Origin: Acidobacteriota bacterium | GTDB taxonomy: Bacteria > Acidobacteriota > Thermoanaerobaculia > Multivoradales > J023 | Reading direction: 5' to 3' | Length of the DNA: 64,000 nucleotides | Assembly (NCBI GenBank): GCA_029263315.1 | Contig: JAJCXR010000024.1 | Span: 124,526-188,525 of the forward strand | Shown here: one piece after another, positions 1-64,000 of the stretch | Position numbering within the stretch: the stretch's first letter is position 1 | How the letters are laid out: every line of letters starts with the position of its first letter | Position numbers and translations under genes: made by a program | The notes under the pieces: model-generated | What the model saw: the letters and a program-made list of their open reading frames with translations, nothing else | Databases searched by the model: none | Told to the model about the DNA's origin: nothing

Positions 1-264
1 CCCCCCGAGGTCGACGCCCCGCTCCTCCAGCCATTCCCGGTAAGCACCGAAATCCGAGCCGGCGGCGGCCACCAATCGGGTGTCATGGCCCAACAACGCC
101 AAGGTATAACCGATATTGCCGGCACATCCCCCGCGTTGCTTTCGCATCTCACTGACCAGGAACGAGATGCTGATGACGTGCAGCTTGTCGGGATGGATGT
201 GGTCTTTGAAGCTGCCGGGGAAGACCATGATCTGGTCGAAAGCTAGGGAACCGGCGACGATCAC
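1..264 (-). CDS. pfkB/ribokinase-family carbohydrate kinase, N-terminal part; the gene runs off the window start
   Basis: Manual minus-strand translation gives ...VIVAGSLAFDQIMVFPGSFKDHIHPDKLHVISISFLVSEMRKQRGGCAGNIGYTLALLGHDTRLVAAAGSDFGAYREWLEERGVDLG. The GGxGxN glycine motif is typical of pfkB kinases. The GTG start at 264 is a guess; no ATG is available. Confidence 0.45.
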   Translation of the reverse strand, partial: MIVAGSLAFDQIMVFPGSFKDHIHPDKLHVISISFLVSEMRKQRGGCAGNIGYTLALLGHDTRLVAAAGSDFGAYREWLEERGVDLGG

Positions 265-499
265 TTGGCCGTCCGGACGTAGATTGAGCGGAGAGGTGGG
301 CACGCTGAGGCTCCTATTGCACAAATTGGCACTCGAACAAAGGCCCGCGACGGAGGTGCGCGGGCGGGCTGCCGATCATCTCAAATGCGGTGGCCGATGC
401 AAAGCCCGACGACACATTTTGCCCGTCCCATGGCCTGGACCTGAGTTTTCTTTAGCCCCAGCGAAGAGTTTCTCGCCGGCTGCTGGATGTCGATGCCTG

Positions 500-1792
500 C
501 TAGATGTCTTCGTCTTCGACGCGGCGAGGCGGCATATACAGGGAGGGCTCCTCATGTGATGGGATCGCCGCCACCGCGCGACGTAGCTGCGGCGGAGGCA
601 TGTCGGGACGCAGGGGGGCGCGATCGAGCACCACCAGGGTGAGATCGTCCTGCGGATCGCCGCTGCCCAAATGCGCCTCCACCGCCTGCAGGATGGTATC
701 CAGCACCTCCTGGGCGCTGCGGGGCTGCTCCAATAGGCGGCGCAGGCGGTCGAAACCAAAGCTCTGCTCGCTGTCGCCGCCGATGGCCTCGGGCAGGCCG
801 TCGCTATAGAGCACCAGAAAATCGCCGGCGTGGAGGGTCAACCGCTGGCTGGTGTACTGCATCTCACGGCGCAGCCCCAAGGGGAAAGCACCCTTACCAA
901 GCTCCAGGATGGTGCCGTCGGCACGGCGCAGCAAGGGAAAGGGATGGCCGGCGCTGGCGTACTCCAACTCGCCGCTGCGCAGATCGAGGATGCCGTAGAA
1001 GAGGGTCATGAAAGCCCGACGACCGCCGGTCCGTTCGAGGACTCGATTGAGGGTGCGCAACACGGCCTCGGGGGAAGGATCGAGCTCGATGGCCGTTTTC
1101 AGCGAGGCGTTGGTGATGGCCATCAACAAACCGGCGCTGATGCCGTGGCCGCTGGCGTCGCCCACCGCCACCACCCAACGGCCGTCGGCCAAGGGCAAGA
1201 AATCGTAGTAATCGCCACCGATCTCCAAGGCCGTGCGATAGGAATGGGCGACTCGCCAGCCGGGCCACAGGGGGGTGTCCTGGGGCAACAAATCCCGTTG
1301 CAGCTGCCGCGCCACCTCGAGCTCGTCGCGCACCCGCAGCTGATCCACCAACTCGAGACCCAAAAGCAGGACCAAGGCGGCGATGGAGGTCAGGAACCAA
1401 AAGGGCGACGCATCGATGAAGATGCCGTGGGTGCCAAAATCGAAGTTGATGTCGAAAAAACCCAAGAGCGGGCAGAGCAATGCCACGGTGAAGAGGAGCC
1501 GCCGACCGGGGGACAGCTCCATGGCCATGCCGATGAAAAAATTTCGAATCTGCTCGAGGACCTTGGCCGGGTCCTGCTCCTCGAAGGCATTCTGTGAGCG
1601 GCTACCGGAGGAGAAGACGGAGAGGGCGCGGCTGGCGTCTTCTTCGAACAGCCTTTCCAACTCGCGCCGGTTGATACCGGAGGAGAAATCCCGCAGGAAG
1701 CGGGTCAAGCGATCGACGGTTTGCACACCTACCCTGGGGCTGCCTGGTTTGGGGCTGCCTGCTTTGGGGGCGATGCGTGGTGACTTGGCCAT
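500..1792 (-). CDS. Membrane-anchored PP2C-type serine phosphatase (SpoIIE/RsbU-like)
   Basis: 430-aa ORF. Hydrophobic N-terminal segments are followed by a PP2C/SpoIIE domain with DYYDF and VGDASGHG motifs. Confidence 0.8.
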   Translation of the reverse strand: MAKSPRIAPKAGSPKPGSPRVGVQTVDRLTRFLRDFSSGINRRELERLFEEDASRALSVFSSGSRSQNAFEEQDPAKVLEQIRNFFIGMAMELSPGRRLLFTVALLCPLLGFFDINFDFGTHGIFIDASPFWFLTSIAALVLLLGLELVDQLRVRDELEVARQLQRDLLPQDTPLWPGWRVAHSYRTALEIGGDYYDFLPLADGRWVVAVGDASGHGISAGLLMAITNASLKTAIELDPSPEAVLRTLNRVLERTGGRRAFMTLFYGILDLRSGELEYASAGHPFPLLRRADGTILELGKGAFPLGLRREMQYTSQRLTLHAGDFLVLYSDGLPEAIGGDSEQSFGFDRLRRLLEQPRSAQEVLDTILQAVEAHLGSGDPQDDLTLVVLDRAPLRPDMPPPQLRRAVAAIPSHEEPSLYMPPRRVEDEDI

Positions 1793-1993
1793 GGCAATGG
1801 GGGGGATACGGCAGCGAGGGTCTGATCATTCGCTGTCTCTGATGTGCTCCTGCGCTCCACTGCGTCGCTCTGCTGCGTCGCTCCACTGCAGCGCAACCCG
1901 CCGAGACCCCCAACTCTATCAAGGGAGCCCCTCGAACGTACGTCGAGTCGTCCATGTTGACGACCTCACCGGGGGGCCGATACGCTGCCCTCC

Positions 1994-2812
1994 ATGATGC
2001 ACAGTGACGCAGATCCGCAACCGCACCAGGCGCCCTACGCCGAAGTCCCCCATGGGGATGTCTTCAGCGAGCGCCGAGAGAGAGTTTTTCTCGTCCTCGT
2101 GGGCCTGTTCTTGGGCTCGATGACCATGCTCAATATTCTGGGGGTGACCCGTTTCATCGATCTCTCCTTCAATTTCCTCGGTTTCAAGATCCCCATGGCG
2201 TTGGCGGTGGGGGTTCTACCCTATCCACTGACTTTTCTGTGCACCGATTTCATTTCCGAAATCTACGGCAGACGACGGGCCAATGCAGTTGTCTGGGTGG
2301 GTTTCTTGATCAACATCTGGCTCTTGCTCATCCTTTGGCTGGGGGGCGCCCTACCCGGTTTCGACACCCCTGCCATAGATCCCCAGTCCGGACGACAGAC
2401 TATCTTCTTCGAGCTGCGGGGCATGGCCGGCGGCGCCGCCGTCGCCTCGATGATCGCTTACCTGGCGGCCCAGCTGTGTGACGTGCACGTCTTCCATTTC
2501 TGGAAACGCCTGACCCGAGGTCGGCATCTGTGGCTGCGCAACAACGGCTCCACCCTGGTGAGCCAGTTCGTCGACAGCTTCGCGGTCATCACCATCACCT
2601 ATTTCTTCACCCAAGCGCCGTTGCCAGTCAATGCCTCACAGGCCGTCTGGCCGCAGCTTTGGGTGTTGATCGGCTCCTCCTACACCTTCAAGATGGTGGC
2701 CGCCCTTGTCGACACCGTCCCGTTTTACATCGGCAGCCATTGGATGCGGCGCTACTTGGGTCTCACCCCTCTGGCGACCCTAGCCGTGGTCGACGGGGCG
2801 GAGGCGGCTTGA
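1994..2812 (+). CDS. Queuosine-precursor transporter, YhhQ/VUT (DUF165) family
   Basis: 272-aa polytopic membrane ORF with PYPLTFLCTDFISEIYG and FVDSFAVITITY, characteristic of YhhQ-type transporters. The exact start is uncertain. Confidence 0.7.
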   Translation: MMHSDADPQPHQAPYAEVPHGDVFSERRERVFLVLVGLFLGSMTMLNILGVTRFIDLSFNFLGFKIPMALAVGVLPYPLTFLCTDFISEIYGRRRANAVVWVGFLINIWLLLILWLGGALPGFDTPAIDPQSGRQTIFFELRGMAGGAAVASMIAYLAAQLCDVHVFHFWKRLTRGRHLWLRNNGSTLVSQFVDSFAVITITYFFTQAPLPVNASQAVWPQLWVLIGSSYTFKMVAALVDTVPFYIGSHWMRRYLGLTPLATLAVVDGAEAA

Positions 2813-2854
2813 GCAGCCCGGCGACGCCGCGGTGGAGCGGCCTGGGGATGGGCG

Positions 2855-3367
2855 ATGCAGCGTAAATTCGCCGTCGTCTATGGGCTGCTGGCGGCGGCGA
2901 TCCTGATCTGGCTTTACGGCAAGTGGGACAACGAAGAGCGTCGCTTGCACCAGCGACTCGAGGGTCTGGGGACGCTGGTGGAGAAGGGGGAGGCGGAAGG
3001 TAACCTGGTGGCGGCCAACAAGGGGCGGCAGGTGGCTACCTTCTTTTGTCGGGATTTCAGCATCGAGCTACGGCCCTTCGATCAAAGGGTGCAGGACCGT
3101 GGACGGCTGGCCCAGATCATGCTCGGCTACCGTCAAGGGGCCGAAAGCATCGCCGTCGGCTTCGCCAACACCGACGTCACGGTGCTGCCGGGTCATCCCC
3201 AAAGCGCCGAAATGACCACTGAGGTGACGGTTAGTGGCAGGGTGGACGGAACCTCCCGCCGAGAAGCCTACCGCTTCAGCTTTCGGTGGCTCGAGGAGGA
3301 CGGCCAATGGTGCATCGAGCAGGCGGACCTGGTGGAGATTCTGCAGGGCTGGGAGGGCCTGCTCTGA
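2855..3367 (+). CDS. Hypothetical protein with N-terminal membrane anchor
   Basis: 170-aa ORF in a coding-like frame with an N-terminal hydrophobic helix. No recognisable family. Confidence 0.45.
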   Translation: MQRKFAVVYGLLAAAILIWLYGKWDNEERRLHQRLEGLGTLVEKGEAEGNLVAANKGRQVATFFCRDFSIELRPFDQRVQDRGRLAQIMLGYRQGAESIAVGFANTDVTVLPGHPQSAEMTTEVTVSGRVDGTSRREAYRFSFRWLEEDGQWCIEQADLVEILQGWEGLL

Positions 3368-3459
3368 CGGTGGCCCCTGAGGGCCAGGCCTGTCCAAAGG
3401 CTGCTGTGGGCCGCTGGGACAGACTGAAGGCGGGAAATCGGCAAGCTGAAAATCAGAGG

Positions 3460-3545
3460 TGGTGCCGGAGGAGGGAGTCGAACCCACACGCCCTTTCGGA
3501 CAACGGATTTTGAATCCGTCGCGTCTACCATTCCGCCACTCCGGC
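3460..3545 (-). tRNA. tRNA-Leu(CAA), class II with long variable arm, CCA encoded
   Basis: Reverse complement reads GCCGGAGTGGCGGAATGGTAGACGCGACGGATTCAAAATCCGTTGTCCGAAAGGGCGTGTGGGTTCGACTCCCTCCTCCGGCACCA. It has a 7-bp acceptor stem, the anticodon loop TTCAAAA and a T-loop GGTTCGACTCC. Confidence 0.85.
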
Positions 3546-4013
3546 GTAGCTGAGAGAGCGAATGCTAGGCGTTCCAGCCAGCGGGTGTCAACAGTCAAGA
3601 TGAGGAAATCTGAGAAGAGCGCACGGGGCTGGGCCTCAACTCTTGCCACGGCAGGAAACGCACCTAGGGACCCGGGGTGGAGCGGGGTTGCTTCTAACCC
3701 ATAGATTAGGTTATAGTTCTAGCCTTGAGGGTCTTGTCTAGGCCCAGATTTTGAGATCATAGCACGTGATTTCTACATGCCAGCACCTGCCGACACCGCG
3801 CTTCAACCGGCAACATGAGGTGGCTCCTTCTGCGATGTCTTGTCATCGCAGAGCCGTCCAAATTCTCGATCGCCTTCGGCGAAGACACTCGACCAATGTG
3901 CAGGCCGCGGTACCGTCCGCACTGCGACGATATACGCTAGTTAATTCCACACCTCGGAGGCTCGATCCGCTGATCGCCATCCGCGGTGAAGGAATCTGAA
4001 AGGGGTTCTCATA

Positions 4014-4658
4014 GTGAGCTTTACGGTAGGACAAAAAGTCGTCTATCCCAACCACGGGGTCAGCCGCGTCGAAGAGATCTCAGCCGCCACATTCGACGAT
4101 GTGGAGCAAACGCTCTATCACCTTCGTCTGTTGTCCAACAACTCCAAAGTCATGGTGCCCAAGGAAAACTTGGAGTTGGTGGGTCTGCGGCCCTTGGGGG
4201 ATGAAAACGCCATCAAGGCGCTCATCGGCATCCTCGAGGATGGCAACATCGATACCTACAAGGATTGGAAAGGGCGCTACAAGCAAAACCTCGACAAGAT
4301 GAAGACCGGAGAGCTCTCCGAGGTGGCAGAGGTTCTCAAGAACCTGTGTTTGGTGAGCCAGAAGAAGAGTCTCTCGTTTCGCGAAAAGAAGATGTACGAG
4401 CGGGCCAAGTACTTCATCGTCAGCGAGATTGCACATGTCAAGGAGCTCGAGGAAGAGGATGCCGACGCCTTGGTCGAGAAAGCCCTGGAGGTGAGCCTCA
4501 AGAAGCTGGAGAAGTCTCTCGGCAGAGCCAAGGCCAAAGCGGACGCCGAAGCAGCGGAGGCCGCCGAAGAAGAGGCTCTCAACAGCGACGACGGTGATGA
4601 TGACGAGGACGACGATGATGACGATGACGGCGACGAGGTCACAGCCGCCGCCGAGTGA
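4014..4658 (+). CDS. CarD/CdnL-family RNA-polymerase-binding transcription factor with an acidic C-terminal tail
   Basis: N-terminus FTVGQKVVYPNHGVSRVEEI...KVMVP matches the CarD_CdnL_TRCF domain. GTG start is preceded by AAGGGG. The C-terminus is poly-D/E. Confidence 0.85.
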   Translation: MSFTVGQKVVYPNHGVSRVEEISAATFDDVEQTLYHLRLLSNNSKVMVPKENLELVGLRPLGDENAIKALIGILEDGNIDTYKDWKGRYKQNLDKMKTGELSEVAEVLKNLCLVSQKKSLSFREKKMYERAKYFIVSEIAHVKELEEEDADALVEKALEVSLKKLEKSLGRAKAKADAEAAEAAEEEALNSDDGDDDEDDDDDDDGDEVTAAAE

Positions 4659-4735
4659 TCTGCCTGGCGGAGAATTCGTCATCTTTCGAAGCGCTCCGGG
4701 GCGTTGGCCCCGATGCCGTTGAAAGTTTTCAACCA

Positions 4736-4769
4736 AGCCGCCCCAGGCTATGTCGGGGGCGGCTTTTTT
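4736..4769 (+). terminator. Rho-independent terminator after the carD-like gene
   Basis: GCCGCCCC-aggctatgtc-GGGGGCGGC followed by TTTTTT. Confidence 0.6.
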
Positions 4770-4946
4770 AGTGGCCGGGATCATCATCTCTATCGCCACC
4801 ATGGTAGCCTGAAGGGGAGCCTGCCGATGGCCGGCGGCGGATCTGCGGCGGGCATCTCCTGGACTAAACCTCAGCGTGATCGCCGCCCCACGCACCTCGA
4901 CCTGATATCAATCACCTGACCCGGACCGGGTCGTCGGAGAATCCCT

Positions 4947-5657
4947 GTGAGCCGCGATTCCCTGTTGTATACCTTGATCGGTTTGTTGGTCGGTTTCATC
5001 GCCGGCTTCATGCTCCATGAGTCCATGGCCAGCCGTCAGCCGGCTCCGAGCTTTGTCGGTATGGCAGAGCAGATCGGCGCCGGAGCCGCCCCCCAATCCC
5101 CCGCCCCTCGAGTCGGCGGCGCCAACGGGCCCCAGGACTCGATGCAGCAAGTGCAGCGACTCCGCCAATACGTCGAGGAGAACCCCGGCGATCTGGAGGC
5201 GCTCAAAGTCCTGGCCAATCTCAATCTCAGCATCCGCAACCTATCGCGGGCCTCGGAGCTCTTCGAGCGCTACGTGCAGCAGAAGGGTGATGACCTGGAG
5301 GTTCTCCAGGCCTATGGCAATTTGAGCTACGACCAGCAGGCTTGGCCGAAGGCGGCTGAGCTCTACGAAGCCTTCCTGGAGATCTCACCCAGCGATCATG
5401 GAGTGCGCACCGACCTGGGAGCCGTTTACCGTTACTTGGGCCGTTACGAGGATGCCTTGGCTGAGTTCGAGCGGGTGCTCCAGGCCAGACCGGATCATTG
5501 GGAAGCGCGCTTCAACGAAGTCCTGGTCAAGACCGTCGACCTCAGGGACTATGACGGTGCGGACAGGGCTCTTAAAGAGCTTCGGATCCTGCGTCCGGGG
5601 GACCCGTCCGTCGAGCGATTGGCGGCCGAGCTGGAGCGTCGCCGGCAAGGGGCTTGA
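4947..5657 (+). CDS. TPR-repeat protein with N-terminal transmembrane helix
   Basis: 236 aa. TM helix LLYTLIGLLVGFIAGFML is followed by TPR-like repeats (ALKVLANL, AYGNLSY, LGAVYRYLGRYEDALAEFERVL). Confidence 0.7.
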   Translation: MSRDSLLYTLIGLLVGFIAGFMLHESMASRQPAPSFVGMAEQIGAGAAPQSPAPRVGGANGPQDSMQQVQRLRQYVEENPGDLEALKVLANLNLSIRNLSRASELFERYVQQKGDDLEVLQAYGNLSYDQQAWPKAAELYEAFLEISPSDHGVRTDLGAVYRYLGRYEDALAEFERVLQARPDHWEARFNEVLVKTVDLRDYDGADRALKELRILRPGDPSVERLAAELERRRQGA

Positions 5658-5914
5658 AGTTGCGCTTCATTCTCACCGCCCTGCTCATCATCTGGTTCTT
5701 CTGGCGCCTACAGCGCCTGGTCAGCACCTTGAAGGGGGCCAGCGGCAACACTCCTTCGGAAGTGCACTACGGCCACCGCAAGACGGTGGTGGAAACCTTG
5801 GAGCGCTGTGCCAACTGCGGTGTCCATGTACCGGCTAGCCAGTCGCTCTTGATGGACGACGGTAGCACATACGTTTGCTCAACGGCCTGCTACGAGGTGC
5901 TAGCGGGCTCCTGA
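5654..5914 (+). CDS. Small membrane-anchored Cys-rich (zinc-ribbon-like) protein, PP0621-like
   Basis: 86 aa. N-terminal TM helix and C-terminal CANC...C..C cluster. The TTG start overlaps the TPR gene stop. Confidence 0.55.
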   Translation: MKLRFILTALLIIWFFWRLQRLVSTLKGASGNTPSEVHYGHRKTVVETLERCANCGVHVPASQSLLMDDGSTYVCSTACYEVLAGS

Positions 5915-5934
5915 CATCTGGATCTGTGATCTAC

Positions 5935-8493
5935 ATGGAGCCAAATTCGCCAACTCCTGAAGACTTTGCGGCGCCGCACGGCAAGACGGGTACGCTCGCC
6001 ACCTCCGACGGCCCGGAAGCGTCCACAGACGACGCGACTCCGTCTGTGGGCGGGGCCGATGTCCCGTCCGTGGGCGGGGCTGCTGTCTATTGTCACGTTG
6101 CGGTGCCCATTCCCGTCGAGCAGGCTTTGACCTACGGGTTGCCGTCGGCCCTCCAGGACGTGCGCCCCGGCTGTCGGGTCAAGGTACCCGTCGGCCGTCG
6201 CAAGCTCACCGGCATGGTGCTGCGCACCGATGTCGAGGCGCCGACGGATTTTGCCGCCAAGGACATCTTGGAAGTGCTCGATGTCGAGCCGGTGGCGCCG
6301 ACGGACCTCCTGCTGCTGGCACAATTTGTCGCCGACTACTATCTTGCCCCCATCGGCGAGGCGGCCCGCGCCCTGGTGCCGGCGGACTTGCCACCCTGGG
6401 GCCACCGGCGCATCGCTCTCACCGACGGCGGAGCGCTGGCGGTGGTCAAAGATGCCGACGAAGGCGCCATCCTCGGTGTCCTGATGCAACAGCGTCGCCT
6501 CCGACTGGCGGATTTGAAACGCCAGTTGCCGTCGATGCCGCAACTGGCCCAAGTGCTGCGGCGGCTGCAGGAGCAGGGCCGGGTGACGGTGGAGGAGCCC
6601 GGGCGTCGGGGCAGGCGTTTTGTCAAAGCTTTGGAGCTGCGTCCCGGCGATCGCGAAGAGCAGCTTCAGCGCTGCGGACGCAGTGTCAAGGGACGGGCGG
6701 TGGTGGACTTCCTGGCGTCCTTGGGCCGCCCCGCCACCTTGAGGGAGATTCGCCAAGCGATCGATTGCGGCGATGGTGTGGTACGCCGTTTGACCTCGTT
6801 GCAGCTCTTGCGGGAGTTCACTCAACCGGAGAATCGCTCCCTGGCCCGCCATCGGTTGCAGGCTGAGGGGGCCTCGACGCTGACCTTGCGTGGCGATCAG
6901 TCGGTGGCCGTCGATGCCTTGTTGGGGGCCCTCGACGCCGGCAGCTATGCGCCGTTTCTGCTGGCCGGAATGACCGGCTCCGGCAAGACCGAAGTCTATT
7001 TGCAGGCCGTCGCCCGCTGCTTGGCCAGCGACCGTTCCGCCATTCTCATGGTGCCGGAGATCGCTCTGGTTCCCGCCCTGGCCTCCGCCGTGCGCCAGCG
7101 CTTCGGCCAAGAGCTGGCCATCCTGCACTCCAATCTCTCGCCGTCGGAGCGTTTGCAGGAGTGGGAGCGGGTGCGACGGGGCGAGGCCCGGGTCGTCCTC
7201 GGACCCCGTTCCGCCCTGCTGGCACCGGTGTCGAGGCTGGGCCTCATCGTGGTCGACGAGGAGCACGATACGTCCTACAAGCAGGACGTCACGCCGCGCT
7301 ACAACGGGCGAGACTTGGCCTTGCTGCGGGCCCGGGACCACAGAGCCGTGGCGGTGCTGGTATCCGCCACCCCGAGCCTGGAGAGTCGCCACAATGTGGC
7401 CTCGGGCAAATTACAGCGCCTAGAGCTCTTGCGGCGGGCCGGCCATGGCCAGCTGCCGGAGGGAATCCTGGTGGATTTGCGGCGCGAGCCGGGGCCCAAG
7501 CGACCGGGGGAGATCTCCTTCTCGCAGGCACTGCGGGGGGAGATCGAGGCGGCGGTCGAGGCGGGGGACCAGATCATCTTGCTGCGCAATCGGCGAGGCT
7601 ACTCGCCGCTGCTGCTGTGCCGTGCCTGCGGCGAAAACTTCCTGTGCGAAGATTGTGGCCTATCGATGACTTTCCACAAGCGACAGCATCGTTTGGTATG
7701 CCACTACTGCGCCCATGAGGTGCAAGCGCCGATGATCTGTCCGCAATGCGATGAAGCGGCCCTCGAAGCGGTGGGTGCCGGGACCGAGAGGGTCGAAGAG
7801 CAATTCCGAGATCTCTACCCTGGGGTCGCGGTCGATGTGCTGGACGCCGATGCCGGGCGCCGGGCCGGAGGAGCGGCGGCGGTGCTGGAACGATTCCGCA
7901 GCGGCCAGACACAGGTGTTGATCGGCACCCAGATGGTGGCCAAGGGGCATCATTTCCCCCGCGTTTCGCTGGCCGCCGTGTTGCACGCCGACAGCTACCT
8001 CGGATTCCCCGATTTTCGAGCCGTCGAGCGCACCTACGCTCTGCTGACCCAGTTGGCCGGTCGGGCCGGTCGCGGTGAGCAGCCGGGCAAGGTGGTGATC
8101 CAGACGTTTCACCCCGACCACTACGCCATACAGGCCGCCCTGACCGGTGATGACCGGGCCTTTATCGAAGAAGAAATGAAGTTTCGGCAGAGTTTCTTCT
8201 ATCCGCCCTTCAGTCGCATGGTGAGCTTCTTGGGACGTCACAAGGAACCGCAGAAGGTGCATCAGGCGATGCAAGAGCTGGCGCGGCGCGTCCGGCGACA
8301 CCCCCTGGCCGCCAAGGCTCGCATCACCGGTCCCGCCGCGGCGCCCTTGGAGCGCCTGCGCGGTAAGTGGCGTTTCCAGCTTCTGGTGCGCAGCGCCGCC
8401 GGCTCCCAGCTACGGCAGATGGCCCGTCAGGTGCAAGAACCCAACCTCGGTATCGAGCTGACGGTCGATGTCGATCCCTATGACTTGATGTGA
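5935..8493 (+). CDS. priA: Primosomal protein N' (replication-restart helicase PriA)
   Basis: N-terminal VAVPIPV..YGLP..G.RV.VP.GRR motif, Walker A GMTGSGKT, DEEH box, and a Cys4+Cys4 zinc-binding region (CRACG...CEDCG...CHYC...CPQC). The start could be anywhere between 5875 and 6070. Confidence 0.9.
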   Translation: MEPNSPTPEDFAAPHGKTGTLATSDGPEASTDDATPSVGGADVPSVGGAAVYCHVAVPIPVEQALTYGLPSALQDVRPGCRVKVPVGRRKLTGMVLRTDVEAPTDFAAKDILEVLDVEPVAPTDLLLLAQFVADYYLAPIGEAARALVPADLPPWGHRRIALTDGGALAVVKDADEGAILGVLMQQRRLRLADLKRQLPSMPQLAQVLRRLQEQGRVTVEEPGRRGRRFVKALELRPGDREEQLQRCGRSVKGRAVVDFLASLGRPATLREIRQAIDCGDGVVRRLTSLQLLREFTQPENRSLARHRLQAEGASTLTLRGDQSVAVDALLGALDAGSYAPFLLAGMTGSGKTEVYLQAVARCLASDRSAILMVPEIALVPALASAVRQRFGQELAILHSNLSPSERLQEWERVRRGEARVVLGPRSALLAPVSRLGLIVVDEEHDTSYKQDVTPRYNGRDLALLRARDHRAVAVLVSATPSLESRHNVASGKLQRLELLRRAGHGQLPEGILVDLRREPGPKRPGEISFSQALRGEIEAAVEAGDQIILLRNRRGYSPLLLCRACGENFLCEDCGLSMTFHKRQHRLVCHYCAHEVQAPMICPQCDEAALEAVGAGTERVEEQFRDLYPGVAVDVLDADAGRRAGGAAAVLERFRSGQTQVLIGTQMVAKGHHFPRVSLAAVLHADSYLGFPDFRAVERTYALLTQLAGRAGRGEQPGKVVIQTFHPDHYAIQAALTGDDRAFIEEEMKFRQSFFYPPFSRMVSFLGRHKEPQKVHQAMQELARRVRRHPLAAKARITGPAAAPLERLRGKWRFQLLVRSAAGSQLRQMARQVQEPNLGIELTVDVDPYDLM

Positions 8494-8540
8494 GGCATTC
8501 ATGGCACTTGGCTTCTTTCGATTGACCTCCTCTCCGCCCT

Positions 8541-9509
8541 TTGCTAGCTTCCTCGCCGATGAGTACTGAAGAAAACAGCTTTGAAGCGCCGTTGGTCGAG
8601 TTGCGTCGGCGCATCGAAGAGCTCGAAGGATATCCCGAGGGGAGTGGCCACCGGCAGGAGCTGGAACAGCTGCACCATTCCCTGAAGAAAACCACCAAAG
8701 AGATTTTCGGCCGCTTGACACCGTGGCAGAAGACGTTGGTGGCGCGCCATTTCGACCGTCCCTATACCCTGGACTACGTCCAACACCTGACCACCGATTG
8801 GCAGGAGATCCACGGCGATCGTGCCTTCGGCGAAGATCCCTCCGTGGTGGCCGGTCTCGCCACCTTCAGGGGAAAATCCGTCGCCATCATCGGCCATCAG
8901 AAGGGCCGTGGGACCAAGGAACGGATTCACCGCAATTTTGGCCAGCCCCGCCCGGAGGGCTACCGCAAGGCTCTGCGGGTGATGCGCTTGGCGGAGCGCT
9001 TTCGGCTGCCGGTGATCACCTTGATCGATACCCCCGGGGCCTACCCGGGCATCGGGGCCGAAGAGCGTGGACAGGCGGAGGCCATCGCCCGCAATCTCAT
9101 CGAGATGGCGGATCTGGAAGTGCCCATCGTCGCCGTCATCACCGGCGAGGGGGGCAGTGGCGGTGCCTTGGCCTTGGGGGTCGGCAATCGCGTCTACATG
9201 CTGGAGTACTCCATTTACTCGGTGATCTCACCGGAAGGTTGCGCGGCGATTCTGTGGAAGGATCAAACCAAGAAATCGGAAGCTGCGCGGGCCCTCAAGC
9301 TGACCGCCCCCGACCTACGCCAGTTGGGAGTGGTCGACGGGGTCATCGCCGAGCCCCCGGGGGGAGCCCACACCGATATCGAAACGGTGTGCCGAGATGT
9401 CGGCGAGACCATCGCCAAGGCGCTGCAGGAGCTCGAGGGCATGTCCGCCGAAGAGCTGATCGCCGATCGCTATAGGAAATTCCGTGCCCTCGGGGCCTTT
9501 GCCGGCTGA
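8541..9509 (+). CDS. accA: Acetyl-CoA carboxylase carboxyltransferase subunit alpha
   Basis: 322 aa with AccA hallmark motifs PVITLIDTPGAYPG and ITGEGGSGGALA. Confidence 0.9.
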   Translation: MLASSPMSTEENSFEAPLVELRRRIEELEGYPEGSGHRQELEQLHHSLKKTTKEIFGRLTPWQKTLVARHFDRPYTLDYVQHLTTDWQEIHGDRAFGEDPSVVAGLATFRGKSVAIIGHQKGRGTKERIHRNFGQPRPEGYRKALRVMRLAERFRLPVITLIDTPGAYPGIGAEERGQAEAIARNLIEMADLEVPIVAVITGEGGSGGALALGVGNRVYMLEYSIYSVISPEGCAAILWKDQTKKSEAARALKLTAPDLRQLGVVDGVIAEPPGGAHTDIETVCRDVGETIAKALQELEGMSAEELIADRYRKFRALGAFAG

Positions 9510-9539
9510 GGCCGGTGCGCCTCCAGCCATCTCTCCACC

Positions 9540-11249
9540 TTGACCGCGACGGTCACATGGCTTGCAGCTCCGCTTCCGGAGGGCGTCGAGGCGTTGTGTC
9601 GCCTCGGCTGCTCGACGCATCAAGCGGCCTTGCTGGCCCGGCGGGGCGTTGATCGGGCCGAAGCGCTGCGGGCCTTCCTGGAACCCAGCGTCGAGGACCT
9701 GCACTCTCCTGCCCTGTTGCACGGCATGAAGGAGGCGGTGGATCGCTTGCTGTTGGCCCGCGACGCTGCCCAACGGGTGGCTTTGGTCGGCGACTACGAT
9801 GTCGACGGAGTCAGCGGCACGGCCCTGCTGAGCGCTGTCCTGAAAGCCTGTGGTTTCGAGGTGCGCATGATCTTGCCCCATCGCATGCGCGACGGTTATG
9901 GCTTTCAGCCGGTCCACGTCGAGCGGGCGCAGCAAGAGGGTTGTGCCCTGGTCATCACCATCGACTGTGGCACCACCTCCCATGCCGCCATCGCCGCCGC
10001 CCGGGACGCCGGGCTCGATGTGGTGATCACCGATCATCATCTGCCGGACGGAGAGATGGCCGGCGACATCATCCAGATCAATCCCCAGCAGGACGCCTGT
10101 AGCTATCCCTTCGCCCACCTGTCCGGTGCTGGCTTGGCCTTCAAGCTGGCCCTGGCGGTGGCTGAAGTGTGCGACAAGGAGATCGATGTCCATGCCCTGC
10201 TGCGCATCGCTTGCCTGGGCACCATCGCCGATATGGTGCCGCTGCAGGGGGAGAATCGGGTCATCGCCAAGCTCGGTCTCGAAGCCCTGGCGACGACCCG
10301 CTCGCCGGGTCTCAAAGCCCTGATGCAAGTGGCCCGGGTCCGTCCACCCTTGGCGGCTGACGATATCGGCTTCCGTCTCGGGCCGCGGCTCAATGCCCCC
10401 GGGCGCCTGGCTTCGGCTGAGAAGTCCCTCGAGCTCTTGCTCTGCCGCCATCCCGGACGGGCCCTGCGCCTGGCCACCGACCTCGACCAAACCAATCGCC
10501 AACGGCAAGAAGAGGAGCGGCGGGTGGCTAAGGAGGCGGAAGCCCTGTTTGTCGATCGCCAACCGATGCCGGCCATCCTCGTGGGCTGGAGCCATACTTG
10601 GCATCGCGGGGTGGTGGGCATCGCCGCCGGGCGCTTGGCCCGACGCTTCAACCGCCCCACCGTGCTCTTGGCCGTCGACGGCGAAGCGGCCACCGGCTCG
10701 GGGCGTTCCATCTCCGCCATCCACTTGCATCGGTTCTTGCAGGATTTTGGGTCCCGCTTCGAGCGTTTTGGCGGTCATGCCCAGGCCATCGGCCTGACCG
10801 TGCCCAGCGACGCCTTGGAAGAGCTGCGGCAGGAGTTGGAGCAAGCCGCCGAGCCGTGGCGACCCATGGTTGAAGCTCGGAGCTACAAATATGAAATCGA
10901 ATTGGCGCCCGAGGAGCTGGACGAATCGTTGATCTCACAGCTCTGGTGCCTGGCACCCCATGGCCAGGGCAATGCCCAACCCTTGCTGAAAATCCGCGGT
11001 CCACTGCGACTTGCAGCGCCAGCCCGGCGGTTCGGCAACGATCACCTTTCAGGCCAAGCGGTCGGTCCCGATGGCGGTAAGATACGTTTCGTAGCTTGGG
11101 GATTCGCCCCTCGCTCGACGGAATTCGATGGGGAGTTCGAATTGCTGGGATTTATCGAACGGGATCGCTATCTCGGGGGCAGCGTGCTGCGCCTCCTGGA
11201 TTGCCGCGCCTATGAGAGCTCCCGTGGTTCGACGGCGGGGGAGGCCTGA
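9540..11249 (+). CDS. recJ: Single-stranded-DNA-specific exonuclease RecJ
   Basis: DHH motifs (VALVGDYDVDGVSG, ITDHH) and a DHHA1 domain. TTG start. Confidence 0.9.
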   Translation: MTATVTWLAAPLPEGVEALCRLGCSTHQAALLARRGVDRAEALRAFLEPSVEDLHSPALLHGMKEAVDRLLLARDAAQRVALVGDYDVDGVSGTALLSAVLKACGFEVRMILPHRMRDGYGFQPVHVERAQQEGCALVITIDCGTTSHAAIAAARDAGLDVVITDHHLPDGEMAGDIIQINPQQDACSYPFAHLSGAGLAFKLALAVAEVCDKEIDVHALLRIACLGTIADMVPLQGENRVIAKLGLEALATTRSPGLKALMQVARVRPPLAADDIGFRLGPRLNAPGRLASAEKSLELLLCRHPGRALRLATDLDQTNRQRQEEERRVAKEAEALFVDRQPMPAILVGWSHTWHRGVVGIAAGRLARRFNRPTVLLAVDGEAATGSGRSISAIHLHRFLQDFGSRFERFGGHAQAIGLTVPSDALEELRQELEQAAEPWRPMVEARSYKYEIELAPEELDESLISQLWCLAPHGQGNAQPLLKIRGPLRLAAPARRFGNDHLSGQAVGPDGGKIRFVAWGFAPRSTEFDGEFELLGFIERDRYLGGSVLRLLDCRAYESSRGSTAGEA

Positions 11250-11250
11250 G

Positions 11251-13260
11251 ATGGCCCAACTCGTGCGGGCCAAGAGCCCGGTGCGTTGGTTGCGCCGCAT
11301 CCTGTTGCTGGTTGGATTTGTCTCCCTGGCGGCGCTGGTGGTCATGTTGGCGGCCTATCAATTCGGCCGCATGGATCTTCCGGAGGCCCTCGACAGCGAA
11401 CGCCAACGTCCCGAGCTGGCCAGCGATCAGCGCACCTTGACCTCCGGCCAGGGCTTTGATTATGTGCAGTGGAGCCAAGGGCGCAAAGTGTTCAGGATTC
11501 GTGCCGAGCGCAGTCAGCAGGACCGCGACGAGACGGCCCGTCTGGAGAGCGTGACACTGGATATTTTCCGCAGCGCCGAGGGCGAGGTTTACACCATCAC
11601 CAGTCGCCAAGCGCGGGTCAACCAGAGCACTTGGGCCGCCGAGCTGGAGGGCGACGTGGTGATCCGTGGCTGGGACAATCTGGTGCTCGAGGCACGGGCC
11701 ATCGAGTTGCTGGAGGGAGGGCAGCTGTTACAGAGCCGTGGCGCGGTGGAGTTTCGCTACCCACCGGAGATCGTCGGTCGGGCTTCCCAACTGCGTCTCG
11801 ATCGCAAGGAAGATTTGATCACCCTGAGCGGTGGTGTCCATGTCAAGACGGTGCCGGAGGCAGCGGTAGCCATGCGCCTGGACTGCGAGCGCTTGGTCTA
11901 TCGACAGGAAGAGGGCTTGGTGCGGGCCATGGACGATGTCCTGCTGCGACGGGGCCAGCAGGAAATCCGCGGCCGCGTGTTGACCATGTTCATGACTCCG
12001 GAAAAGGAGCTACAGAGTTTGCGGGCCCGTTTCGATGTCAAGGGCTTGATGCATACCCTGAGCGATCTCGGCCTGCCCGGGGAAGTGGGCTTCAGCGGCC
12101 AGTTGCTCGACATCACACCCCAGGAAGGGCACCGGGATGCGTACACCATTCGCCTCGAAGGGGGGCCGGAAGGCGGGCCTTCGATCATCCGCATGGTGGA
12201 CGCCAGCGGCCTCGCACGCCGGATGACCGGACGGGTGTTGGAGAGCCAAACGTCACCGTCTGGCCTCGACTTGGTGGAGGGCACCGGCGACCCGCTGGTG
12301 ATCGACGAATACCTAGACTTTCCGCAGCCCTTCCAGCTGCGCCAGGCCTGTGCCCGCAAGGTGACGGCCCGCTTTCTCGACAACGGCGATCTCGGTTACA
12401 TGGAGCTCGAGCAATCCGTCGAGTTGCGGGATCAGCGGGTGCATCTGAGCGGTGGTGAGCGGGCGTCCCTCGATCTGGTCCAAGGCCAAGTGGAGATCGA
12501 GGGGCGAGGGGTCGAGCTCTACAATGACCGCGGTGACGTGGCGGCGCCCCATATTTCGTATTCCCAAGACAACGGCTACATCCATGCCAAGGGTGGCGTA
12601 CGGGCTCGCCTGGTTCCCGGCACGGCCTTGCGCGACACGCCGTTCTCCAACGGTGAAGGCCCCTTGCACGTCGAGTCCGCCGAGGCGTTCTGGGCCGGAG
12701 AGCCGCCGGCCTTTGCTTTCCGTGGCGCCGTGCGGGCCTGGCGGGAGCAGAACCTGTTGCTCACCGAACAGTTGCGCGGTGACCAGGAGGGACGGCAGAT
12801 GTCGGCCGCCGGGGGGGTCAAAACAAAGTGGATTCCGACTTCGCGCTCCGCCTTCGAGGGGGCCGGCCAACCGGTGGAGGTGGACGCCCAGCAGCTGAGC
12901 TACCGTCAGGACGAGCGCCAGCTTCTCTACAGTGGTGAGGTGACGGTGCACCAGGAGGAGCGCACCATCCGTTGCGACGAGCTGTCGGTCGATCTCAGTG
13001 CCGACGGCAGCGACGCCGAACGCATGACCTGTGAAGGCAATGTAGTTCTCGTCGATCCACCGGCGAATCGTCGGGTGCTCGGCGACCGGGCGGTCTATAC
13101 TGTACAGAAGCAGCAGGTGGAGATCTTCGGCAACAACGTGCGCCTCATCGATGCCGACAACAACAACCTCGAAGGTCGCTACCTGAGCTATGACCTGAAC
13201 GCCGGGACCGTCCACCTGCAGAGTCGGGTCCCCATGACCACTGCCTCTGAGGTACCATGA
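11251..13260 (+). CDS. LptC-like membrane anchor fused to LptA/OstA-like periplasmic repeats
   Basis: 670 aa. It has an N-terminal TM helix and OstA-type beta-jellyroll sequence motifs across the protein, e.g. [20 protein letters not shown] and [37 protein letters not shown]. It sits directly upstream of lptB-rpoN, where lptC-lptA lie in the E. coli gene order. Confidence 0.7.
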
Positions 13261-13985
13261 GCATCAAGAGTCTGTCGACCCAAAATCTGCGCAAGGTGTA
13301 TCGTGGCCGAGCCGTCGTCAACGATGTCTCGATCTCGGTGCAGCAAGGCGAGGTGGTGGGTTTGCTCGGTCCCAACGGGGCCGGCAAGACCACGACCTTC
13401 TACATGGTGGTCGGGCTGACGGCGCCGGACCGCGGGCAGGTGGTGTTCGGAGAGACCGACATCACAGACCTGCCCATGTACTTGCGGGCCAAACGGGGCA
13501 TCAGCTATTTGCCGCAGGAGGCTTCCATCTTTCGTAAGATGACGGTGGAAGGCAACTTGAGGGCTATTTTCGAAACCTTGGATCTGCCCCGTGCCGAGCA
13601 AGCACGGCGTACGGAGCTGCTGCTGCGGGAGTTTGGATTGGTAGCCATTCGCAAGAGCCCAGGGTACGCTCTGTCCGGCGGTGAGAGACGCCGTGTAGAG
13701 ATTGCCCGTGCCTTGGCCATCGACCCTTCCTTTATTCTCCTCGACGAGCCCTTCGCCGGCATTGATCCCATTGCGGTGCTCGATATTCAGTCGATCATCC
13801 GCCATCTGAAGGAAATGGGAATCGGCGTCTTGATCACCGACCACAATGTGCGGGAGACTTTGAAGATCACCGACCGCGCCTATATCATCAACAACGGCGA
13901 GATCTTACGTGCGGGTTCACCGCAAGAGCTCTCTGCCGACGCCCAAGTGCGCAAGATTTACTTGGGTGAAGAGTTCAGTCTTTGA
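13257..13985 (+). CDS. lptB: LPS export ABC transporter ATP-binding protein LptB
   Basis: Walker [10 protein letters not shown], signature LSGGERRR, Walker B ILLDEP. The C-terminus is LptB-like. Confidence 0.9.
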
Positions 13986-13999
13986 TCGAGCCCTAAACG

Positions 14000-15637
14000 A
14001 TGGCCCTGGAGCAGAAACTCAGTCTAAAGCTTGCCCAAAAGCTCGTCATGACGCCCTCTTTGCAGCAGGCGATCAAGCTGCTGCAAATGACCCGCATGGA
14101 GCTCGAAGGTGTCCTCAACCAAGAGATGGTGGAGAATCCACTTCTCGAGGAGAACCTCGAGTCGACCGAAGAGGAGGCTCCGGCGGCGGACGAAGAAACG
14201 CCGGAGACGGACACCCTCTCCGACATCGATCTCGATGCCTATTTCGGCGACTACGCCGAGAGCTGGGAGGGTCAATCCCAAGGCTCCGTCTATGAGGAGC
14301 GGCAGGGTCCACCCCTGGAGAATACTCTCACCCGGTCCGACGATCTCTACGATCATCTGCTCTTCCAACTCCACATGCTCGATCTCGATGCGCGGCAGAA
14401 AGAGCTGACGGAGTTCATCGTCGGCAACCTGGACGCCGACGGCTTCCTGGTCGCCTCCTTCGAGGAGCTCCAACGGGCCGCGGCGTTGAGCAAGCCGTCC
14501 GAGGGCACGGCGATGGATTCGGACAATGGCGCAGAGGCCCCCGACGCAGCATCGGAACCGCTATTCGATGCCGCAGAGATCGACGCCGAAGCTGACCGGG
14601 CCGAAGATTCGGACGCCGGGTCCGAGGATCGGGCCCTCGACGTCGAGGCGAGCCAAGATTTGGCAGAGAGCGAAGCGTCGAGCATGGCGGCGGGCGATGA
14701 AAGATTCAGTCGCCAAGAAGTCGAGGAGGCCTTGAGTCTGGTGCGGGGTCTCGATCCCCCGGGAATCGCCTGTTGGACTCTTCAAGAGAGCCTGCTGCAG
14801 CAGCTGATCGCCAGGGGAGACGACGAAAGCTCGAGGGCCTATCTGCTGGTGCGCGACCGTTGGGACGCCTTCACCCACCGCAAGTTCGAGGCCATCGCCA
14901 AGAGTTTGGGCATCCCCCTACAAGAGTTGCGGCCGGTGGTGGAGGACATCGCCGGTCTCGAGACCCGCCCGGGACGCCCTTTCAACAATGAGCGCACCCA
15001 CTATGTGGAACCCGATGTGCATGTCGTCAAGGTGGGGGGCGAGTACGTCATCCAACTGAACGACAATGGGCTGCCTCGCCTGCGCATTAGCCGGGCCTAC
15101 CGCAAGATGCTGCGGACCATGCGCAGCCAGGGCTCCGAGGCGGAGGCCCAGGCCTATATCAAGGACAAGATGCGCTCCGCCCTGTGGTTGATCAAGAGCC
15201 TCGATCAAAGGCAGCGGACCATTTATAAGGTCGCCGCTTCCATCGTGCAGCAGCAAAAGGATTTCCTAGAACATGGGGTCGACCACCTAAGACCCATGGT
15301 GCTACGGGACGTGGCCGAGGATATCGAGATGCACGAGTCGACGGTCAGCCGGGTAGTATCGAACAAATACATCCACACCCCACGCGGTTTGCTGCCGATG
15401 AAGTTCTTTTTCCACAGCGGTATCGATCGGGAATATGGCGGTGATATCTCTTCCTTGACCGTCAAGGGCAAGATCAAGCAGCTCATCCAGGACGAAGAAC
15501 CGAAAAAGCCCCTATCCGATAGCGAATTGATGCGAATTCTCAACCGTGAGGGTATTCATATCGCCCGGCGAACCGTCGCCAAGTATCGCGACGAGCTGTC
15601 GATTCCATCTTCCACCGACCGCAAACGAATCTTCTGA
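14000..15637 (+). CDS. rpoN: RNA polymerase sigma-54 factor
   Basis: N-terminal region I LSLKLAQKLVMTPSLQQAIKLLQM, an acidic region II, and the C-terminal RpoN box ARRTVAKYR. Confidence 0.95.
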   Translation: MALEQKLSLKLAQKLVMTPSLQQAIKLLQMTRMELEGVLNQEMVENPLLEENLESTEEEAPAADEETPETDTLSDIDLDAYFGDYAESWEGQSQGSVYEERQGPPLENTLTRSDDLYDHLLFQLHMLDLDARQKELTEFIVGNLDADGFLVASFEELQRAAALSKPSEGTAMDSDNGAEAPDAASEPLFDAAEIDAEADRAEDSDAGSEDRALDVEASQDLAESEASSMAAGDERFSRQEVEEALSLVRGLDPPGIACWTLQESLLQQLIARGDDESSRAYLLVRDRWDAFTHRKFEAIAKSLGIPLQELRPVVEDIAGLETRPGRPFNNERTHYVEPDVHVVKVGGEYVIQLNDNGLPRLRISRAYRKMLRTMRSQGSEAEAQAYIKDKMRSALWLIKSLDQRQRTIYKVAASIVQQQKDFLEHGVDHLRPMVLRDVAEDIEMHESTVSRVVSNKYIHTPRGLLPMKFFFHSGIDREYGGDISSLTVKGKIKQLIQDEEPKKPLSDSELMRILNREGIHIARRTVAKYRDELSIPSSTDRKRIF

Positions 15638-15706
15638 TCGGCGATCTTCTGACCTCCGACCCATCGACAGCGACCTTCCGACCACGAACCTAGAGGAGGA
15701 ACGGCA

Positions 15707-16255
15707 ATGCAGATCGATTTCACCGGCAGACACTTCGAGCTCGACGATGACATCAAAGAGCTGGCCGCCAAGCGATTGCACAAACTGGATAAGTTCGTCG
15801 AAGATCCGGTAGGGGTACAATTAGTATTGGTGGCAGAGAAAAATCGCCAGACCGCGGAGCTCCATGTGAGCCACCGTTTCGGTAGCCTCAAGGCGACGGA
15901 GAGCGCCGACGACATGCGCGATGCGATCTATGCCGCCGCCGACAAGGCGGAGAAGCAGGCCCGGCGTTCGCGCAAGAAGTTCATCGATCAGCGACGGCGT
16001 GGCCAGCGCGGCAGTGGTCCTCACAATTGGCCGCTGGACATCCTCGAAGCGCAGAGTATGAGCTCTGAGGAGGGGCCGAAGGTGGTCAAAACCACCTCGT
16101 TGCCGATCAAACCCATGAGCATCGAGACCGCAGCCTCAGAGCTCGGGAGGTCGAAGAACGATTTTTTCGTATTTCGGGATTCCGACACGGACAAAGTCAG
16201 CGTCATCTACCGCCGCAAGGACGACAACTTCGGCTTGATCGCCCCCGACTTCTAG
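15707..16255 (+). CDS. hpf: Ribosome hibernation promoting factor (long HPF)
   Basis: MQIDFTGRHFELDDDIKE... S30AE domain plus a C-terminal extension. Confidence 0.9.
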   Translation: MQIDFTGRHFELDDDIKELAAKRLHKLDKFVEDPVGVQLVLVAEKNRQTAELHVSHRFGSLKATESADDMRDAIYAAADKAEKQARRSRKKFIDQRRRGQRGSGPHNWPLDILEAQSMSSEEGPKVVKTTSLPIKPMSIETAASELGRSKNDFFVFRDSDTDKVSVIYRRKDDNFGLIAPDF

Positions 16256-16279
16256 GTGGCCTAGGCTTTAAGGAATCTG

Positions 16280-16735
16280 ATGGAGCTCGGTAGCCACATT
16301 CGTCCAGAGCTGATCTTCCCAGCTCTGGACGTCAACAGCCAAAAATCGTTGTTACGTGCCGTCGCCAAACGCATGGCGGCGAGTCACCCTGACCTCTCGG
16401 AGGATGAGCTCTATGCCAAGCTCTTGGAGAGGGAAGAGCTGGAATCGACGGCTTTTGGCGAGGGTGTGGCGATTCCCCATTGCAAGGTCGACGGCCTGGA
16501 GGACATCTTGGTGGCGGTTGCGGTGGTCGAGGATGGCATCGACTTCGGCGCCGTCGATGGTGAGCCGGTTCGAGTTTTCTTCTGCATCGTCTCGTCAGCG
16601 CACTCGCCGGTCGCCCACCTCCAATGCCTGGCGACGATTTCTCGCTGGGTCAAGTCACGGTCCCGTGTGCAAGGGCTGCTCGAGCTCGAGACCGCCGATG
16701 AGATCTACGCCTACTTGAACGAGACCGGTGGCTGA
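16280..16735 (+). CDS. ptsN: PTS IIA-like nitrogen regulatory protein (EIIA-Ntr)
   Basis: PTS EIIA type-2 fold with the active-site His in GVAIPHC. Confidence 0.85.
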   Translation: MELGSHIRPELIFPALDVNSQKSLLRAVAKRMAASHPDLSEDELYAKLLEREELESTAFGEGVAIPHCKVDGLEDILVAVAVVEDGIDFGAVDGEPVRVFFCIVSSAHSPVAHLQCLATISRWVKSRSRVQGLLELETADEIYAYLNETGG

Positions 16736-17706
16736 TGCCGGGTTCCACCAAGGAGCCGGTCAGTGTCGAGGTTACCGAGCTCCTCGGTCCCGAGCTTTCG
16801 GACCTTCGGCTCAAGGTGCTGTGCGCCGAGGATCACCTCGACCGCAGCATTTCCCATCCGCGGGTCCAGAAGCCGGGCCTCGCCTTTGCCGGCTATTACG
16901 CCTACATCAAACCCGGGCGGGTGCAGATCATCGGCGAGAGCGAAACCGCGTACCTCAATACGGTGCCGCAGAAGGAGCGCCGCGTCCGCTTTGAGAAGAT
17001 GGCAGAGATGCCGATCCCGGTCTTTGTGATCACCAAGGGTATCGAGCCGTTTCCCACCTTTCTCCAGCTTTGCCGAGATAACCGCCTGCCGATTCTCAGC
17101 TCGCCGGTGCTGTCGTCAACGGTGATCAAACGCCTCAGCTTCTTCCTCGAAGATCACTTGGTGCCGGTCACCCGGCTGCATGGGGTGCTGATGGAGGTTT
17201 ATGGTTTGGGGGTCCTGTTGATCGGGAAGAGCGGCATGGGAAAGAGTGAGGCGGCCCTCGACTTGATCACCCGAGGGCATAGCCTGGTGGCCGACGACCG
17301 GGTGACCATCCGCCGCTATCCGAGCGGCGATCTCATCGGTTATGGTGAGGAGCCGATCAAACATCACATGGAGCTCCGCGGCCTCGGCATCATCAACGTC
17401 AAAGACCTGTTTGGGCTCGCCGCGGTGCGTCATCGCAAGACGATCGATCTAGTGGTGGAGCTCGAGCCCTGGACGCAGGGCAAAGTCTATGATCGACTTG
17501 GGCTCGACGAGAGTGTATTCAACATCCTCGACAGCCCAGTACCGTACATCCGCATGCCCATCGCCACCGGTCGCAATGTCGCCAGTCTGGTGGAGATCGC
17601 CGCTCGGAACCACTTTCTCAAGCTCCAAGGGCACGATTCAGCCCGTGAGCTGGCACTCAAGCTCGAGGCAGAAATTGAACGCAAACGACGACGCAGCCAA
17701 CACTGA
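16735..17706 (+). CDS. hprK: HPr kinase/phosphorylase
   Basis: P-loop GKSGMGKSE and HprK C-terminal domain motifs (LVADD, ELRGLGI). Confidence 0.9.
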   Translation: MPGSTKEPVSVEVTELLGPELSDLRLKVLCAEDHLDRSISHPRVQKPGLAFAGYYAYIKPGRVQIIGESETAYLNTVPQKERRVRFEKMAEMPIPVFVITKGIEPFPTFLQLCRDNRLPILSSPVLSSTVIKRLSFFLEDHLVPVTRLHGVLMEVYGLGVLLIGKSGMGKSEAALDLITRGHSLVADDRVTIRRYPSGDLIGYGEEPIKHHMELRGLGIINVKDLFGLAAVRHRKTIDLVVELEPWTQGKVYDRLGLDESVFNILDSPVPYIRMPIATGRNVASLVEIAARNHFLKLQGHDSARELALKLEAEIERKRRRSQH

Positions 17707-18604
17707 TCCGGACCTGCCGGCGGAGCCCGCTGAGGATGATCTTCGGGTCGTTCTGGTCACCGGTCTTTCGGGCTCCGGCAAGAGCACCGCCGCCAACGCC
17801 CTCGAAGATCTGGGTTTCTACTGCGTCGACAATCTGCCGTTGCCCCTGTTGCTCACCCTGCTGGAAGATCCGGCGGGGCAGGTGGGGCCGGAGCACCGTC
17901 GGCTGGCGGTGGTCACCGATGTGCGGGCCGCCCGCTTCGCCGAGCTGGCCCCCCGGCTGTTGGCCGGTCTCGATCGTCAGCGCATGGCCTTGACCATCTT
18001 CTTCCTCGAAGCTTCTGAAGAATGCTTGCAGCGCCGGTTTTCGGCCACCCGGCGCGTCCATCCCCTCGGCCAAGGACAACGTCCGGTGATCGACGGCATT
18101 CGTCGCGAGATCGAGTTGTTGGCCGACCTCCGGGGCATGGCGGATCGCATCTTGGACACTACCGATTGGACGGTGCACGATGTGCGGGGCGAAATCTACC
18201 GTGAGTTTGCCGGCGACGTGGAGACCAAGGCGCAGTTGGTGGTCTCTTTGTCGAGCTTTGGTTTCAAATATGGCGTGCCGGCGGGGAGCGACCTGCTGTT
18301 CGATGTGCGCTTCTTGCCCAATCCCTACTTTGTCCCGCAGTTGCGCGAGCTCAGCGGTCGAGACACCGCCATCCAAGAATACCTGGACGCCGAGCCCGAC
18401 TTCGCCGAGCTCTTGCAACGCCTCGAGGACCTCCTGCTCTACTTGCTGCCCAAGTACCGCGATGAGTATCGTCGCTATGTCACCGTTTCCGTCGGTTGCA
18501 CCGGAGGCCGTCATCGCTCTGTCGCCATTTGCGAGCGCCTCAATGCGTCGCTGCGGCAAAAGGGCTGGACGATTCGCCTAAACCACCGCGATATCGACCG
18601 TTGA
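17675..18604 (+). CDS. rapZ: RNase adapter protein RapZ (YhbJ-family P-loop NTPase)
   Basis: LVTGLSGSGKSTAANALEDLGFYCVDNLP. The ORF-track start at 17489 overlaps hprK in another frame, so it was trimmed to an in-frame TTG. Confidence 0.8.
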   Translation: MNANDDAANTDPDLPAEPAEDDLRVVLVTGLSGSGKSTAANALEDLGFYCVDNLPLPLLLTLLEDPAGQVGPEHRRLAVVTDVRAARFAELAPRLLAGLDRQRMALTIFFLEASEECLQRRFSATRRVHPLGQGQRPVIDGIRREIELLADLRGMADRILDTTDWTVHDVRGEIYREFAGDVETKAQLVVSLSSFGFKYGVPAGSDLLFDVRFLPNPYFVPQLRELSGRDTAIQEYLDAEPDFAELLQRLEDLLLYLLPKYRDEYRRYVTVSVGCTGGRHRSVAICERLNASLRQKGWTIRLNHRDIDR

Positions 18605-18727
18605 GCCGGGCGCATTGTTTGCCTTGTCTCGGTGCCGGAGATACTATGGCCCAGGTCGCTAGCGCTGTCGTGAGCAAGGTACCCGCACTCTGCACCGTCA
18701 GTAGATCTCTTGCGAGGACATCCCCCG

Positions 18728-19168
18728 ATGGTCGGTGTTTTGATTGTCACCCATGGCGGTACGGCCACTGAGCTTTTGCTCGCTGCCCGCACCATCATCA
18801 AACGTCAGCTTGAGAATTTCGCAGCCCTATCCTTACCGTGGGACGCCGACCGCTCGACAGCCCGAGACGAGATCGATCAACAGATCGTTCGCTTGGACCA
18901 GGGCGCGGGTGTGCTGGTCTTGACCGATTTGTTGGGCGGTACGCCCACCAACCTGGCGATGGATCTTCGCCAGACGGGCCGAGTCGAGATCGTCTCCGGC
19001 GTCAATCTGCCGATGGTAGTGCGTTTGGGTTGTATCGGACGGCCCGATTCAGATCTCGATGCCTTGGCATCCTGGATCCAGGACAAGGCCCGCCAGGGTA
19101 TCCGCTGCGGATCCGAAATTCCTGGGAGCGCCCGCGCTCCCAATATTTGTGAGGACCCAGATGGTTGA
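18728..19168 (+). CDS. PTS mannose/fructose-family EIIA component
   Basis: MVGVLIVTHGG...VLTDLLGGTP matches the EIIA-Man fold. Conserved position between rapZ and ptsH. Confidence 0.75.
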   Translation: MVGVLIVTHGGTATELLLAARTIIKRQLENFAALSLPWDADRSTARDEIDQQIVRLDQGAGVLVLTDLLGGTPTNLAMDLRQTGRVEIVSGVNLPMVVRLGCIGRPDSDLDALASWIQDKARQGIRCGSEIPGSARAPNICEDPDG

Positions 19169-19430
19169 GCGTCACGTGACCATCCCCAACCGATACGGGC
19201 TGCATGCCCGACCCGCGGCCCAGCTCGTTCACCTGGCCAGCAGCTTCGATTGCGATGTCCGGCTGCGGGTGAGCGACGACGTGGTCGACGGCAAAAGTAT
19301 CCTCGGTATCCTCCAACTGGGGGCAGCCCAGGGCACGGATCTCGACGTGGTCTGCGAGGGCACCGACGAAGTGCCGGCGGCTGAGGCTATCAGTGAGCTG
19401 ATCAATAACGGCTTCGGTGAGGATACCTGA
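19161..19430 (+). CDS. ptsH: Phosphocarrier protein HPr/NPr
   Basis: 89 aa with active-site His in NRYGLHARPAA and Ser region GKSILGIL. Internal ATG start at 19161. Confidence 0.85.
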   Translation: MVERHVTIPNRYGLHARPAAQLVHLASSFDCDVRLRVSDDVVDGKSILGILQLGAAQGTDLDVVCEGTDEVPAAEAISELINNGFGEDT

Positions 19431-19433
19431 GCG

Positions 19434-21212
19434 GTGAAACAGCACCTGCTCCACGGCATCGGAGTCACCGAAGGCGTCGCCATCGGTACGGCGGTTTGCG
19501 TCAGCAATCACATCGGCGACATCCTGCAGATTCCCCTGGCCGAAGACGAGGTGGAGAAGGAAATCCGTCGTTTTGGACAGGCGGTGGAGCAGACCCGATC
19601 CGACATTCAGGGCCTGCGCAACCGGGTCGAGACGGAGATCAGCGAAGAGATCGCCAGAATTTTTGATGCCCAATGCCTCTTTCTCAACGATCCTTCCTTC
19701 TTGAGCTCGGTGGAGGATCACATCCGCGACGAGCGGGTGAATGCCGAGTGGGCCCTCAAAGAGACCATGACCGAGATCCAGCAGCGCTTCGACCTGATCG
19801 ACTCGCAGCATTTGCGGGAACGATCCGAAGACCTGCGCTATGCCTGCCGCTATGTCGTGCGGCATTTGCGCGGTCTCGATCTGCACCATCTCTCGGAGGT
19901 GGCCAACGACGTTGTGATCGTCGCCGACGACCTGTCTCCCTCCGACGCCGTGCGCCTCGGGCGGGAGAACGCCGCAGGTTTTGTCATCGAGCACGGCAGC
20001 CGCACCTCACACACCACCATCATTGCCCGTTCATTGAACATCCCGGCGGTGCTCGGCGTACACGGTGCCCAGGCACTGCTGACGGACCAATCCGAGATCC
20101 GGGTGGTGGTGGACGGCAGCCGTGGAGTGGTCGTGGTCGCACCTTCTGAGGAAACCCTGGACGGCTACCGGGAACAGAAGGTGGCCTTGCGTCAGCGGGA
20201 GAAGGAGCTCCAGGTGGAGAGCCAACTGCCGGTCTTGAGCCGCGATGGCGTCGCCGTACAGGTGATGGCCAACATCGATCTGCCGGAGGAAATCGAAGAG
20301 GCGCAGCGCTTCGACGCCGCCGGCATCGGTCTCTACCGCAGCGAGTTCCTCTATATCGAGAAGAGCCCCGAATTGCCCAGCGAAGAAGAGCATTTGGCGC
20401 TCTATCGTCAGATCGTTGAACGCATGGCGCCCAATCCGGCCATCATCCGAACCTACGATCTGGGCGGCCGCAAGATTGCCCGCGAAGTCATGGAAACCCA
20501 AGGTGAAAATCCGGCGCTGGGTTTGCGCGGCATTCGTCTCACCATGGCGCGACAAAACATCTTCAAATCTCAGGTGCGCGCCCTGTTGCGGGCCACCGTC
20601 TTCGGTGACCTCTGGATCATGCTGCCGCTGGTGACCATCCTCGAAGAGGTGCACGCCTTCCGAGCCTTCGCCGAAGAGATGATGGCGGAGCTGGAGGCCG
20701 AAGGGCACGCCTTTCGCCGCGACTTTCGACTCGGCATCATGATCGAGGTGCCCGCCGCCGCGATGATCAGCGACTTGCTGGCCAAGGAAGTGGACTTTTT
20801 TTCCATCGGCACCAACGACTTGATCCAATATGCTCTGGCGGTGGACCGCAACAACGAGCATGTGGCGAATCTCTACCGTCCGCTGCATCCCGGCCTGTTG
20901 CGCCTACTGCGTCAGGTGGTGGCCAGCGCTCGGGCCGAAGGCATCGAGGTCAGCCTTTGCGGTGAGATGGCCGCCGATCCTGCGCTGACCCCAATCCTCC
21001 TCGGCTGCGGCCTAAGGCGTCTGTCGGTGAATCCACGCCAAGTGCCGGTGATCAAGCACCGCATCCGTAGTCTCACCGTGGGTCGTCTGGCCGAGGTGGT
21101 GGACGTCTGCTGCCAGCTGGGCACCCAAGCCGAGATCGATGCCTACTTGCGTCAAGCTCTCGAAGAAGAGCAGGAAACTGCCGTTGGACCCGAGGGTCCC
21201 TCACCGGGATGA
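19434..21212 (+). CDS. ptsI: Phosphoenolpyruvate-protein phosphotransferase (Enzyme I)
   Basis: 592 aa with PEP-utilising enzyme domains (GSRTSHTTIIARSL, IGTNDLIQY). GTG start. Confidence 0.9.
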   Translation: MKQHLLHGIGVTEGVAIGTAVCVSNHIGDILQIPLAEDEVEKEIRRFGQAVEQTRSDIQGLRNRVETEISEEIARIFDAQCLFLNDPSFLSSVEDHIRDERVNAEWALKETMTEIQQRFDLIDSQHLRERSEDLRYACRYVVRHLRGLDLHHLSEVANDVVIVADDLSPSDAVRLGRENAAGFVIEHGSRTSHTTIIARSLNIPAVLGVHGAQALLTDQSEIRVVVDGSRGVVVVAPSEETLDGYREQKVALRQREKELQVESQLPVLSRDGVAVQVMANIDLPEEIEEAQRFDAAGIGLYRSEFLYIEKSPELPSEEEHLALYRQIVERMAPNPAIIRTYDLGGRKIAREVMETQGENPALGLRGIRLTMARQNIFKSQVRALLRATVFGDLWIMLPLVTILEEVHAFRAFAEEMMAELEAEGHAFRRDFRLGIMIEVPAAAMISDLLAKEVDFFSIGTNDLIQYALAVDRNNEHVANLYRPLHPGLLRLLRQVVASARAEGIEVSLCGEMAADPALTPILLGCGLRRLSVNPRQVPVIKHRIRSLTVGRLAEVVDVCCQLGTQAEIDAYLRQALEEEQETAVGPEGPSPG

Positions 21213-21244
21213 GCTCCGGCCCGGCACCCAGAAGGAGACGAGCC

Positions 21245-22192
21245 ATGCGTTCACCCAACAAGATCACCGATTCCATCGGTCTCTCCAGCAAATCCAACAT
21301 CGGCCGGCCGCCGCGCCGGATCTCGGTTTTCGCCGCGCCTTCGAGCCAAGGCTTGCTGCTGGCCGTTTGCTGCGCCGCCGCTTTGGCCTGCGCCGGCGGT
21401 GGCCAGCAAAGCCAAACATTGCCCTCGCAGTCGGTGAGCCAAGTGACACCCCAGCTGGAGCCGCCGCCGCCCCTGCCGCCGCCGGCGCCGGCGATCCGTG
21501 AAGTCACTTCGCAGACGGATCGGTCCACGGTCAAAGTGATCGAGGAGGGGGGCTCCGAATCGCAGCCCAAATCACTGGCCGAGGCCTCCCGTCTGGCCAA
21601 GGCCCGCAAGGGGCAACATGGCCCCTCGGTGGTCAGCATCAACGACGAAAACCTGCACGAGTTCTCTGAGCAAGGTGACATCATCGTCCTCGAATCGGCC
21701 CCGGCGGCACCCAACCCCGTCGACGATGCCGACGCTTTGGTGAATCCGACCTCCAATCGCCCCGACGACTCGGTGCGGGATGAGCAGTACTGGCGCAATC
21801 GGGCCCTCGAGCTGCGCATGGGTTGGCGACGAACGGTGGACCGTATCAAGGAGCTGACGCTAGAATCCGCTTCCCTGCGGCAACGCTTCTATGCCGAAGA
21901 CGATCCCTACGTCAGGGATAGCCAGCTCAAGCCGACTTGGGACCGAGTGCTCGACCGCATCGAGCAGCTCAAGCTTCGCTCCGAGCAATACGAGCGGGAG
22001 CTCGATACCTTCAGCACCGAAGGGAGACAATCCCAGGCCCACCAAGGCTGGCTGAATCAGGGTTGGGAGCTTGAGCCCTCCGCCGACGAAATGCCATGGA
22101 AAGCCGAGCGTGCCAACGCCGCCGGCGACAACCGCCTCCAGACCCTCGAAGCGGGGGAGGCAGAGATCAGTGAAGAGGTTTACGACCCATGA
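21245..22192 (+). CDS. Hypothetical lipoprotein, Pro-rich with C-terminal coiled coil
   Basis: Lipobox LLAVCCAAALACAGG, a PPPLPPPAPA stretch, and a coiled-coil C-terminus. No family assigned. Confidence 0.5.
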   Translation: MRSPNKITDSIGLSSKSNIGRPPRRISVFAAPSSQGLLLAVCCAAALACAGGGQQSQTLPSQSVSQVTPQLEPPPPLPPPAPAIREVTSQTDRSTVKVIEEGGSESQPKSLAEASRLAKARKGQHGPSVVSINDENLHEFSEQGDIIVLESAPAAPNPVDDADALVNPTSNRPDDSVRDEQYWRNRALELRMGWRRTVDRIKELTLESASLRQRFYAEDDPYVRDSQLKPTWDRVLDRIEQLKLRSEQYERELDTFSTEGRQSQAHQGWLNQGWELEPSADEMPWKAERANAAGDNRLQTLEAGEAEISEEVYDP

Positions 22193-23514
22193 AAAAATTC
22201 TACGTCGAGACGTGGGGTTGTCAGATGAACGAGCTCGACAGCCAGCGCATGACGGGCCTGATGATGGAGCAGGGTATCCTGCCCACCCGCGAGGTCAAGG
22301 AGGCCGATCTCATCCTCCTCAACTCCTGCAGCATCCGCGAGAAGGCGGCCCAGAAGGCCTACTCCCGCTTGGGTGAGTATCGACTGCTGAAGAAAGACAA
22401 CCCGGAGTTGTTGATCGGCTTCTGCGGTTGCGTCGCCCAGCAGGAGGGGGAGAAGGCCTTAAAGCGAGTGCCGGATTTGGATTTTGTGATGGGGCCGGCG
22501 CGGGTCGGCGAGCTGCCGACCATCGTCGAGCAGCGCCGACGCTTCGGCAAACGGGTCGTCGCGACCGGTTTTCCGGAGGCCAGCCAACGCCAGTACGACT
22601 TCGACGCCCTGGCCCGCGAAGGTACCTTCAAGGGCATGGTCACCATCATCGAAGGGTGCAACAAGAAGTGCACCTTCTGCATTGTGCCGCAAACCCGCGG
22701 CCCGGAGCAGAGCCGTCCCATGGACGACATCCTAGCCGAGGTGCAGCATCTGGTGAGCTATGGCTTCCGCGAGATCGAGCTGCTCGGACAAACCGTCAAC
22801 CACTGGCGGGATCCACAAACCGATGTCGACTTCGCCGTCCTCCTCGATCGAGTCGCTACCATGCCGGGGGTCGAGCGCTTGCGTTTCGTCACCTCCTATC
22901 CCCGGGATTTCACCCAGGACATGGTGGATCAATTCGGGCGCCACGCCAACATATGCCCGTATCTCCATTTGCCCGTTCAGTCGGGTTCCAACCGCATCCT
23001 CAAGCTGATGGGGCGGGGCTACGACGTCGAGCTGTACTACGATCTGGTCGAGCGGATTCGCCGGGTACGTCCGGGCATCGCCCTGTCGACGGACCTGATC
23101 GTCGGTTTCCCGGGGGAAACGGACGAAGATTTTCAAGCCACCCTGAAGCTGGTGGAAGACATTCGCTACGGCTCCTTCTACGCCTTCAAGTATTCTCCCC
23201 GTCCCGGCACCGCGGCGCCCCGCTTGAAAGTCGACGCGGTGGCCCCCGAGGTCGCCGACCGTCGTCTACAAGAGCTCTTTGCCTTGCAACAGAGCATCCA
23301 AAGTGAGATCAATCGCGGGCTGGTGGGGGAGACCTTCGACACCCTGGTGACCAACTGGGGCAAACGACCGGGTACCCAAACCGGCCGCACCCCCTGCCAT
23401 CGCCTGATCCACTTCCCCTACGGCGACGCCCCCTTCGAGCTCGGCAGCACAACCCAGGTGACGGTGGAGGAGGGGTTGCCCCATTCCCTCGTCGGGCGCC
23501 CGGTCGCTGCCTAG
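22189..23514 (+). CDS. miaB: tRNA-2-methylthio-N6-dimethylallyladenosine synthase
   Basis: UPF0004 N-terminus ETWGCQMN, radical-SAM CxxxCxxC (CNKKCTFC), and a TRAM domain. Confidence 0.9.
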   Translation: MKKFYVETWGCQMNELDSQRMTGLMMEQGILPTREVKEADLILLNSCSIREKAAQKAYSRLGEYRLLKKDNPELLIGFCGCVAQQEGEKALKRVPDLDFVMGPARVGELPTIVEQRRRFGKRVVATGFPEASQRQYDFDALAREGTFKGMVTIIEGCNKKCTFCIVPQTRGPEQSRPMDDILAEVQHLVSYGFREIELLGQTVNHWRDPQTDVDFAVLLDRVATMPGVERLRFVTSYPRDFTQDMVDQFGRHANICPYLHLPVQSGSNRILKLMGRGYDVELYYDLVERIRRVRPGIALSTDLIVGFPGETDEDFQATLKLVEDIRYGSFYAFKYSPRPGTAAPRLKVDAVAPEVADRRLQELFALQQSIQSEINRGLVGETFDTLVTNWGKRPGTQTGRTPCHRLIHFPYGDAPFELGSTTQVTVEEGLPHSLVGRPVAA

Positions 23515-23572
23515 CGAGCTCTCGCAGGCTGCGCCCAGCCCGAAGGGCTCCCCGCCCCGCATTCTTTTCTCG

Positions 23573-23598
23573 GATGGACACTCGCAGGTGTCCATCCC
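23573..23598 (+). terminator. Perfect 10-bp stem hairpin 3' of miaB, no U-tract
   Basis: GGATGGACAC-tcgcag-GTGTCCATCC. Confidence 0.35.
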
Positions 23599-23890
23599 GC
23601 TTCTACGCCCCCTGGCGCTCCTTCGCGCCAAGAATCCAATGCGAGATCTGGCACTCAGAAATTGGATTGTGGCCCTGAGGGGCCGGTGCGGGGGTGTGCG
23701 CTTCTGGCTGGGGCTAGGCGACGGCGAGGTCGATCGATACGACACAGTCCAGGGTCAAGCCCATTTAACCCAGGGTGGCGTTGCTGCGCTCCTGACCCTG
23801 GGCTTTGATGGAGTACCCTGGGGTCGAAAGCCAGGGGACAAAACTCTGAATGGCGTTGCTTCTTGGAAGACAACGCCGATTGCAGGTTGA

Positions 23891-25222
23891 ATGTCTATGA
23901 CAGAAAAGAGCTCAAATGCATTGCGCCCCCTCGGGGCGCATCGACTCGTCACTCGATTGGACTACTTGGTTCGCACCAAGCTATGGGCACAGATCCTGAT
24001 AGCGATGGTGTTGGGCATCGGGGTGGGGCTCGCCCTGTCACCCACAGGTGGCGCGCTCGTCGAAGCGACGACCGCCACCATGATCGCGTCGTGGCTGGCG
24101 CTTCCGGGCCGATTGTTCCTGGCGCTGATACAGATGGTGGTCGTACCCTTGGTTCTGACCTCGATCATTCTAGGTATCGCCTCAGGCGGGGATCCCCAGT
24201 TTCTTCGCCAAATCGGTACGCGCATCGCACCCTACTTCCTGAGCACCACCCTCGTCGCCGTCGTCATTGGTGCCTCGCTTGCCCTATGGATTCGACCGGG
24301 TCAGTACGTAGATCAAGCGATGTCTATGACCTCGCCGTCTTCACAAAACCTGCCGGTGATCGAAGCACAGGAACAGATCCCGTTTCCCGATCGCATCGTA
24401 GAGGTGATCCCCGAAAACCCGTCCAACGCGATCCTCCAACGCTCGATGTTCCAGATCGTCGTCTTCGCGGTCCTCATGGCAGTCGCACTGCTTTCCATTT
24501 CCGCCGAGCGGGCCAAACCGTTGCTCGATCTCTGCGTGTCGTTGCAAGACGTGTCGATGAAGGTGGTGGGTTGGGCGATGGCTTTGGCACCAGCTGCTGT
24601 CTTCGGACTGCTGGCGCAGATCAGTGTTGAAGCAGGGCTCGACGCACTCTTGGGGATGTCCGCCTACGTCGGTACGGTGCTGCTCGGGCTGTTGCTGTTG
24701 CTGTTCTTCTACCTCTTAATTGTCGCTGTACTGGCGAGACGAAATCCCCTGACCTTCCTGGGCAATATCCGGGAAGCTCAGCTCCTCGCCTTTTCGACCT
24801 CCAGCTCGGCTGCCGTGATGCCGCTGTCCATGGAGATTGCGCAGGACAAGCTCGGCGTACCCAGACCCGTCTCACAATTTGTCATACCGTTGGGTGCCAC
24901 CGTGAACATGGACGGCACGGCACTGTATCAAGTGATTGCTGCGGTATTTCTGACGCAGGTCTACGGGATTGAGCTGACCCTCGCCCAACTCGCTCTGCTC
25001 TCCGCCACCACCGTAGGCGCGTCTATCGGCGCACCGAGCACACCCGGTGTCGGTATCGTGATCCTCGCCACGATCGTCCAGGGTCTGGGTGTGCCACCCG
25101 AAGGTGTTGCCCTCATCCTGGGAGTCGATCGCATTCTTGATATGACGCGCACCAGTGTGAATGTGTCAGGGGACCTCACCGCCTGCGTCGTGATGTCGCG
25201 CTGGCTGGATAAGCCAAAGTAG
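23891..25222 (+). CDS. Dicarboxylate/amino-acid:cation symporter (DAACS/GltP family)
   Basis: 443-aa polytopic ORF with the sodium:dicarboxylate symporter architecture (NMDGTALY). Confidence 0.85.
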   Translation: MSMTEKSSNALRPLGAHRLVTRLDYLVRTKLWAQILIAMVLGIGVGLALSPTGGALVEATTATMIASWLALPGRLFLALIQMVVVPLVLTSIILGIASGGDPQFLRQIGTRIAPYFLSTTLVAVVIGASLALWIRPGQYVDQAMSMTSPSSQNLPVIEAQEQIPFPDRIVEVIPENPSNAILQRSMFQIVVFAVLMAVALLSISAERAKPLLDLCVSLQDVSMKVVGWAMALAPAAVFGLLAQISVEAGLDALLGMSAYVGTVLLGLLLLLFFYLLIVAVLARRNPLTFLGNIREAQLLAFSTSSSAAVMPLSMEIAQDKLGVPRPVSQFVIPLGATVNMDGTALYQVIAAVFLTQVYGIELTLAQLALLSATTVGASIGAPSTPGVGIVILATIVQGLGVPPEGVALILGVDRILDMTRTSVNVSGDLTACVVMSRWLDKPK

Positions 25223-25255
25223 GCATCCTGACGCTCTCAGGGTCGTGCGTCTGGC

Positions 25256-26215
25256 TCAGTGGTCTGAGGCGGAACCTCGTTCGCCTTGGATCGGGCTGAC
25301 AAAACCATCCGGTTTGATGGCAAGGATCGCGCACCCCACCTGCGGGAGAATTTCCTCAGCCGTGCTGCCGATGAAGAAGCCGGCGATGCCCGTGCGTGCG
25401 ACCGTTCCCATGACAAGCAAGTCAGCTCTTCCGCGATCGACCTCCTTGGATACCGTGTCCGAGGGTCGTCCCTTGACGACTTGCAGGGTGTGATCGACTC
25501 CTGCGAGATCCTGGCCTTGCACGAGCTCTTCAACCCGTACCTTGTGGGCATCTCTGGTTTCTTGCAAGAGTTGTTGGACTTCGTCGGCTGGAATCCGTCC
25601 ACGTCCGTGAAGCAGTAGACTCTCTCCAACCATCTCCCAAGCATGCAGGATCGTCAGCTTGGCGTTGTCTGCCCGTGCGATCCGGGCTGCCCATTCCAGG
25701 ATCCGCGCATCGAGACCGGGGTCTCGCCCAGGTCGTTGCTTCTCTGGATCCACCGCCGCGTAGACCCGCTGATAGGGCACTCGGTCTCGGGGCCTCGCAA
25801 TCCAAACTGGGCACGGACAGCTGCGAAGCAGGCGGAGGTCCGTGCTGCCGACAAACGAGCGTCGTGAGGGGGCCCCCCCGGACACCTTGATGATGTAGTC
25901 GGCTCCTGTTTCCAGCACCTCACGGATTACCTCGCTCGACCGAGAACCCACCCGTACCTTGGCAGCCGCATCGATACCGTGCGATTTGAGCTCTTCGGCG
26001 ATCTTCTCGGCCCGTCGCCGTTCCGACTCCACAAAGATTTCCCCGAGGTCACCGCCGCCGTGTCGAACACTCGGCACGTCGCCCGGTGTCACCAGCACTG
26101 TGACGCTCACGCCAGCGGGGGCAAATGCCCTGAGCCGCTCAATAGCTTCCTGATTGCCGAAATCAGGCTCATCGACCAGGATCGCTCTTCGATTATCCAC
26201 ATTGCCTCCTAGCAC
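25256..26215 (-). CDS. Tandem universal stress protein (two UspA domains)
   Basis: Two USP-like halves, each with G-x2-G-x9-G(S/T)-type ATP motifs (VMGTVARTGIAGFFIGSTAEEI). Confidence 0.75.
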   Translation of the reverse strand: MLGGNVDNRRAILVDEPDFGNQEAIERLRAFAPAGVSVTVLVTPGDVPSVRHGGGDLGEIFVESERRRAEKIAEELKSHGIDAAAKVRVGSRSSEVIREVLETGADYIIKVSGGAPSRRSFVGSTDLRLLRSCPCPVWIARPRDRVPYQRVYAAVDPEKQRPGRDPGLDARILEWAARIARADNAKLTILHAWEMVGESLLLHGRGRIPADEVQQLLQETRDAHKVRVEELVQGQDLAGVDHTLQVVKGRPSDTVSKEVDRGRADLLVMGTVARTGIAGFFIGSTAEEILPQVGCAILAIKPDGFVSPIQGERGSASDH

Positions 26216-26716
26216 CGAAATGCATCGTGTCCATCTTTGCCGCCTCCCTTTGCCGCCTCCATCGCACGGACAGATTTCTCAATCAAGGCGGTCCCCTGAG
26301 AAACTGACCCGACGAGTCTATCGTCATGAGTGTAGCGTCTATCCGTGGATCGAGAAAGTCCGCGCCCCTAACAGTCTGTGGTGAGTGAGTGAACGGTGTA
26401 ACCTACTATGCCGAGCCCGTTACCGGGCGCCCTCTCCGACAAACCCTCGAGTCTGCGATCATCGAGTTGGCGACAGGGAAGGCAGCGTCCGATGCAGGGG
26501 AGGCGAGCCCTTTATGCTCGAGACCAATGGCCGTTGTATCGATCGGCGTATCGATCGGCAAAAGCACTGCCCATAAACCTCAAGTGTTTTCTAGGAAAAT
26601 AGTTAAAGTGAAACTAGAGGTTTAAGGTCGGTGATCGGTCTCCTGACAAGGTCCGATCTCCTTTCTCAGGACCACCATCCTTGACCCAAACTCAACCGCG
26701 TCGGAGAATAAGGATC

Positions 26717-27220
26717 ATGAAAGACCCCAAGGACACACTCATCGAAATGAAGGTACGGAAGCTGATGGTCGACACAACGACCCATGTGCCGATCCTTATT
26801 CTCGCCAATGACGACGGCTCGAAGTTCTTGCCCATCTGGATCGGTCTCTTCGAAGCCAATGCCATCGCAACTTCCTTGGAGGGTAAAGGCAGCGCTCGTC
26901 CCATGACCCATGACTTGGCCGTCCATCTCATGGAGTCCTTAGATGGCTATCTACAACGAATCGTGATCAACGACCTCGAGGAGAGCACCTTTTACGCGCA
27001 GCTGATTATCGAGCAGGGTGGGGTAGAGGTCAGCCTCGACTCGCGACCCAGTGACGCCATTGCGATCGCCTTGCGAGCCAGTGTCCCGATTTTGGTCGCA
27101 GAAAAAGTGTTAGAACAAGCTACGAAGGAAGATCTCTCCAAACAGCTCAATGATGATGAAGAGCTCAAAAAGTGGTTGGAAGATGTGGATCCGGAGGATC
27201 TGGGCAAATATACGATGTAG
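26717..27220 (+). CDS. Bifunctional nuclease (BFN/DUF151) family protein
   Basis: PILILANDDGSKFLPIWIGLFEANAIA...PMTHDL. The start was chosen at MKDPKD. Confidence 0.7.
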   Translation: MKDPKDTLIEMKVRKLMVDTTTHVPILILANDDGSKFLPIWIGLFEANAIATSLEGKGSARPMTHDLAVHLMESLDGYLQRIVINDLEESTFYAQLIIEQGGVEVSLDSRPSDAIAIALRASVPILVAEKVLEQATKEDLSKQLNDDEELKKWLEDVDPEDLGKYTM

Positions 27221-27222
27221 AT

Positions 27223-27271
27223 TTCCGAAGGTAGGTTTCCGGATGTAAGCTTCCGGATGTAGGGTTCCGGC
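27223..27271. repeat. Tandem 14-bp repeat (TTCCGGATGTARG-like, about 3.3 copies) just after the BFN stop
   Basis: tttccgaaggtagg / tttccggatgtaag / cttccggatgtagg / gttccgg. Confidence 0.7.
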
Positions 27272-27439
27272 GGCTTAATTGGCTGTCTGGCCGCTGCGCT
27301 TCATATTGGGAGAGTCACCACATAATATCTTCGCGCCCATCGAACAGCGCAAGGGCTAACCACCTTCGTAACGCCTTGGCCCACTCTGAACGGCAAACAA
27401 CAAACCACTCAGAGGTCTCTCTTCAGGGCCGCATCTAAT

Positions 27440-28345
27440 TCCTTCTCTCCCGATCTCCCTTTGGTTCCTTGGCGCGAAGGAGCGCCGGTTCCTATGGCCC
27501 CGCGGCCAGGATTGAAACCCATCGATAGCGATCTGCAACTTGATAGCCCCGCACTGGCCGGAAGGTGGGCTAGTTCAAGAATGTCGGCGCGCCGACATGC
27601 ACTACCATCCCAGCTAGAGAAAATGCGGAGTGTGACCCCGGAGGGTAGGGTCCCAACGCCCGCGCAACGTCGGCGCAGTACCGCCCGATGTCGGCGCGCC
27701 GACATCGACCTTCTTGGCAGGTTTCCACAACATTCCAGTTCGACAGATAGTCAGCTAGCGTCCACCCATTGTGTCGAAATCGGTCCTAGCGGTAGGCCCC
27801 AGCTGTCTGAGTCGCAGGGCCAGGGGGACGGTATGAACCCCGAATATCAATGGGTCTAGAGCGAAACGTCAGCTTGGGGCGATTTTCCGGAAGCCCCGCA
27901 CAGCCGAAAGGCCCCCGCCCCGCATCGCCCCTCGGATGGGATCCAGCTATCGTCCGATGTCGGCGCGCCGACATAGATCCGTCCGTTCTTCCGAAATCGG
28001 TAACGGGAGGTCCTTCGATCGAGCACGGAAGGAGCGCTATCTGAGAGCTCTCTGAGCGCTGTCTGAGCCCCAAGGCCAGTCTGCTGGCGCCCAATGTCGG
28101 CGCGCCGACATCGATCCGTTCCTCCGAAATCGGTGCCAACGAGAGGCCCTTGGCGGGTCCCCCTTCGAGCGAGCTCGGACGGAGCGCTGTCTGAGCCCCC
28201 AGGGCCATGGGACCAGATGGAACTATGAATTGGTTTAGATGGACACGTCAGCTTTGAGGCGAGTTTGTGGAATCCGCACGCGAACGAAGGGCTCCGGCCC
28301 CGCATCGTTGTCTCGCACGGGAACCAGCTCGGATAGGCCATGACC
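27440..28345. repeat. Non-coding block of nested degenerate repeats carrying four copies of a perfect 18-bp palindrome
   Basis: ATGTCGGCGCGCCGACAT at 27581-27598, 27688-27705, 27957-27974 and 28094-28111. Flanking modules recur (ATCCGTYCYTCCGAAATCGGT, GAGCGCTGTCTGAGCCCC, GGCYCCSGCCCCGCATCG). Spacing is irregular at 107, 269 and 137 bp. Confidence 0.8.
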
Positions 28346-28468
28346 GCCATATCTTGGGTGTAGGAAGATGCAAACAACGCCATATGGCGTCTGAATGCAG
28401 ATTTCTCGATAAGAAACGCGCTCTAGTATTGACCCCGTCAATGGCATGTAAGTAGACTTCACCTGCCC

Positions 28469-29227
28469 ATGATCATCGCAATCACCAATCAAAAAGGTGG
28501 GGTCGGTAAGACCACCACGGCCATCAACTTGTCGGCGGCTATGGCATCGAAGGGTTCTCGGACTCTATTGATCGATGTTGATCCGCAAGGCAATAGCTCC
28601 ATGTCGTACGTCGACCCCCATGCAGTCAAGCAGTCCATGTACGATGCCTTGACCGAGGACTCAGTTCATCTCTCCGACATCATTCAAGAGTCGGAGAAGG
28701 TGCCGAACCTCTCGGTTGCCCCAGCAACCATTTCGTTGGCTAAGCTGGAATCGGCCCTGTTGGGCGAGTTGGATAGCCATTTCCGCCTCAAGGACGAGCT
28801 CGACAAGATCGCGGACGACTTCGACTACATCATCATCGATACACCTCCAACGCTGGGCATCATCACCGTCAATGCGTTGGTGGCGGCCACACATGTATTG
28901 ATCCCGATCCAGTCCAGTTATTTTGCCCTTGAAGGGACGGATGATCTCCTGGAGACCATCGACAAAATCAAGGTTCGGGCCAATCCAAACTTGCAGATCC
29001 TCGGTGCCGTCATCACGCTGTACGACAAGAGGACGATTCTGGCTCGAGATATTCGGGAACAGATCGACCAAGTATTTGGCGACAAGCTCTTCGAGACCAC
29101 CATCAGCAAGAGCGTGCGGCTAGAAGAAAGTCCGGCCTACAAGGAATCGATCTTTTCGTTTGCCCCTCAATCCAGCGGTGCGTACGAGTACTACAAGTTG
29201 TCGGAGGAGGTTCTGAGTCGTGTCTAG
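28469..29227 (+). CDS. parA: ParA/Soj-family partition ATPase
   Basis: Deviant Walker A KGGVGKTTTAINL. Lower GC than surroundings. Confidence 0.9.
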   Translation: MIIAITNQKGGVGKTTTAINLSAAMASKGSRTLLIDVDPQGNSSMSYVDPHAVKQSMYDALTEDSVHLSDIIQESEKVPNLSVAPATISLAKLESALLGELDSHFRLKDELDKIADDFDYIIIDTPPTLGIITVNALVAATHVLIPIQSSYFALEGTDDLLETIDKIKVRANPNLQILGAVITLYDKRTILARDIREQIDQVFGDKLFETTISKSVRLEESPAYKESIFSFAPQSSGAYEYYKLSEEVLSRV

Positions 29228-30125
29228 AAGCGCCACTGCCAGCAAGAAACGCGGCTTGCCCGAAAGGGTCCGCATGCGTGCGACGAGCCATTTTGTCGAT
29301 GAGCTCACGAGCCGCAACGAAGAAGAAGCCATTGGGCGAATGATTCCTATTTCTTCTATTGAGCCGGATCCTTCCCAGCCCAGAACATCGATGGGTGACC
29401 TGTCCGAGCTCGCCAAGTCCATCCGCGACAAGGGGGTCCTGGAGCCCATTCTGGTGCGTCCCTTGGAGAGGGCGCTGCCGTCGGGGGCCCAATTTCTCAT
29501 CATCAGCGGTGAGCGGCGTTACCGGGCTTCCATGGAAGCCGGCCTATCGGAAGTGCCCGCCATCGAGATGCCGGTCTCCGTCGAAGAAGCCCTCGAGATT
29601 GCTCTCATCGAGAATCTCCAACGCAAGGACCTGACGCCCTTCGAAGAGGCGGAAGGTTATAAGGCGCTGGCGGAGCGCTTTGACTACACCCATGAGCAGA
29701 TTTCTGAGGCGGTGGGGAAGTCCCGTACCGTCGTTACGGAGAGCTTTGCCCTCCTGCAGATGTCACGCCGGGTACGTGAGGCGGCGGACGCCTTGGGCAT
29801 TCATACCAAGTCCTTGCTGCTGGAAGTGCTGAAGTGCGATACCGAGGATGAGATGATTTCATTGCTCGAGGAAGTCAACCTACATGGGTTGAGCCGTGAC
29901 GATCTACGTCGCCAGAAACGCGGCGCTAAGACGTCGGGCGGTGCCACCAAGAGACGTCCCTTTGTTTTCAATTTCAAGGCCCCCGACAAGAGCTACAGCC
30001 TGGCGTTGAAGTTTCGGCAGACGGATGTCAGCAAAGGCGAGTTGATCACGGCATTGGAGCGGATTCTCTTGGATCTCAAGGCCGAGAATCTAGACGCAGC
30101 CGCGGCCGAGAAGCCGACCCACTAG
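29220..30125 (+). CDS. parB: ParB/Spo0J-family partition protein
   Basis: ParB N-terminal domain (ILVRPL, GERRYRA), HTH and C-terminal dimerisation region. The GTG start overlaps the parA stop. Confidence 0.85.
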   Translation: MSRSATASKKRGLPERVRMRATSHFVDELTSRNEEEAIGRMIPISSIEPDPSQPRTSMGDLSELAKSIRDKGVLEPILVRPLERALPSGAQFLIISGERRYRASMEAGLSEVPAIEMPVSVEEALEIALIENLQRKDLTPFEEAEGYKALAERFDYTHEQISEAVGKSRTVVTESFALLQMSRRVREAADALGIHTKSLLLEVLKCDTEDEMISLLEEVNLHGLSRDDLRRQKRGAKTSGGATKRRPFVFNFKAPDKSYSLALKFRQTDVSKGELITALERILLDLKAENLDAAAAEKPTH

Positions 30126-30173
30126 CAGCCTGAGCAACGCTCCACGGGGCATCCATGAGCCGCCAGCCTGAGA

Positions 30174-30223
30174 GGGTTTGGCGGCTTTGTTGTTTCTAGG
30201 GTTTGGCGGCTTTGTTGTTTCTA
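30174..30223. repeat. Perfect tandem duplication, 2 x 25 bp (GGGTTTGGCGGCTTTGTTGTTTCTA)
   Basis: Direct reading of the sequence in the parB-methyltransferase intergenic region. Confidence 0.9.
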
Positions 30224-30449
30224 GGATGGGGATAACCCGTTCAAGGGTGTTGCTCTTCATGGTCTGAGGTTAACATAATGTATCTTATCGGACCTTGGAT
30301 ATGGCGTGAATATACGCCGTGAAGTGGCCCCGTGGAACCCGCCATCGAGGCTCAATCCTCCGTGCTAGCATCTCCCTTCGCAGCTTGCTGCCACTCTCGA
30401 GCTCCCACCGGTAGCCGAATCAAGACGGCGGCAACCACTTGCCAAGACG

Positions 30450-31547
30450 ATGTCAACCAAGACGTCAACTAAGACGATGTCAACCACGATGTCTGCTCAG
30501 CCATCTGCCCAAGACCGCCGCATCCTGGCGCTGTTGCTACATCTGCAGCGCTGGCCCTTCGACGCCATCACCGGCGACGACTTACGGCTCGACCACCGAA
30601 CCCTCGAGTCTCAGGCGCGGCAGGTCTTTCCCGAGTTGCCGCAGGATGCGTGGCCCTCCGACTGGCAAGGAGCTCTGCTGACGCTCTGCGAGCAAAACTG
30701 GTTGCACGGCCTGCCCGGTGACCCCGCGGCGACCTTTGGGCTGACTCCCGCCGGACGTGAGCTGGCACGGGGGTTCCACCGTGAGCTCATGGCAAAGGGC
30801 TTCGATGAGTTGCTGGTGGATGCCCTCGACAGCCCCGCCTACGCCTCCTTTTGTCGGCGATCCATGGGACTCGACATCGGGCATTTCAGCCCGGTGGACG
30901 CCATCCAGGTATCTTTGCTGGCCTCCATGCTGAAGGGCCTGGACCGATCGAAGCCGCCGGGCCGGCCGTTCCGTTGGCTGGACTTGGGCTGTGGCGCCGG
31001 AAACATGACGGCCTGGCTGGCCCGCCAACTCGGCACGGCGGTGGCCTATGGCGTCGACCTCGCGTCCGAGGCCATCGCCGTGGGACGTCGTCGGCACGCC
31101 GACCTCGGGCAACGGCTGCATCTTCATGTGGCCGATGTGCACGATCTGCGTGTTTTGCCCGCCGCCTCCTTCGACGCCTTGGTGGCGGTTGACGTGCTGG
31201 CGTTTGTCGATGAACCTGAAATCGCCTTGCGGCGTTGGCTCCGCCTGCTGGCCCCTGGGGGACGAGCCCTGGTCCTGGGTTCGTCGAGGGGCGGCACGCA
31301 GAAAGCGCGATTCGAGGTTGGGTTGCTCGGAAGATACACCCCTCCCCCACTGGTGGTCGATTTGACCTCCCTCGATCGACATCTGTGGCGCTCACAGCGG
31401 CGGATTCTGGCGGTCATGGGCAAGGACTTCGAGGGCGAAGGTCGGCTTCCCCTCTACCGCCTGCTGTGCCAAGAGGCCCGGCGGTGTGGCCGATGGGCCG
31501 AAGCCGGGTCCACTCGGCGCACCTTGACGGTACTGCGGACTGTATAA
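30450..31547 (+). CDS. Class I SAM-dependent methyltransferase with an N-terminal helical domain
   Basis: Motif I LDLGCGAGNMT. The N-terminus MSTKTSTKTMSTTMS is encoded by a short tandem repeat, so the true start may be a downstream ATG. Confidence 0.7.
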   Translation: MSTKTSTKTMSTTMSAQPSAQDRRILALLLHLQRWPFDAITGDDLRLDHRTLESQARQVFPELPQDAWPSDWQGALLTLCEQNWLHGLPGDPAATFGLTPAGRELARGFHRELMAKGFDELLVDALDSPAYASFCRRSMGLDIGHFSPVDAIQVSLLASMLKGLDRSKPPGRPFRWLDLGCGAGNMTAWLARQLGTAVAYGVDLASEAIAVGRRRHADLGQRLHLHVADVHDLRVLPAASFDALVAVDVLAFVDEPEIALRRWLRLLAPGGRALVLGSSRGGTQKARFEVGLLGRYTPPPLVVDLTSLDRHLWRSQRRILAVMGKDFEGEGRLPLYRLLCQEARRCGRWAEAGSTRRTLTVLRTV

Positions 31548-31558
31548 TCCACCACCTT

Positions 31559-33958
31559 ATGTTTCGACTCGATCGCTACATCTTTGCCGAGATCCTCGGC
31601 CCTCTCACCCTCGGATTCTTCGTCTACACCTCGATCCTGCTGATGCAGGCCCTCTTCAAAGCTGCGGAGCTGATTATCCGCAGCGGCGTCGATGTGGCGA
31701 CGGTGGGACGCTTGCTCCTGCTTTCCCTGCCTTGGATCGTCGTCATGACGATCCCCATGTCGTTCCTCTTTGGCATTCTCATCGCCGTCGGTCGATTGTC
31801 TTCGGACAGTGAGCTCATCGCTTTGCGCTCGAGCGGCGTCAGCCTGTTCTCCCTCTACCGTCCCATCTTGGTGCTGTCCTTGCTCCTGACAGGCCTCAAC
31901 ACCTACTTGATGGTCAAGGTGCTGCCGGAGGGAAACCATGCGCTGCAACAATTGCGCATCGACATCCTCACCCAGAGCATCACCGAAGAAGTGACGCCAC
32001 GTATTCCCCACACCAGTTGGCAGGACAAGATGCTCTACGTCTTCGAGACGCCCCCCGGCGAGCAACGTTGGCGGGGGTTGTTCCTGTCGGACGCGGTGCC
32101 GACGCGGGAGACGGAAGTCACCATCGCCGAATGGGGCCGCGCCGAACCGGACGGCGATCAGGTGGTGCTGTCCTTGGAGGGGGCCTACAGCCACGTCGTC
32201 GATCTGTATCGACCGGAGCAGTATCGGCTGGCTTACCATCGAGATCTGCTGGTGCGTCTGGCGAGCTTTTCGCGGCAGCGGGCCGGTGCCTCGGTCAAGC
32301 GAAGCTTGCGGGAGCTGTCGCTGGATCAGCTCTTCGAAAGGGCCGCCGACACCAACTATCCAGACTCGGTGCGCAACTTGGCCAAGGTGGAGATCCAGAA
32401 GAAGTTCAGCATTCCGGCGGCCTGCCTGGTGTTCGGCCTGCTCGGTCTGCCCTTGGGTTTCAGCAATTCCAGGGGCGGCCGCTCTTCCGGTTTTGCCATC
32501 TCCATCGGCGTCATCCTGGTCTACTACATCTTGCTCAATTCCGGCGAGGATATCGCCCGCGAAGGGACGGTGCCCGCCTGGCTCGCCGTTTGGTTTCCCA
32601 ACGTTCTCCTGCTGATGATCGGTCTTTTCCTCTTGGCGCGGCGCAATCGTGACAAGAGCCTGCTGCTGACCAATTTGGACCGTTGGATTCAAGATCGCCT
32701 CTGGGGGCGCATCCTGACCTTTCAGGCCCGCCGTGAGGAGAACCGCGCCAAACACAAGGCGCAGGCCCAGGCGGCACGGGCAGAGCGGCGGCGGCGGAAA
32801 CGACGCGAGGAGGATGGCTCCTCCACCGAAGGCCGGGTCCTCTTCAAGCTGCCGGATTTGCGTCTGCGTTTTCCCAACTCGATGGACCGCTACATCCTGC
32901 GGACTTTCCTTCGGGTCCTCCTGCTGGCGGTGCTCTCCGGCACCATGGTTTACTTGGTGGCGGACTTGACGGACAACTTCGACAAGATCCTGGAGAACGA
33001 AATCCCGCGGCATGTGATCTTCGACTATTACAAGTTCAAGTCATTGGCCATCGTCTACGAGATTTCGCCGATCATCGTCCTGGTGTCGACGTTGATCACC
33101 TTCGGCCTGCTGTCGCGGACCAATGAGATCATCGCCTGCAAGGCTCTCGGTATGAGCCTTTACCGCCTCTCCGTGCCGGTGATTCTGGCCGCCACCTTGA
33201 TCTCCGCAGTGGGCGGCCTATTGGAATCGGAGGTCTTGGCGGCGTCCAATGAGCGGGTGACGGAGCTCAAGGCGATCATCAAGGGGCAAGCCGTGCCGCG
33301 GGGTGGCGGCAGCGGGCACCGATGGCTTTACGGCAAGGACAATCGTCTCTACAACTTCGCCTTCTTCGATACCACGGAGCAAGAGCTGCACCGGCTGCAG
33401 ATCTTTCAGTTCGACAAAGACGTCAAATCCATCACCGGTCGCCTGATGGCGGATCGGGCGAAATATATGGAAGACGGCTGGTGGATGCTCTCCTCCGGCT
33501 GGACACGCTCCTTCGAGGGGACCGAGTCGACGGATTTCAGCAGCTTCACCGAGCCGAGAAAATATCGTTTGGAAGAAACCCCCGACTACTTCGGGGGCGC
33601 CCTGAGCCTGCCGGAGGAAATGAGCTACAACCAACTCCGCAGCTACATCGACGAGCTCCGGCAAAGTGGACAATCGGTGCCGGATCTCGAAGTCGCCCTG
33701 CACAACAAGATCGCTTATCCCGTGATCTCGTTGGTCATGGCTTTGGTGGCCCTGCCCTTTGCCTTCCGGCTGGGACGCCAGGGGGCCCTCTATGGCATTG
33801 GGCTGTCGCTGGTTCTCGGAGTGATTCTGCTGGTGGTCCTCGGGGTGTTCCGGGCCCTGGGTGAGAATGGGGTCTTGCCGCCGCTGATAGCGGTTTGGAG
33901 CCCCAGTTTGATTTTCACCGTCTTTTCGATGTATCTGTTTCTCGGGGTCCGGACCTAG
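31559..33958 (+). CDS. Fused LptF-LptG LPS-export permease (two YjgP/YjgQ domains in one 800-aa ORF)
   Basis: First half MFRLDRYIFAEILGPL... is the LptF/LptG permease family. A basic linker (RAERRRRKRREED) follows. The second half restarts with MDRYILRTFLRVLLLAV..., again YjgP/YjgQ. No stop codon lies between the halves. Confidence 0.75.
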   Translation: MFRLDRYIFAEILGPLTLGFFVYTSILLMQALFKAAELIIRSGVDVATVGRLLLLSLPWIVVMTIPMSFLFGILIAVGRLSSDSELIALRSSGVSLFSLYRPILVLSLLLTGLNTYLMVKVLPEGNHALQQLRIDILTQSITEEVTPRIPHTSWQDKMLYVFETPPGEQRWRGLFLSDAVPTRETEVTIAEWGRAEPDGDQVVLSLEGAYSHVVDLYRPEQYRLAYHRDLLVRLASFSRQRAGASVKRSLRELSLDQLFERAADTNYPDSVRNLAKVEIQKKFSIPAACLVFGLLGLPLGFSNSRGGRSSGFAISIGVILVYYILLNSGEDIAREGTVPAWLAVWFPNVLLLMIGLFLLARRNRDKSLLLTNLDRWIQDRLWGRILTFQARREENRAKHKAQAQAARAERRRRKRREEDGSSTEGRVLFKLPDLRLRFPNSMDRYILRTFLRVLLLAVLSGTMVYLVADLTDNFDKILENEIPRHVIFDYYKFKSLAIVYEISPIIVLVSTLITFGLLSRTNEIIACKALGMSLYRLSVPVILAATLISAVGGLLESEVLAASNERVTELKAIIKGQAVPRGGGSGHRWLYGKDNRLYNFAFFDTTEQELHRLQIFQFDKDVKSITGRLMADRAKYMEDGWWMLSSGWTRSFEGTESTDFSSFTEPRKYRLEETPDYFGGALSLPEEMSYNQLRSYIDELRQSGQSVPDLEVALHNKIAYPVISLVMALVALPFAFRLGRQGALYGIGLSLVLGVILLVVLGVFRALGENGVLPPLIAVWSPSLIFTVFSMYLFLGVRT

Positions 33959-33990
33959 CAGCCTGAGCCCCCGAATGCGAGATGGGATGA

Positions 33991-34485
33991 TTATTGTCTT
34001 CCGTGGTCCTTGGCAATCGCTCCGCCGAGTCTGCGGTAAGACGCCTCCATACCGTCTTCCATTCCCGAAGCCAGCATGGCTTCACGGGTCTTCTCGTCGG
34101 GGAGTGTCATCCGCATGGTCATCAAGGTGCCGCCGTTTTTGGCCTCGAAGCGGGTTTCGATGTGGTTTTCCGGCGTCGGCCCTGGGAGATGCATGCGCTC
34201 AATATGAACGATCCGCGAGAACGGCTCGAGCTCGATGAATTCACCGGTTATATAGAACCCGCCACCCTTTCCATCCGACCATTCGTAACGAAATTTTCCG
34301 CCGGGAACAGCGTCATTGATGCACACCGGCATGGTCCATTTTTCCGGCCCAAGCATCCACTGCTGAATGAGATCCGGGTCCGTATGTGCACGGAAGACGG
34401 CCTCGGGTGAGGCGGCAAACTGACGGGTGATGACGATGTGCCGGTCACCCTCGATGGTCAGTTTGAGCTGCGTAGAGATGGTCAT
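33991..34485 (-). CDS. SRPBCC-superfamily protein (AHSA1/Aha1-like)
   Basis: 164-aa protein with an Aha1-like signature. Confidence 0.7.
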   Translation of the reverse strand: MTISTQLKLTIEGDRHIVITRQFAASPEAVFRAHTDPDLIQQWMLGPEKWTMPVCINDAVPGGKFRYEWSDGKGGGFYITGEFIELEPFSRIVHIERMHLPGPTPENHIETRFEAKNGGTLMTMRMTLPDEKTREAMLASGMEDGMEASYRRLGGAIAKDHGRQ

Positions 34486-34832
34486 GGTGGTGGTTCCTTA
34501 TGTGGTTCGCTTGGACCGACAGCCAAGAGCTCATCGAGCCGGTCATAGTTGGAAGACATGGCGTTCCGCAGCTCATTCAGCCATTGATCGATCGGAGCGA
34601 GCCCGTCCGCAGCAAGGGCACAGGGGCGGCGCGACCCGTCGACGCGGCGGTGGATCAACCCGGCATTTTCGAGCACCTTGAGATGCTTGGAAATAGCTGG
34701 CTGGCTCATTTCGAACGGTTCTGCGAGCTCCATCACTCCGAGCTCACCCGAGGCCAAGCGCGCTAGAAGGGCGCGTCGTGTCGGATCAGCGAGAGCAGTG
34801 AGAACAACGGTGAGCTGTTCTGCGGTTTTCAT
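34482..34832 (-). CDS. ArsR/SmtB-family metalloregulatory repressor
   Basis: LADPTRRALLARL...MSQPAISKHLKVLENAGLI winged HTH, with Cys in the C-terminal region. Confidence 0.85.
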   Translation of the reverse strand: MKTAEQLTVVLTALADPTRRALLARLASGELGVMELAEPFEMSQPAISKHLKVLENAGLIHRRVDGSRRPCALAADGLAPIDQWLNELRNAMSSNYDRLDELLAVGPSEPHKEPPP

Positions 34833-34840
34833 GCTCTCAA

Positions 34841-34860
34841 TATAACCGAGAGGTTATATT
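34841..34860. promoter_or_regulatory. Candidate ArsR operator: 8-bp inverted repeat with 4-bp spacer (ATATAACC-GAGA-GGTTATAT)
   Basis: Perfect dyad 9 bp upstream of the arsR-like start in an AT-rich spacer. Confidence 0.5.
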
Positions 34861-35140
34861 CTGTCAAAGTTATACATTAGGGCGACAAGACTCCCCTCCC
34901 CCAACCGTTTGGGAAGCGGACTGTGGATCGGTACTCAGCGAGGGCCGCCTTCCCCTCAAGATCGATTCGGCTTGAATTTGAGGAGCTCAAGTGTTCGTAC
35001 TTAGTTTCTTCTACGGCAAGCTCGGCCGAGCCGACTGGCGAGATGTTGATTGACTAGGGAAGACGGCAGGCTGCTTGATTCTGATCCTGGCCTCGATCAT
35101 TCACGCTTCCTCCCTTTCTGCACAAATCTGCTGAGTATGC

Positions 35141-35563
35141 TCAGAGGGCACCTCTTTCCGCAACCCTGAGCGCGTCGAGGATAGGGCACTCGCTGGTCGG
35201 TCCGGCGCCCCCCTGACACGTCTCTGTCAGACGGCCCAAAGCGTCTTCGATGCGGCGTAGCGACGCGATCTTTTCCCTTACGTCGCGGAGCCTATCTTCC
35301 GCTCGTTCCTTGACCTCGCTACAGGTCGCTGCCGGATCGACGCGCAGCGACAGCAGCTCACCGATCTCGTCAAGGGAGAAGCCAAGCTGCTGGGCCCTAT
35401 GGATGAATCGGATCCGTGGGATCGTGCTCGCCGGAAAAGCGCGATAGCCAGAAGCGCGACGTGGCGCCTGCGGGATCAAACCACGGCGCTCGTAGTAGCG
35501 GATGGCCTCCACCCGCATCTCGGTAGCCGCGGCTACCTCGCCTATCGACAAAGCCGTAGTCAT
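35141..35563 (-). CDS. merR: MerR-family Hg(II)-type metalloregulator
   Basis: MerR HTH (IGEVAAATEMRVEAIRYYERRGL). Three Cys at about positions 80, 118 and 127 (ATCSE...ETCQGG...SECP) match the MerR Hg-binding Cys spacing. Confidence 0.75.
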   Translation of the reverse strand: MTTALSIGEVAAATEMRVEAIRYYERRGLIPQAPRRASGYRAFPASTIPRIRFIHRAQQLGFSLDEIGELLSLRVDPAATCSEVKERAEDRLRDVREKIASLRRIEDALGRLTETCQGGAGPTSECPILDALRVAERGAL

Positions 35564-36576
35564 TCATTGCTCCCTTGAGTGTTCGCCCGATGGCCTTGGC
35601 CAGGCGCGAACTTCTGAATGCGATGGTTTCCGAAGTCCACCACGTAGACGTTACCATCGTTATCCACCGCGACATCGGTCGGCCGGTCAAGCTTGCCAAG
35701 TGCCGAACCCTCGGCGCCGATGATCGCCAGGTGCTCGCCCTCGGTCGTCAGTTTCCGGACTTGGTGGCTGTAGAAGTCAGCGACGAAGATGGCGCCGTCT
35801 GGACCTACGGCGACCGCCGTCGCGGTGCGGAACTTGCCTCGATCGCCATCGGTACCTGAGGAGGTCGAGCCATTCCACAAGCGTAGGAAGCTCCCCCCCT
35901 TGTGGAAAATCTGGACGCGATCATTGTAGGCGTCGGCAACAACCAAGCTCCCATCGCTGAGCAGGGCCACATCGGTGGGGTACTGAAACCGTCCCGGCTC
36001 GGATCCCGTTCGGCCGGTTTCTCCCAGCTGGCGGATCAACTCTCCTGCCGAGGTCATGACCTGGATCCGCTGGTTGTAGAAGTCCGCCACGTAGAGCTTC
36101 CCTTCGGCGTCGACATCGACCCCTGCCGGCGCGTCGAACTGGCCGGGTCCGGATCCAGGCATGCCCAGGATCTCTTGAGAGATCCCCGCCGGCGAGAAGA
36201 CCTGGATGCGGTCGTTTAGGTATTCCGCGACGTACAACCTGCCATCGCGGAATGCGAGATGCATCGGCCGCGCAAGTTCCCCTGCTGCGCTTCCTTCTTT
36301 GCCGAAGGCACGAACGAATCGGCCTGCGAGGTCGAATACCTGAATGCGGTGATTGCCCGCGTCGCTGACGTAGACCTCACCCTGCGCCACGGCGATCCCG
36401 ATCGGTTGGCGCAGGTCTCCAGGTCGAAACCCCTCCTGGCCCCAGGTCGAGACAAATCGGTAGCCGCCGTTCGGCAGCGGCAGCTCCCCCGCTCCTACCT
36501 CGCTGACGCCGGTGCTCGACACGCTAGCTGCGAGGCTGAGAGCGAACAGGTAGGTGGTACAGCGGCGCCACATCAC
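35560..36576 (-). CDS. Secreted NHL-repeat beta-propeller protein
   Basis: Signal peptide followed by six NHL-like repeats (YV.D..N.RIQVF). Confidence 0.8.
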   Translation of the reverse strand: MMWRRCTTYLFALSLAASVSSTGVSEVGAGELPLPNGGYRFVSTWGQEGFRPGDLRQPIGIAVAQGEVYVSDAGNHRIQVFDLAGRFVRAFGKEGSAAGELARPMHLAFRDGRLYVAEYLNDRIQVFSPAGISQEILGMPGSGPGQFDAPAGVDVDAEGKLYVADFYNQRIQVMTSAGELIRQLGETGRTGSEPGRFQYPTDVALLSDGSLVVADAYNDRVQIFHKGGSFLRLWNGSTSSGTDGDRGKFRTATAVAVGPDGAIFVADFYSHQVRKLTTEGEHLAIIGAEGSALGKLDRPTDVAVDNDGNVYVVDFGNHRIQKFAPGQGHRANTQGSNE

Positions 36577-37502
36577 CAGTTCACCCGCATGCTCAAGATG
36601 GCGGTGCCATCGGGTTCTAGGGCAGCGCCATGGAGCGCTCTTACAATTGGAATCTGCACTCCGGCTTCGACGATCAACCTCTTGCTGACGAGCTGAATGC
36701 CCGGTGCCAAGTAGGCGATGAAGCCGCCCGAGTCTGGATCAGCCAGGCCGCCGGCACGATTTCGGCCGGCCCACACCAGATTGCTCTCCAGGACGCCGTA
36801 GAGGAACCGGGGCAGCCCGGCCTTCAGGCGACGCGGCAGGAGCCGGTGTTGGTACGAGATGTCGAGCCGCGCCTCGTCGCCAAGCTCGAAAGCGTTGGCT
36901 TGGTCGTTGACTCGGTAGGCAATGGAGGTATCGAGCTGCCAGCCCAGAGTTTGCCAGGTGGCGACCGAACCGAAGGCGAGATCCCAGGAACCCGAGCCGA
37001 GCTGAAGCGGCGGTGGAAGCCCGCCCAGGCCATCGCGCCGGTCGTCCTCGCCGGTGGGCGCCTCGACGCCGAGGAACGGTGCCAGGCGAAAGGTTCGTCC
37101 CGGCCGGTCGCGACGAAACAGCGTATAGCGGCCCAACAAGGTGACGTCGCCCAGGCCAGAGACCTGTCGTCGCTTGCGACCGTTCGACGTCGTGAGAGCA
37201 AGCTGCTTGTCGAGGATCGGAAGAATGGCAAAGAGGGCCAGCTTGTCGGTGACACCGTAGACCCCAACCAGGGACAGAGCTTCGACCTCCAACTTTCGCT
37301 GCGCTGAAGTCGGGTCACCGGTCGACCGGAGGTACCTCGTCTGGATACGAACGATCCCTTCTCCTTCGGCGACCGGCAGGGCCGTGTTGAAGGTAATCGG
37401 TGCAGCAGCAACGTGCACGACCGCAAGACTTACACCGAAGCCCCAGACAGCGAAGACCGCCATTGGCAGAATTGCATTTCTCTGGCCAATTCGTTGCCTC
37501 AC
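36573..37502 (-). CDS. Outer-membrane beta-barrel of the 'transporter'/MetA-like family
   Basis: 309 aa with a signal peptide, alternating beta-strand pattern and a C-terminal aromatic residue (…RVNW). Confidence 0.55.
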   Translation of the reverse strand: MRQRIGQRNAILPMAVFAVWGFGVSLAVVHVAAAPITFNTALPVAEGEGIVRIQTRYLRSTGDPTSAQRKLEVEALSLVGVYGVTDKLALFAILPILDKQLALTTSNGRKRRQVSGLGDVTLLGRYTLFRRDRPGRTFRLAPFLGVEAPTGEDDRRDGLGGLPPPLQLGSGSWDLAFGSVATWQTLGWQLDTSIAYRVNDQANAFELGDEARLDISYQHRLLPRRLKAGLPRFLYGVLESNLVWAGRNRAGGLADPDSGGFIAYLAPGIQLVSKRLIVEAGVQIPIVRALHGAALEPDGTAILSMRVNW

Positions 37503-38053
37503 CTTCGCACCTCTTCAATGTGCTCGGGAGACAGCGCCGGACCAGCGTCTGACCATCGAATCTCTCCACGCAGGGTCACCGGTATGTCGCCTCGAAGAAA
37601 CTCGAGCAGACGCAGGGCGATCTCATCAGCAACATCGACCAACAACAGGCTTCCTTCGTCGTTCTCGAAGCGTAGCTGAAGGTCGCCTTCCTTTGGCCCG
37701 GCAACGACTCGGCCAGTGACCTCGATGTCCAAACTACCGGGGGTGAAGCCGGCCTTCTCGACAGCTCGTCGGACCTCTTGGACATCGATGGACTGGCCCT
37801 GTTCAGCGATGACTCGCGCTTGACCTGCCACGAGGTCGATTGTCACCTTCTCGACCGCGTCTACCTTCAAGAGGCGCTTTTCGATACCGTATCCGCAGAA
37901 CGGGCAGGCCATGCCGTCGACTGCAACCGTGGCCTTGATGACCTGGGCAGGGAGCGGACTGGCGAGCAACAGAATTAGTAGCAACGGTTTCCAAACAAGC
38001 CGCATGGCATCGCTCTCCTTCTGCGATTGGGAGCTTGGGCCCTTCAGCTTCAC
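37499..38053 (-). CDS. Secreted heavy-metal-associated (HMA) domain protein with C-terminal extension
   Basis: Signal peptide, then GMACPFCGYGIEKRL (MxCxxC metal-binding motif). 4-bp ATGA overlaps with both neighbours. Confidence 0.75.
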   Translation of the reverse strand: MKLKGPSSQSQKESDAMRLVWKPLLLILLLASPLPAQVIKATVAVDGMACPFCGYGIEKRLLKVDAVEKVTIDLVAGQARVIAEQGQSIDVQEVRRAVEKAGFTPGSLDIEVTGRVVAGPKEGDLQLRFENDEGSLLLVDVADEIALRLLEFLRGDIPVTLRGEIRWSDAGPALSPEHIEEVRR

Positions 38054-38322
38054 GCCTCCCCCTCCACGGATTGGCCGAGACCGACCTCGCGCAGCCGAGC
38101 GAGGTCCACACCGCCGCGGCAGCAGTCGGCGAGAACGCCGTCTATAACTACCGAGGGGGCTCTCGCTACGCCCTGAGCTCGAGCACGTTCCGCTACAGAG
38201 GCATCCCGAAGATCGGACACACTCACGTCACAGGAGGTGCACGCTAATTCACCTACCGCAGTGACGACCTCGTCGCACAATGGGCAACCTGCGCTGAAAA
38301 TCTCTATCGTTAGCTGACTCAT
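38050..38322 (-). CDS. Small thioredoxin-fold redox-active disulfide protein (CPxC), ars-operon type
   Basis: MSQLTIEIFSAGCPLCDEVV, about 90 aa, with AAAGGAG 8 nt upstream of the ATG. Confidence 0.65.
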   Translation of the reverse strand: MSQLTIEIFSAGCPLCDEVVTAVGELACTSCDVSVSDLRDASVAERARAQGVARAPSVVIDGVLADCCRGGVDLARLREVGLGQSVEGEA

Positions 38323-38411
38323 GGGTCGACTCCTTTCTTCCAAGTTGCAACAGAGGCACATCTTGGCATTCTTGTCGGAGAAGAAATGTGTACTGAGGCG
38401 GAACACGATCG

Positions 38412-38872
38412 TTACGCCAGCCAGGAGAGCCGCGGCGCGATGCCTCTCCCGGCATGCAGGAAGAACTTACAGCCTGAAGTCAACTTCAGAGTCAAGGGGT
38501 CCCCCAGAGAATGTTGTGTAGAGGGTCGCAAGCAGATTTGTATTGATTTGGGAGTACCAGGCTCAACCTCCCGATCAAGCCATAGCTGCGCCCGATCGAG
38601 CCTTAGTTGGCCTCCGACAGTCCTCCGACTCGTATCCGCAAAACAGCGGCGCAATGCTCGGCTCACGTAGACTAGGCTGATCAACACCGGTACATCGACC
38701 AGGGGTCCGACCGCTTTCGCAAAGGCGATCGGCGAGGCGATTCCAAAGATGCCGATGGCTATAGCGATCGCCAGCTTGAAGTTATTGCCAGAAGCGGCTC
38801 AACCCGCCGCTCAGCCCAAGGCGATGCCGGTCAGACTCCAAATCAGGAGCTTGCTGCGCAGCGACCCCGCGA
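38412..38872 (-). pseudogene. Remnant of an ACR3-family arsenite efflux pump; only the C-terminal 50-60 codons survive, interrupted by two in-frame TGA codons
   Basis: Minus-strand frame reads ...[55 protein letters not shown]..., matching the conserved ACR3 C-terminus (NF.LAIAVAI..FG..S..A.A.V.GPL.EVPV.L.LV). No upstream ACR3 body exists. Confidence 0.4.
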
Positions 38873-38995
38873 GATCTGACATGGGGTTTTCACAAGTCTT
38901 AGACCTCGATCTCATGACTCCAACAGAGAATCCTCACCGCTCCTATGGACCAGGAAGGGCCAGAATTCACGGTATTCGGAGCCTCGCACGACGAG

Positions 38996-40375
38996 TCACC
39001 GGGCTGCACGAGCTGCGCCCTTCACCATTTCGCTCAGCGTCGGATGGGCGTGAATCGACTTGCTGATTCGGTCGATTCTGCCGTTTCCGTGCATCGCAGC
39101 AACAGCCTCGTGCAGGAGATCATCACCGTGAGGTGCGAGAATGTGGAAGCCGAGGATTTGCCGGGATTCTCGATCTACAACCGCTTTGAGCAGTCCGCGT
39201 GGATCACCGATCGTTTTGGCTCGCGCGCCGTCCGCACGGACCGTGCCAACCGCCACGTCATGACCGCTCTCTCGAGCCTCGGCCTCGGTGAGACCGACTG
39301 CCGCCAGCGTCGGGTCGCTAAAGATCGCCCTCGGCACGACCCGGTAGTCGACTTCTTTCCCCAGGCCTTTGACGGCGTTCAAGGCAGCGAGGGGTCCGTC
39401 ATAGGTCGCCACGTGGGTGAACATCCAACCGCCCTTGACATCGCCGATGGCCCAGACATGCGGCTGGCTCGTCCGAAGCTGGCCGTCGACCGGAATAAAG
39501 CCCCTCGCGTCTATGTCGATACCGGCGGACCGTAGGTGGAGGCCGCCGGTGTTCCCGACCCGCCCGGCCGCAACCAGGACTTCTGCGGCACGGTACTCCT
39601 TCTCTGAGCCGTCAGTGCTACAGACGGCTATCTTCTGTCCGTTCTCGTCGCGTATCGACTGCACGGCGGCCCCGGTTCTGACGTTGATGCCCTCCTCTCG
39701 GAGGTAGTCCGCAAGGAGCTCGGAGAGCTGAGGATCCTCTCCGGGCGCCAAGCGGTCATTGCGGCCGAGGAGAGTGACCCTCGAGCCGAAGCGGGAATAC
39801 ATCTGAGCAAACTCGATTCCAACGTAGCCGCCTCCGATCACCAGGAGGCTCGACGGCACACGCCCTAAATGCAGAGCTGTATCGTTGTTCAAAGAGTCAA
39901 TAGCTTCCAGGCCCGAGATCGGAGGCACGACCCGGCGTGCCCCTGTGGCGATGATCGCCTTGGTGAAGCTGATTCGGCGATCGCCAGTGTCGATTTCGTG
40001 GGGACTGACGAATCTGGCCTCTCCTCGGACGAAATCGATCGCATCCCGTCGTTTGCTCAACGCGCCATGGATCGTCTTATGAATGCCGCTAACAATGGCG
40101 TCCTTGCGCGCCACGGCCTGATCCAGCCGAAAGCGCACGGCGCCATCGATCTCAACTCCGAGGTCGGTCGCCCGCCGGGCAACCAGGTGCATCACTTCGG
40201 CCGAGCGCAGCAAGGCCTTGGTAGGGACGCACCCCTCGTTGACTCAGGTGCCGCCGACCTCCGCGCGCTCGACGAGCGCAACCCGGGCTCCGAGGTTGGC
40301 CGCCATATGGGCGGCCGGCAGACCTCCCTGTCCAGCTCCGATCACCGCCAAGTCATAGTCATGTGATGGCATCAT
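38996..40375 (-). CDS. LpdA/GR/MerA-like flavoprotein disulfide reductase with an in-frame TGA replacing the first redox-active Cys
   Basis: From ATG 40375, preceded by GAGGGAG: MMPSHDYDLAVIGAGQGGLPAAHMAANLGARVALVERAEVGGT-TGA-VNEGCVPTKALLRSAEVMHL..., then about 415 aa of intact frame through the NAD(P) GxGxxG and the C-terminal HAHPTLSE dimerisation motif. The TGA is codon 44 at 40244-40246, where the canonical [13 protein letters not shown] has Cys. This is either a selenocysteine codon or a nonsense mutation. Confidence 0.6.
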
Positions 40376-40397
40376 GGTTCTCCCTCTACTTTGGTTT

Positions 40398-40427
40398 GTG
40401 TCAAGTTGTGTCAAGTTGTGTCAAGTC
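40398..40427. repeat. Three tandem copies of GTGTCAAGTY in the 5' region of the TGA-containing reductase gene
   Basis: gtgtcaagtt gtgtcaagtt gtgtcaagtc, 20-50 bp upstream of the ATG at 40375. Confidence 0.8.
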
Positions 40428-40461
40428 TCGCTCGAGAGCCGAGGTCCTGGGTGACGCCCGG

Positions 40462-40563
40462 CTATTCTTTCGAATCGCCGTGACGGTCACCTTCCAGCAC
40501 AGTGCCGGCCGAAAGGGCAGCAACAACCAGCAGGATCGAAGCATGAGTGAGCTTGGGATTCAT
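40462..40563 (-). CDS. Possible 33-aa secreted peptide between merA and the TGA-reductase gene
   Basis: MNPKLTHASILLVVAALSAGTVLEGDRHGDSKE, with a strong SD (AAGGAGAAGGGTCC-ATG). It is below the ORF-track length cut-off. Confidence 0.35.
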   Translation of the reverse strand: MNPKLTHASILLVVAALSAGTVLEGDRHGDSKE

Positions 40564-40617
40564 GGACCCTTCTCCTTCGGAGTGATGAGCGTGCCGACGA
40601 CGCTTCGTCGGCTAGGG

Positions 40618-42380
<1,763 letters not shown>

Positions 42381-42409
42381 CATCTCGTGTTCTCCTTGTC
42401 TCAGGTGGC

Positions 42410-42751
42410 CTACAACAGCCACGATGCGTAGTACGGAAACGCCATCAAGGCGACCGCGACGGTCGCTACGATCCACAGCACAATGCGGTGCCGCCGCCGG
42501 CTCTTGGGGACCGCGCAGGCTTCCCCCGGCTCGCACTCCACCGGCCTGTAGGCCTGATAGAAGGCGAAGCCTAGGAAGATGAGGGTCAGCCCTGCGAACC
42601 AGGGGCGAAGGGGCTCGAGCTTCGCTCCCAGGGCCGCCGACCCGACCCCGAGGACCGCCACAGCGACTGGCAGGATGCAGCACAGCGAAGCACCAAAAGC
42701 AGCGATCACGGCTCCGGCGTTGACAAACACGTTCTTCTTGGTTTCTTCCAT
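42410..42751 (-). CDS. merT: Mercuric ion transport protein MerT
   Basis: Three TM helices. TM1 has the Cys-Cys pair (GASLCCILPV). The cytoplasmic loop has the second Cys pair ECEPGEACAVP. The C-terminus VLWIVATVAVALMAFPYY is MerT-like. Confidence 0.75.
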   Translation of the reverse strand: MEETKKNVFVNAGAVIAAFGASLCCILPVAVAVLGVGSAALGAKLEPLRPWFAGLTLIFLGFAFYQAYRPVECEPGEACAVPKSRRRHRIVLWIVATVAVALMAFPYYASWLL

Positions 42752-42769
42752 CGGGTGCTCCCGTTCAAT

Positions 42770-43090
42770 TCAGCTCTGCTTGAGCAAGGTAGCGAGGACT
42801 TTGGTGACCTTCTTGAGCCGCTCGTCCGGGTCGCCTTCCATGCAGGTATTCATGCAGGAGTGCAGCTCGTGCTCCAGCAGCACAGCGGAGAAGCGATTGA
42901 GTGCCGCCTTGACCGCGGATACCTGCAGCAGGATTTCGTCGGCGCACCGCTCCTCCTCGAGCATCTGGCCGACGCTCCGAAGGTGCCCTTCGAGCCGTGC
43001 AAGCCTGTTGCGCAAAGCGCGTTTCGCAGCCTCGTCTAGGTATCCGAGACCGGCTGGATGGGAGGTCGAAAGATCGTTCTTCGAAATCAT
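42770..43090 (-). CDS. CsoR/RcnR/FrmR-family (DUF156) metal-sensing transcriptional repressor
   Basis: 106 aa with ARLEGHLRSVGQMLEEERCADEILLQVSAVKAALN and the C-H-C ligand pattern (C..H..C). AAGGAGAA SD. Sits 18 bp upstream of merT. Confidence 0.8.
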   Translation of the reverse strand: MISKNDLSTSHPAGLGYLDEAAKRALRNRLARLEGHLRSVGQMLEEERCADEILLQVSAVKAALNRFSAVLLEHELHSCMNTCMEGDPDERLKKVTKVLATLLKQS

Positions 43091-43118
43091 GAAAAGGTTC
43101 TCCTTCTTTGGACTGGTT

Positions 43119-43137
43119 TATCCCCCCCGGGGGGATA
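43119..43137. promoter_or_regulatory. Candidate CsoR-type operator: G/C-tract palindrome TATCCCCCCC-GGGGGGATA
   Basis: Near-perfect dyad 29 bp upstream of the csoR-like start codon. CsoR-family operators are typically C-tract/G-tract inverted repeats. Confidence 0.45.
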
Positions 43138-43379
43138 CCTCAATCTAACACTACGCAGCAGCCTCGAGCTCGGTTCATTCCTACTTGCCGAGTGGGGAAA
43201 ACTGCGTCTTGGTGCTGATCGATCGATCGAGCTTGGAGGGAACCGACTGAGGGGGGGCCAGGGCAACCGGTGTCACCTCGTCTACCTGAGTCAGGGATCT
43301 TGACGAGACCGGAGTTTCCGGGTTGCTGTTCTTCTCAATCTCGAGACGGGGAATCGCCCACGAGCCGTCCGGGCGCCGA

Positions 43380-44774
43380 CTAGCGCTCCGCCGTCAACAG
43401 CAACGGCGCCAGCTCCGCCAAGTCCTCAACGACGACGGTGGCCAACCCCTCGGGAACGACCCGCAGGTCCCCGGGTGGTAGGAAGACCTGGCGGAACCCC
43501 AAGGCGGCGATTTCCCGCAGCCGGGCCTCGGTCTGCGACACCGGTCGGACCTCCCCCAGCAGGCCGACTTCGCCGAAGAAGACGGCCTCGTGGGGCAGGG
43601 GTCGCTCCCGCTCGGCGCTGAGCATGGCGGCGGCGATGGCCAGATCGGCGGCGGGTTCTTTGAGCTGGAGGCCACCGACCACGTTGAGGAAAAGGTCCCG
43701 GTCGCCGAGTCCCAGACCGCCGAAACGCTCGAGCACGGCGGCCAGCAGGATGCTGCGATGGCGGTCGACGCCGACGCTCATGCGGCGGGGGGATGGGAAG
43801 CTGGTGGGATGAATGAGCGCTTGCACTTCCACCAGCAGGGGGCGGGTGCCGTGCAGGCTGGCACACACCGCCGAGCCGGGACGATGTCCGCGGCGCCGGG
43901 CCAGCAGCACCCGGGACGGATCTTTGACCGCCACCAGGCCGTTGTCATGCATCTCGAACATGGCCACCTCGCCGGTGGGCCCGAAGCGGTTCTTCTGGGC
44001 CCGCAGAACCCGGTACTCGGAATGGCTCTCACCCTCGAAGGTGAGGACCGTATCGACCAGATGCTCCAAAGATTTTGGCCCGGCGATGGCGCCGTCTTTG
44101 GTCACGTGGCCGACCAGGAAGAGAGCCATGTCATAGCCCTTGGCCAGCTCGACCAGGCGATCGGCACAGGCCCGCACTTGACCGATCGAACCAGGCGGGC
44201 CACTGAGCTCTTGGCTGCGCAGGGCTTGCACCGAGTCGACCAGCACCATGTGGGGACGACGTTCGCTGATCACCTGTAGCAGCGGTTCGAGTCGGGTTTC
44301 TCCAGCAACGTGCAGCGTCTCGGCTTCACACCCCAGGCGGCTGGCCCGCAGGTGCAGCTGCCTGGGGCTCTCCTCGGCGCTGAGATAGAGCACTGAGGCG
44401 CCGCTGCTGGCCAGGTCGTTGCCCATTTGCAGCAGTAGGGTGGACTTGCCGATGCCCGGCTCGCCGGACAGCAAGACGGCACCGCCGGGCACGATGCCGC
44501 CACCCAGAACGCGGTCGATCCATGGTGAGCCGGTCGACAGTCGGCTCCCTTCGTCGGCCACGATGTCCCGTAAGGGCTGGACGATGGTGGCCGGGCCTTG
44601 GCCCTTGAGGCGGGAGGAGGAGGCCGTAGGCGCCAAACCGCCGCCGCGGCTACCCCGCTCCTCCACTTCCTCGCTGAACGAGTCCCAGGCGCCGCAGTCC
44701 GGGCAGCGACCCAGCCACTTTGGGCTGCGGTAGCTACAGCTCTGGCAGATGTGGATCGATCGCGGTGCGGCCAT
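43380..44774 (-). CDS. radA: DNA repair protein RadA/Sms
   Basis: N-terminal zinc finger CQSCSYRSPKWLGRCPDCGAW, RecA-like Walker A GEPGIGKST, and a Lon-like C-terminal domain. Confidence 0.9.
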   Translation of the reverse strand: MAAPRSIHICQSCSYRSPKWLGRCPDCGAWDSFSEEVEERGSRGGGLAPTASSSRLKGQGPATIVQPLRDIVADEGSRLSTGSPWIDRVLGGGIVPGGAVLLSGEPGIGKSTLLLQMGNDLASSGASVLYLSAEESPRQLHLRASRLGCEAETLHVAGETRLEPLLQVISERRPHMVLVDSVQALRSQELSGPPGSIGQVRACADRLVELAKGYDMALFLVGHVTKDGAIAGPKSLEHLVDTVLTFEGESHSEYRVLRAQKNRFGPTGEVAMFEMHDNGLVAVKDPSRVLLARRRGHRPGSAVCASLHGTRPLLVEVQALIHPTSFPSPRRMSVGVDRHRSILLAAVLERFGGLGLGDRDLFLNVVGGLQLKEPAADLAIAAAMLSAERERPLPHEAVFFGEVGLLGEVRPVSQTEARLREIAALGFRQVFLPPGDLRVVPEGLATVVVEDLAELAPLLLTAER

Positions 44775-44798
44775 GGACGGGTTCTCAGGTCTCGAAGG

Positions 44799-46205
44799 TT
44801 AGAAGCCGGCTTGCTCGGTGTGCACTTTTTCCATATTGCGGAAGGTCGTATTCTCGCCCATGAAGACCAGATCGACGGTGCCGGTTTCGCCGTTACGATG
44901 CTTGGAAATGATGAGCTCCGCCAATCCTTTGTTGTCGGGGTCATCCTTGTTGTAGAGCTCGTCGCGGTAGATGAAGCACACCATATCGGCGTCCTGCTCG
45001 ATGGAGCCACTCTCACGCAGATCCGCCAGTTGGGGACGATGGTCGTTGGCCCGACGCTCGGTTTGGCGCGACAGCTGCGACAGGGCGACCACCGGAATCA
45101 TCAGCTCCTTGGCCAGCTGTTTGAGACCACGGCTGATGGCGGCGATTTCCAGTTGCCGGTTTTCGTAGCGCCCCCCCGCCTGCATGAGCTGGAGGTAATC
45201 CACCAACAAGAGGTCGAGACCCTTTTCGGCCTTCAGACGCCGCGACTTGGAGGCGATCTCCAAAAGCGACGGATTGGGTGAGTCATCGATGAAGATCTGC
45301 GCCTCGTTGGTGCGCCGGGTGGTTTCGTAGATGCGCCCCCACTGCCCTTCGGACATCTTGCCGGAGCGCAGGTTGCCGAAGGGAATGTCGGCCTCCGAGG
45401 CGAGAATACGTTGCACCAGCTCCTGCTCGCCCATTTCGAGGGAGAACAGGGCCACCGACTTCTCTTCCCGGATGGCGACGTTCTGGGCGACATTGAGGGC
45501 AAAACTGGTTTTACCCATGCCCGGACGACCGGCGATGATGATCAAGGCCCCGGCGCCCAGGCCTTGGGTCATGCGGTCCCAATCATAGAAACCGGTGGGG
45601 ATGCCCACCAAGCCGCCGCCGGCCCGTTGCTCGAGGCTGGCGATGGTGGCTTCGTAGACCTCCGCCAGGGCAGAAAATCCCTTCTGCACCGCCTCTTCCG
45701 ACAGGCCGAAGATGCTCTTCTCCGCTTCCGCCAGGGCCTCCGTGGCATCGAGGCCCCCCTCGAGGCAGCCGAAGACCAGCTCTTGGCATTTCTGCACCAG
45801 ACGGCGACGGACGGAACGTTCCTTGACGATCTCGACATAGGTATCGACCCGCCCGATGTCCGGCAAGTCGAGATCCAGGCCGGCCAGGAAAGCCATGCCA
45901 CCGATGAGCTCGAAGGAACCCTTGAGCTGCATGTGCGCCTGCAGGGTCCGCAGGTCGATCTCCGATTCCCGTTCCTGAAGCTCGAGCATCGCCCGGAAGA
46001 TCAGCTGATGCTTTTCGAGAAAGAAGTCCTCGTCCGTCATCCGCCCGGTGATGGTTGGCAGAATCCGTGGCGACAAGAGAATCGACGCCAAGACGGCGCG
46101 CTCCGCCTCCTCGCTATTGGGCAAGGTCTTGCCGGCGGCCGACTCGAAAGTGGGTGTCGGCGCCTTGCGGCGGGAGCGTTCGAAATTCATCGTCTTAGGA
46201 GGCAT
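44799..46205 (-). CDS. dnaB: Replicative DNA helicase DnaB
   Basis: DnaB N-terminal domain, Walker A GRPGMGKTSF and the RecA-like fold. The start is ambiguous (46205 or 46190) because it lies inside a tandem repeat. Confidence 0.9.
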   Translation of the reverse strand: MPPKTMNFERSRRKAPTPTFESAAGKTLPNSEEAERAVLASILLSPRILPTITGRMTDEDFFLEKHQLIFRAMLELQERESEIDLRTLQAHMQLKGSFELIGGMAFLAGLDLDLPDIGRVDTYVEIVKERSVRRRLVQKCQELVFGCLEGGLDATEALAEAEKSIFGLSEEAVQKGFSALAEVYEATIASLEQRAGGGLVGIPTGFYDWDRMTQGLGAGALIIIAGRPGMGKTSFALNVAQNVAIREEKSVALFSLEMGEQELVQRILASEADIPFGNLRSGKMSEGQWGRIYETTRRTNEAQIFIDDSPNPSLLEIASKSRRLKAEKGLDLLLVDYLQLMQAGGRYENRQLEIAAISRGLKQLAKELMIPVVALSQLSRQTERRANDHRPQLADLRESGSIEQDADMVCFIYRDELYNKDDPDNKGLAELIISKHRNGETGTVDLVFMGENTTFRNMEKVHTEQAGF

Positions 46206-46250
46206 TCATCCGTCTTGGGAGGCATTCATCCGTCTTGGGAGGCATTCAGA
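46188..46250. repeat. Three tandem copies of a 20-bp unit (CCGTCTTRGGAGGCATTCAT) spanning the lipoprotein stop and the dnaB start
   Basis: On the coding (minus) sense each unit reads TGAATGCCTCC(C/T)AAGACGGA. Each copy carries a TGA and an ATG. Confidence 0.85.
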
Positions 46251-47007
46251 CATCATCGGCGGTACAGAAACTCTCGCTGAAACGGCGTGGGATTTCCAGG
46301 GGCTCCAAAGGCGCCGTCAGGGTTTCGCGAACCACTTCCTTCCACCGCAGTTGTTGCTGCGAGCTGCGGTGGGCGTAGGTGCCGCCTTGGTCGTCCTCAC
46401 GGCGCCACCAGGCAATGGATTCGTCCCCTTCCAATTGGCTCCACCACTGTAGCTCGTCGGACCGAAAACTGCCATTCCAACGTTGGCCCTCGGCGTCGAG
46501 GAACGTCAGATGCGTGTCGAATATTTCTAGATTCGCCTTCGGCTCGGTGGGCATACGACCCAATAACAATCGCGGCAAGGCCACCAAGGGGAGCCGGGCG
46601 ATGGGCAGAAATCCCAGCCGGTCGGCGGGCCCGAGATGGCAGAACTCCCGGTTGCGGTGATCGAGCCAGGTGGCGTTGCCGGTGGCGTCGAGGTCGAGGG
46701 ACCACAGCTTGCGGCCGAGGCCGTCGGCGGCGAGCATGCGGTATTGGCGCTCCCCCACCAAGTACAGGGTGAGCTTGAAGCCGGCCCGTTCGTCGTCGGG
46801 ACCTTGGTAGCGAATTCGATAGAGGCGCTGGGTGGGATACGCCTCGGGGGGAATTTGCCACATCTCCGCCGACCCTGGGCTGCTCGGCGGGTTGCCGAGA
46901 AGCTCGCCCAGGGAGCCTGAGGCACAACCGAGACTGAGGGTGCACAGGATCACCAGACCGAGCAACTCGCAAGCGCAACGCCCCTTGGGTCTGACGCCTG
47001 GCGTCAC
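46246..47007 (-). CDS. Hypothetical lipoprotein
   Basis: Lipobox LSLGCASG. No assignable family. Confidence 0.5.
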   Translation of the reverse strand: MTPGVRPKGRCACELLGLVILCTLSLGCASGSLGELLGNPPSSPGSAEMWQIPPEAYPTQRLYRIRYQGPDDERAGFKLTLYLVGERQYRMLAADGLGRKLWSLDLDATGNATWLDHRNREFCHLGPADRLGFLPIARLPLVALPRLLLGRMPTEPKANLEIFDTHLTFLDAEGQRWNGSFRSDELQWWSQLEGDESIAWWRREDDQGGTYAHRSSQQQLRWKEVVRETLTAPLEPLEIPRRFSESFCTADDV

Positions 47008-49469
47008 GAATTTTCCTCCGTCAAGGCGTTGAGCTTCGAGCGTACGGTCTCGACATCGTCCCCTTCCAGGGAGAGGGCCCGGCGATAGGCGTTCTTGGCG
47101 AGCTCGAGGGCATTCAAGGCCACGTAAACATCTCCTAGATGCTCATGGATGGTCGGATCTCGAGGCACCAAACGGGCCGCCCACTCCAAGTGAATCCGAG
47201 CATCCTCATAGCGCCCCATCTTGTAGAAGGCCCACCCCAGGGAATCGACGTAGGCACCGTTGTCGGGGGTCAAGGCGACGGCCCGCTGAATGAGCCGGAG
47301 GGCCTGTTCCAGCAGTCGGCCTTCTTCGACCCACATATAGCCCAGGTAGTTGAGAGTGGGTGCGTGGTCTGGATCCAAGGCCAGCAACCGCTCGAAGGTT
47401 TCGGCGGCCTTCTCGCGCTGCTCCAGACGTTCTTGGGCGGCTCCCAATAGAAAAAGGGCCTGGATCGAATCGGAGCGCTGCGCCAAGACTCTTTCCAACA
47501 GGGGCAGAGCTTCGCTGTAACGCCCTTGCCCTTGCCACACCTGAGCGGCGAAATACAGGTTCTCCAGAGAGTCATCCGCCGTCAGAGTCTGGAGCACGGC
47601 GGCGGCGTCGACCTCGTCACCATGCTCGAACATCAGATCGAGGCGATCGGCCAAAAGGCGGCGCTGGACGGCGGCGTCATCCTCCGCCTTGGGCTGCAAT
47701 AGCTCGAGCGCTTCCGGCAAGCGATCGAGGTTGGCCAGGGCCTGGGCCCGCAGGATCCGGGCAGCGAAGCGGATGTCATCGTCGGCACTGCCCATGAGCC
47801 GGCCGGCCGCAGCTTCGGCTTGTTGCCATTGCTCCGCCGCCAGGAGGGCTGGCAAAGCGTGCAAGGCGAGGGTTTCTCGGGCCGACTGTTGCTCGTCCCC
47901 AAAACCCTCGGCGGCTTGCGCCAGGACTTCTTGGGCCGCCACCGGATCCTCCATGCTGCGATAGAGATCGCTCAGCAGCCGGGCGAAGATGACTTTCTCG
48001 TCGGCATCCGTGGCCTGCTGCATGCGACGTTGCAGGAGATCGATGGATTTGTCCGCCATGTCGTGGCGTTCCCACAGGGCGACCAGAGCCATCTCATTGC
48101 GCAGTTCTTCCCGTTGATCCAGGGAGCCGTCGGCCAACAGCTCTTGCAATGCATCGGCGGCTTCCAGGGGCCGCCCAACGCGCTCCAGGAGGCGAGATAG
48201 TAAACGAAGATCCTGCACCCGTCGCGCTCCGTCGCCGCCGACGGGCTCGATCAGAGGTCGCAGGGTATCGACGGCATCGTTGTAACGACCGAGGGAAGAC
48301 AAGATGGCTACCCGTAAGCGATGCAGGCCGGACTCCCCCGGCATCTCGGTGAGCAGGGAATCCGCCAGGGCCAGGGCGCGGTCGTTGTCGCCGCTCAAGT
48401 GCAGCTCGCGGGCCAAGACCTGGCGTAGCCGCGGATTGTCCTCGAGGTCGACGTCCGGTTGCAGCAGGGCCTCGGCAGCGGCCCGGTGATCGCCCCGCTC
48501 GCTGCGCAACTCGGCCAGACGCAAGCGATGCTCGGCTGCTTGGGGTGTTAAAACCAGGAGGCGCTCGAGCACCTTTTCGGCTTCCAGCTTCTGCTCACTA
48601 CCCAACAGGGCCTCCACCAACATGAGCTGTACCGTCGGCACGCTAGGGCGCAAGTCGGCGGCTAGGCGCAGCACATCCGCCGCCTCGACTCCCCGTCGCT
48701 GCCACAGGTAGAGTTGGCCGAGGGAGGTGAGGACTTGCATGTCCTCCTCCTCCGCTACCAGTCGATAGGCCTCCAGGGCCTCGGTGGCCAAAGGCACCGA
48801 GTCGAGGCGGTTCTGCTCCACCAGACGCAAATGCAGTTGCCCGTATTGCAAGAGGACGTCGGGGTTCTCCGGCGCCAGCTCACGGGCCCTCAAACCATGC
48901 TCGGTAGCCAGCAAGACGAGCTCGCCCCGTCTTCGCTCGGCCCGCGACATCTGCGCCATGCCGACCAGGAACTGGGCCATTTCGAGATGGGCATAGGGGT
49001 CACGGCCGTCCAGTGCCAGGGCCTTTTCGTAGGCGGTGAGGGCTTTGGAGAAAAGACCTTCTTCGGACAAAATCTTGGCTTGGGCAAAGGAGCGGGCAGC
49101 GGCCAGGGCCTGCTGGGGGGTGACCTCGGGCGGTGGAGGGATCTCTGGCTGTGGAGAAATTTCGGGGGCCGGGACGACGGATAACGTTTCGCCGAGGTCG
49201 GATGCCGTGGGCTCCGGGGCCGGCGTCGCCCCGTTCTCGGGAATGGCCTGGTCCTCGGATTGCGGCTCGACGGTAGCACCGGTGGGGGACGGTTCCGAGC
49301 TCTGTGGGCTAGGGTCTTGGGCCGCCAGGGGCGGAGCGACGACAAGCACTAGGAGCAGAGCCATGCCGATTTGGCGCCCCCTCCGATCGTCGCGGCAGGT
49401 GTGTTCAGCAGATTTCATCGCGGGTTGCAACCTTCCATGTCTTACGGTCCGCACAATAACAGTCTCCAC
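47004..49469 (-). CDS. Large secreted TPR-repeat protein with Pro-rich N-terminal region
   Basis: 821 aa with a signal peptide, a PEP-rich low-complexity region, then more than 15 TPR-like repeats. Confidence 0.7.
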   Translation of the reverse strand: METVIVRTVRHGRLQPAMKSAEHTCRDDRRGRQIGMALLLVLVVAPPLAAQDPSPQSSEPSPTGATVEPQSEDQAIPENGATPAPEPTASDLGETLSVVPAPEISPQPEIPPPPEVTPQQALAAARSFAQAKILSEEGLFSKALTAYEKALALDGRDPYAHLEMAQFLVGMAQMSRAERRRGELVLLATEHGLRARELAPENPDVLLQYGQLHLRLVEQNRLDSVPLATEALEAYRLVAEEEDMQVLTSLGQLYLWQRRGVEAADVLRLAADLRPSVPTVQLMLVEALLGSEQKLEAEKVLERLLVLTPQAAEHRLRLAELRSERGDHRAAAEALLQPDVDLEDNPRLRQVLARELHLSGDNDRALALADSLLTEMPGESGLHRLRVAILSSLGRYNDAVDTLRPLIEPVGGDGARRVQDLRLLSRLLERVGRPLEAADALQELLADGSLDQREELRNEMALVALWERHDMADKSIDLLQRRMQQATDADEKVIFARLLSDLYRSMEDPVAAQEVLAQAAEGFGDEQQSARETLALHALPALLAAEQWQQAEAAAGRLMGSADDDIRFAARILRAQALANLDRLPEALELLQPKAEDDAAVQRRLLADRLDLMFEHGDEVDAAAVLQTLTADDSLENLYFAAQVWQGQGRYSEALPLLERVLAQRSDSIQALFLLGAAQERLEQREKAAETFERLLALDPDHAPTLNYLGYMWVEEGRLLEQALRLIQRAVALTPDNGAYVDSLGWAFYKMGRYEDARIHLEWAARLVPRDPTIHEHLGDVYVALNALELAKNAYRRALSLEGDDVETVRSKLNALTEENS

Positions 49470-49618
49470 AAGCTTCTTACAACTCGTTCATTCCAGTACC
49501 TTTACACCATTCCCACTGAACGCTAAGATGGGTCCAGAATCGACGGCTGGGGATGCAGGGTCGAAGCGGAAGTCGACGGATTCAATAGTCTCCGTCGGCC
49601 CTCTGGCCTGCACATCTC

Positions 49619-51238
49619 TTGCCAGTGAGCTTGCGGATTTCGGGAGCCTGTGACGGTCTCCGCAAGATCACACCGTCGGCACGACCCGATCAGCATCTCA
49701 CAGCTGACGATGTTCGACGGATAACTAACGAAGCCCTGAGACGGTTGAAATCTTCGATGTTGGAATCTTCAAAGTCCTCTCCAAAGCCGACGCCCAGCAA
49801 GAAACTGGGACAGATGCTCATCGAGCGCGGTGCCATCACCGGTGAGCAACTGCTGCGTGCCATCGACAGCCAACGGTCGGTCGGCGGACGTATCGGCACT
49901 TGCCTCCTGGAAATGGAAGTGCTCAGCGAGGATATCTTGCTGGAGACCCTGGCGGAGCAGCTCTCGGTGCCGGCGTTGCCCGCCGTCTATCTGGTGAGCA
50001 TCGACGACGAGACACTTCAACTGGTGCCCTCACAAGTGGCTAAGCGTTGCCAGGCGATCCCCTTTGCCGCCGAAGAGGGGGAGGTCCAGGTGGCCATCCT
50101 CGATGTGCGCGACCTCGGCTGCCTCGACGAGCTTGCTTTTTGCACCAGCCGACGGGTGCACCCCCACATCGCCAACGAGGCACGTATTTTTCAGGCCCTC
50201 GAGAGGCACTACGGGCATGCCTGCCCATCGCGTTACGTGCATTTGGTGGATCGTTTGGAGGGCCAGAGCTATCAATGGCAGGAAGGCGCTCTGGTGGCGG
50301 AGGGCCCCAAGGCCTTGAGCACCTCGTGGCAGGCCAACGGCGGCTCGACACGGCCAGCAGCGCAGCCGTCGTCGGCAACGCAGCCGTCCATGCCGAGGGC
50401 TGCGCTGTCGCCTCCACCCGCAGCCGATCTGACACCGAAGGTCCAAGGTCCGACCTTCGCTACGCCAAGCTTCGACGATCAGCCGGAAGCCGTGGTGCCG
50501 GCGGAGGGCAAGGCCCCCCCCAAGACGACCTACGAGCCCTTGATCGCCCGACAACCGGAGGCCCCTTCGGAAATCCCCACTTCGCCGTTGCAGGCTATCC
50601 TCGGTGAGGCGACTGGGCCCCCGCCAGCGGAGCAGGATACGGCCTCGGCAGAGGGCAGCCCATGGTCAGCGGCGGTACCGGCTGCGGACGGTATTGCAAT
50701 GGCAGACAGAATGGTCTCGGCGCCTCGGCCGCCCTCCCCTTTCGACGACATCGAGCGTCTGCTCAGCCGACAGAGCGACCGTGACGTCATCGGACAAATC
50801 CTCTTGCGTACCCTGTCCGTCGCCTTCCGTCGCTGCGCCCTGTTCAAGGTGCACCGCCGGGTGCTGCGGGGTTGGTTGTCCCGCGGGCAGGGTTTCGATC
50901 ACCAGCTTTTCTTGGATCTCGAGTTGTCGTTGGAGGACTCCTCCATTTTTCGGCACCTGCAGCAGGGTAGCGAGATCTATATCGGTCCCCTTCCCCACTC
51001 ACCGGCCCATCGTCGGATGGCCTGTACGTGGGGGGGCGATTTGCCCAAGGACTGTCTCATGATGCCGATCCGGGTTCGCGATCACATGGTTTGTGTGGTT
51101 TACGTCGATAACGGAACCGCGGGTCTCCACCAACCGGACGTCGATGGGCTCCGGAATCTGGTGCACCGCGCTTCCCTGGCTTTCGAGTGGTGCATAATGC
51201 GCAAGAAAAGCCTACAGCAGGACGAGAGAGGAAGATGA
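49619..51238 (+). CDS. GspE/MshE N-terminal (T2SSE_N) domain protein with Pro/Ala-rich linker and C-terminal GAF-like domain
   Basis: LIERGAITGEQLLRAIDSQRSVGGRIGTCLLEMEVLSEDILLETLAEQLSVP matches the T2SSE_N domain. The start codon is uncertain. Confidence 0.6.
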   Translation: MPVSLRISGACDGLRKITPSARPDQHLTADDVRRITNEALRRLKSSMLESSKSSPKPTPSKKLGQMLIERGAITGEQLLRAIDSQRSVGGRIGTCLLEMEVLSEDILLETLAEQLSVPALPAVYLVSIDDETLQLVPSQVAKRCQAIPFAAEEGEVQVAILDVRDLGCLDELAFCTSRRVHPHIANEARIFQALERHYGHACPSRYVHLVDRLEGQSYQWQEGALVAEGPKALSTSWQANGGSTRPAAQPSSATQPSMPRAALSPPPAADLTPKVQGPTFATPSFDDQPEAVVPAEGKAPPKTTYEPLIARQPEAPSEIPTSPLQAILGEATGPPPAEQDTASAEGSPWSAAVPAADGIAMADRMVSAPRPPSPFDDIERLLSRQSDRDVIGQILLRTLSVAFRRCALFKVHRRVLRGWLSRGQGFDHQLFLDLELSLEDSSIFRHLQQGSEIYIGPLPHSPAHRRMACTWGGDLPKDCLMMPIRVRDHMVCVVYVDNGTAGLHQPDVDGLRNLVHRASLAFEWCIMRKKSLQQDERGR

Positions 51239-51501
51239 TCAAGGCCGATATTGTCAATCGTGTTGCGGAGGCGGCCGAAGTGCCGCGAACCAAGGCTGCC
51301 CTGGCGGTCGATACCATCTTCGACGCCATGCGGGAGGCGCTGCGCAATGGTAAGCGCATCGAGTTACGCGGTTTTGGAGTCTTCCAAGTGCGGGATCGCA
51401 AGCGTGGTGTGGGACGCAATCCCAAGACCGGGGTGGAGGTCGCCATCACCCCAGGAAAGACGGTGCGCTTCAAACCGGGGAAAGAGCTCAAGAACCTGTG
51501 A
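51235..51501 (+). CDS. HU/IHF-family DNA-binding protein (IHF-like)
   Basis: MIKADIVNRVAEAAEVPRTKAALAVDTIFDAMREALRNGKRIELRGFGVFQVRDRKRGVGRNPKTGVEV. Confidence 0.85.
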   Translation: MIKADIVNRVAEAAEVPRTKAALAVDTIFDAMREALRNGKRIELRGFGVFQVRDRKRGVGRNPKTGVEVAITPGKTVRFKPGKELKNL

Positions 51502-51582
51502 ATGGGCCGGGCGCTGGAAGAAGAGCTGGGTGACGAGACGGGTGAAGCTCGGCAGCTTCCCAGAGTGTTCAGGTGAGGCTGC

Positions 51583-52038
51583 TCAGAGAACCTTGCCCTG
51601 CCTCACGTCGAGTACGAAGGTTACCGGACCGTCGTTGACCAACTGCACCTTCATGTCTGCCCCGAAGCGCCCTCCGGCGACGCCGAAACCAAGGTCGGTG
51701 AGGCGTGCCATCAAGGCTTCCACCAACGGCCGCGCCTTGTCGGGGGCGGCCGAATGGTTGAAGGACGGGCGCCGTCCCTTGGCCAGGCTGGCCCCCAAGG
51801 TGAACTGCGATACAACTAGAAACCGGCCCTGGACGGCACCGATGTCGAGGTTCATCTTGCCGGCGTCGTCCTCGAAGATGCGCAATCCGGCGAGTTTGTC
51901 GGCCGCCACCTCGACCTCCTTCGGCGTGTCCTGGCGCTCGATACCCACCAGTAGGAGGATTCCACGGTCGATGGCGCCGACGACCTCCCCGGCCACCCGC
52001 ACCGATGCATTCTCAACCCGTTGCAGAATAAGGCGCAC
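51583..52038 (-). CDS. dtd: D-aminoacyl-tRNA deacylase
   Basis: MRLILQRV...SQFTL and the NDGPVT motif. Confidence 0.9.
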   Translation of the reverse strand: MRLILQRVENASVRVAGEVVGAIDRGILLLVGIERQDTPKEVEVAADKLAGLRIFEDDAGKMNLDIGAVQGRFLVVSQFTLGASLAKGRRPSFNHSAAPDKARPLVEALMARLTDLGFGVAGGRFGADMKVQLVNDGPVTFVLDVRQGKVL

Positions 52039-52164
52039 GTTTTACGTCCTAGTAAGTAGTTGAAGCCCTTGGGCCCGCGGGCGCCCCGTCGACCACCCGG
52101 TGCGGTAGTGTGGGAGCCTCGGCCCAGATATGATAGCGATAGATCGTTAGTTGAGGAGATCAAG

Positions 52165-52662
52165 ATGGTCAACAAAGTGATTCTGATCGGCAACTTGGGG
52201 CGTGATCCGGAGATCCGATCGACGACCTCGGGCATGGCGGTGGCCAATTTCAGTATGGCCACCAGCCGCAAATGGAACGATCGGGACGGAAATCGTCAAG
52301 AGCAGACGGAGTGGCACAACATCGTCTGCTTCGGTCGTCAAGCGGAGATCGCCGGGCAGTATCTGACCCGGGGCAAAAAGATCTATGTTGAAGGGCGCCT
52401 GCAGACCCGTTCGTGGGACGATCGCAACACCGGCGAGAAGAAGTATCGCACCGAGATCGTATGCGACAACTTCCAGATGCTCGGCAGCCGCCAAGATGGC
52501 GGTGGGGGCGGCGGTTACCAAGGCGGTGGCGGTGGCTACCAGGGCGGTGGCGGCCAAGCCAGTGGTGGCGGTGGCCAAGACGACGGCCCGCAAGGGGCCC
52601 CATCGCAGGGCCCCGATGGCGGTGGCTTCGGCCCGGAAGACGACGACGACATTCCGTTCTGA
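52165..52662 (+). CDS. ssb: Single-stranded DNA-binding protein
   Basis: OB-fold N-terminus, a Gly/Gln-rich linker, and the acidic tail DDDIPF. Confidence 0.9.
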
Positions 52663-52679
52663 GCCGCCGCCCCGCCCAT

Positions 52680-55307
52680 TCAGCTGAGGCGTTTCTTGAG
52701 GCTGTGCAGGAGGTTCAGCGCCGCCAAGGGGGTGAGTTGGTCGAGGTCGCTGTCGCGTAAGACCTGGGCCACCATCTCCTCCGGCGGGGTGAAGAGGCTC
52801 AGCTGCTCTTTGTCCTGGGGAGCGGGCCGTAACTCCCCCTGCGCCCTCCGGGGCTCGCCGCTCGGGTCGTATTCCTGCGCCTCCAGATTGGCCAATACTT
52901 CGGCGGCCCGCTCGACCACCGACGCCGGTATCCCGGCCAAACGGGCCACGTGCAGGCCGTAAGATTTGTCGGCGCTGCCGGCGATCACGCGGCGTAGAAA
53001 AACGATTTGATCCTGCCACTCGCGTACCGCCAGGGTGCGGTTGACCACCCGGGGTAACAGTTGGGCTAGCTCGGTGAGCTCATGGTAATGGGTGGCGAAC
53101 AGGGTCTTCGGCCGCCGCTCCTGGTGTAGGTACTCGACGATCGCCCAGGCCAGGGAGAGACCATCGAAGGTGGCGGTACCCCGCCCCACCTCGTCGAGAA
53201 TGACCAGGCTGTGGTCGCTGGCGTAATTCAGAATATTGGCGGTCTCGATCATCTCCACCATGAATGTGGATTCACCGCGGGCCAAGTCGTCGCTGGCACC
53301 GACCCGGGTGAAGATTCGGTCGACCGCCCCCATCTCCGCCGCCTCCGCCGGCACAAAGCTGCCGCTGTGGGCCATCAGGACGATGAGGGCCACTTGCCGT
53401 AGATAGGTCGACTTACCACCCATGTTAGGACCGGTCAGGATGACGATTTGCGACTCCTCGGCGTCGAGCTCGGTGTCGTTGGGCACGAAGGGATCGCGGC
53501 TCGTCGCCTCCACCACCGGATGACGTCCCTCCCGTAATACCAGAGGTTGCCCGGCGGCATGCACCTTGGGACGGCAATAGCCCCGTTTCGAGGCTTGCTC
53601 GGCAAACGACAGCAGGACATCGAGCTTGCCGAAGGCCGCCGCCAGGCGGTGCAGGCCCTCGCTATACCCCGCCACCAGCTGCCGCAGCTCTTCGAAGTAA
53701 CGTTCCTCCAAGGCCAGCTGCTTCTCCTCGGCCCCTAGAACCTCTTCCTCGAGCTCTTTGATCTCCGGCGTGACGTAACGCTCAGCGTTGACCAACGTCT
53801 GTTTGCGGATGTAGTGCTCGGGGACCAGATGCTGGTTGGCCTTGGTGACTTCGAGGTAATAACCGAAGACCTTGTTGTAGCGAATCTTCAACGAGCTGAT
53901 GCCCGTCTTTTGGCGTTCGGAGGTTTCCAACTGCAACATCAGCTGTTTGCTGTCGCGGGCCAGGGTTCGGCTGCGATCGAGGTCGGGGTCCACCCCATCG
54001 TTGATGACGCCACCGTTTTTCAGCACCGAGGCCGGTTCCTCCAGCAACAGGCGGTGCAGCTCCGAGGCCAGCTGCGGCAGCGGATCGCTGGACGCCACCT
54101 CCACCAACAATGGGCTCTTGCAGTCCCCCAGGCGCTGCAGAATGTCGGGGGCGACGCTCAAGGTGTGACGTAAAACCACCGCCTCCCTCGGTGTCAAGGT
54201 GCCGAGCACGGCTCGACTGAGCAGACGCTCAGGATCGCCCACCGCGGCTAGCTGCTGCATCAGATCCTGGCGTAGATCGATGTCCTGGAGCAGCTCGGCA
54301 ACGGCGTCATGCCGCAGGTCGATCGCTTCCGGGTCATTCAACGGACGGCGCAACCAGTCGCGCAATAGACGCCCCCCGGGCGGTGTCGAGGTGCGGTCGA
54401 GGACCTGCAACAGGCTCCCCTTGCGGGTGCCTTCCCGCTGATTGCGGAAGACCTCTAGATTGGCCAGGGTGGTGGCGTCCAACAGCAGGTATTCGGAGCT
54501 GTCGCGCAGTTGCAAGCTGCGCACATGGGATAAATCGTTGCGTTGTGTTTCCCGGGCATAGGCCAGGGCCGACGCCGCCGCCAGCACCGCCGGCTCATCG
54601 TGCTCGAGGCCGAAACCGCGCAGGGTTTGGGCGTTGAAGTGGTCCAAGAGAAGCTGCGCTGCCTTGCGGGGATCGAGCCAGCGGTCATCGGCCAGCGGCG
54701 TGCGGCAAACCACCTCCCGCTCGACGAAGGTTATGATTTCTGGCGGTAAGCTGGGCTCCTCGGCCAGCACCTCCCGCGGCCGCAGGACTCCGAGATCCTC
54801 CAGGGCGGCCACGGCGTTGGACCAACGGCGGACGAAGAAGTCGCCGGTGCTGATATCGAGAAAGGCGCCGGCCCCGGAGTCGTCGACCCACACCAAACAG
54901 GCCAGAAGATTCTCTTCCTTGCCTTGCAGCAGATTGGGTTGCGAAATCGTGCCGGGGGTCACCACGCGGGTCACCTCCCGACGCACCAGCCCCTTGGCCT
55001 GAGACGGGTCCTCCACCTGATCGCAGATGGCCACCTTCAAACCCGCCGACACCGCCTTTGCCAGGTAGGTGTCGAGGGCATGGTGCGGCACGCCACACAT
55101 GGGCACCGGATTGGTGTCCTTATGGCGCGCCGTCAGGGTGACTTCGAGCACCTCCGCCGCCTTTTTGGCGTCTTCGAAAAAGAGCTCGTAGAAGTCACCC
55201 ATGCGGTAGAAGACCAATGCGTCTTCGTGCTCTGCCTTCACTTCCAGGTAGTGAAGCAGCATCGGCGTCAACTTGGGCTTGCCTGTAACCTTCTTGGAAC
55301 GTGCCAT
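52680..55307 (-). CDS. mutS: DNA mismatch repair protein MutS
   Basis: TPMLLHYLEVKAEHEDALVFYRMGDFYELFFEDA mismatch-binding domain and the ABC ATPase GPNMGGKST. Confidence 0.95.
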   Translation of the reverse strand: MARSKKVTGKPKLTPMLLHYLEVKAEHEDALVFYRMGDFYELFFEDAKKAAEVLEVTLTARHKDTNPVPMCGVPHHALDTYLAKAVSAGLKVAICDQVEDPSQAKGLVRREVTRVVTPGTISQPNLLQGKEENLLACLVWVDDSGAGAFLDISTGDFFVRRWSNAVAALEDLGVLRPREVLAEEPSLPPEIITFVEREVVCRTPLADDRWLDPRKAAQLLLDHFNAQTLRGFGLEHDEPAVLAAASALAYARETQRNDLSHVRSLQLRDSSEYLLLDATTLANLEVFRNQREGTRKGSLLQVLDRTSTPPGGRLLRDWLRRPLNDPEAIDLRHDAVAELLQDIDLRQDLMQQLAAVGDPERLLSRAVLGTLTPREAVVLRHTLSVAPDILQRLGDCKSPLLVEVASSDPLPQLASELHRLLLEEPASVLKNGGVINDGVDPDLDRSRTLARDSKQLMLQLETSERQKTGISSLKIRYNKVFGYYLEVTKANQHLVPEHYIRKQTLVNAERYVTPEIKELEEEVLGAEEKQLALEERYFEELRQLVAGYSEGLHRLAAAFGKLDVLLSFAEQASKRGYCRPKVHAAGQPLVLREGRHPVVEATSRDPFVPNDTELDAEESQIVILTGPNMGGKSTYLRQVALIVLMAHSGSFVPAEAAEMGAVDRIFTRVGASDDLARGESTFMVEMIETANILNYASDHSLVILDEVGRGTATFDGLSLAWAIVEYLHQERRPKTLFATHYHELTELAQLLPRVVNRTLAVREWQDQIVFLRRVIAGSADKSYGLHVARLAGIPASVVERAAEVLANLEAQEYDPSGEPRRAQGELRPAPQDKEQLSLFTPPEEMVAQVLRDSDLDQLTPLAALNLLHSLKKRLS

Positions 55308-55368
55308 GGGCGAAAGATTACAGAGAATTCACTGAAACGCAACGCCGCCGCGAACCTCTCCGAGACCG

Positions 55369-57057
55369 TCACGGCTTTCGACGGTTGTCCTGGCTCGGAT
55401 CGAAGTGCACTTTGCTCGACAGAATCTTGCCCGACAGCTTGTCGTAGAGCGACACCACCATGTCGTGGGGACGCTTGCGGACCTTCATCGTCGTGTCATA
55501 GACGGTGAAGTCGTCGTCTGTGGGTTCTTCTGAGACCCGGATGCCCAGGGGAATGACCGGAATATCCGAGGTATTGCCACCGTCGTCGAGCACCGCGACG
55601 CGCAGCTCCGTATCGGCAATCCACTTTCCCTCCTGTTGCAGGAAGGTCAGGGCCCCCACCGGGATGGCGATGCGCAGGGGCACGATCACCTTGCCGAAGC
55701 CGGACTTCTTACCCTCTCCCACCTCGACCCGCAGGGGCGCCGCGCTGGGGGGATCGCCGAAAAGCAGAGAGCTCTCCACCATCATGGTGACCTCGGTCTG
55801 CCGGGAGAGATCCGAAAAACCTTCGCGGGCCCGTACCTTGAGTCCTTTACGGCGCATTTTCACCTCCACCCGGTGGGCGCTGTCGTCCCCCTGCCAGGTG
55901 GGCGTGAAACCAAGCCAGTAATACGACCGAGTATCTTCGACGGCACTGGCAAAGGCATTGAGGCTACCGGCATCGAGGGCGGCGCGACCGCCGGTATCAC
56001 GGGCCAAAGAGCTGAGGGCCAGCTCCTCCTCTTGCTCCCGGTTGAAGAGCTGGTTGCGCCGCAGACCGGCCTGCTCGACGGTGAAGTCCTCGGTGTCGAG
56101 AACGGAGCCGCCAAGCCCCGGTACGTCCACCGGATACAGCGTGTAGCTGAGGCGATTGGCCGTCTCGGTGAGGGGTGCGTAGAGACGGTCGTAATTCTCC
56201 GCCCCACCCACATAGACGGTGCGCTGCGGATCGTTGATCACCCATTCGGTGGGATTGTGGGGCCAACCGCCCGAAAGCAGCAACATGGCCTTGCGTCCCG
56301 GCGGGTTGGCGAAGCTGCGCAGGGCGGAGCTGGCCGCCAGGACCACGCGCTTCACTTGATTGGCGATCAGATCTGCCTGCTGCTGCTCCTCCAGGGAGAT
56401 GGTGGATTCCACGACGGTGGACAGCTCGCTGGTGGACTGCGCCAGGTTGAGGCCCGTACGATCGTCGTCCGTGAGCTCGAAGATACGACGCTCGGCCCGC
56501 CGTTGTAGGCCGAACGCTGGGCGTCCCTGGGCTTTGCGGAAGACGTCCTCGAGCTCCTCCGTCGACTGGCTCCACGAGGTCAGCATCTCGACCTGATTGC
56601 CGTTGTAGGCCACCACGGCCATGCGATCCTCCGGGTTGAGCAAGGGCAATTGCTCCATCATGGCCTGCAGGACCCGGTTGCGGTCCACCTGGATGCTGAA
56701 GAATTCATCGATGAATACCAGATAGCTGGTGCCCACCCTTTCGCCGGGGGCCAGGGCCGGTAGGGTGCCGGCGGCGTCTTTCTTTTCCATGTTCGCCACC
56801 CCGCCGGTGACTTCGGTGAAGTACTCGATGGGCACTTCCGTGCCATCGACTCGCAACAGGAAATCGTCGGGCTGCAAGCCGCGCACCCGCTCCCCCTTCT
56901 CCGTCACCACCACTTCCAGGTTGACCACCCGCACATCGATGACCTCACCGAAAGTATTCGCCTGGGCCGACAGGGGCTGCGCCAACAGACCCGCCAACAA
57001 TAGGGTGAGCAGGGCGATCAGCGGAACGACGGCCAGCCCGAGAAAGGACAGCTCCAT
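55369..57057 (-). CDS. Secreted VWA-domain protein of the VWFA-related 'acidobacterial' type
   Basis: Signal peptide MELSFLGLAVVPLIALLTLLLAGLLAQPLSAQA followed by a VWA fold. The ORF-track start at 57201 adds 48 aa encoded by tandem repeats. Confidence 0.7.
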   Translation of the reverse strand: MELSFLGLAVVPLIALLTLLLAGLLAQPLSAQANTFGEVIDVRVVNLEVVVTEKGERVRGLQPDDFLLRVDGTEVPIEYFTEVTGGVANMEKKDAAGTLPALAPGERVGTSYLVFIDEFFSIQVDRNRVLQAMMEQLPLLNPEDRMAVVAYNGNQVEMLTSWSQSTEELEDVFRKAQGRPAFGLQRRAERRIFELTDDDRTGLNLAQSTSELSTVVESTISLEEQQQADLIANQVKRVVLAASSALRSFANPPGRKAMLLLSGGWPHNPTEWVINDPQRTVYVGGAENYDRLYAPLTETANRLSYTLYPVDVPGLGGSVLDTEDFTVEQAGLRRNQLFNREQEEELALSSLARDTGGRAALDAGSLNAFASAVEDTRSYYWLGFTPTWQGDDSAHRVEVKMRRKGLKVRAREGFSDLSRQTEVTMMVESSLLFGDPPSAAPLRVEVGEGKKSGFGKVIVPLRIAIPVGALTFLQQEGKWIADTELRVAVLDDGGNTSDIPVIPLGIRVSEEPTDDDFTVYDTTMKVRKRPHDMVVSLYDKLSGKILSSKVHFDPSQDNRRKP

Positions 57058-57123
57058 CGACTGCGGATTCAAGCTTTGGGCCTTGCCGAAGGATCTCGCC
57101 CGGTGGCCCGAGGGCAAACGTTG

Positions 57124-57178
57124 AAAAGCACCCGTTGTACTCAAAGCACCCTTTGTATCTAAAGCACCCTCTGTATCT
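57124..57178. repeat. Three tandem 18-19-bp repeats (AAAGCACCCNTYGTAYYT) upstream of, or in an N-terminal extension of, the VWA gene
   Basis: aaaagcacccgttgtactc / aaagcaccctttgtatct / aaagcaccctctgtatct. In the minus frame they would encode [18 protein letters not shown]. Confidence 0.8.
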
Positions 57179-57537
57179 TGTGTCATGATCGATTGCCTCA
57201 TGATGATGTCTCCTTGACGGGCCTACCCATGCCGACATGGCATGCTCGAACCCTTAGGGCATTAACGAATAGCAAAAACGGTACCACATTACCCGGTGCT
57301 TTGGATTGTTTCACCGTGCCTCGCCGGGTCGCCTCCGTCGAGGCTGGCGAGAGCTTGCCGAGGTCTGAATCGAGACCGGTGAGCCGCCCCGGTGTCCTCC
57401 AGGGGGGACATCACCCCGTCCCTCCCCGGCAGCGCTTGATGCCCGGCCTTGTCTCACCCCAGCGCCCTTGCTATTCTGCCGCACCTTCTCAGGACACTGC
57501 CCGCAGGCACGTCAACCACATATTTCGAGGCTTTGAG

Positions 57538-60075
57538 ATGCGCTACAACCCAGCTGAAATCGAACCCAAATGGCAACAAATCTGGCAGGAGCAGGAGGCT
57601 TTTCGCACCCCTTCTGATCTCAAAGAGCTAAGTCGGCGCCCCAAATTCTACGTCCTCGACATGTTCCCCTACCCTTCGGGTGCCGGTTTGCATGTGGGCC
57701 ACGCCGAGGGCTACACGGCCACCGATGTGGTGGCCCGCTTCAAGCGCATGACCGGACACAACGTCTTGCACCCCATGGGCTGGGACGCCTTCGGCTTGCC
57801 CGCTGAGCGTTCGGCGGTGCGCGAAGGCATCCACCCGGCGAAGATCACCAAACGCAACGTCGACAACTTCACCAGGCAGATCAAGCGCCTCGGCTTCAGC
57901 TATGACTGGCGGCGTGAGGTCAATACCTCGCAGGCCGACTACTACCGCTGGACCCAGTGGATCTTTCTGCGCCTCTTCGAGAAGGATCTGGCCTACCTCA
58001 AAGAGGTGCCGGTGAATTGGTGTCCCGCCTTGGGCACCGTGTTGGCCAATGAAGAGGTCAAAGACGGCAAATACATCGAGACCGGCGACCCGGTGGAACG
58101 CCGCAACATGCGGCAATGGATGCTCAAAATCACCGCCTATTCGGAGCGTCTGCTGGAAGATCTCGACTTGGTGGATTGGCCGGAAAGCGTCAAGGAAATG
58201 CAGCGCAACTGGATCGGTAGATCGACGGGTTGCGATGTCACCTTCCGGATCAGCGACAGTGACCAGGCCTTCGAGGTGTTCACCACCCGCCCGGACACCC
58301 TCTTCGGTGCCACCTACTGCGTCTTGGCACCGGAGCATCCCCTGGTCGAGGTGATTACCACCGAGGAGCGACGACCGGCGGTGCAAGACTACGTCCGCGT
58401 CGCCACCCAGAAGACCGATCTGCTGCGTACCGACCTGGCCAAGGAGAAGAGTGGGGTCTTCTCCGGCGCCTACGCCATCAATCCGGTGAATGGCGAGAAG
58501 CTACCCGTCTGGATCGCCGACTATGTGCTGATGAGCTACGGCACCGGAGCCATCATGGCGGTTCCCGGCCAGGACCAACGGGACTGGGATTTCGCCAAGG
58601 TCTACGATCTGCCGATTCTGCGGACCGTCCAGCCGCCGCCGGGCTTCGACGGCGAGGCCTACACCGGTGACGGGGCGGCCATCAATTCCGCTTTCCTCGA
58701 TGGCCTGGAGGTGGACGAAGCCAAGGCCAAGATCACCGACTGGCTCGAGGACAAGGGTTTGGGCACCGCCAAGGTGCAATACAAGCTGCGTGATTGGCTA
58801 TTCTCGCGCCAGCGCTATTGGGGCGAGCCCTTCCCCATCGTCCACCTGGAAGATGGCACGGTGGTGGCACTGCCGGAGGATCAATTGCCCGTCACCCTGC
58901 CGCAGATCGACGAATATCGCCCCACCGACGACGGTCGGCCGCCTTTGGCTCGGGCCGGCGACGAGTGGTTGATGGTGGAGCTTCCCGATGGTCGCAAGGG
59001 AGTGCGCGAAACCAACACCATGCCGCAGTGGGCGGGATCTTGCTGGTATTACCTGCGTTACATCGATCCGCAGAACACCGAGCAACCGTGGGACCCGGCG
59101 CTGGAAGAGTATTGGTTGCCCGTCGACCTCTACATCGGTGGCGTCGAGCACGCCGTCCTGCATTTGCTCTATGCCCGTTTCTGGCACAAGGTGCTCTACG
59201 ATTGCGGTCTGGTGGCCTCCAAGGAGCCCTTCCAGAAGCTCTTCAACCAGGGCATGATCTTGGCCACCAGCTACCGCGATGAAGCCGGTAAGTACTGGTC
59301 GCGGGAGGATGTCGAAGAGTGCGACGGGCAGTTCTTTGCCCCCGGCCAGGAAACTGCCCTGTCGGTACAAGTGGAGAAGATGGCCAAGTCGAAGCTCAAC
59401 GGCGTCGATCCGATGCAAGTCATCGCCCAATACGGCGCCGACTCGGTGCGTTTGTACGAGCTGTTCATGGGCCCGCTGGAGCAAACCAAACCCTGGCAGA
59501 TGGAAAGCGTCGAAGGCATCTATCGTTTCCTCGGCAGGGTGTGGCGGCTGGTGATGGATCCCCTCAGCGGCGAGCTCAATGGCCGCCTCACCGACGCCGA
59601 GCCGAGCAGCGAAGCGGAGCTCGAGAAGACCCTGCACAAGACCCTCAAGAAAGTCCAGGAGGACACCGAGGCTTTGCGCTTCAACACCGCCATCGCCCAG
59701 ATGATGATCTTTGTCAACGAGGCCACCTCGAGCGCCACCTTGCCGAAGAGCATTCTCTCTGCCTTCTTGCACGCCCTGGCTCCCTACGCACCCCATCTGG
59801 CGGAGGAGGCCTGGCAGCGTCTCGGCGGTGACGGCCTGTTGGCCAAAGCGGCCTGGCCCGACCACGACGAAGCCCTGTGCGTCGAAGACACGATCACCGT
59901 CGTGGTCCAGGTGCAAGGCAAGTTGAGGGATCGCTTGCAAGTGGCCCGCGGCACCGCCAAGGCAACCCTCGAAGAGATGGCCTTGGCGTCGGAAGTGGTG
60001 CAACGTTTCTGCGACGGCAAGGCGCCGCGCAAGGTCATCGTGGTGCCCGACCGTCTGGTCAATATCGTTCTCTGA
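57538..60075 (+). CDS. leuS: Leucine--tRNA ligase
   Basis: HVGHAEGY (HIGH) and KMAKS (KMSKS) motifs and the CP1 editing domain. 846 aa from [13 protein letters not shown]. Confidence 0.95.
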
Positions 60076-60094
60076 GCAACGGACGGTTATCTTC

Positions 60095-60919
60095 ATGTCG
60101 CAAGCCGTCGATGCCGGCCAAGTCGGTCATTTAGTCAAGGCCCTGCGTCAGGTCGGCGAAGGGCATTTGGTGGTGATCACCGGCGCCGGGATCAGCTTGG
60201 CCAGCGGCATCGCCACCTTCCGCGGCACCGACCCGGACGCCATCTGGCAAAAGGACGTCACGGAGCTCGGCACCTTCCGCTATTTCCAGCACGATCCGGT
60301 GGGCAGCTGGAGATGGTATTTGTCCCGCTTTTCCCAAGTGCTGGGGGCGCAGCCCAATGCCGCCCATCGAGCCTTGGTGGACCTGGAGCGCTGGCAGCTG
60401 CAGCGCGGCCGCTTCACCCTGATCACCCAGAACGTCGACACCCTGCACGAGGACGCGGGCCAGCAAGAGTTGGTCAAAGTTCACGGCTCGGCGAATCGTA
60501 TCCGCTGTCCACGGGAGGGGTGTGCCAACGGTGCGCCGGAGGGCTCCTTGCCACGCAGCGATTTCGATGTCGAGGCTTTCCTCGCCCGCCCCGAGACAGA
60601 GCGCCTTCCCCACTGCCCCCTGTGTGGCGATATCCTGCGCCAGCACGTGCTGTGGTTCGACGAGTACTACGGCGAGCATCGGGACTACCAGTGGCCGCGA
60701 GTCCAGGAGGCGGCCTGGAGCGCCGATCTGATGCTCTTTGTGGGCACCTCGTTTTCGGTCGGTGTGACGGATCTCTTCCTGCGTCAGGGGCTCGGCAGAG
60801 GCATTGCCCTGCTGTCGATCGACCCTTCCGACGCCGCCGCGCCGATGGCCGGCCTCGAGGTCTTGAACGCCAAGGCCGAGGTCTTGCTACCGGCCGTCGG
60901 ACGCCATTTGCAGGGTTGA
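60095..60919 (+). CDS. NAD-dependent protein deacylase (Sir2/CobB family)
   Basis: GAGIS..SGI.TFRG, TQNVD.LHE, and the Zn-ribbon cysteines (CPREGC...CPLCG). Confidence 0.85.
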   Translation: MSQAVDAGQVGHLVKALRQVGEGHLVVITGAGISLASGIATFRGTDPDAIWQKDVTELGTFRYFQHDPVGSWRWYLSRFSQVLGAQPNAAHRALVDLERWQLQRGRFTLITQNVDTLHEDAGQQELVKVHGSANRIRCPREGCANGAPEGSLPRSDFDVEAFLARPETERLPHCPLCGDILRQHVLWFDEYYGEHRDYQWPRVQEAAWSADLMLFVGTSFSVGVTDLFLRQGLGRGIALLSIDPSDAAAPMAGLEVLNAKAEVLLPAVGRHLQG

Positions 60920-61133
60920 CTCACCTCCGCCGCCGGATTGACTTTTTCCCATTCTGCGGGTATTTTCGTTACCTCAATCCACAGACGGATTTGCATGCTT
61001 GCATCCATGCCTCGGGGCAGCTCCGCAGCTCACCGAGGCGAGGATTTCCGCCGACGGCTGGAGAAGATCGCTCCCTCACCATGGGCAGATCAGCGGATCA
61101 GCTAGTTATCAACTCAACCAGTAAGGACAATCC

Positions 61134-64000
61134 ATGTTTGAGCACATCAGCACCTCTCAGAAATTTCTGCTCATCTCGTTGCTCGCCGCGCTGCTGACCG
61201 TACAGGTGGCCGGCGCCGTCGCTCCACCGACCGAAAACGGCCATAATCAACGGAATTTCGATGCCAGAGTCAGCCACAATGCCTCCTTCACCACCCATCC
61301 CGGTATCGCCCAACGGCAGGGTTTCCAGGGATTCAGCCAACAGTTGCCCAGCGCCGCGGTGGACTACGACCGCCTCACCGGCGCCACCCGCAGCCTCTAC
61401 AATCGACTCGGCTACTTGACACCTCCGGTCACCGGCGAAGCCGATGCCATGACCCTAGCCCTCGACTTCGTGGCTCAGAATCTGCCGCTCTTGGGCCTCG
61501 AGGCGGCGGACTTCGCCTCCTATGAGGTGACCGATCATGTCTTTACCCGTGCCACCGGTACCAGCCGCATCTACTTGCGTCAGACGTTCCAAGGCTTGCC
61601 GGTCTACAACGGCCAGCTGCAGGTGACGGTCAACCGTGAAGGCCGCATCCTGGGTGTCAACAATCTGTTCATGCCCAACCTGAGCCGGGCCGCTGCCAGC
61701 CCCGAGCCCGCCTTCGGCGCTGCCCATGCGGTGGCCCAGGCAGCGCAGCATCTGTCGATGGAGGCGGCCGGCATCAGCCTCCTCGAAGGGCCTCAGGGAA
61801 CTGCCCAGCGCACCTCCCTCGAAGCGGCACAGCTGTCCCTCGATGCCATTGAGGCAGAGCTCATGTGGTTGCCCATACGTCGCGGCGATGCCCGTTTGGT
61901 GTGGCGCTTCCAGCTCCGCACCCCCGACAACCAGCACTGGTACGACATGACCGTCGACGCCCACAGCGGCCAGGTTTGGACCCGCTTCGATTGGGTGGCC
62001 AACGGCACCTCCCACCGCGTCGCCGCCTACCCCGCCGAGAGCCTCAACCACCTCGCCGTGCCGCCGCCGGCCGATGGTCGACCGGTGGAAGCCACGCCGG
62101 CGGATGGCACCGCCTCCCCCAATGGTTGGCACAATGATGGCACTACCGACTTCACCATCACCCGCGGCAACAACGTCAACGCCTATGAGGACTCGAACGG
62201 CAGCAACTCGCCGTCGACGCCGCAGCCGGACTGCGGTGCGGGCCTCGACTGCGACTTCGATTTCCCGATCGATTTTGCCGTCCAGGAGCCTGCCTCGTAC
62301 CAAGACGCTGCGGTGTCGAACCTCTTCTACTGGAACAACATCATTCACGATGTGCAATACCACTACGGCTTCGACGAAGCCGGTGGCAACTTTCAGGTCG
62401 ACAACTTCGGCAACGGTGGCCTCGGTACCGACGATGTGCAAGCCGAAGCCCAGGACGTCGGTAACTGCAACGCCAATTTCGGTACCCCCCCGGATGGCAA
62501 CCGCCCCCGCATGCAGATGTTCATCTGCAACAACGCCTCGCCGGCCCACGATGGCGACTTCGACAACGGCGTCATCATCCACGAATTCGGCCACGGCATC
62601 TCCAACCGCTTGGTGGGTGGACCTGCCAATACCGGCTGTCTCAACAATACGCAGCAGGGCGGCGAGGGCTACAGCGATTGGTGGTCCTTGGCTTACACCG
62701 CGGAGGTTGGTGACATGGGCACCGACAAGCGGGGTATCGGCACCTATCTGCTCGGGCAACCGACCACCGGCGACGGTATCCGTCCGCAGCCCTACAGCAC
62801 CGATCCCGCCATCAACAACTACACCTATGAGTCGATGAACGGTCTGTCGGTGCCCCACGGCGTCGGTTCCGTCTGGGCGCAAGCCGCCTGGGAGGTCTAC
62901 TGGGCCTTGGTGGATACCCACGGTTTCGATATCGACCTCCACAACGCCATGGGCGGCGCCGGCAACCAGCGGGCCATGCTCTATGTCAATGCTGGTCTGC
63001 AGAATTCCATCTGTGGCCCCGCCTTCACCGACGTGCGAGACGGCATGATCCAAGCGGCGGTCGACAACTTCGGCGGCGAGGACGTCTGCCTGCTATGGGA
63101 GACCTTCGGGGCCTACGGTTTGGGCGTCGATGCGGTCAGCGGTGGTCCTAACAGCACCTCCCCCACCAACGGTTTCGAGATCCCTGTCGAGTGTCAGTGT
63201 GAGGATGGACAGACCGTGCCCATCGCCGATGCCGGGCCCGATCAGGTGGCCTGCGCCGGGGATCCCGTGACCTTGGGAACACCGGCCGAGCCGGGGCATA
63301 CCTACCTCTGGTCGCCGGGTGGTCAGACGACGGCGCAAATCACCGTGTCGCCCGCCGACACGACGGTTTACACCCTGACCGCGACGACGGATTGCGGACC
63401 CAAGGAAGACAGCGCCACCGTCTTCATCGATAATGGCGAAGGTGGTTTGAGCGATGATTTCGAAGGCGGCACCGCCAATTGGACGGCTTCTGGTCTGTGG
63501 CACTTGGTGGCCAACTCCACCTGTGCGTTGCCGGAAGATGGGTTCTCGTCCCCGGTGAGCTCCTTCTACTATGGGCAAGACGGTAGCTGCACCTACGACA
63601 CCGGTGCCACCACCACCGGTGACCTGACCTCCCGCACCATCTTTGGTATCGACGGCAGCTCGACGCTGACCTTCGACTACTTCCGCGAGGTCGAGTCCTT
63701 CAGCGGCAGCTTCGACGTCACGCAGGTGGACGTCATCGCTGGCGGTGCGACGACGACGGTGTTCTCCCTCGATTCCAGCACCCCCTCCACCCTGGCGTGG
63801 TCCACTGAGGGGCCCATCGACTTGAGCGCCTTCGACGGCCAGGCCATCAGCTTGCGATTCCGCTTCAACAGCGCCGACAGTGTCGGAAACGACTTCATCG
63901 GCTGGTTTGTCGATGACGTGGTGGTCACCGGAACCTCCTCCTGCAAGCTTGGCGGCGGAGCGATCTTCAGCGGTGGCTTCGAGGAGGGTAATACCTCGGC
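61134..64000 (+). CDS. Secreted M36 (fungalysin-type) zinc metalloprotease with FTP propeptide and C-terminal beta-sandwich domains; 3' end beyond window
   Basis: Manual translation from ATG 61134 shows a signal peptide, a propeptide, and HEFGHGISNRL (HExxH) plus a downstream E in a Gly-rich context. After the catalytic domain come repeats of the ADAGPDQ...YLWSPGG type. The frame is open to the window end. Confidence 0.75.
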   Translation, partial: MFEHISTSQKFLLISLLAALLTVQVAGAVAPPTENGHNQRNFDARVSHNASFTTHPGIAQRQGFQGFSQQLPSAAVDYDRLTGATRSLYNRLGYLTPPVTGEADAMTLALDFVAQNLPLLGLEAADFASYEVTDHVFTRATGTSRIYLRQTFQGLPVYNGQLQVTVNREGRILGVNNLFMPNLSRAAASPEPAFGAAHAVAQAAQHLSMEAAGISLLEGPQGTAQRTSLEAAQLSLDAIEAELMWLPIRRGDARLVWRFQLRTPDNQHWYDMTVDAHSGQVWTRFDWVANGTSHRVAAYPAESLNHLAVPPPADGRPVEATPADGTASPNGWHNDGTTDFTITRGNNVNAYEDSNGSNSPSTPQPDCGAGLDCDFDFPIDFAVQEPASYQDAAVSNLFYWNNIIHDVQYHYGFDEAGGNFQVDNFGNGGLGTDDVQAEAQDVGNCNANFGTPPDGNRPRMQMFICNNASPAHDGDFDNGVIIHEFGHGISNRLVGGPANTGCLNNTQQGGEGYSDWWSLAYTAEVGDMGTDKRGIGTYLLGQPTTGDGIRPQPYSTDPAINNYTYESMNGLSVPHGVGSVWAQAAWEVYWALVDTHGFDIDLHNAMGGAGNQRAMLYVNAGLQNSICGPAFTDVRDGMIQAAVDNFGGEDVCLLWETFGAYGLGVDAVSGGPNSTSPTNGFEIPVECQCEDGQTVPIADAGPDQVACAGDPVTLGTPAEPGHTYLWSPGGQTTAQITVSPADTTVYTLTATTDCGPKEDSATVFIDNGEGGLSDDFEGGTANWTASGLWHLVANSTCALPEDGFSSPVSSFYYGQDGSCTYDTGATTTGDLTSRTIFGIDGSSTLTFDYFREVESFSGSFDVTQVDVIAGGATTTVFSLDSSTPSTLAWSTEGPIDLSAFDGQAISLRFRFNSADSVGNDFIGWFVDDVVVTGTSSCKLGGGAIFSGGFEEGNTS

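Follow-up and report, generated by a model that had tools for sequence, protein, structure and literature searches.

The window, by which we mean the whole 64-kb stretch of DNA analysed here, is ordinary main-chromosome DNA of a Thermoanaerobaculia-type acidobacterium and includes genes for PriA, LptC/A, RpoN, PTS proteins, a MiaB-like protein, LptFG, RadA, DnaB and MutS. Within it a parA-parB operon on the forward strand is separated by a spacer of 1,248 bp from a gene on the same strand for a BFN-domain (bifunctional nuclease) protein (26681-27220; Pfam BFN_dom, 5.1e-39). The first gene of the operon, parA (28469-29227), encodes a Soj-type deviant Walker-A ATPase of 252 amino acids with the motif KGGVGKT and Pfam matches to AAA_31 (3.5e-59) and CbiA. 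The second, parB (29220-30125), encodes a protein of 301 amino acids in which Pfam identifies ParB_N and HTH_ParB domains; its TIGR00180 score is 140.6 bits against a cut-off of 58.45, and it aligns with ParB-family structures in the PDB. This ParB carries the CTP motif GERRYRA at residues 97-103, the motif ENLQR at residues 131-135 and the recognition helix GKSRTVVTESFALL at residues 166-179 (nucleotides 29715-29756), and it has no GHAR motif. The parA/parB pair that a preliminary description of this DNA placed directly downstream of a repeat block is therefore real. The analogy drawn there with small Walker-A ParA systems is a loose one, because the ParB is of the HTH, CTP-motif type of chromosomal ParABS; the system is of the chromosomal Soj/Spo0J type and not of the small plasmid type Ib.

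A putative parA promoter can be recognized in the sequence at 28429-28458 on the forward strand, composed of TTGACC, 18 nucleotides and TAGACT, with the -10 hexamer ending 10 nucleotides before the ATG. The same pattern, CTTGACC followed by TAGACT or TAAACT, occurs in the related contigs L124, L125, L127, L209 and L222, and the BFN gene is a conserved upstream neighbour, with synteny in L124, L125, L127, L222 and L093. The segment had also been described as lower in GC. A dip is indeed present (0.589 in the spacer and 0.561 in parAB vs 0.619 in the window), but it is only marginal, and so slight a dip together with synteny that is conserved across classes argues that the locus is not an island.

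All within this one spacer, 5' of the parA-parB operon, lie four exact copies of the 18-bp perfect palindrome ATGTCGGCGCGCCGACAT, whose 16-bp core is TGTCGGCGCGCCGACA. These parS-like sites, to which no strand is assigned, occupy 27581-27598 (site 1), 27688-27705 (site 2), 27957-27974 (site 3) and 28094-28111 (site 4), and a scan of the 64-kb window confirmed every one of the positions first reported. They are the longest perfect palindromes of the window, with the symmetry at site 2 widening to 22 bp (27686-27707), and dozens of Acidobacteriota genomes have this 18-mer in their parAB genes or beside them. Chance would give 0.05 copies where four are seen, none of 100 shuffles gave four, and the window holds no further match at up to three mismatches. 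The end of site 4 lies 357 bp 5' of the parA ATG and 317 bp 5' of the -35 hexamer. All four sites fall within 530 bp at irregular spacings of 107, 269 and 137 bp, and what would be the "spacers" of a CRISPR are themselves repeated, in agreement with the initial judgement that the block is not one. The same description had noted that canonical chromosomal parS, TGTTNCACGTGAAACA, is missing from the locus, and this too is correct: the window contains none at up to three mismatches, and none was found in 128 loci.

Sites 2 to 4 are carried by three degenerate local duplication modules on the forward strand (27677-28340), X at 27677-27945, Y at 27946-28082 and Z at 28083-28340, which bears out the earlier observation that the palindromes are embedded in larger repeats. 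The mean column identity of the modules is 63%, and their overall identity is about 63-88%, whereas the palindrome is 100% identical in each; this combination points to a local duplication of some age, after which the palindrome alone was under selection. The array would have expanded through segmental duplication of site-bearing modules, leading to the unusually long spacer of the window, and the module flanks would then have decayed with the palindromes held invariant. So clear a segmental duplication could also be taken to mean that the block is a non-functional recent tandem duplication in which the palindrome has no selected role, but modules as diverged as these retain four perfect 18-mers, and the same 18-mer is conserved across the phylum. 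The conservation data already contradict this reading, and we give it a negligible probability.

Two further possibilities for the content of the spacer found no support. An orphan ORF of 175 amino acids on the reverse strand (27856-28383) runs over the repeat modules and is a called gene in one public annotation. It has no Pfam match, its sole match among 5.8 billion proteins is itself, and it is absent from relatives with spacers of 150-220 bp, so that it is most likely spurious. The suggestion that the block might be a small-RNA locus found no backing among known families, since no relevant Rfam match was obtained at gathering or E-value thresholds. No Rfam family was found at the sites in the whole window, in the spacer at an E-value threshold or in 20 related loci, and the single Rfam match in the spacer is a sub-threshold one to CRISPR-DR9 (27479-27518).

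For a comparison of the spacer between genomes, six relative contigs were selected by ParB protein only, their ParBs being 65-84% identical to that of the window; the closest relative by ParB, P0002 (92% identity), is outside the six DNA loci compared. Synteny of the radical-SAM, BFN, parA, parB and LptFG genes is kept in these relatives, and in six of six the palindrome is present in the BFN-parA spacer, in one to six copies. There are two in L124, accompanied by three upstream of the BFN gene, five to six over about 800 bp in L125, three exact copies 43-45 bp apart in L127, one in L129, and two in each of L209 and L222, and the 10 kb on each side of parB contain no other copies. The intervening stretches are not related between genomes, and what the spacers do conserve is limited to the core and to the promoter, CTTGACC-N17/18-TAGACT, immediately 5' of the ATG.

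An array lying upstream of a conserved sigma-70-like parA promoter is also what might be expected if the palindromes were transcriptional operators with no centromere role, bound by ParB acting as an autorepressor only or by an unrelated regulator of parAB. The distances in L222 and L127, where no more than 10-35 bp separate the last site from the -35 hexamer, would suit such operators. In the window, however, the corresponding gap is 317 bp, so that a direct operator role is not evident, and in most lineages the site is not at the promoter at all but within the coding sequence of parB or beyond its 3' end. Added to this, site type co-varies with the ParB helix, and extra syntenic sites lie beside unrelated housekeeping genes with no common regulon (both described below). 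We therefore regard an exclusively operator function as improbable.

The distribution of the exact 18-mer was scanned in one genome per GTDB species, which yielded at least 120 loci. Among the matches listed, about 97 of these at least 120 loci are labelled Acidobacteriota, the number of loci per GTDB genome ranges from one to five or more, and the groups represented are Thermoanaerobaculia, Blastocatellia, Acidoferrales/Terriglobia, Vicinamibacteria, Holophagales and Chloracidobacterium. The positions of 126 sites among the matches listed were tallied, with parAB sought within each 8-kb block. Thirty-eight of them fall within parB, each time at the same position (about residue 183-189 of the window protein) and in the frame xCRRADI, seven are at most about 340 bp downstream of parB, five are 56-71 bp upstream of parA (including L009 and L053, which have a partial parA only), and three are 2.7-4.4 kb upstream of parA (L036, L093 and L119). 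A single site, in Saccharopolyspora (L081), is 3.8 kb away from a parAB of the canonical type and is read as a chance match, and the remaining 72 of the 126 have no parAB in the 8-kb block. As 8 kb amounts to roughly 0.2% of a 5-Mb genome, the association with parAB cannot be chance. Among the matches listed, the ParBs most like that of the window (57-69% identity) are those of the five genomes in which the site precedes parA by 56-71 bp.

The sites inside parB are informative as to what is under constraint. ParBs without the in-gene site, that of the window included, vary freely at the CRRADI residues, and the constraint is therefore on the DNA and not on the protein. Where most other Acidobacteriota have the palindrome in frame as CRRADI, the parB of the window has the stretch AADALGI (29781-29801, forward strand), in which 5 of 18 bases match; to judge from this comparison, the in-gene site has been lost here.

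Sites away from parAB adjoin diverse housekeeping genes, among them glyQ-recO, an amino-acid permease and an LD-carboxypeptidase, and their positions are syntenic among related genomes, which fits the behaviour of putative additional parS sites. They share no neighbour gene, and with neighbours as diverse as these the idea of an operator for a dedicated regulon was rejected. Several Acidoferrales-type genomes have three to five or more sites each among the matches listed, and in Acidoferrales-type MAGs many sites lie in composite repeats, next to a second palindrome, TTAAAGTAnTACTTTAA, or to a G6-TA-C6 hairpin. Non-genic sites favour A-rich and T-rich flanks (AAA/TTT), and 8 of 88 non-genic sites have 6-10 extra lineage-specific complementary bases, as in AAAAAGGGG-site-CCCCTTTTT, compared with 0.02 expected. 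Such extensions could have arisen through template-switch extension of palindromes or could reflect a hairpin function, and the long ones hint at an additional hairpin-related property in a subset of sites. Together with the composite elements, these lineage-specific extensions make a hairpin- or cruciform-related property of the site conceivable. The centre of the site also varies, to TGTCGGCATGCCGACA in L139 and ATGTCGACATGTCGACAT in L143.

These recurring composite elements, the complementary extensions within A-rich and T-rich flanks, and the repeated modules around the window sites are the features that would recommend a different explanation, in which the 18-mer would form the centre of a repeat, selfish or structural, that has accumulated in the spacer (a REP- or MITE-like element, or a hairpin of the kind seen in bidirectional terminators). 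The preliminary description had left room for a REP- or MITE-like element, but neither the 18-mer nor modules X, Y and Z recur elsewhere in the 64-kb window, and the relatives, which have no copies elsewhere within 10 kb of parB, share the palindrome only and not the module flanks. Neither terminators nor mobile repeats would be expected to keep an identical sequence from class to class or to lie in frame within parB, site positions are syntenic among related genomes, and no Rfam family matches. A repeat of this kind seems to us very improbable. A scan of viral contigs with the 16-mer core gave 12 background-level matches, none of them near ParA or ParB.

A further link between the palindrome and ParB comes from the recognition helix. 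Canonical ParBs (Thermus, Myxococcus and B. subtilis) have GKxRSxVANxLRLL followed by GHARALL, whereas the ParB of the window has GKSRTVVTESFALL followed by KSLLLE, with the helix pattern GKSRxxVTE and no GHAR. All of the approximately 50 ParBs that adjoin the palindrome, including those of a Binatia MAG and a Cloacimonadota MAG, have the pattern G(K/R)xRxx(I/V)TE without GHARALL, and in alignment A2 E174 is invariant and T173 nearly so. The Saccharopolyspora chance match, which is not beside parB, occurs in a genome whose ParB is canonical in this region (ITNTIRLL...GHARALL). The same picture emerged from 80 ParB loci sampled from metagenomes without bias. Once 15 loci without a parsed helix motif and one with a TT helix had been left out of the comparison, 64 loci were assigned to a helix type, 17 to TE and 47 to xN. 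The core was present at up to two mismatches in 7 of the 17 TE-type loci vs none of the 47 xN-type loci (Fisher p = 3e-5), and canonical parS in none of the 17 TE-type loci vs 24 of the 47 xN-type, or canonical, loci (Fisher p = 8e-5), so that the two site types are mutually exclusive between TE-type and xN-type ParB loci. In the other ten TE-type loci no site was seen as far as about 4 kb from parB, and most of these loci are of the form GRARSSVTETLSL, Terriglobia-like in look.

In the structure of Caulobacter ParB, R173 contacts guanine 1, and N178, G201 and R204 are further contact residues (PMC7383237). From HMMER alignments we infer that R169 of the window ParB is the equivalent of Caulobacter R173 and has been kept along with the outer TGT/ACA bases, and that N178, G201 and R204 are replaced by E174, K197 and L200, in a system whose site differs from parS in its inner 10 bp.

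The preliminary description had proposed that the palindromes are a parS-like centromere, and the comparative evidence, which consists of the association with parAB, the relatives and the co-variation with the helix, supports this strongly. Three features expected of parS are found together at the locus, namely a short perfect inverted repeat, a ParA/HTH-ParB operon beside it and co-variation of site and helix. A palindrome that follows parAB across the phylum, that is the sole conserved site in the spacers of relatives and that co-varies with the helix is strongly supported as a candidate centromere, and on these sequence comparisons the four palindromes very probably constitute a chromosomal parS centromere array of a non-canonical type, bound by ParB.

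How such an array would work can be proposed from established ParABS biology. Dimers of the ParB encoded next to the array would recognize each palindrome through the HTH helix GKSRTVVTESFALL, with the N-terminal GERRYRA acting as the CTP-binding motif, and ParB would then close as a CTP clamp and slide onto the flanking DNA. Four sites within 530 bp would give one dense partition complex next to parAB, to be moved by the Soj-type ParA ATPase, and SMC would probably load from this complex. With the array positioned directly 5' of the conserved parA promoter, its loading with ParB may in addition autoregulate parAB; the distances to the -35 hexamer suggest that such autoregulation would be weaker in the window than in L222 and L127.

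The system resembles canonical ParABS, as represented by B. subtilis Spo0J and the ParBs of Caulobacter, Thermus and Myxococcus, in its Soj-type ParA and in an HTH ParB that carries the GERRxRA CTP motif. Its site is likewise a perfect palindrome of 16 bp that lies in parAB or beside it and, among the matches listed, is present in more than one copy in several genomes. In B. subtilis, too, a parS is located inside spo0J. The window system has also kept GKSR in the protein and TGT/ACA at the outer ends of the site. The differences are concentrated in the middle of the site and in the parts of ParB that would read it. Only 6 of 16 bases match between the window site and TGTTNCACGTGAAACA, the inner 10 bp of the window site are GC-only, CGGCGCGCCG, and with no canonical site present the palindrome is classed as a sequence variant and not as canonical parS. 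On the protein side T-E stands in place of A/T-N in the helix, the arginine of LRLL is lost, and GHARALL is replaced by KSxLL with a two-residue deletion.

Our preference, slight as it is, is for the view that Acidobacteriota use a wholesale-reprogrammed centromere, TGTCGGCGCGCCGACA, in place of the near-universal TGTTNCACGTGAAACA, and that it is read by a changed ParB helix. It seems to us marginally favoured that the change in the helix consists of the substitution of N by E, the loss of the LRLL arginine and the loss of GHAR, with the outer TGT contact made by GKSR being kept. Neighbours with the same ParB helix, for example the Binatia MAG L030 and the Cloacimonadota MAG L023, may do likewise.

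Other partition systems with divergent sites offer instructive comparisons. Replicon-specific ParB/parS pairs belong to secondary chromosomes and plasmids, for example in Vibrio cholerae (ParB2/parS2) and in Burkholderia cenocepacia (c2, c3 and pBC). Like the system described here they combine divergent palindromic parS sites of 16-18 bp with cognate HTH ParBs, often clustered beside parAB. They serve, however, to discriminate co-resident replicons, whereas the window variant is in main-chromosome DNA and lineage-wide. KorB of plasmid RK2, with its operator OB, TTTAGCSGCTAAA, is a ParB-family, CTP-dependent clamp with a GC-centred palindrome that also regulates transcription, and it is among the PDB matches of the window ParB (8qa8, E = 1.9e-12); it is, though, only a distant relative, plasmid-borne and with a different operator. 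A change of specificity is also known for Noc of Firmicutes and its palindromic site NBS: in this ParB-family HTH protein a small number of residues, within the recognition helix or close to it, account for the switch (PMC7383237). As a paralogue, Noc coexists with ParB, and its sites, ATTTCCCGGGAAAT, are scattered away from the terminus, whereas here the operon's only ParB itself appears to have switched, and to have done so across a whole phylum. Identity with the Noc-NBS system was rejected, as the window ParB scores 137 bits against the Noc model TIGR04285, below its cut-off of 315, and the window site is unlike ATTTCCCGGGAAAT, matching it at 4 of 14 positions.

As a rule parS is counted among the best-conserved cis-elements of bacteria, and a review calls chromosomal parS highly conserved (PMC7022226). 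None of the papers searched prints the core sequence or discusses parS in Acidobacteria/Acidobacteriota, and the palindrome and its ParB would be a natural and orthogonal ParB/parS pair on the scale of a phylum, apparently undescribed. What is known in it is an ordinary ParABS; what would be new is a centromere sequence and a recognition helix reprogrammed throughout a lineage. If this is true, an ecologically dominant soil phylum has a different site, which would explain why consensus-based searches for centromeres fail there, and origin regions and centromeres would become annotatable in thousands of Acidobacteriota MAGs. The evolution of ParB specificity could then be followed in a primary ParB and not in a paralogue, complementing the work on Noc (PMC7383237), with E174, K197 and L200 as concrete residues of interest for specificity. 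DNA-labelling tools of the ParSite/mParSpot kind (PMC11798528, PMC11109969) might also gain an orthogonal ParB/parS pair from it.

With regard to the position of the locus on the chromosome, the 64-kb window contains neither a dnaA gene nor a cluster of DnaA boxes, and it was rejected as a candidate oriC, the DnaA-box scan giving seven matches vs five expected, none clustered. In a circular relative of 9.3 Mb the coordinate of parB is 4.47 Mb, in a record that starts at an arbitrary point.

The gene for a BFN-domain (bifunctional nuclease) protein lies directly upstream of parAB, with a radical-SAM gene before it, both in the window (BFN gene at 26681-27220) and in loci L093, L124, L125, L127 and L222 from other genomes, and this radical-SAM/BFN/parAB synteny is kept in several Acidobacteriota classes. 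In relatives the first 18-bp palindrome, the proposed ParB site, follows the BFN stop codon by 12-25 nt, whereas in the window that place is taken by tandem copies of a 14-nt unit, and an additional stretch of about 360 bp (27221-27580) contains no site. The unit, GATGTAGGTTTCCG, occurs four times with 79% matches (27214-27270), starting on the BFN stop codon itself. Three further palindrome copies stand upstream of the BFN gene in L124, whose ParB is an 83% relative (at 2110, 2250 and 2316 of that locus), so the array can straddle this gene. The window spacer also contains GTTCCTATGGCCCCGCGGCCAGGATTGAAAC (27488-27518), which resembles the CRISPR direct repeat RF01322 at 20.5 bits and E = 0.17, under the gathering score; it is single, with no second copy in the window.

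At the other end of the spacer, the -10 hexamer of the predicted parA promoter, TAGACT, ends just 10 nt ahead of the ATG (28429-28471), which implies a near-leaderless parA mRNA, as predicted from sequence. This short -10-to-ATG arrangement is kept in L124, L125, L127, L209 and L222. Some 40 bp ahead of the parA -35 hexamer there is a 14-bp perfect palindrome, ACGCCATATGGCGT (28377-28390), which is not conserved in relatives.

Elsewhere the 18-mer is extended in a lineage-specific manner by 6-10 more perfectly complementary bases, giving palindromes of 30-38 bp (L036:538, L119:4024, L093:6829, L096:7068, L095:853, L053:7352 and L031:7087, locus and site coordinate), where chance would yield 0.02 such extensions among 88 sites. 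More generally, AAA and TTT flanks are favoured at non-genic sites. Near parB genes encoding the TE type of recognition helix, as in the window, there are variant palindromes, TGTCGGCATGCCGACA, TGTCGACGTGCCGACA and ATGTCGACATGTCGACAT (L139:3104 and 3139; L143:3177), in which the arms of the 18-mer are conserved but the centres differ.

The palindrome also forms part of composite elements. In Acidoferrum/Acidoferrales-type MAGs it is directly abutted by a second palindrome, TTAAAGTAnTACTTTAA/GAAGG (L003, L010, L017, L044, L061, L064, L068, L073, L079, L085, L086, L107, L114, L116 and L117), the pair often being followed by repeated (C)GTTCGAATG boxes. The same composite element is also present in SMAG bins that carry the labels Dongiaceae, Baltobacteraceae, Limnocylindrales and Eisenbacteria. 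These may be cases of mis-binning; L027 contains the Acido-Lenti-1 RNA. Another recurrent neighbour is the hairpin CAAAAACAGGGGGGTAnACCCCCCTGTTTTTG, found at ten loci (L005, L015, L020, L043, L048, L089, L091, L098, L104 and L109), and the three scanned against Rfam, L015, L020 and L048, matched no family.

Repeats are likewise found downstream of parB in the window. About 50 bp past its stop codon, the 25-bp unit AGGGTTTGGCGGCTTTGTTGTTTCT is perfectly duplicated in tandem (two copies, 30173-30222), and degenerate tandem repeats of 12-15 nt (27 nt), AAGACGATGTCAACC..., run across the point where the methyltransferase gene is annotated to begin (repeats 30442-30497; gene 30450-31547).

Follow-up and report, generated by a model that had tools for sequence, protein, structure and literature searches.

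The locus analysed here begins with a csoR-like repressor gene and merT, merP and merA, continues with a TGA-containing reductase gene and several envelope-protein genes, and ends with merR. This arrangement raises the questions whether these genes form a single operon and whether mercury is the metal that they handle. In the 64,000-nt window (the whole stretch of DNA analysed), all genes described below were found on the minus strand and their identities were matched by HMM searches. Other features are also on this strand, except for the csoR-associated palindrome, to which no strand was assigned. HMM searches and sequence reading confirmed the original prediction as to the eleven genes of the mercury-resistance gene cluster, its palindrome and the overlaps at its junctions. 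The region is probably a chromosomal island for the detoxification of mercury or soft metals, with one control element per module. Three separately regulated modules (A, B and C), rather than one operon, provided the best joint explanation, including that of module C and of the reductase, here called SecRed, and this reading is favoured with some reserve. At sequence level, the analysis shows what the genes are, where the modules begin and end, and that the operators and an in-frame TGA with its hairpin are conserved.

The csoR-mer cassette (module A)

The csoR-like gene (42770-43090) encodes a metal-sensing repressor of 106 aa (PF02583, 71 bits; cut-off 22.8) with 343 homologues, of which the matches listed showed 65-92% identity. 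Its candidate ligands C49, H74, C79 and C83 were kept in related loci L081-L085, while H77 was variable. Upstream of csoR, an operator-like palindrome TATCCCCCCGGGGGGGATA (43119-43137), which can be written as TATCCCCCC-G-GGGGGGATA and for which a dyad search detected an extended dyad, would fill the spacer between a possible -35 element (TTGAGG, 43138-43143) and -10 element (ATAAAC, 43116-43121). The gene for the inner-membrane Hg(II) transporter MerT (42410-42751; 113 aa; PF02411, 94 bits) starts 18 nt 3' of csoR. It is followed by merP (42027-42383; PF00403, 66 bits), encoding a periplasmic HMA protein with a signal peptide and a GMTCGGC motif, and, after an ATGA overlap, by merA (40618-42030). 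MerA is a canonical core mercuric reductase of 470 aa without an NmerA domain, which scored 554 bits on TIGR02053 (cut-off 454) and 755 bits on NF010311 (cut-off 600) and contains the signature residues CVNVGC, C-terminal SCCAG and the tyrosines of RRTKY and FPYLTM.

The predicted placement of a CsoR-family regulator and a C/G-tract palindrome at the head of merTPA was borne out by its recurrence in seven related loci. In each of them (L081-L087), merT comes after csoR, and merP and merA come next as far as the contig extends, in otherwise unrelated surroundings. The palindrome (T)ATCCCCCC-N1-2-GGGGGAT(A) was present 5' of csoR in L081, L082/83, L084/85, L086 and L087, between unrelated flanks (a count of six of the seven related loci, those with upstream sequence read). 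Judged by this conserved architecture, csoR-merT-merP-merA is a stand-alone cassette. It would provide self-contained Hg(II) uptake and reduction, with the CsoR-family protein binding the C6/G6 palindrome in the promoter spacer, thus repressing the cassette, and being released when C49/H74/C79/C83 take up a thiophilic metal, for which Hg(II) is the likeliest candidate. A few nucleotides 3' of the merA stop codon, an 8-bp GC-rich hairpin (GCCGACGA-AGCG-TCGTCGGC, 40593-40612; -18.2 kcal/mol, z = -2.4, with 4 of 200 shuffles folding equally well) lacks a U-tract and may close module A, either by terminating transcription or by stabilising the mRNA end.

Promoter, envelope genes and regulator of module C

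Upstream of trx3, a MerR-type promoter/operator with a 20-bp spacer (38464-38495) consists of TTGACT (38490-38495), the dyad CTGAAG-TTGA-CTTCAG (38474-38489) and TAAGTT (38464-38469). The homologous modules of L087 (TTGACT-CTGAAG-TACA-CTTCAG-AGTT-TAGGCT) and L086 (TTGACC-CTGAAG-CTAA-CTTCAG-ACTG-TAGTGT) share with the window a CTGAAG-N4-CTTCAG dyad within a 20-bp-spacer promoter. The first gene, trx3 (38050-38322; PF13192, 26 bits), encodes a small cytoplasmic thioredoxin-like protein of 90 aa with CPLC (Thioredoxin_3-like), CxSC and CC motifs, and has homologues in L012 and, between merR and HMA2, in L088. HMA2 (37499-38053, with ATG at 38005 as the likely start; PF00403, 43 bits) is a secreted HMA metallochaperone with a GMACPFC motif and an additional C-terminal domain of ~80 aa; homologues occur in L021, L052, L087 and L088, and a distant HMA gene in L086. 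The next gene (36573-37502; PF13557, 47 bits) encodes a 12-stranded outer-membrane channel of the PF13557/COG4313 family with 1038 homologues. Its AF2 model (pLDDT 84.9, pTM 0.79) best matched the PDB folds of FapF (TM 0.69) and of the COG4313 channel 4rl8 (TM 0.64). A secreted six-bladed NHL beta-propeller of 338 aa (35560-36576; NHL repeats, 166 bits), whose PDB matches are generic NHL propellers, has homologues in L086, L087 and L088, where they follow the gene for the barrel, and in L052, downstream of that gene. The last gene of the module (35141-35563; MerR HTH and MerR-DNA-bind domains) encodes a MerR-family heavy-metal regulator with cysteines C81, C116 and C126, which scored 129 bits on TIGR02051, under the cut-off of 150.85, and nearly the same on the ZntR and CueR models.

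The barrel and NHL genes, originally singled out as unusual members, and the secreted HMA gene thus proved to be a recurring set tied to merR or mer genes and not chance neighbours. Module C would be transcribed from its MerR-activated long-spacer promoter, autoregulated by the product of its last gene, and could constitute an envelope metal route in which the COG4313/FapF-like channel works with the propeller protein and an HMA chaperone in the periplasm; the direction of transport along this route is conjectural.

It had been predicted that all eleven genes form one transcription unit, which would be controlled by CsoR from the csoR promoter and would include merR at its tail. The genes are indeed co-directional, a sigma-70 scan detected no internal promoter, terminator prediction on the minus strand gave none with a U-tract within the island, and in L086 SecRed lies directly 3' of merA in the csoR operon. 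Five junctions also have 4-bp overlaps, of which merP/merA and NHL/merR are of the ATGA type that had been described, whereas trx3/HMA2, HMA2/barrel and barrel/NHL are GTGA. A single unit is nevertheless unlikely. Evidence against it comes from the conserved MerR-type promoter 5' of trx3, from the stable hairpin after merA, and from L088, which carries module C alone in the order merR-trx3-HMA2-barrel-NHL; modules A and C are also separate or divergently transcribed in L081-L085, L087 and L088. The sequence thus points to independent promoters for the accessory genes, an arrangement that the original prediction had itself regarded as incompatible with its operon. Read-through between modules from the csoR promoter is possible.

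Gaps of 241 nt and 673 nt between island genes further argue against a single operon. In the stretch between merA and SecRed, the proposed gene for a 33-aa peptide (40462-40563), preceded by a Shine-Dalgarno-like GGAGAAGGG, stayed doubtful: a Pfam search gave no match, and the sole tblastn match in loci L001-L080 was in the identical contig L001. Three tandem copies of TTGACACAA(C/A) (40395-40424), the sole such cluster in the window, end 19 nt 5' of the SecRed start codon and are possibly a regulator binding site. The second gap contains an internally deleted ACR3 arsenite-transporter pseudogene (38640-38915), with an N-terminal scrap (38811-38915), whose resemblance was judged by eye only, and the C-terminal ~45 codons (38640-38780). 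Pfam did not detect this remnant, which is nonetheless real, as predicted, since tblastn of the fragment matched the C-terminus of annotated ACR3 arsenite transporters in 63 plasmid records (58-73% identity).

The regulators also bear on the identity of the metal. According to another interpretation, the island, or at least the csoR cassette and module C, mainly serves copper/silver homeostasis, and 'mer' reflects family resemblance only. Consistent with such a role, the Cys-His-Cys pattern of the CsoR-like protein is of the Cu(I) type and its best NCBIfam match is the copper sensor RicR, HMA proteins of the island score on CopZ models, the CueR and ZntR scores of the MerR-family protein are close to its MerR score, and DUF4198 and HupE/UreJ metal-transport genes adjoin module C in L086. 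However, MerA exceeds its equivalog cut-off and has every Hg-specific signature, the C-terminal Cys pair among them, MerT belongs to the mercury-type transporters, and the three MerR cysteines are as in Hg, Pb and Cd sensors. CueR has a two-Cys pattern, which the island MerR does not show. Moreover, the island is without a copper-exporting P-type ATPase or a multicopper oxidase, and both merB and mer operators of the Tn501 type occur in related SecRed loci. A primarily copper- or silver-related function is therefore quite improbable, and mercury or a similar soft metal remains the preferred substrate of the island, although the metal specificities of the CsoR-like and MerR regulators, and the inducing metals, are presumptive.

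SecRed, a reductase with an in-frame TGA (module B)

The 'TGA-reductase' that the original prediction had barely mentioned is the most unusual feature of the island. SecRed (38996-40375, with the start codon corrected to 40375) is a selenocysteine-type class-I flavoprotein disulfide reductase of 459 aa (Pyr_redox_2 and Pyr_redox_dim) in whose active site, GGT-U44-VNEG-C49, an in-frame TGA (40244-40246) replaces the first (interchange) Cys of CxxxxC. All 45 homologues that reach at least 49% identity (49-78%) have TGA here. They come from at least five phyla, including Gemmatimonadota, Chloroflexota, Myxococcota, Calditrichota and Neomarinimicrobiota, whereas Cys takes this place in homologues that are more distant. 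The Sec sequences formed one clade in a neighbour-joining tree, apart from CC-tailed MerA. A candidate bacterial SECIS stem-loop (40185-40234) begins 10 nt 3' of the UGA, and its version in the window has a folding energy of -23.2 kcal/mol (z = -2.9; 1 of 200 shuffles). Over the 45 sequences, 97% of the cells in its 8-bp lower helix were paired, versus 31-41% in slid controls, with covariation that largely consists of wobble-compatible single changes within coding sequence. A subgroup of ~50% identity keeps the apical hairpin GACCUU-GUU-AAGGUC via the nearly invariant codons TTG TTA AGG.

Gene callers split the SecRed gene, and its top 120 database homologues were all N-truncated gene calls. 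If the TGA were a genuine stop codon, SecRed would be an inactive pseudogene or split gene; the adjoining ACR3 pseudogene indicates that decay does occur in the region, and the window yielded no genes of the Sec machinery. Such decay is hardly compatible with an identical TGA across several phyla, exactly at the catalytic Cys codon where outgroups have Cys, with the conserved downstream hairpin, with the conserved, in-frame 43-aa FAD-binding N-terminus 5' of the TGA, or with strong purifying selection on both halves. These comparisons effectively refute a genuine stop codon, whose probability we consider negligible. By the same comparisons, SecRed is predicted to represent a widespread family of flavoenzymes that have an active-site selenocysteine. 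This family was absent from a 2026 inventory, which covers 119 selenoprotein families of prokaryotes, and from the other selenoprotein lists compared. Several genomes with SecRed loci appear to decode UGA as Sec, because neighbouring HMA genes in L002, L003, L008, L020 and L021 carry in-frame TGA at a metal-binding Cys (GMT-U-xx-C or U-xx-U), and L034 has a peroxiredoxin-like gene with W-U-PF-C. tRNA-Sec and selA/B/D were seen neither in the 64-kb window nor in any of the loci, and we therefore infer Sec decoding in the source genome from homologues.

Role of SecRed in relation to known mer systems

About 35 of the 45 SecRed loci carry merR, merT, merP, merB or merE, while canonical merA was not seen in most. 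Neighbours include MerR (15 loci), MerB (11 loci, directly upstream in several), MerT, MerP, MerE and CopZ_Nterm_CC. Canonical MerA co-occurs with SecRed in the window, in L086, where SecRed starts 35 nt after merA within the csoR-mer operon, and in six other loci; this co-occurrence argues for a non-redundant role of SecRed. SecRed would be an NAD(P)H-dependent flavoprotein in which the outer, substrate-attacking Cys of the flavin-adjacent pair is replaced by selenocysteine (U44-x4-C49), with the UGA recoded by the stem-loop that begins 10 nt downstream. Its presumptive substrate is Hg(II), which the selenolate may accept from MerB, MerT or cellular thiols as thiol ligands, in place of the C-terminal Cys pair that MerA has and SecRed lacks, and which might then be reduced through FAD. 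On general chemical grounds, the Hg-Se bond may be so stable that turnover becomes inefficient, which counts against SecRed as a mercuric reductase.

Alternatively, SecRed may be a dedicated thioredoxin-reductase-like enzyme that uses NAD(P)H without reducing Hg(II). It would keep trx3 reduced and thereby feed a membrane relay of the CcdA/DsbD type and TlpA/ResA-like proteins in the periplasm, so that the Cys/selenocysteine ligands of MerP, HMA2 and MerT stay reduced in mercury stress. This alternative, although the less likely of the two, deserves serious consideration: 10 SecRed loci have CcdA-like genes and 7-8 have TlpA/ResA-like genes, both the window and L012 have trx3 downstream of SecRed, and canonical MerA alongside SecRed suggests distinct roles. 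The absence of a MerA tail, the His-Glu dyad typical of disulfide reductases and the clustering with non-MerA reductases are also in its favour. On the other hand, many loci (e.g., L002, L012, L022, L030) have the order merR-merT-merP(-merB)-SecRed, with no MerA, CcdA, TlpA or trx3 detected, and Hg(II) import without a reductase would be harmful. In addition, merB directly upstream of SecRed in several loci takes up a position relative to it that is usually MerA's, and trx3 in the window belongs to module C, under a separate promoter. A role in the handling of Hg(II) itself is thus preferred for SecRed.

Orthology of SecRed to MerA was considered and ruled out on the same tail, dyad and tree position. 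Operons that begin with merR and contain SecRed are headed by Tn501-like operators (TTGAC-TCCGTAC-N4-GTACGG). SecRed itself differs from MerA in keeping the disulfide-reductase His-Glu dyad (HAHPTLSE) and in lacking the C-terminal Cys pair.

Gene content and genomic setting of the island

The island at 35141-43137 on the minus strand is a variation on known mer systems, with putative CsoR control, a putatively selenocysteine-containing reductase and a MerR-controlled envelope module. Of its content, the most important part is a widespread, mer-associated family of predicted selenoproteins that was found in none of the inventories checked. ORF listing and HMM searches bore out the originally predicted minus-strand gene list. 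Junction overlaps of 4 bp, which had been noted as a sign of a single transcription unit, were found as ATGA at merP/merA and NHL/merR, and three more junctions overlapped by GTGA. The reading of the island as one eleven-gene operon under CsoR, with merR as its tail gene, stood in part: a CsoR-family gene does head merTPA, but the genes from the Thioredoxin_3-like protein to merR have a MerR-type promoter of their own.

The proposed ACR3 remnant was recovered by tblastn against annotated ACR3 genes. It consists of approximately 45 C-terminal codons and possibly approximately 25 N-terminal codons, and tblastn against plasmids confirmed its ACR3 identity. The fragment had neither a Pfam match nor a meaningful PDB sequence match and, since it does not encode a full-length ten-helix transporter, it was classified as a pseudogene. 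The 33-aa ORF that the original prediction had included among the genes found no such support, as it lacked a Pfam match and had no homologue in comparison loci L001-L080 except in the identical contig L001.

On one side, the island is flanked by radA and dnaB. On the other side, it is flanked by an arsR-SRPBCC pair and an LptF/G-like ORF and, further out, by genes for RpoN, PtsI, PriA, and RecJ. The presence of housekeeping genes on both flanks indicated that the island is chromosomal. Among named homologues, those closest to the CsoR-like and barrel proteins came from Thermoanaerobaculia/Acidobacteriota. The arsR-family regulator gene (34482-34832, minus strand) overlaps the AHSA1/SRPBCC gene (33991-34485, minus strand) by 4 bp, and the pair sits behind TTGACA-17-TATATT (34839-34867, minus strand), the one sigma-70 promoter in the region that comes near the consensus. 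This pair may be the leftover of an ars locus that once held the ACR3 pseudogene. A 907-aa ORF (31235-33958, plus strand) resembled, by eye, two LptF/LptG-type permease halves fused together. In a scan for sigma-70 promoters and terminators, the arsR promoter, outside the island, was the sole promoter match and no minus-strand terminator was found within the island.

The TGA-interrupted reductase and its family

SecRed, a 459-aa pyridine-nucleotide disulfide oxidoreductase (38996-40375, minus strand), is interrupted by a TGA codon (40244-40246; U44) and, judged from comparative sequence evidence, is a predicted selenoprotein. The TGA replaces the first cysteine of the CxxxxC redox motif (GGT-U-VNEGC-VPTK). 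The best 120 database homologues were all 396-415 aa long, with gene calls beginning just after the TGA codon, and shared 66-78% identity with SecRed, except for the window's own product (P0001, 100%). Scanning a single genome for each species yielded 79 loci. TGA was present at exactly this codon in all 44 scanned loci with at least 49% identity (45 of 45 when the window is counted), while homologues with at most 45% identity had TGC or TGT at this position. The 45 TGA loci included Gemmatimonadota, Chloroflexota, a Myxococcales MAG, Calditrichota, and Neomarinimicrobiota. In all TGA loci, a 43-residue FAD-binding N-terminus (YDYDLLVIGAGQGGLPAAHMAANLGA...) was in frame and conserved upstream of the TGA. 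The neighbouring genes csoR and merP end in TGA as an ordinary stop codon, which excluded genome-wide reassignment.

RNAalifold showed an 8-bp helix beginning 10 nt after the UGA, in which 97% of cells were paired, as compared to 31-41% in slid controls, with most changes being one-sided. The 50-nt element of the window had a folding energy of -23.2 kcal/mol (z = -2.9). The apical part of the stem-loop differed between subgroups, and the subgroup of approximately 50% identity kept an apical hairpin (GACCUU-GUU-AAGGUC) via the nearly invariant codons TTG TTA AGG. No Rfam model was applicable to a SECIS element of SecRed. ARAGORN detected no tRNA-Sec in the window or in the 79 loci, and no selA, selB, or selD was present within the 64-kb window or the fetched loci.

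In-frame TGA codons also occurred in genes next to SecRed in other genomes. HMA genes adjoining SecRed encoded GMT-U-xx-C (L002:1840, L003:353, L008:3342, and L020:7), the HMA2 homologue of L021 (minus strand) encoded GMT-U-PL-U, and L034 carried a peroxiredoxin-like gene with W-U-PF-C. These neighbouring genes provide independent support that related genomes appear to decode UGA as selenocysteine. Since MerP/HMA genes beside SecRed have TGA at the metal-binding motif, whole Gemmatimonadota mer operons appear to be "selenised." A scan of the window for a second selenoprotein with in-frame TGA yielded implausible candidates only, with a GC3 filter that also missed SecRed.

Clustering of the 45 loci showed that the genes around SecRed encoded MerR (15 loci), MerB (11 loci, with a median start approximately 850 nt upstream of the TGA and directly adjacent in several), CcdA-like proteins (10), CopZ_Nterm_CC proteins (9), MerT (at least 8), TlpA/ResA-like proteins (7-8), MerE-like proteins (7), and CsoR-like proteins (4). 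Based on clustering and tblastn, approximately 35 of the 45 loci had at least one mer-type neighbour. Tn501-like operators (TTGAC-[TC]CCGTAC-N4-GTACGG) were found upstream of merR-first operons containing SecRed. SecRed genes sit within mercury operons and are systematically mis-annotated as encoding a truncated protein. The family is large, with more than 120 protein clusters at 66% identity or more, and 45 species-representative genomes spread over at least five phyla carry it. The closest relative of the island, L086, has the order csoR-merT-merP-(205-aa ORF)-merA-SecRed, with SecRed starting 35 nt after merA.

A protein of approximately 205-270 aa (L021:9169-9981, L086:4918-5535) is found repeatedly within mer operons, where its gene separates merP (or a gene of ArsR type) from the reductase genes. 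It has the motif ...FHIKTGL.QDDSQICVGFN... and, by eye, an N-terminal hydrophobic stretch, and the L086 and L021 copies looked similar. Assignment of this protein as DsrE-like was dropped, as it had no significant Pfam match. In the window, three perfect-to-near-perfect tandem copies of TTGACACAAC (40395-40424, minus strand) stop 19 nt short of the SecRed start codon. Each copy holds a consensus -35 hexamer, and the cluster is the only one of its kind in the window. A promoter function was rejected, as no acceptable -10 hexamer lies at 16-20 bp that leaves room for a Shine-Dalgarno sequence; the repeat may be a regulator binding site.

With U replaced by C, SecRed scored 414 bits against the LipDH model (cut-off 409) and stayed below the MerA cut-off (TIGR02053, 412.6 versus 454.45 bits). 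The nearest solved structures by sequence were MerA 5x1y (E = 9e-87) and then LipDHs. SecRed has full-length Pyr_redox_2 and dimerisation domains and is 32% identical to the window MerA. Its C-terminus (...HPTLSEMVKGAARAAR) lacks a Cys pair, and no CC tail occurred in any family member examined. In the window copy, histidines align with both MerA tyrosines (Tyr264 and Tyr605), so that neither signature tyrosine is present; in homologues P0017, P0036, P0060, and P0034 the 264-equivalent was, by eye, Tyr, as in the alignment consensus. Based on the equivalog cut-off, the missing Cys pair and the tyrosine positions, classification of SecRed as MerA was rejected. In a neighbour-joining tree (no bootstrap values), the Sec sequences formed one clade, apart from CC-tailed bacterial and archaeal MerA and adjoining Cys-containing reductases without a CC tail.

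The Cys-type closest relatives of SecRed, from L045 and L052 (Gemmatimonadota/Longimicrobiales), showed 44-45% identity, HVHPTLSE and no CC tail. In L045, merR with a Tn501-like operator is followed by merT and the Cys-type reductase, and in L052 the order is barrel, HMA2, NHL, and Cys-type reductase. These mer-type surroundings indicated that non-MerA reductases in mer contexts are not confined to the Sec clade. In L029, a 112-aa ORF (11250-11590) directly follows and overlaps the end of SecRed. It ends in a MerA tail (...EKDVAKLSCCAG) and repeats the C-terminus of a full MerA located approximately 6 kb upstream; it may be a scar of recombination or an attempted fusion of SecRed to a MerA tail.

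SecRed keeps the HxHPTLSE His-Glu dyad, and it co-occurs with MerA: a CC-tailed MerA lies within 7 kb of SecRed in the window and in only six others of the 45 loci. Retention of the dyad and co-occurrence with MerA argue for the main rival explanation, in which SecRed is a thioredoxin-reductase-like enzyme that feeds trx3, CcdA, and TlpA. Direct capture and reduction of Hg(II) by a U44/C49 pair was favoured, because in many operons SecRed is the sole reductase after MerT, MerP, and MerB, often directly after merB. A broader proposal, to which we give somewhat less than even credence, is that SecRed takes the place of MerA in Gemmatimonadota, many Chloroflexota, Neomarinimicrobiota, and other groups, frequently alongside a selenocysteine MerP, and acts either as a mercuric reductase that depends on selenium or as an obligatory partner of MerB/MerT. 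Such "seleno-mer" operons would, if real, explain merB-bearing genomes without a recognisable merA, and surveys based on merA and gene callers that truncate the protein would miss a large share of the environmental Hg(II)-reducing capacity. If SecRed reduces Hg(II), mercury-cycling potential in soils, sediments, and the deep ocean would be counted differently, and selenium availability would be tied to mercury detoxification.

Proposed regulation of merTPA and of the envelope genes

The CsoR-like gene (42770-43090; PF02583, 71.4 bits versus a gathering score of 22.8) precedes genes for MerT (42410-42751; PF02411), MerP (42027-42383; HMA domain and signal peptide), and a MerA core (40618-42030; TIGR02053, 554.1 bits versus a cut-off of 454.45; NF010311, 755 versus 600), all on the minus strand. 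The palindrome postulated in front of csoR was found at 43119-43137 (TATCCCCCCGGGGGGGATA). It occupies the 16-nt spacer between TTGAGG and ATAAAC, the inferred promoter hexamers, so that a bound repressor would occlude the promoter. A palindrome of the form (T)ATCCCCCC-N1-2-GGGGGAT(A) was kept upstream of csoR in L081, L082/83, L084/85, L086, and L087; the flanking DNA was not. In each of these loci, the full set examined, merT lay within about 20 nt after csoR, merP and merA came next where the contig allowed, and the surrounding genes were unrelated. No C/G-tract palindrome was found upstream of the Chloroflexota CsoR-like genes in L023, L025, L026, L036, and L038. An Rfam scan of 33-46 kb returned nothing except a sub-threshold "whalefall-1" match (43097-43138; 18.8 bits versus a gathering score of 37), which coincides with the csoR palindrome and was judged a chance G/C-hairpin artefact.

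The CsoR-like protein had 343 homologues, with 65-92% identity among the matches listed. Its candidate ligands C49, H74, C79, and C83 were conserved, which corresponds to a CsoR-like Cys-His-Cys pattern with an extra cysteine. The His-Cys spacing was five residues, versus four in canonical CsoR. Signatures of MerA have been defined as CxxxxC, a C-terminal vicinal Cys pair, Tyr264, and Tyr605, the latter being Phe in archaea (Christakis et al., PMC8261052). All of these were present in the window MerA (GGTCVNVGC, C-terminal LSCCAG, Tyr in RRTKY, and Tyr in FPYLTM). A stable 8-bp hairpin lies 3' of the merA stop codon. No published report of a CsoR-regulated mer operon was found in literature searches; the conserved csoR-headed merTPA cassette would add a third mode of mer operon regulation to those based on MerR and on ArsR-type regulators.

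Upstream of trx3, and inside the ACR3-remnant read-through, a MerR-type promoter was identified at 38464-38495 (minus strand; TTGACT-CTGAAG-TTGA-CTTCAG-GCTG-TAAGTT). Its 20-bp spacer is a hallmark of MerR-activated promoters. This promoter came to light solely by comparison with L087 and L086, in which a matching promoter and dyad precede HMA2-barrel-NHL and barrel-NHL, respectively. The Tn501-type operator (TTGACTCCGTAC-N4-GTACGGA) did not occur in the window even when three mismatches were allowed. Some 75-145 nt upstream of the MerR-type promoter are two 19-nt direct repeats, CCCGATCAAGCCATAGCTG and CCCGATCGAGCCTTAGTTG (38570-38609, plus strand), separated by 21 nt.

The genes behind this promoter encode, on the minus strand, the Thioredoxin_3-like protein trx3 with six cysteines (38050-38322), the secreted HMA protein HMA2 (37499-38053), an outer-membrane barrel (36573-37502; PF13557, 47.4 bits versus 22), an NHL propeller (35560-36576), and a MerR-family regulator (35141-35563). 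As a module, they stand alone in the Acidobacteriota locus L088 (merR-trx3-HMA2-barrel-NHL) and are divergent from csoR-merTP in L087. In Gemmatimonadota, barrel and HMA genes, with NHL in L052, adjoin merR or the Cys-type reductase (L021, L052). The window MerR scored 129 bits against the Hg-MerR model TIGR02051 (cut-off 150.85), 125 against ZntR, and 123 against CueR. It contains C81, C116, and C126, with spacings of 35 and 10 residues, as compared to 35 and 9 in Tn501 MerR. It may respond to Hg, Pb, or Cd. The barrel model (pLDDT 84.9; 12 predicted strands) showed TM scores of 0.69 to FapF and 0.64 to the COG4313 channel 4rl8, and the barrel had no PDB sequence match. The NHL protein belongs to the generic six-bladed propellers, and its PDB matches (TRIM71 and designed "Pizza" proteins) gave no functional clue. 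A MerR-controlled outer-membrane channel, periplasmic HMA protein, and NHL propeller suggest actively managed passage of metal across the outer membrane, a step left out of classical mer models.

In the mechanism with the best support, three units would act on one stress. The CsoR-type repressor would release merTPA, the MerR activator would turn on the envelope route and its own gene, and the selenoenzyme would work on mercury-bound or mercury-damaged thiols.

Comparison with known systems

With classical mer operons (Tn501/Tn21 merR-o/p-merTPAD; Bacillus RC607, merR-first), the island shares MerT, MerP, a canonical MerA core, and a MerR-family regulator with a long-spacer promoter (TTGACT/TAAG(G/T)T hexamers and an internal dyad). 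However, its merTPA follows a csoR-family gene and palindrome instead of a merR operator, and its MerR-type promoter drives trx3, the secreted HMA protein, the outer-membrane channel, the NHL propeller, and merR. Moreover, its operator is CTGAAG-N4-CTTCAG instead of TCCGTAC-N4-GTACGGA, its MerA lacks the NmerA domain, and it has a second, putatively Sec-containing reductase.

With CsoR/RcnR repressors (Mycobacterium tuberculosis and Bacillus subtilis CsoR; Escherichia coli RcnR/FrmR), the window protein shares the PF02583 fold, and it has a candidate Cys...His...Cys ligand pattern like theirs. Its operator presumably resembles theirs in having a G/C tract, AT-rich inverted-repeat flanks, and an overlapping promoter. 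In contrast to these repressors, its predicted target is merTPA rather than copZA, ctpV, or rcnA, its His is offset by one residue, and C83, a turn of helix beyond C79, adds a fourth conserved candidate ligand. The island barrel shares a predicted 12-stranded fold and the Pfam match with COG4313/PF13557 channels (Pput2725, PDB 4rl8) and FapF, but its gene lies in an operon under predicted MerR control, together with those for a periplasmic HMA chaperone and an NHL propeller. To our knowledge, no metal-related role has been shown for the COG4313/PF13557 family.

Known mercury-related prokaryotic selenoproteins include MerT-like proteins, an HMA UxxU "metal-binding protein," the MerB-like SaoL, and HgcA/HgcB (PMC13188914, Table 1; NCBIfam NF045683 and NF041115). 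SecRed resembles these proteins in its predicted use of Sec in place of a metal-binding or redox Cys, and HMA proteins of this kind (GMT-U-xx-C or GMT-U-xx-U) are encoded beside it in L002, L003, L008, and L021, and also in L020. A 2026 inventory of 119 prokaryotic selenoprotein families includes no class-I flavoprotein reductase with a UxxxxC motif; its flavoprotein entries are limited to a CoA-disulfide-reductase type (UGxP) and a type III sulfide:quinone reductase (PMC13188914). The SecRed family was absent from this inventory, a 2022 review, the deep-Sep and BSepDB papers, and NCBIfam release 20, and literature searches did not find a Sec-containing MerA-like or LipDH-like enzyme.

SecRed shares its domains with class-I reductases (MerA, dihydrolipoamide dehydrogenase, glutathione reductase, and RclA/Har-type "FAD-containing oxidoreductases") and its His-Glu dyad with disulfide reductases. 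SecRed differs from them in the predicted selenocysteine at the first Cys of CxxxxC, the lack of the MerA C-terminal Cys pair, and a His at the position of MerA Tyr605. Its genomic context, too, is different, with mer genes rather than 2-oxoacid dehydrogenase genes. Mammalian thioredoxin reductase is a class-I pyridine-nucleotide disulfide oxidoreductase selenoprotein that uses a selenenylsulfide, with Sec in a C-terminal GCUG extension and CVNVGC kept next to the flavin. In SecRed, by contrast, the predicted Sec lies inside the flavin-adjacent CxxxxC and there is no C-terminal redox tail. If this assignment is correct, SecRed would mark the first case of selenium in the flavin-adjacent redox centre of a flavoprotein enzyme of the disulfide-reductase type.

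Follow-up and report, generated by a model that had tools for sequence, protein, structure and literature searches.

A probable mosaic mercury-resistance island in an acidobacterial chromosome, with a predicted selenocysteine-containing reductase and a CsoR-family regulator at the head of merTPA

In mercury-resistance operons of the Tn21/Tn501 type, merR and merTP(C)A(B)DE are transcribed divergently. The Escherichia coli Cu(II) reductase RclA is homologous to MerA and has one Cys pair; both Cu(II) and Hg(II) stimulate its oxidation of NADH, and it can turn over with either metal (PMC7527725). Selenocysteine (Sec) is known from other mercury-linked proteins, namely, a MerT-like protein, the UxxU HMA protein NF041115, HgcA, and HgcB, and the "putative mercuric reductase" in lists of these selenoproteins is a small HMA protein (PMC13188914; 10.1101/2022.07.06.499078).

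We analyzed a 64,000-nucleotide stretch of DNA (the window; GCA_029263315.1, JAJCXR010000024.1:124526-188525) from a Thermoanaerobaculia-related acidobacterium. Judged from its sequence, the segment at 35141 to 43137 is a real mercury-resistance island of ~8 kb in this acidobacterial genome. Mercury resistance had been proposed by an earlier, sequence-only reading and is supported here. All of the features named in that reading are present, on the minus strand, at the positions given below, but its count of eleven genes was wrong: the 12 items comprise ten genes, a fragment of a pseudogene, and an open reading frame (ORF) of 33 aa. We propose, at a probability of roughly 0.65 that takes in our readings of the second reductase and of the regulators jointly, that the island is a chromosomal mosaic of three modules, each with its own control elements. 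The transcript boundaries of all three modules, like the effector metals and substrates assigned to them below, are predictions.

Module 1 has the gene order csoR-like–merT–merP–merA. MerT (42410 to 42751; 113 aa; PF02411, 94 bits) is an inner-membrane Hg(II) transporter whose CC pair is seen in LCCILP in the translation. The MerP-like periplasmic HMA protein (42027 to 42383; 118 aa; PF00403, 66 bits) has a signal peptide and the motif GMTCGGC, and the stop codon of its gene overlaps the merA start by ATGA. MerA (40618 to 42030; 470 aa) is a canonical core mercuric reductase that scores 554 bits on TIGR02053 (cut-off, 454 bits) and 755 bits on NF010311 (cut-off, 600 bits). It ends in CCAG and lacks the NmerA domain, and its gene has ~71% nucleotide identity to merA of an E. 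coli plasmid.

The most unusual member of the island is a second reductase, listed earlier as a "TGA-reductase" with its selenoprotein status missed. The gene (38996 to 40375) encodes a class-I flavoprotein disulfide reductase of 459 aa, here called SecRed. Its one in-frame TGA (40244 to 40246) encodes U44 in the context GGT-U-VNEGC-VPTK and falls, in the alignment, on the first of the two CxxxxC cysteines; the residue in the place of the charge-transfer cysteine is a predicted selenocysteine (U-x4-C). Were the TGA a nonsense mutation or a sequencing error, the second reductase gene would be dead, and gene callers do split it: the best 120 database relatives of SecRed are all called N-terminally truncated, at 396 to 415 aa, and at other SecRed loci the N-terminal piece appears as a separate 42-aa call immediately upstream. 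However, the identical TGA is kept at this catalytic Cys position in all ~38 orthologs (at least 49% identity; Gemmatimonadota, Chloroflexota, Acidobacteriota, and others), with the frame otherwise intact across 457 to 461 aa. TGY stands at this position in the 11 of 18 paralogs (no more than 40% identity) that pass the motif test. A SECIS-like hairpin (40185 to 40234), detected by RNA folding, begins ~10 nt past the UGA, and its conserved stem carries compensatory changes. It coincides with the least synonymously variable stretch of the gene, codons 41 to 66, where synonymous divergence is 0.37 to 0.39 versus 0.55 (P ≈ 1e−4). Furthermore, selA, selB, selD, and tRNA-Sec are all present in the same genome, and selA and tRNA-Sec are present in five other genomes that carry SecRed. 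The probability of a dead gene is consequently minute, and that explanation is close to being refuted already. SecRed would instead be made by UGA recoding via the hairpin directly downstream, as a member of a widespread family of Sec enzymes that is apparently undescribed.

SecRed is found in mer operons at the merA position, often straight after merP or merB. merT, merP, or merB lies beside it in ~18 of 38 loci, or 26 of 38 with merR counted; neighbor labels given at 30 to 40% identity (MerP and MerR) may take in proteins for other metals. Pairs of merR and the reductase gene are common, and a mer neighbor is absent in ~12 of the 38. MerR-type promoters precede merR-merT-merP-SecRed operons at four loci (L035, L038, L044, and L048), and two of these promoters (L048 and L035) contain CCGTAC, a half-site also present in an annotated mer operator from an E. 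coli plasmid. In five genomes with mer-SecRed operons, no match exceeded the MerA cut-off, and the best match in each was the selenoprotein. RclA, which also has one Cys pair, is a precedent for Hg(II) turnover by such a MerA homolog. On these grounds, SecRed may serve a variant mer system as its NADPH-dependent reductase, standing in for MerA in most carrier genomes and acting as a second reductase beside MerA here; because the window encodes a canonical MerA, SecRed would not be needed here for Hg(II) reduction.

An alternative that we regard as possible but unlikely is that SecRed is no mercury reductase but a disulfide/selenenylsulfide reductase whose task under mercury stress is to maintain a thiol partner in the reduced state; this partner could be the Cys-rich protein of thioredoxin fold, a zf-CopZ protein, or a thiol of low molecular weight. 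SecRed keeps the His-Glu dyad HAHPTLSE (HxHPTLSE) that is typical of disulfide reductases and lacks the features specific to MerA, with no C-terminal Cys pair, His in place of Tyr, and a TIGR02053 score below the cut-off. In the tree, its clade is separate from MerA and groups with a Cys-containing non-MerA clade, and the window, G038, L035, and L048 all carry the thioredoxin-like gene along with SecRed. The third or so of loci that have no mer neighbor fit a thiol reductase as well. Bonds between Hg and selenolate are very strong, and Hg(II) could be an inhibitor rather than a substrate of SecRed. What argues for a mercury reductase is the placement of the gene at the merA position, often right behind merP or merB, the frequency of merR-reductase pairs, and the failure to find canonical MerA in genomes with merT, merP, or merB and SecRed; without MerA, Hg(II) that is imported or released by MerB would have no reductase.

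At the head of merTPA, the sequence-only reading had placed a CsoR-family regulator and a G/C-tract palindrome, and both are supported by comparison with more than 20 loci. The regulator (42770 to 43090; 106 aa; PF02583, 71 bits) has InrS (5FMN) as its best solved relative. The palindrome TATCCCCCCGGGGGGGATA sits at exactly 43119 to 43137 and fills the 17-bp spacer of the module 1 promoter (43115 to 43143; −35 TTGAGG, −10 TAAACC). More than 20 other loci have a regulator of this subfamily next to merT/merP/merA, and many of them share the operator. Neighboring merT, merP, merA, or zf-CopZ genes were found for nine of ten acidobacteriotal orthologs with 48 to 70% identity, for four more distant orthologs, for the ortholog in L034 (82%), and in six of seven metagenome loci. 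The pattern ATCCCCCC(N0-3)GGGGGGAT is found ahead of the regulator ortholog in L034, L093, L094, L097, and L134-L140, in most of them visibly between the −35 and −10 hexamers. A search of the 8-Mb assembly for ATCCCCC-N0-5-GGGGGAT gave one further site only, within an ORF, which leaves the module 1 palindrome as the sole such site outside ORFs in this genome. Across an alignment of 16 orthologs, C49, C79, and C83 are invariant (RCADEIL ... C-x3-C-M), while the canonical His position is occupied by H, Q, E, or S. We infer that module 1 is transcribed from the promoter that has the palindrome as its spacer, that a CsoR-family tetramer on the palindrome would block RNA polymerase, and that the tetramer would be released when a thiophilic metal, most likely Hg(II), is bound by three cysteines, C49 from one chain and C79 plus C83 from a second. 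MerP and MerT would then take up Hg(II) for reduction by MerA.

Module 3 consists of the last five genes, and a trx-like–HMA–barrel–NHL–merR gene module recurs across Acidobacteriota. The genes are directly preceded by a MerR-type promoter (38464 to 38495; TTGACT, 20-bp spacer, TAAGTT) with the dyad CTGAAGT-TG-ACTTCAG in its spacer (38474 to 38489). This promoter is unique within its own genome and is conserved ahead of the equivalent module at two other loci, before merC-trx in G038 and twice in L034. The first gene (38050 to 38322) encodes a small Thioredoxin_3 protein (PF13192, 25.4 bits) that has six conserved Cys in the ortholog alignment (CPxC, CxSC, and CC); its probable start codon is the ATG at 38322, which makes it 90 aa long, like its orthologs. 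The secreted HMA protein (37499 to 38053; PF00403, 43 bits) has the motif GMACPFC and an extra C-terminal domain of ~80 aa. Its likely start is the ATG at 38005, and Atlas clusters contain HMA proteins of 163 to 170 aa. Profile searches, which had been suggested earlier for the next two products, assign them to a Phenol_MetA_deg outer-membrane β-barrel (36573 to 37502; 309 aa, no Cys; PF13557, 47 bits) and a secreted six-bladed NHL β-propeller (35560 to 36576; 338 aa; PF01436, 166 bits, with five NHL repeats matched) whose sole Cys is in the signal peptide. Barrel homologs occur in 16 of 401 Acidobacteriota genomes, and NHL orthologs have 57% identity in G038 and 52% in L034. The earlier impression that the two are members of the system is supported by the locus comparison, in which HMA and MerR genes, and in some cases mer genes, repeatedly accompany them; the barrel gene adjoins an HMA gene in 13 of 14 loci, an NHL gene in 9, and a MerR gene in 7.

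The last gene (35141 to 35563) encodes a MerR-family metal sensor of 140 aa (Pfam MerR domains) and overlaps the NHL gene by ATGA. Its assignment to the Hg type stands, with 5CRL and 4UA1 as best matches and 48 to 54% identity to annotated Hg(II)-responsive MerRs. As to the three-Cys spacing, C81, C116, and C126 (spacing, 35 and 10) align with the Hg ligands of these two solved structures, but the loop is longer by one residue. Module 3 would be an autoregulated operon, in which MerR with Hg(II) at C81/C116/C126 remodels and activates the long-spacer promoter. The induced set could handle the metal at the envelope, with the HMA protein as secreted metallochaperone, the barrel as outer-membrane channel, and the propeller in the periplasm, and would also include the Cys-rich cytoplasmic thioredoxin-fold protein.

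It is doubtful that Cu, Ag, Cd, Pb, or Zn, rather than mercury, is the soft metal to which the regulators and the envelope module respond, with the mer genes simply lying next to them. Such a role would accord with the TIGR02051 score of the MerR protein (129 bits), which is under the equivalog cut-off of 150.85 and is nearly equaled by the ZntR and CueR models, and with the closest plasmid MerR (54%), which sits beside P-type ATPases. Moreover, many soft metals are bound by HMA CxxC domains, and several barrel/HMA/NHL loci have no mer gene in the flanks examined. Mercury is favored by the best solved relatives, which are Hg-MerRs, by the retention of all three Hg ligands, and by gene neighborhoods: module 3 adjoins merC in G038 and merTPAB in L129, L136 has csoR-like-merA-barrel, and merT is almost always beside the CsoR-like subfamily.

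The sequence-only reading had joined everything into a single eleven-gene transcription unit led by the CsoR-like repressor, with the 3′-end MerR as no more than an extra regulator. All genes are co-directional, and 4-bp overlaps occur at five junctions, although the ATGA overlaps emphasized in that reading are confined to merP/merA and NHL/merR, and trx/HMA, HMA/barrel, and barrel/NHL overlap by GTGA instead. The remaining junctions are gaps of 18, 26, 242, and ~670 bp. A GC-rich hairpin without a U-tract (GCCGACGA-AGCG-TCGTCGGC; 40593 to 40612), read from the sequence, starts 5 nt past the merA stop, and the 242 bp between merA and the reductase gene also hold the 33-aa ORF (40462 to 40563). 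This ORF is probably not a gene because it has no tblastn counterpart in any of the related loci compared. Three tandem copies of CTTGACACAA (40396 to 40425) lie just upstream of the reductase start. Beyond the reductase gene, the ~670 bp before module 3 include a pseudogene fragment (38628 to 38798), the 3′ remnant of an ACR3 arsenite-efflux gene with 60% identity over 52 aa to residues 308 to 359 of ACR3 in L035 (BLASTP). The terminator scan made no call at the GC-rich hairpin and called no terminator-like site on the minus strand, and read-through from the first promoter across all genes is possible. Even so, a single operon is very doubtful given the conserved MerR-type promoter ahead of the last five genes, the two long gaps, one with a pseudogene fragment and the other with the hairpin after merA, and the varied placement of the modules in G038, L034, L128, and L129, where they stand apart or in a changed order or orientation. 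In the three-module arrangement, MerR does not merely sit at the tail of one operon but closes module 3, behind that module's own promoter.

Compared with Tn21/Tn501-type mer operons, the island shares MerT, MerP, a MerA that passes the TIGR02053 cut-off, a MerR with three Hg-ligand cysteines, and a promoter in which the −35 is TTGACT and the long spacer contains a central dyad. It differs in that merTPA is led by a CsoR-family regulator and not under a divergent merR, merR is the final gene of another operon, CTGAAGT/ACTTCAG replaces CCGTAC/GTACGG as the pair of operator half-sites, merD and merE are absent, and a selenoprotein reductase and envelope genes are added. The regulator resembles CsoR, RicR, and InrS (PF02583) in fold family, in a G/C-tract inverted-repeat operator that overlaps the promoter, and in being encoded first in the operon that it probably controls. 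Unlike canonical members, it has its first Cys one residue earlier, does not conserve the canonical His, and has an extra invariant Cys (C-x3-C-M). Its operator is ATCCCCCC..GGGGGGAT versus TACCC..GGGTA in the canonical relatives L107 and L110, and its partners are mer genes in place of copper or nickel exporters. SecRed has the same class-I FAD/NAD(P)H disulfide-reductase fold as MerA (1ZK7 and 5X1Y), with the redox pair at the same position, and its best solved match is the MerA structure 5X1Y (295 bits), but it has Sec for the first Cys, no C-terminal Cys pair or NmerA, and a His-Glu dyad where MerA has Tyr; it has 32% identity to the MerA of the window and falls in a separate clade. SecRed and RclA (6KGY; 232 bits) are both homologous to MerA, and both have one redox pair and lack auxiliary Cys pairs; RclA, in contrast, has Cys rather than Sec, depends on RclR for its induction by reactive chlorine, and is not known from mer operons, and SecRed scores 294 on the NCBIfam RclA model against a cut-off of 740. 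With the known mercury-linked selenoproteins it has in common Sec in place of a metal-ligand or redox Cys, and it differs from every one of them in being a pyridine-nucleotide disulfide oxidoreductase.

All genes listed by the sequence-only reading are present on the minus strand of the window, from 43.1 to 35.1 kb, with small corrections only. A CsoR-family gene (PF02583, 42770-43090) is followed by merT (42410-42751), a secreted MerP-like HMA gene (42027-42383), and a merA that encodes the core only (TIGR02053, 40618-42030). Next on the same strand come a second flavoprotein reductase gene containing one in-frame TGA (38996-40375; here SecRed), an ACR3 gene fragment, a small thioredoxin-fold gene (38050-38322), a secreted HMA gene (37499-38053), a PF13557 outer-membrane barrel gene (36573-37502), an NHL propeller gene (35560-36576), and merR (35141-35563). 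The ACR3 remnant was confirmed by BLASTP, and Pfam at E ≤ 0.1 gave no match. A 33-aa open reading frame was dropped as a gene, as none of the fetched loci has a counterpart. Remnants of merC, merB, and zf-CopZ were looked for in the window and none were found, nor was an integrase or transposase seen adjoining the island. The flanks are housekeeping or unrelated genes, with radA and dnaB upstream (43380-46205) and an arsR-AHSA1 pair followed by parA and parB (28469-30125) downstream, which sets the island among core chromosomal genes. The arsR-AHSA1/SRPBCC pair (33991-34832, minus strand) directly downstream of merR is a separate small unit, preceded by a near-consensus sigma-70 promoter (TTGACA-17-TATATT, 34839-34867). 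The host genome comprises 8.0 Mb in 67 contigs, and by its kinship labels a second genome that recurs below, G038, belongs to the same order. Five sequencing runs, from biofilm and marine metagenomes and none of them RNA, are listed with island DNA.

With its TGA read as selenocysteine (Sec), SecRed is a 459-aa class I pyridine nucleotide-disulfide oxidoreductase with the redox motif GGT-U-VNEGC-VPTK, in which Sec44 occupies the position of the first Cys of CxxxxC. The G038 ortholog, 73% identical, has the same TGA. In a search of 5.8 billion proteins, the best 120 relatives (66 to 78% identity) are all 396 to 415 aa long and were called from an internal start past the TGA. The missing 42-aa N-terminal piece appears in seven contigs as its own very small gene call immediately upstream, and in an eighth it was included in a longer upstream call. 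In loci from public genomes, TGA stands at the Sec codon in all of the approximately 38 orthologs with at least 49% identity, and among 18 paralogs with at most 40% identity, the 11 that matched the motif test all have TGY. The 35 full-length orthologs (457 to 461 aa, mean pairwise identity of 66%) share a sole invariant Cys, the Sec44 partner C49.

An 8-bp stem begins approximately 10 nt past the UGA; it is conserved, and compensatory changes replace G-C by A-U pairs. Fold z-scores are modest, and an apical hairpin is retained even in the most divergent members. A scan of 34 to 44 kb with Rfam at E ≤ 1 returned chance-level matches alone and no SECIS family. Synonymous divergence within the gene reaches its minimum at codons 41 to 66 (0.37 to 0.39 versus 0.55 elsewhere; Mann-Whitney P of about 1e-4). 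The host genome encodes Sec machinery, with selA beside tRNA-Sec, plus selB and selD; selA and tRNA-Sec also occur in five further carrier genomes. Taken together, the conserved TGA, the downstream hairpin, the low synonymous divergence, and the Sec machinery make a nonsense mutation or sequencing error very unlikely. These sequence patterns indicate that the TGA reductase is very probably a selenoprotein of a large, apparently unrecognized family.

A specific model for this family was not among the best matches in NCBIfam release 20, and no class I flavoprotein disulfide reductase was found in two prokaryotic selenoproteome reviews (2022, 2026). The FAD selenoenzymes in those reviews are the CoA-disulfide-reductase type and sulfide-quinone reductase only, and their "putative mercuric reductase" is a small UxxU HMA protein. 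SecRed would, if this assignment is true, add a class I flavoprotein disulfide reductase to the prokaryotic selenoproteome. The selD gene of the host genome (G000:C21:7123-8046, 360 bits to TIGR00476) itself has one in-frame TGA, and selenophosphate synthetase is probably itself a Sec-containing protein in this organism. At 20 nt before the SecRed start codon, CTTGACACAA is repeated exactly three times in tandem (40396-40425, minus strand), with TTGACA in each copy; the repeats were set aside as a promoter, having no convincing -10 element at 16 to 18 bp.

SecRed is rare in Acidobacteriota, occurring in 2 of 401 sampled genomes, and its distribution was therefore traced in other phyla. Carriers with 50 to 73% identity are found in the Gemmatimonadota, Chloroflexota (Anaerolineae, Caldilineaceae, Ardenticatenaceae), Thermoanaerobaculia, Neomarinimicrobiota, and a Myxococcales metagenome-assembled genome, a patchy spread that looks typical of transferred resistance genes. 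With neighbors labeled by tblastn at 30 to 85% identity, SecRed has one or more of merR, merT, merP, and merB as a neighbor in 26 of 38 loci, and it directly follows merT, merP, or merB in about 18. Typical layouts are merR-X106-merT-merP-SecRed(-merB), merT-merP-zfCopZ-arsR-(merC-merB)-SecRed, and a merR-SecRed pair. MerR-type promoters precede the SecRed mer operons of four loci (L035, L038, L044, and L048). The L048 and L035 promoters contain TTGACT-CCGTAC, a half-site also present in an annotated mer operator from an E. coli plasmid, and L048 has both half-sites of that operator.

Two further inserts recur in these operons. A conserved open reading frame of approximately 106 aa with no Pfam match (L035:1145-1465; also in L038, L039, L044, L048, and L049) is placed between merR and merT or after merP in selenoprotein-type mer operons. 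A zf_CopZ gene (PF18423) with an ArsR-type HTH or CsoR-like gene behind it occurs repeatedly as an insert following merP, in L029 (G038, 12423-13255), L036, L037, L041, L042, L096, L099, and L100, which suggests further regulator swapping in mer systems.

The residues that define MerA are CxxxxC, a C-terminal Cys pair, and a Tyr replacing the disulfide-reductase His (PMC7527725). The MerA of the island (40618-42030) has the redox CxxxxC, a C-terminal vicinal Cys pair (...LSCCAG), and the Tyr, and exceeds equivalog cutoffs (554.1 bits versus 454.45 for TIGR02053; 755 versus 600 for NF010311). It ends at CCAG and has no NmerA domain. SecRed ends in ...HAHPTLSEMVKGAARAAR without the Cys pair and has the His-Glu dyad of disulfide reductases (HxHPTLSE) where MerA has Tyr. 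Its TIGR02053 score of 412.6 bits is below the cutoff of 454.45, and lipoamide dehydrogenase gave 414.1. In a quick maximum-likelihood tree search without named outgroups, the Sec clade (support of 99) falls outside the MerA clade (99); it is joined instead to a non-MerA group whose members have Cys (94). Because SecRed lacks the C-terminal Cys pair, has the His-Glu dyad, scores below the cutoff, and forms its own clade, we place it outside the MerA family on sequence criteria.

A canonical merA is usually absent beside SecRed, occurring only in the window and in two other loci, L034 and L064. Five genomes with SecRed mer operons, one of them 99% complete, contain nothing above the MerA cutoff, and the best MerA-like match in each is the SecRed selenoprotein itself. 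RclA sets a precedent: this MerA homolog has only one redox pair and carries out metal turnover, including NADH oxidation stimulated by Hg(II) (PMC7527725). We propose that SecRed may do the work of MerA, serving a variant mer system as its reductase, and estimate the probability at about 0.4 to 0.5. The selenolate-thiolate pair would reduce Hg(II), and the C-terminal Cys pair would not be needed. The main rival is that SecRed, with its His-Glu dyad, serves as a disulfide or selenenylsulfide reductase and holds a thiol partner in the reduced state; we regard this as somewhat less likely than a MerA-like role for a gene that so often lies directly behind merT, merP, or merB and is the nearest to MerA that the five genomes offer.

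A MerA-like role for SecRed would have several consequences. Mercury is known to poison selenoenzymes; one that had been selected within mer operons would be an unexpected, testable instance of Hg-Se chemistry turned to defense. SecRed would be the first selenoenzyme of mercury detoxification; nothing relevant to a Sec-containing mercuric reductase was found in the literature searched. Mercury resistance in genomes and metagenomes is surveyed via merA. If SecRed replaces merA, its splitting by gene callers and its failure against MerA models would leave whole lineages scored as lacking mercury reduction, and many Gemmatimonadota, Chloroflexota, and Acidobacteriota that now look merA-less would have SecRed as their functional MerA.

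Downstream of SecRed, a MerR-type promoter at 38464-38495 (minus strand) lies 142 nt ahead of the ATG of the thioredoxin-like gene. It consists of TTGACT, a 20-bp spacer with the dyad CTGAAGT-TG-ACTTCAG, and TAAGTT, in keeping with the 19- to 20-bp dyad-containing spacer of MerR targets, and it is unique within the host genome. A near-identical element precedes merC-trx-HMA-barrel-NHL-merR in G038, and L034 has two copies, one ahead of the HMA gene and one ahead of barrel-NHL, separated by merR, which is on the opposite strand. The MerR of the window is 48 to 54% identical to annotated Hg(II)-responsive MerRs and scores below the TIGR02051 equivalog cutoff (129 bits versus 150.85; ZntR model, 125; CueR model, 123). 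The solved Hg-MerR structures 5CRL and 4UA1 align best with it; C81, C116, and C126 align with the Tn501 ligands C82, C117, and C126, and the ligand loop is one residue longer than in these structures. Among plasmid MerRs, the closest (54% identity; annotation, Hg(II)-responsive) is encoded on a Candidatus Manganitrophus plasmid (L141, CP114558.1, 5818-9876), where it adjoins a heavy-metal P-type ATPase and is divergent from a 201-aa "FAD-dependent oxidoreductase" call that may be another split reductase gene.

Barrel homologs were found in 16 of 401 Acidobacteriota genomes. Across 14 loci, the neighbors of the barrel include the HMA gene in 13, NHL in 9, and merR in 7. The set adjoins mer genes in G038, L129, L034, and L136, and in other loci it does not. 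Neither the barrel nor the mature NHL protein contains Cys; the HMA protein has a CxxC, and six Cys, among them a vicinal CC, are conserved in the thioredoxin-like protein. Other reports place PF13557 barrels beside aromatic catabolism genes, and a literature search for PF13557 linked with mercury found nothing relevant. The earlier suggestion of an envelope route for mercury species via the barrel and NHL proteins is reasonable and gains from the co-occurrence with mer genes in some loci. The barrel, HMA, and NHL genes, putatively under MerR control, are candidates for an outer-membrane step by which diderm bacteria handle mercury.

The regulator at the head of the island contains a PF02583 domain (71.4 bits versus 22.8), and the NCBIfam RicR, FrmR, and RcnR scores are far under their cutoffs. 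Nine of ten acidobacterial orthologs (48 to 70% identity) adjoin merT, merP, merA, or zf-CopZ, the tenth being at a contig end, and four remoter orthologs (36 to 38%) also have a merT neighbor. In L034 the regulator (82%) heads merT-merP-X-merA-SecRed, and in six of seven metagenome loci merT or merA lies directly downstream of it. The row in L136 (Ga0114931_10118899, 242-2225) is csoR-like, merA, and a PF13557-like barrel gene, with merT absent.

The palindrome TATCCCCCCGGGGGGGATA sits exactly at 43119-43137, where it was first noticed. The promoter in the window is TTGAGG-TATCCCCCCGGGGGGGA-TAAACC, and regulator-first loci usually have a -35 element, ATCCCCCC(N0-3)GGGGGGAT, and a -10 element, the spacer being filled by the operator. 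A G/C-tract inverted repeat thus lies at the regulator's own promoter, as in the CsoR/RcnR family. A second match to the palindrome in the host genome, within a 450-aa open reading frame and with no mer genes nearby, was attributed to chance.

The subfamily signature is RCADEIL ... C-x3-C-M, with C49, C79, and C83 invariant. Aligned with InrS and Geobacillus CsoR, the regulator has A50 at the site of the canonical first Cys and C49 one residue before it; C79 corresponds to the canonical last ligand, and C83 is an extra invariant Cys. The canonical His position is H, Q, E, or S within the subfamily and E75 in the window, so the x-C-H-C fingerprint of the Cu(I) sensor CsoR is absent at the canonical positions of this regulator. 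A three-thiolate site suits Hg(II). From these residues and the mer neighborhood, we infer that the effector is most likely Hg(II). That SecRed is a true Hg(II) reductase acting through its selenolate-thiolate pair, and that this three-Cys protein is the first in the CsoR/RcnR family to sense Hg(II), is a tentative joint proposal with somewhat less than an even chance. No description of a CsoR-type mer regulator was found in the literature searched. A three-Cys regulator with a fixed operator would represent a new metal specificity for the family and a compact candidate biosensor part. One ortholog (L098, G049:C138:31245-33269; at approximately 1498-1767, 58% identity) carries a TGA in frame, placed two codons ahead of the C-x3-C (...DSEI-TGA-SCVNTCME), with the contig end nearby; it may represent a sensor variant containing Sec or else a pseudogene.

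The island was first read as one mer operon. The ACR3 fragment, a hairpin and 242-bp gap after merA, and the different module orders elsewhere argue against this reading and for separate units. L034 holds nearly all of the parts in another arrangement (CsoR, 82%; MerT, 78%; MerA, 76%; SecRed, 74%; MerR, 80%; barrel, 61%; and NHL, 52% identity to the window), and in the quick maximum-likelihood tree the MerA and SecRed of the window are each sister to their L034 counterpart. Because of this rearranged set and these sister pairs, the modules appear to travel together yet form no single operon.

In the canonical mer layout retrieved for comparison, merR is divergent from merTPABDE. Here, merR neither adjoins merT-merP-merA nor appears to control it, but lies 7 kb downstream as the last gene of another set, and the csoR-like gene stands at the head of merTPA. 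Canonical CsoR relatives from the same phylum, which are more distant, have C-H-C and TACCC..GGGTA operators and lack mer neighbors, whereas the regulator described here combines three invariant Cys with a mer neighborhood.
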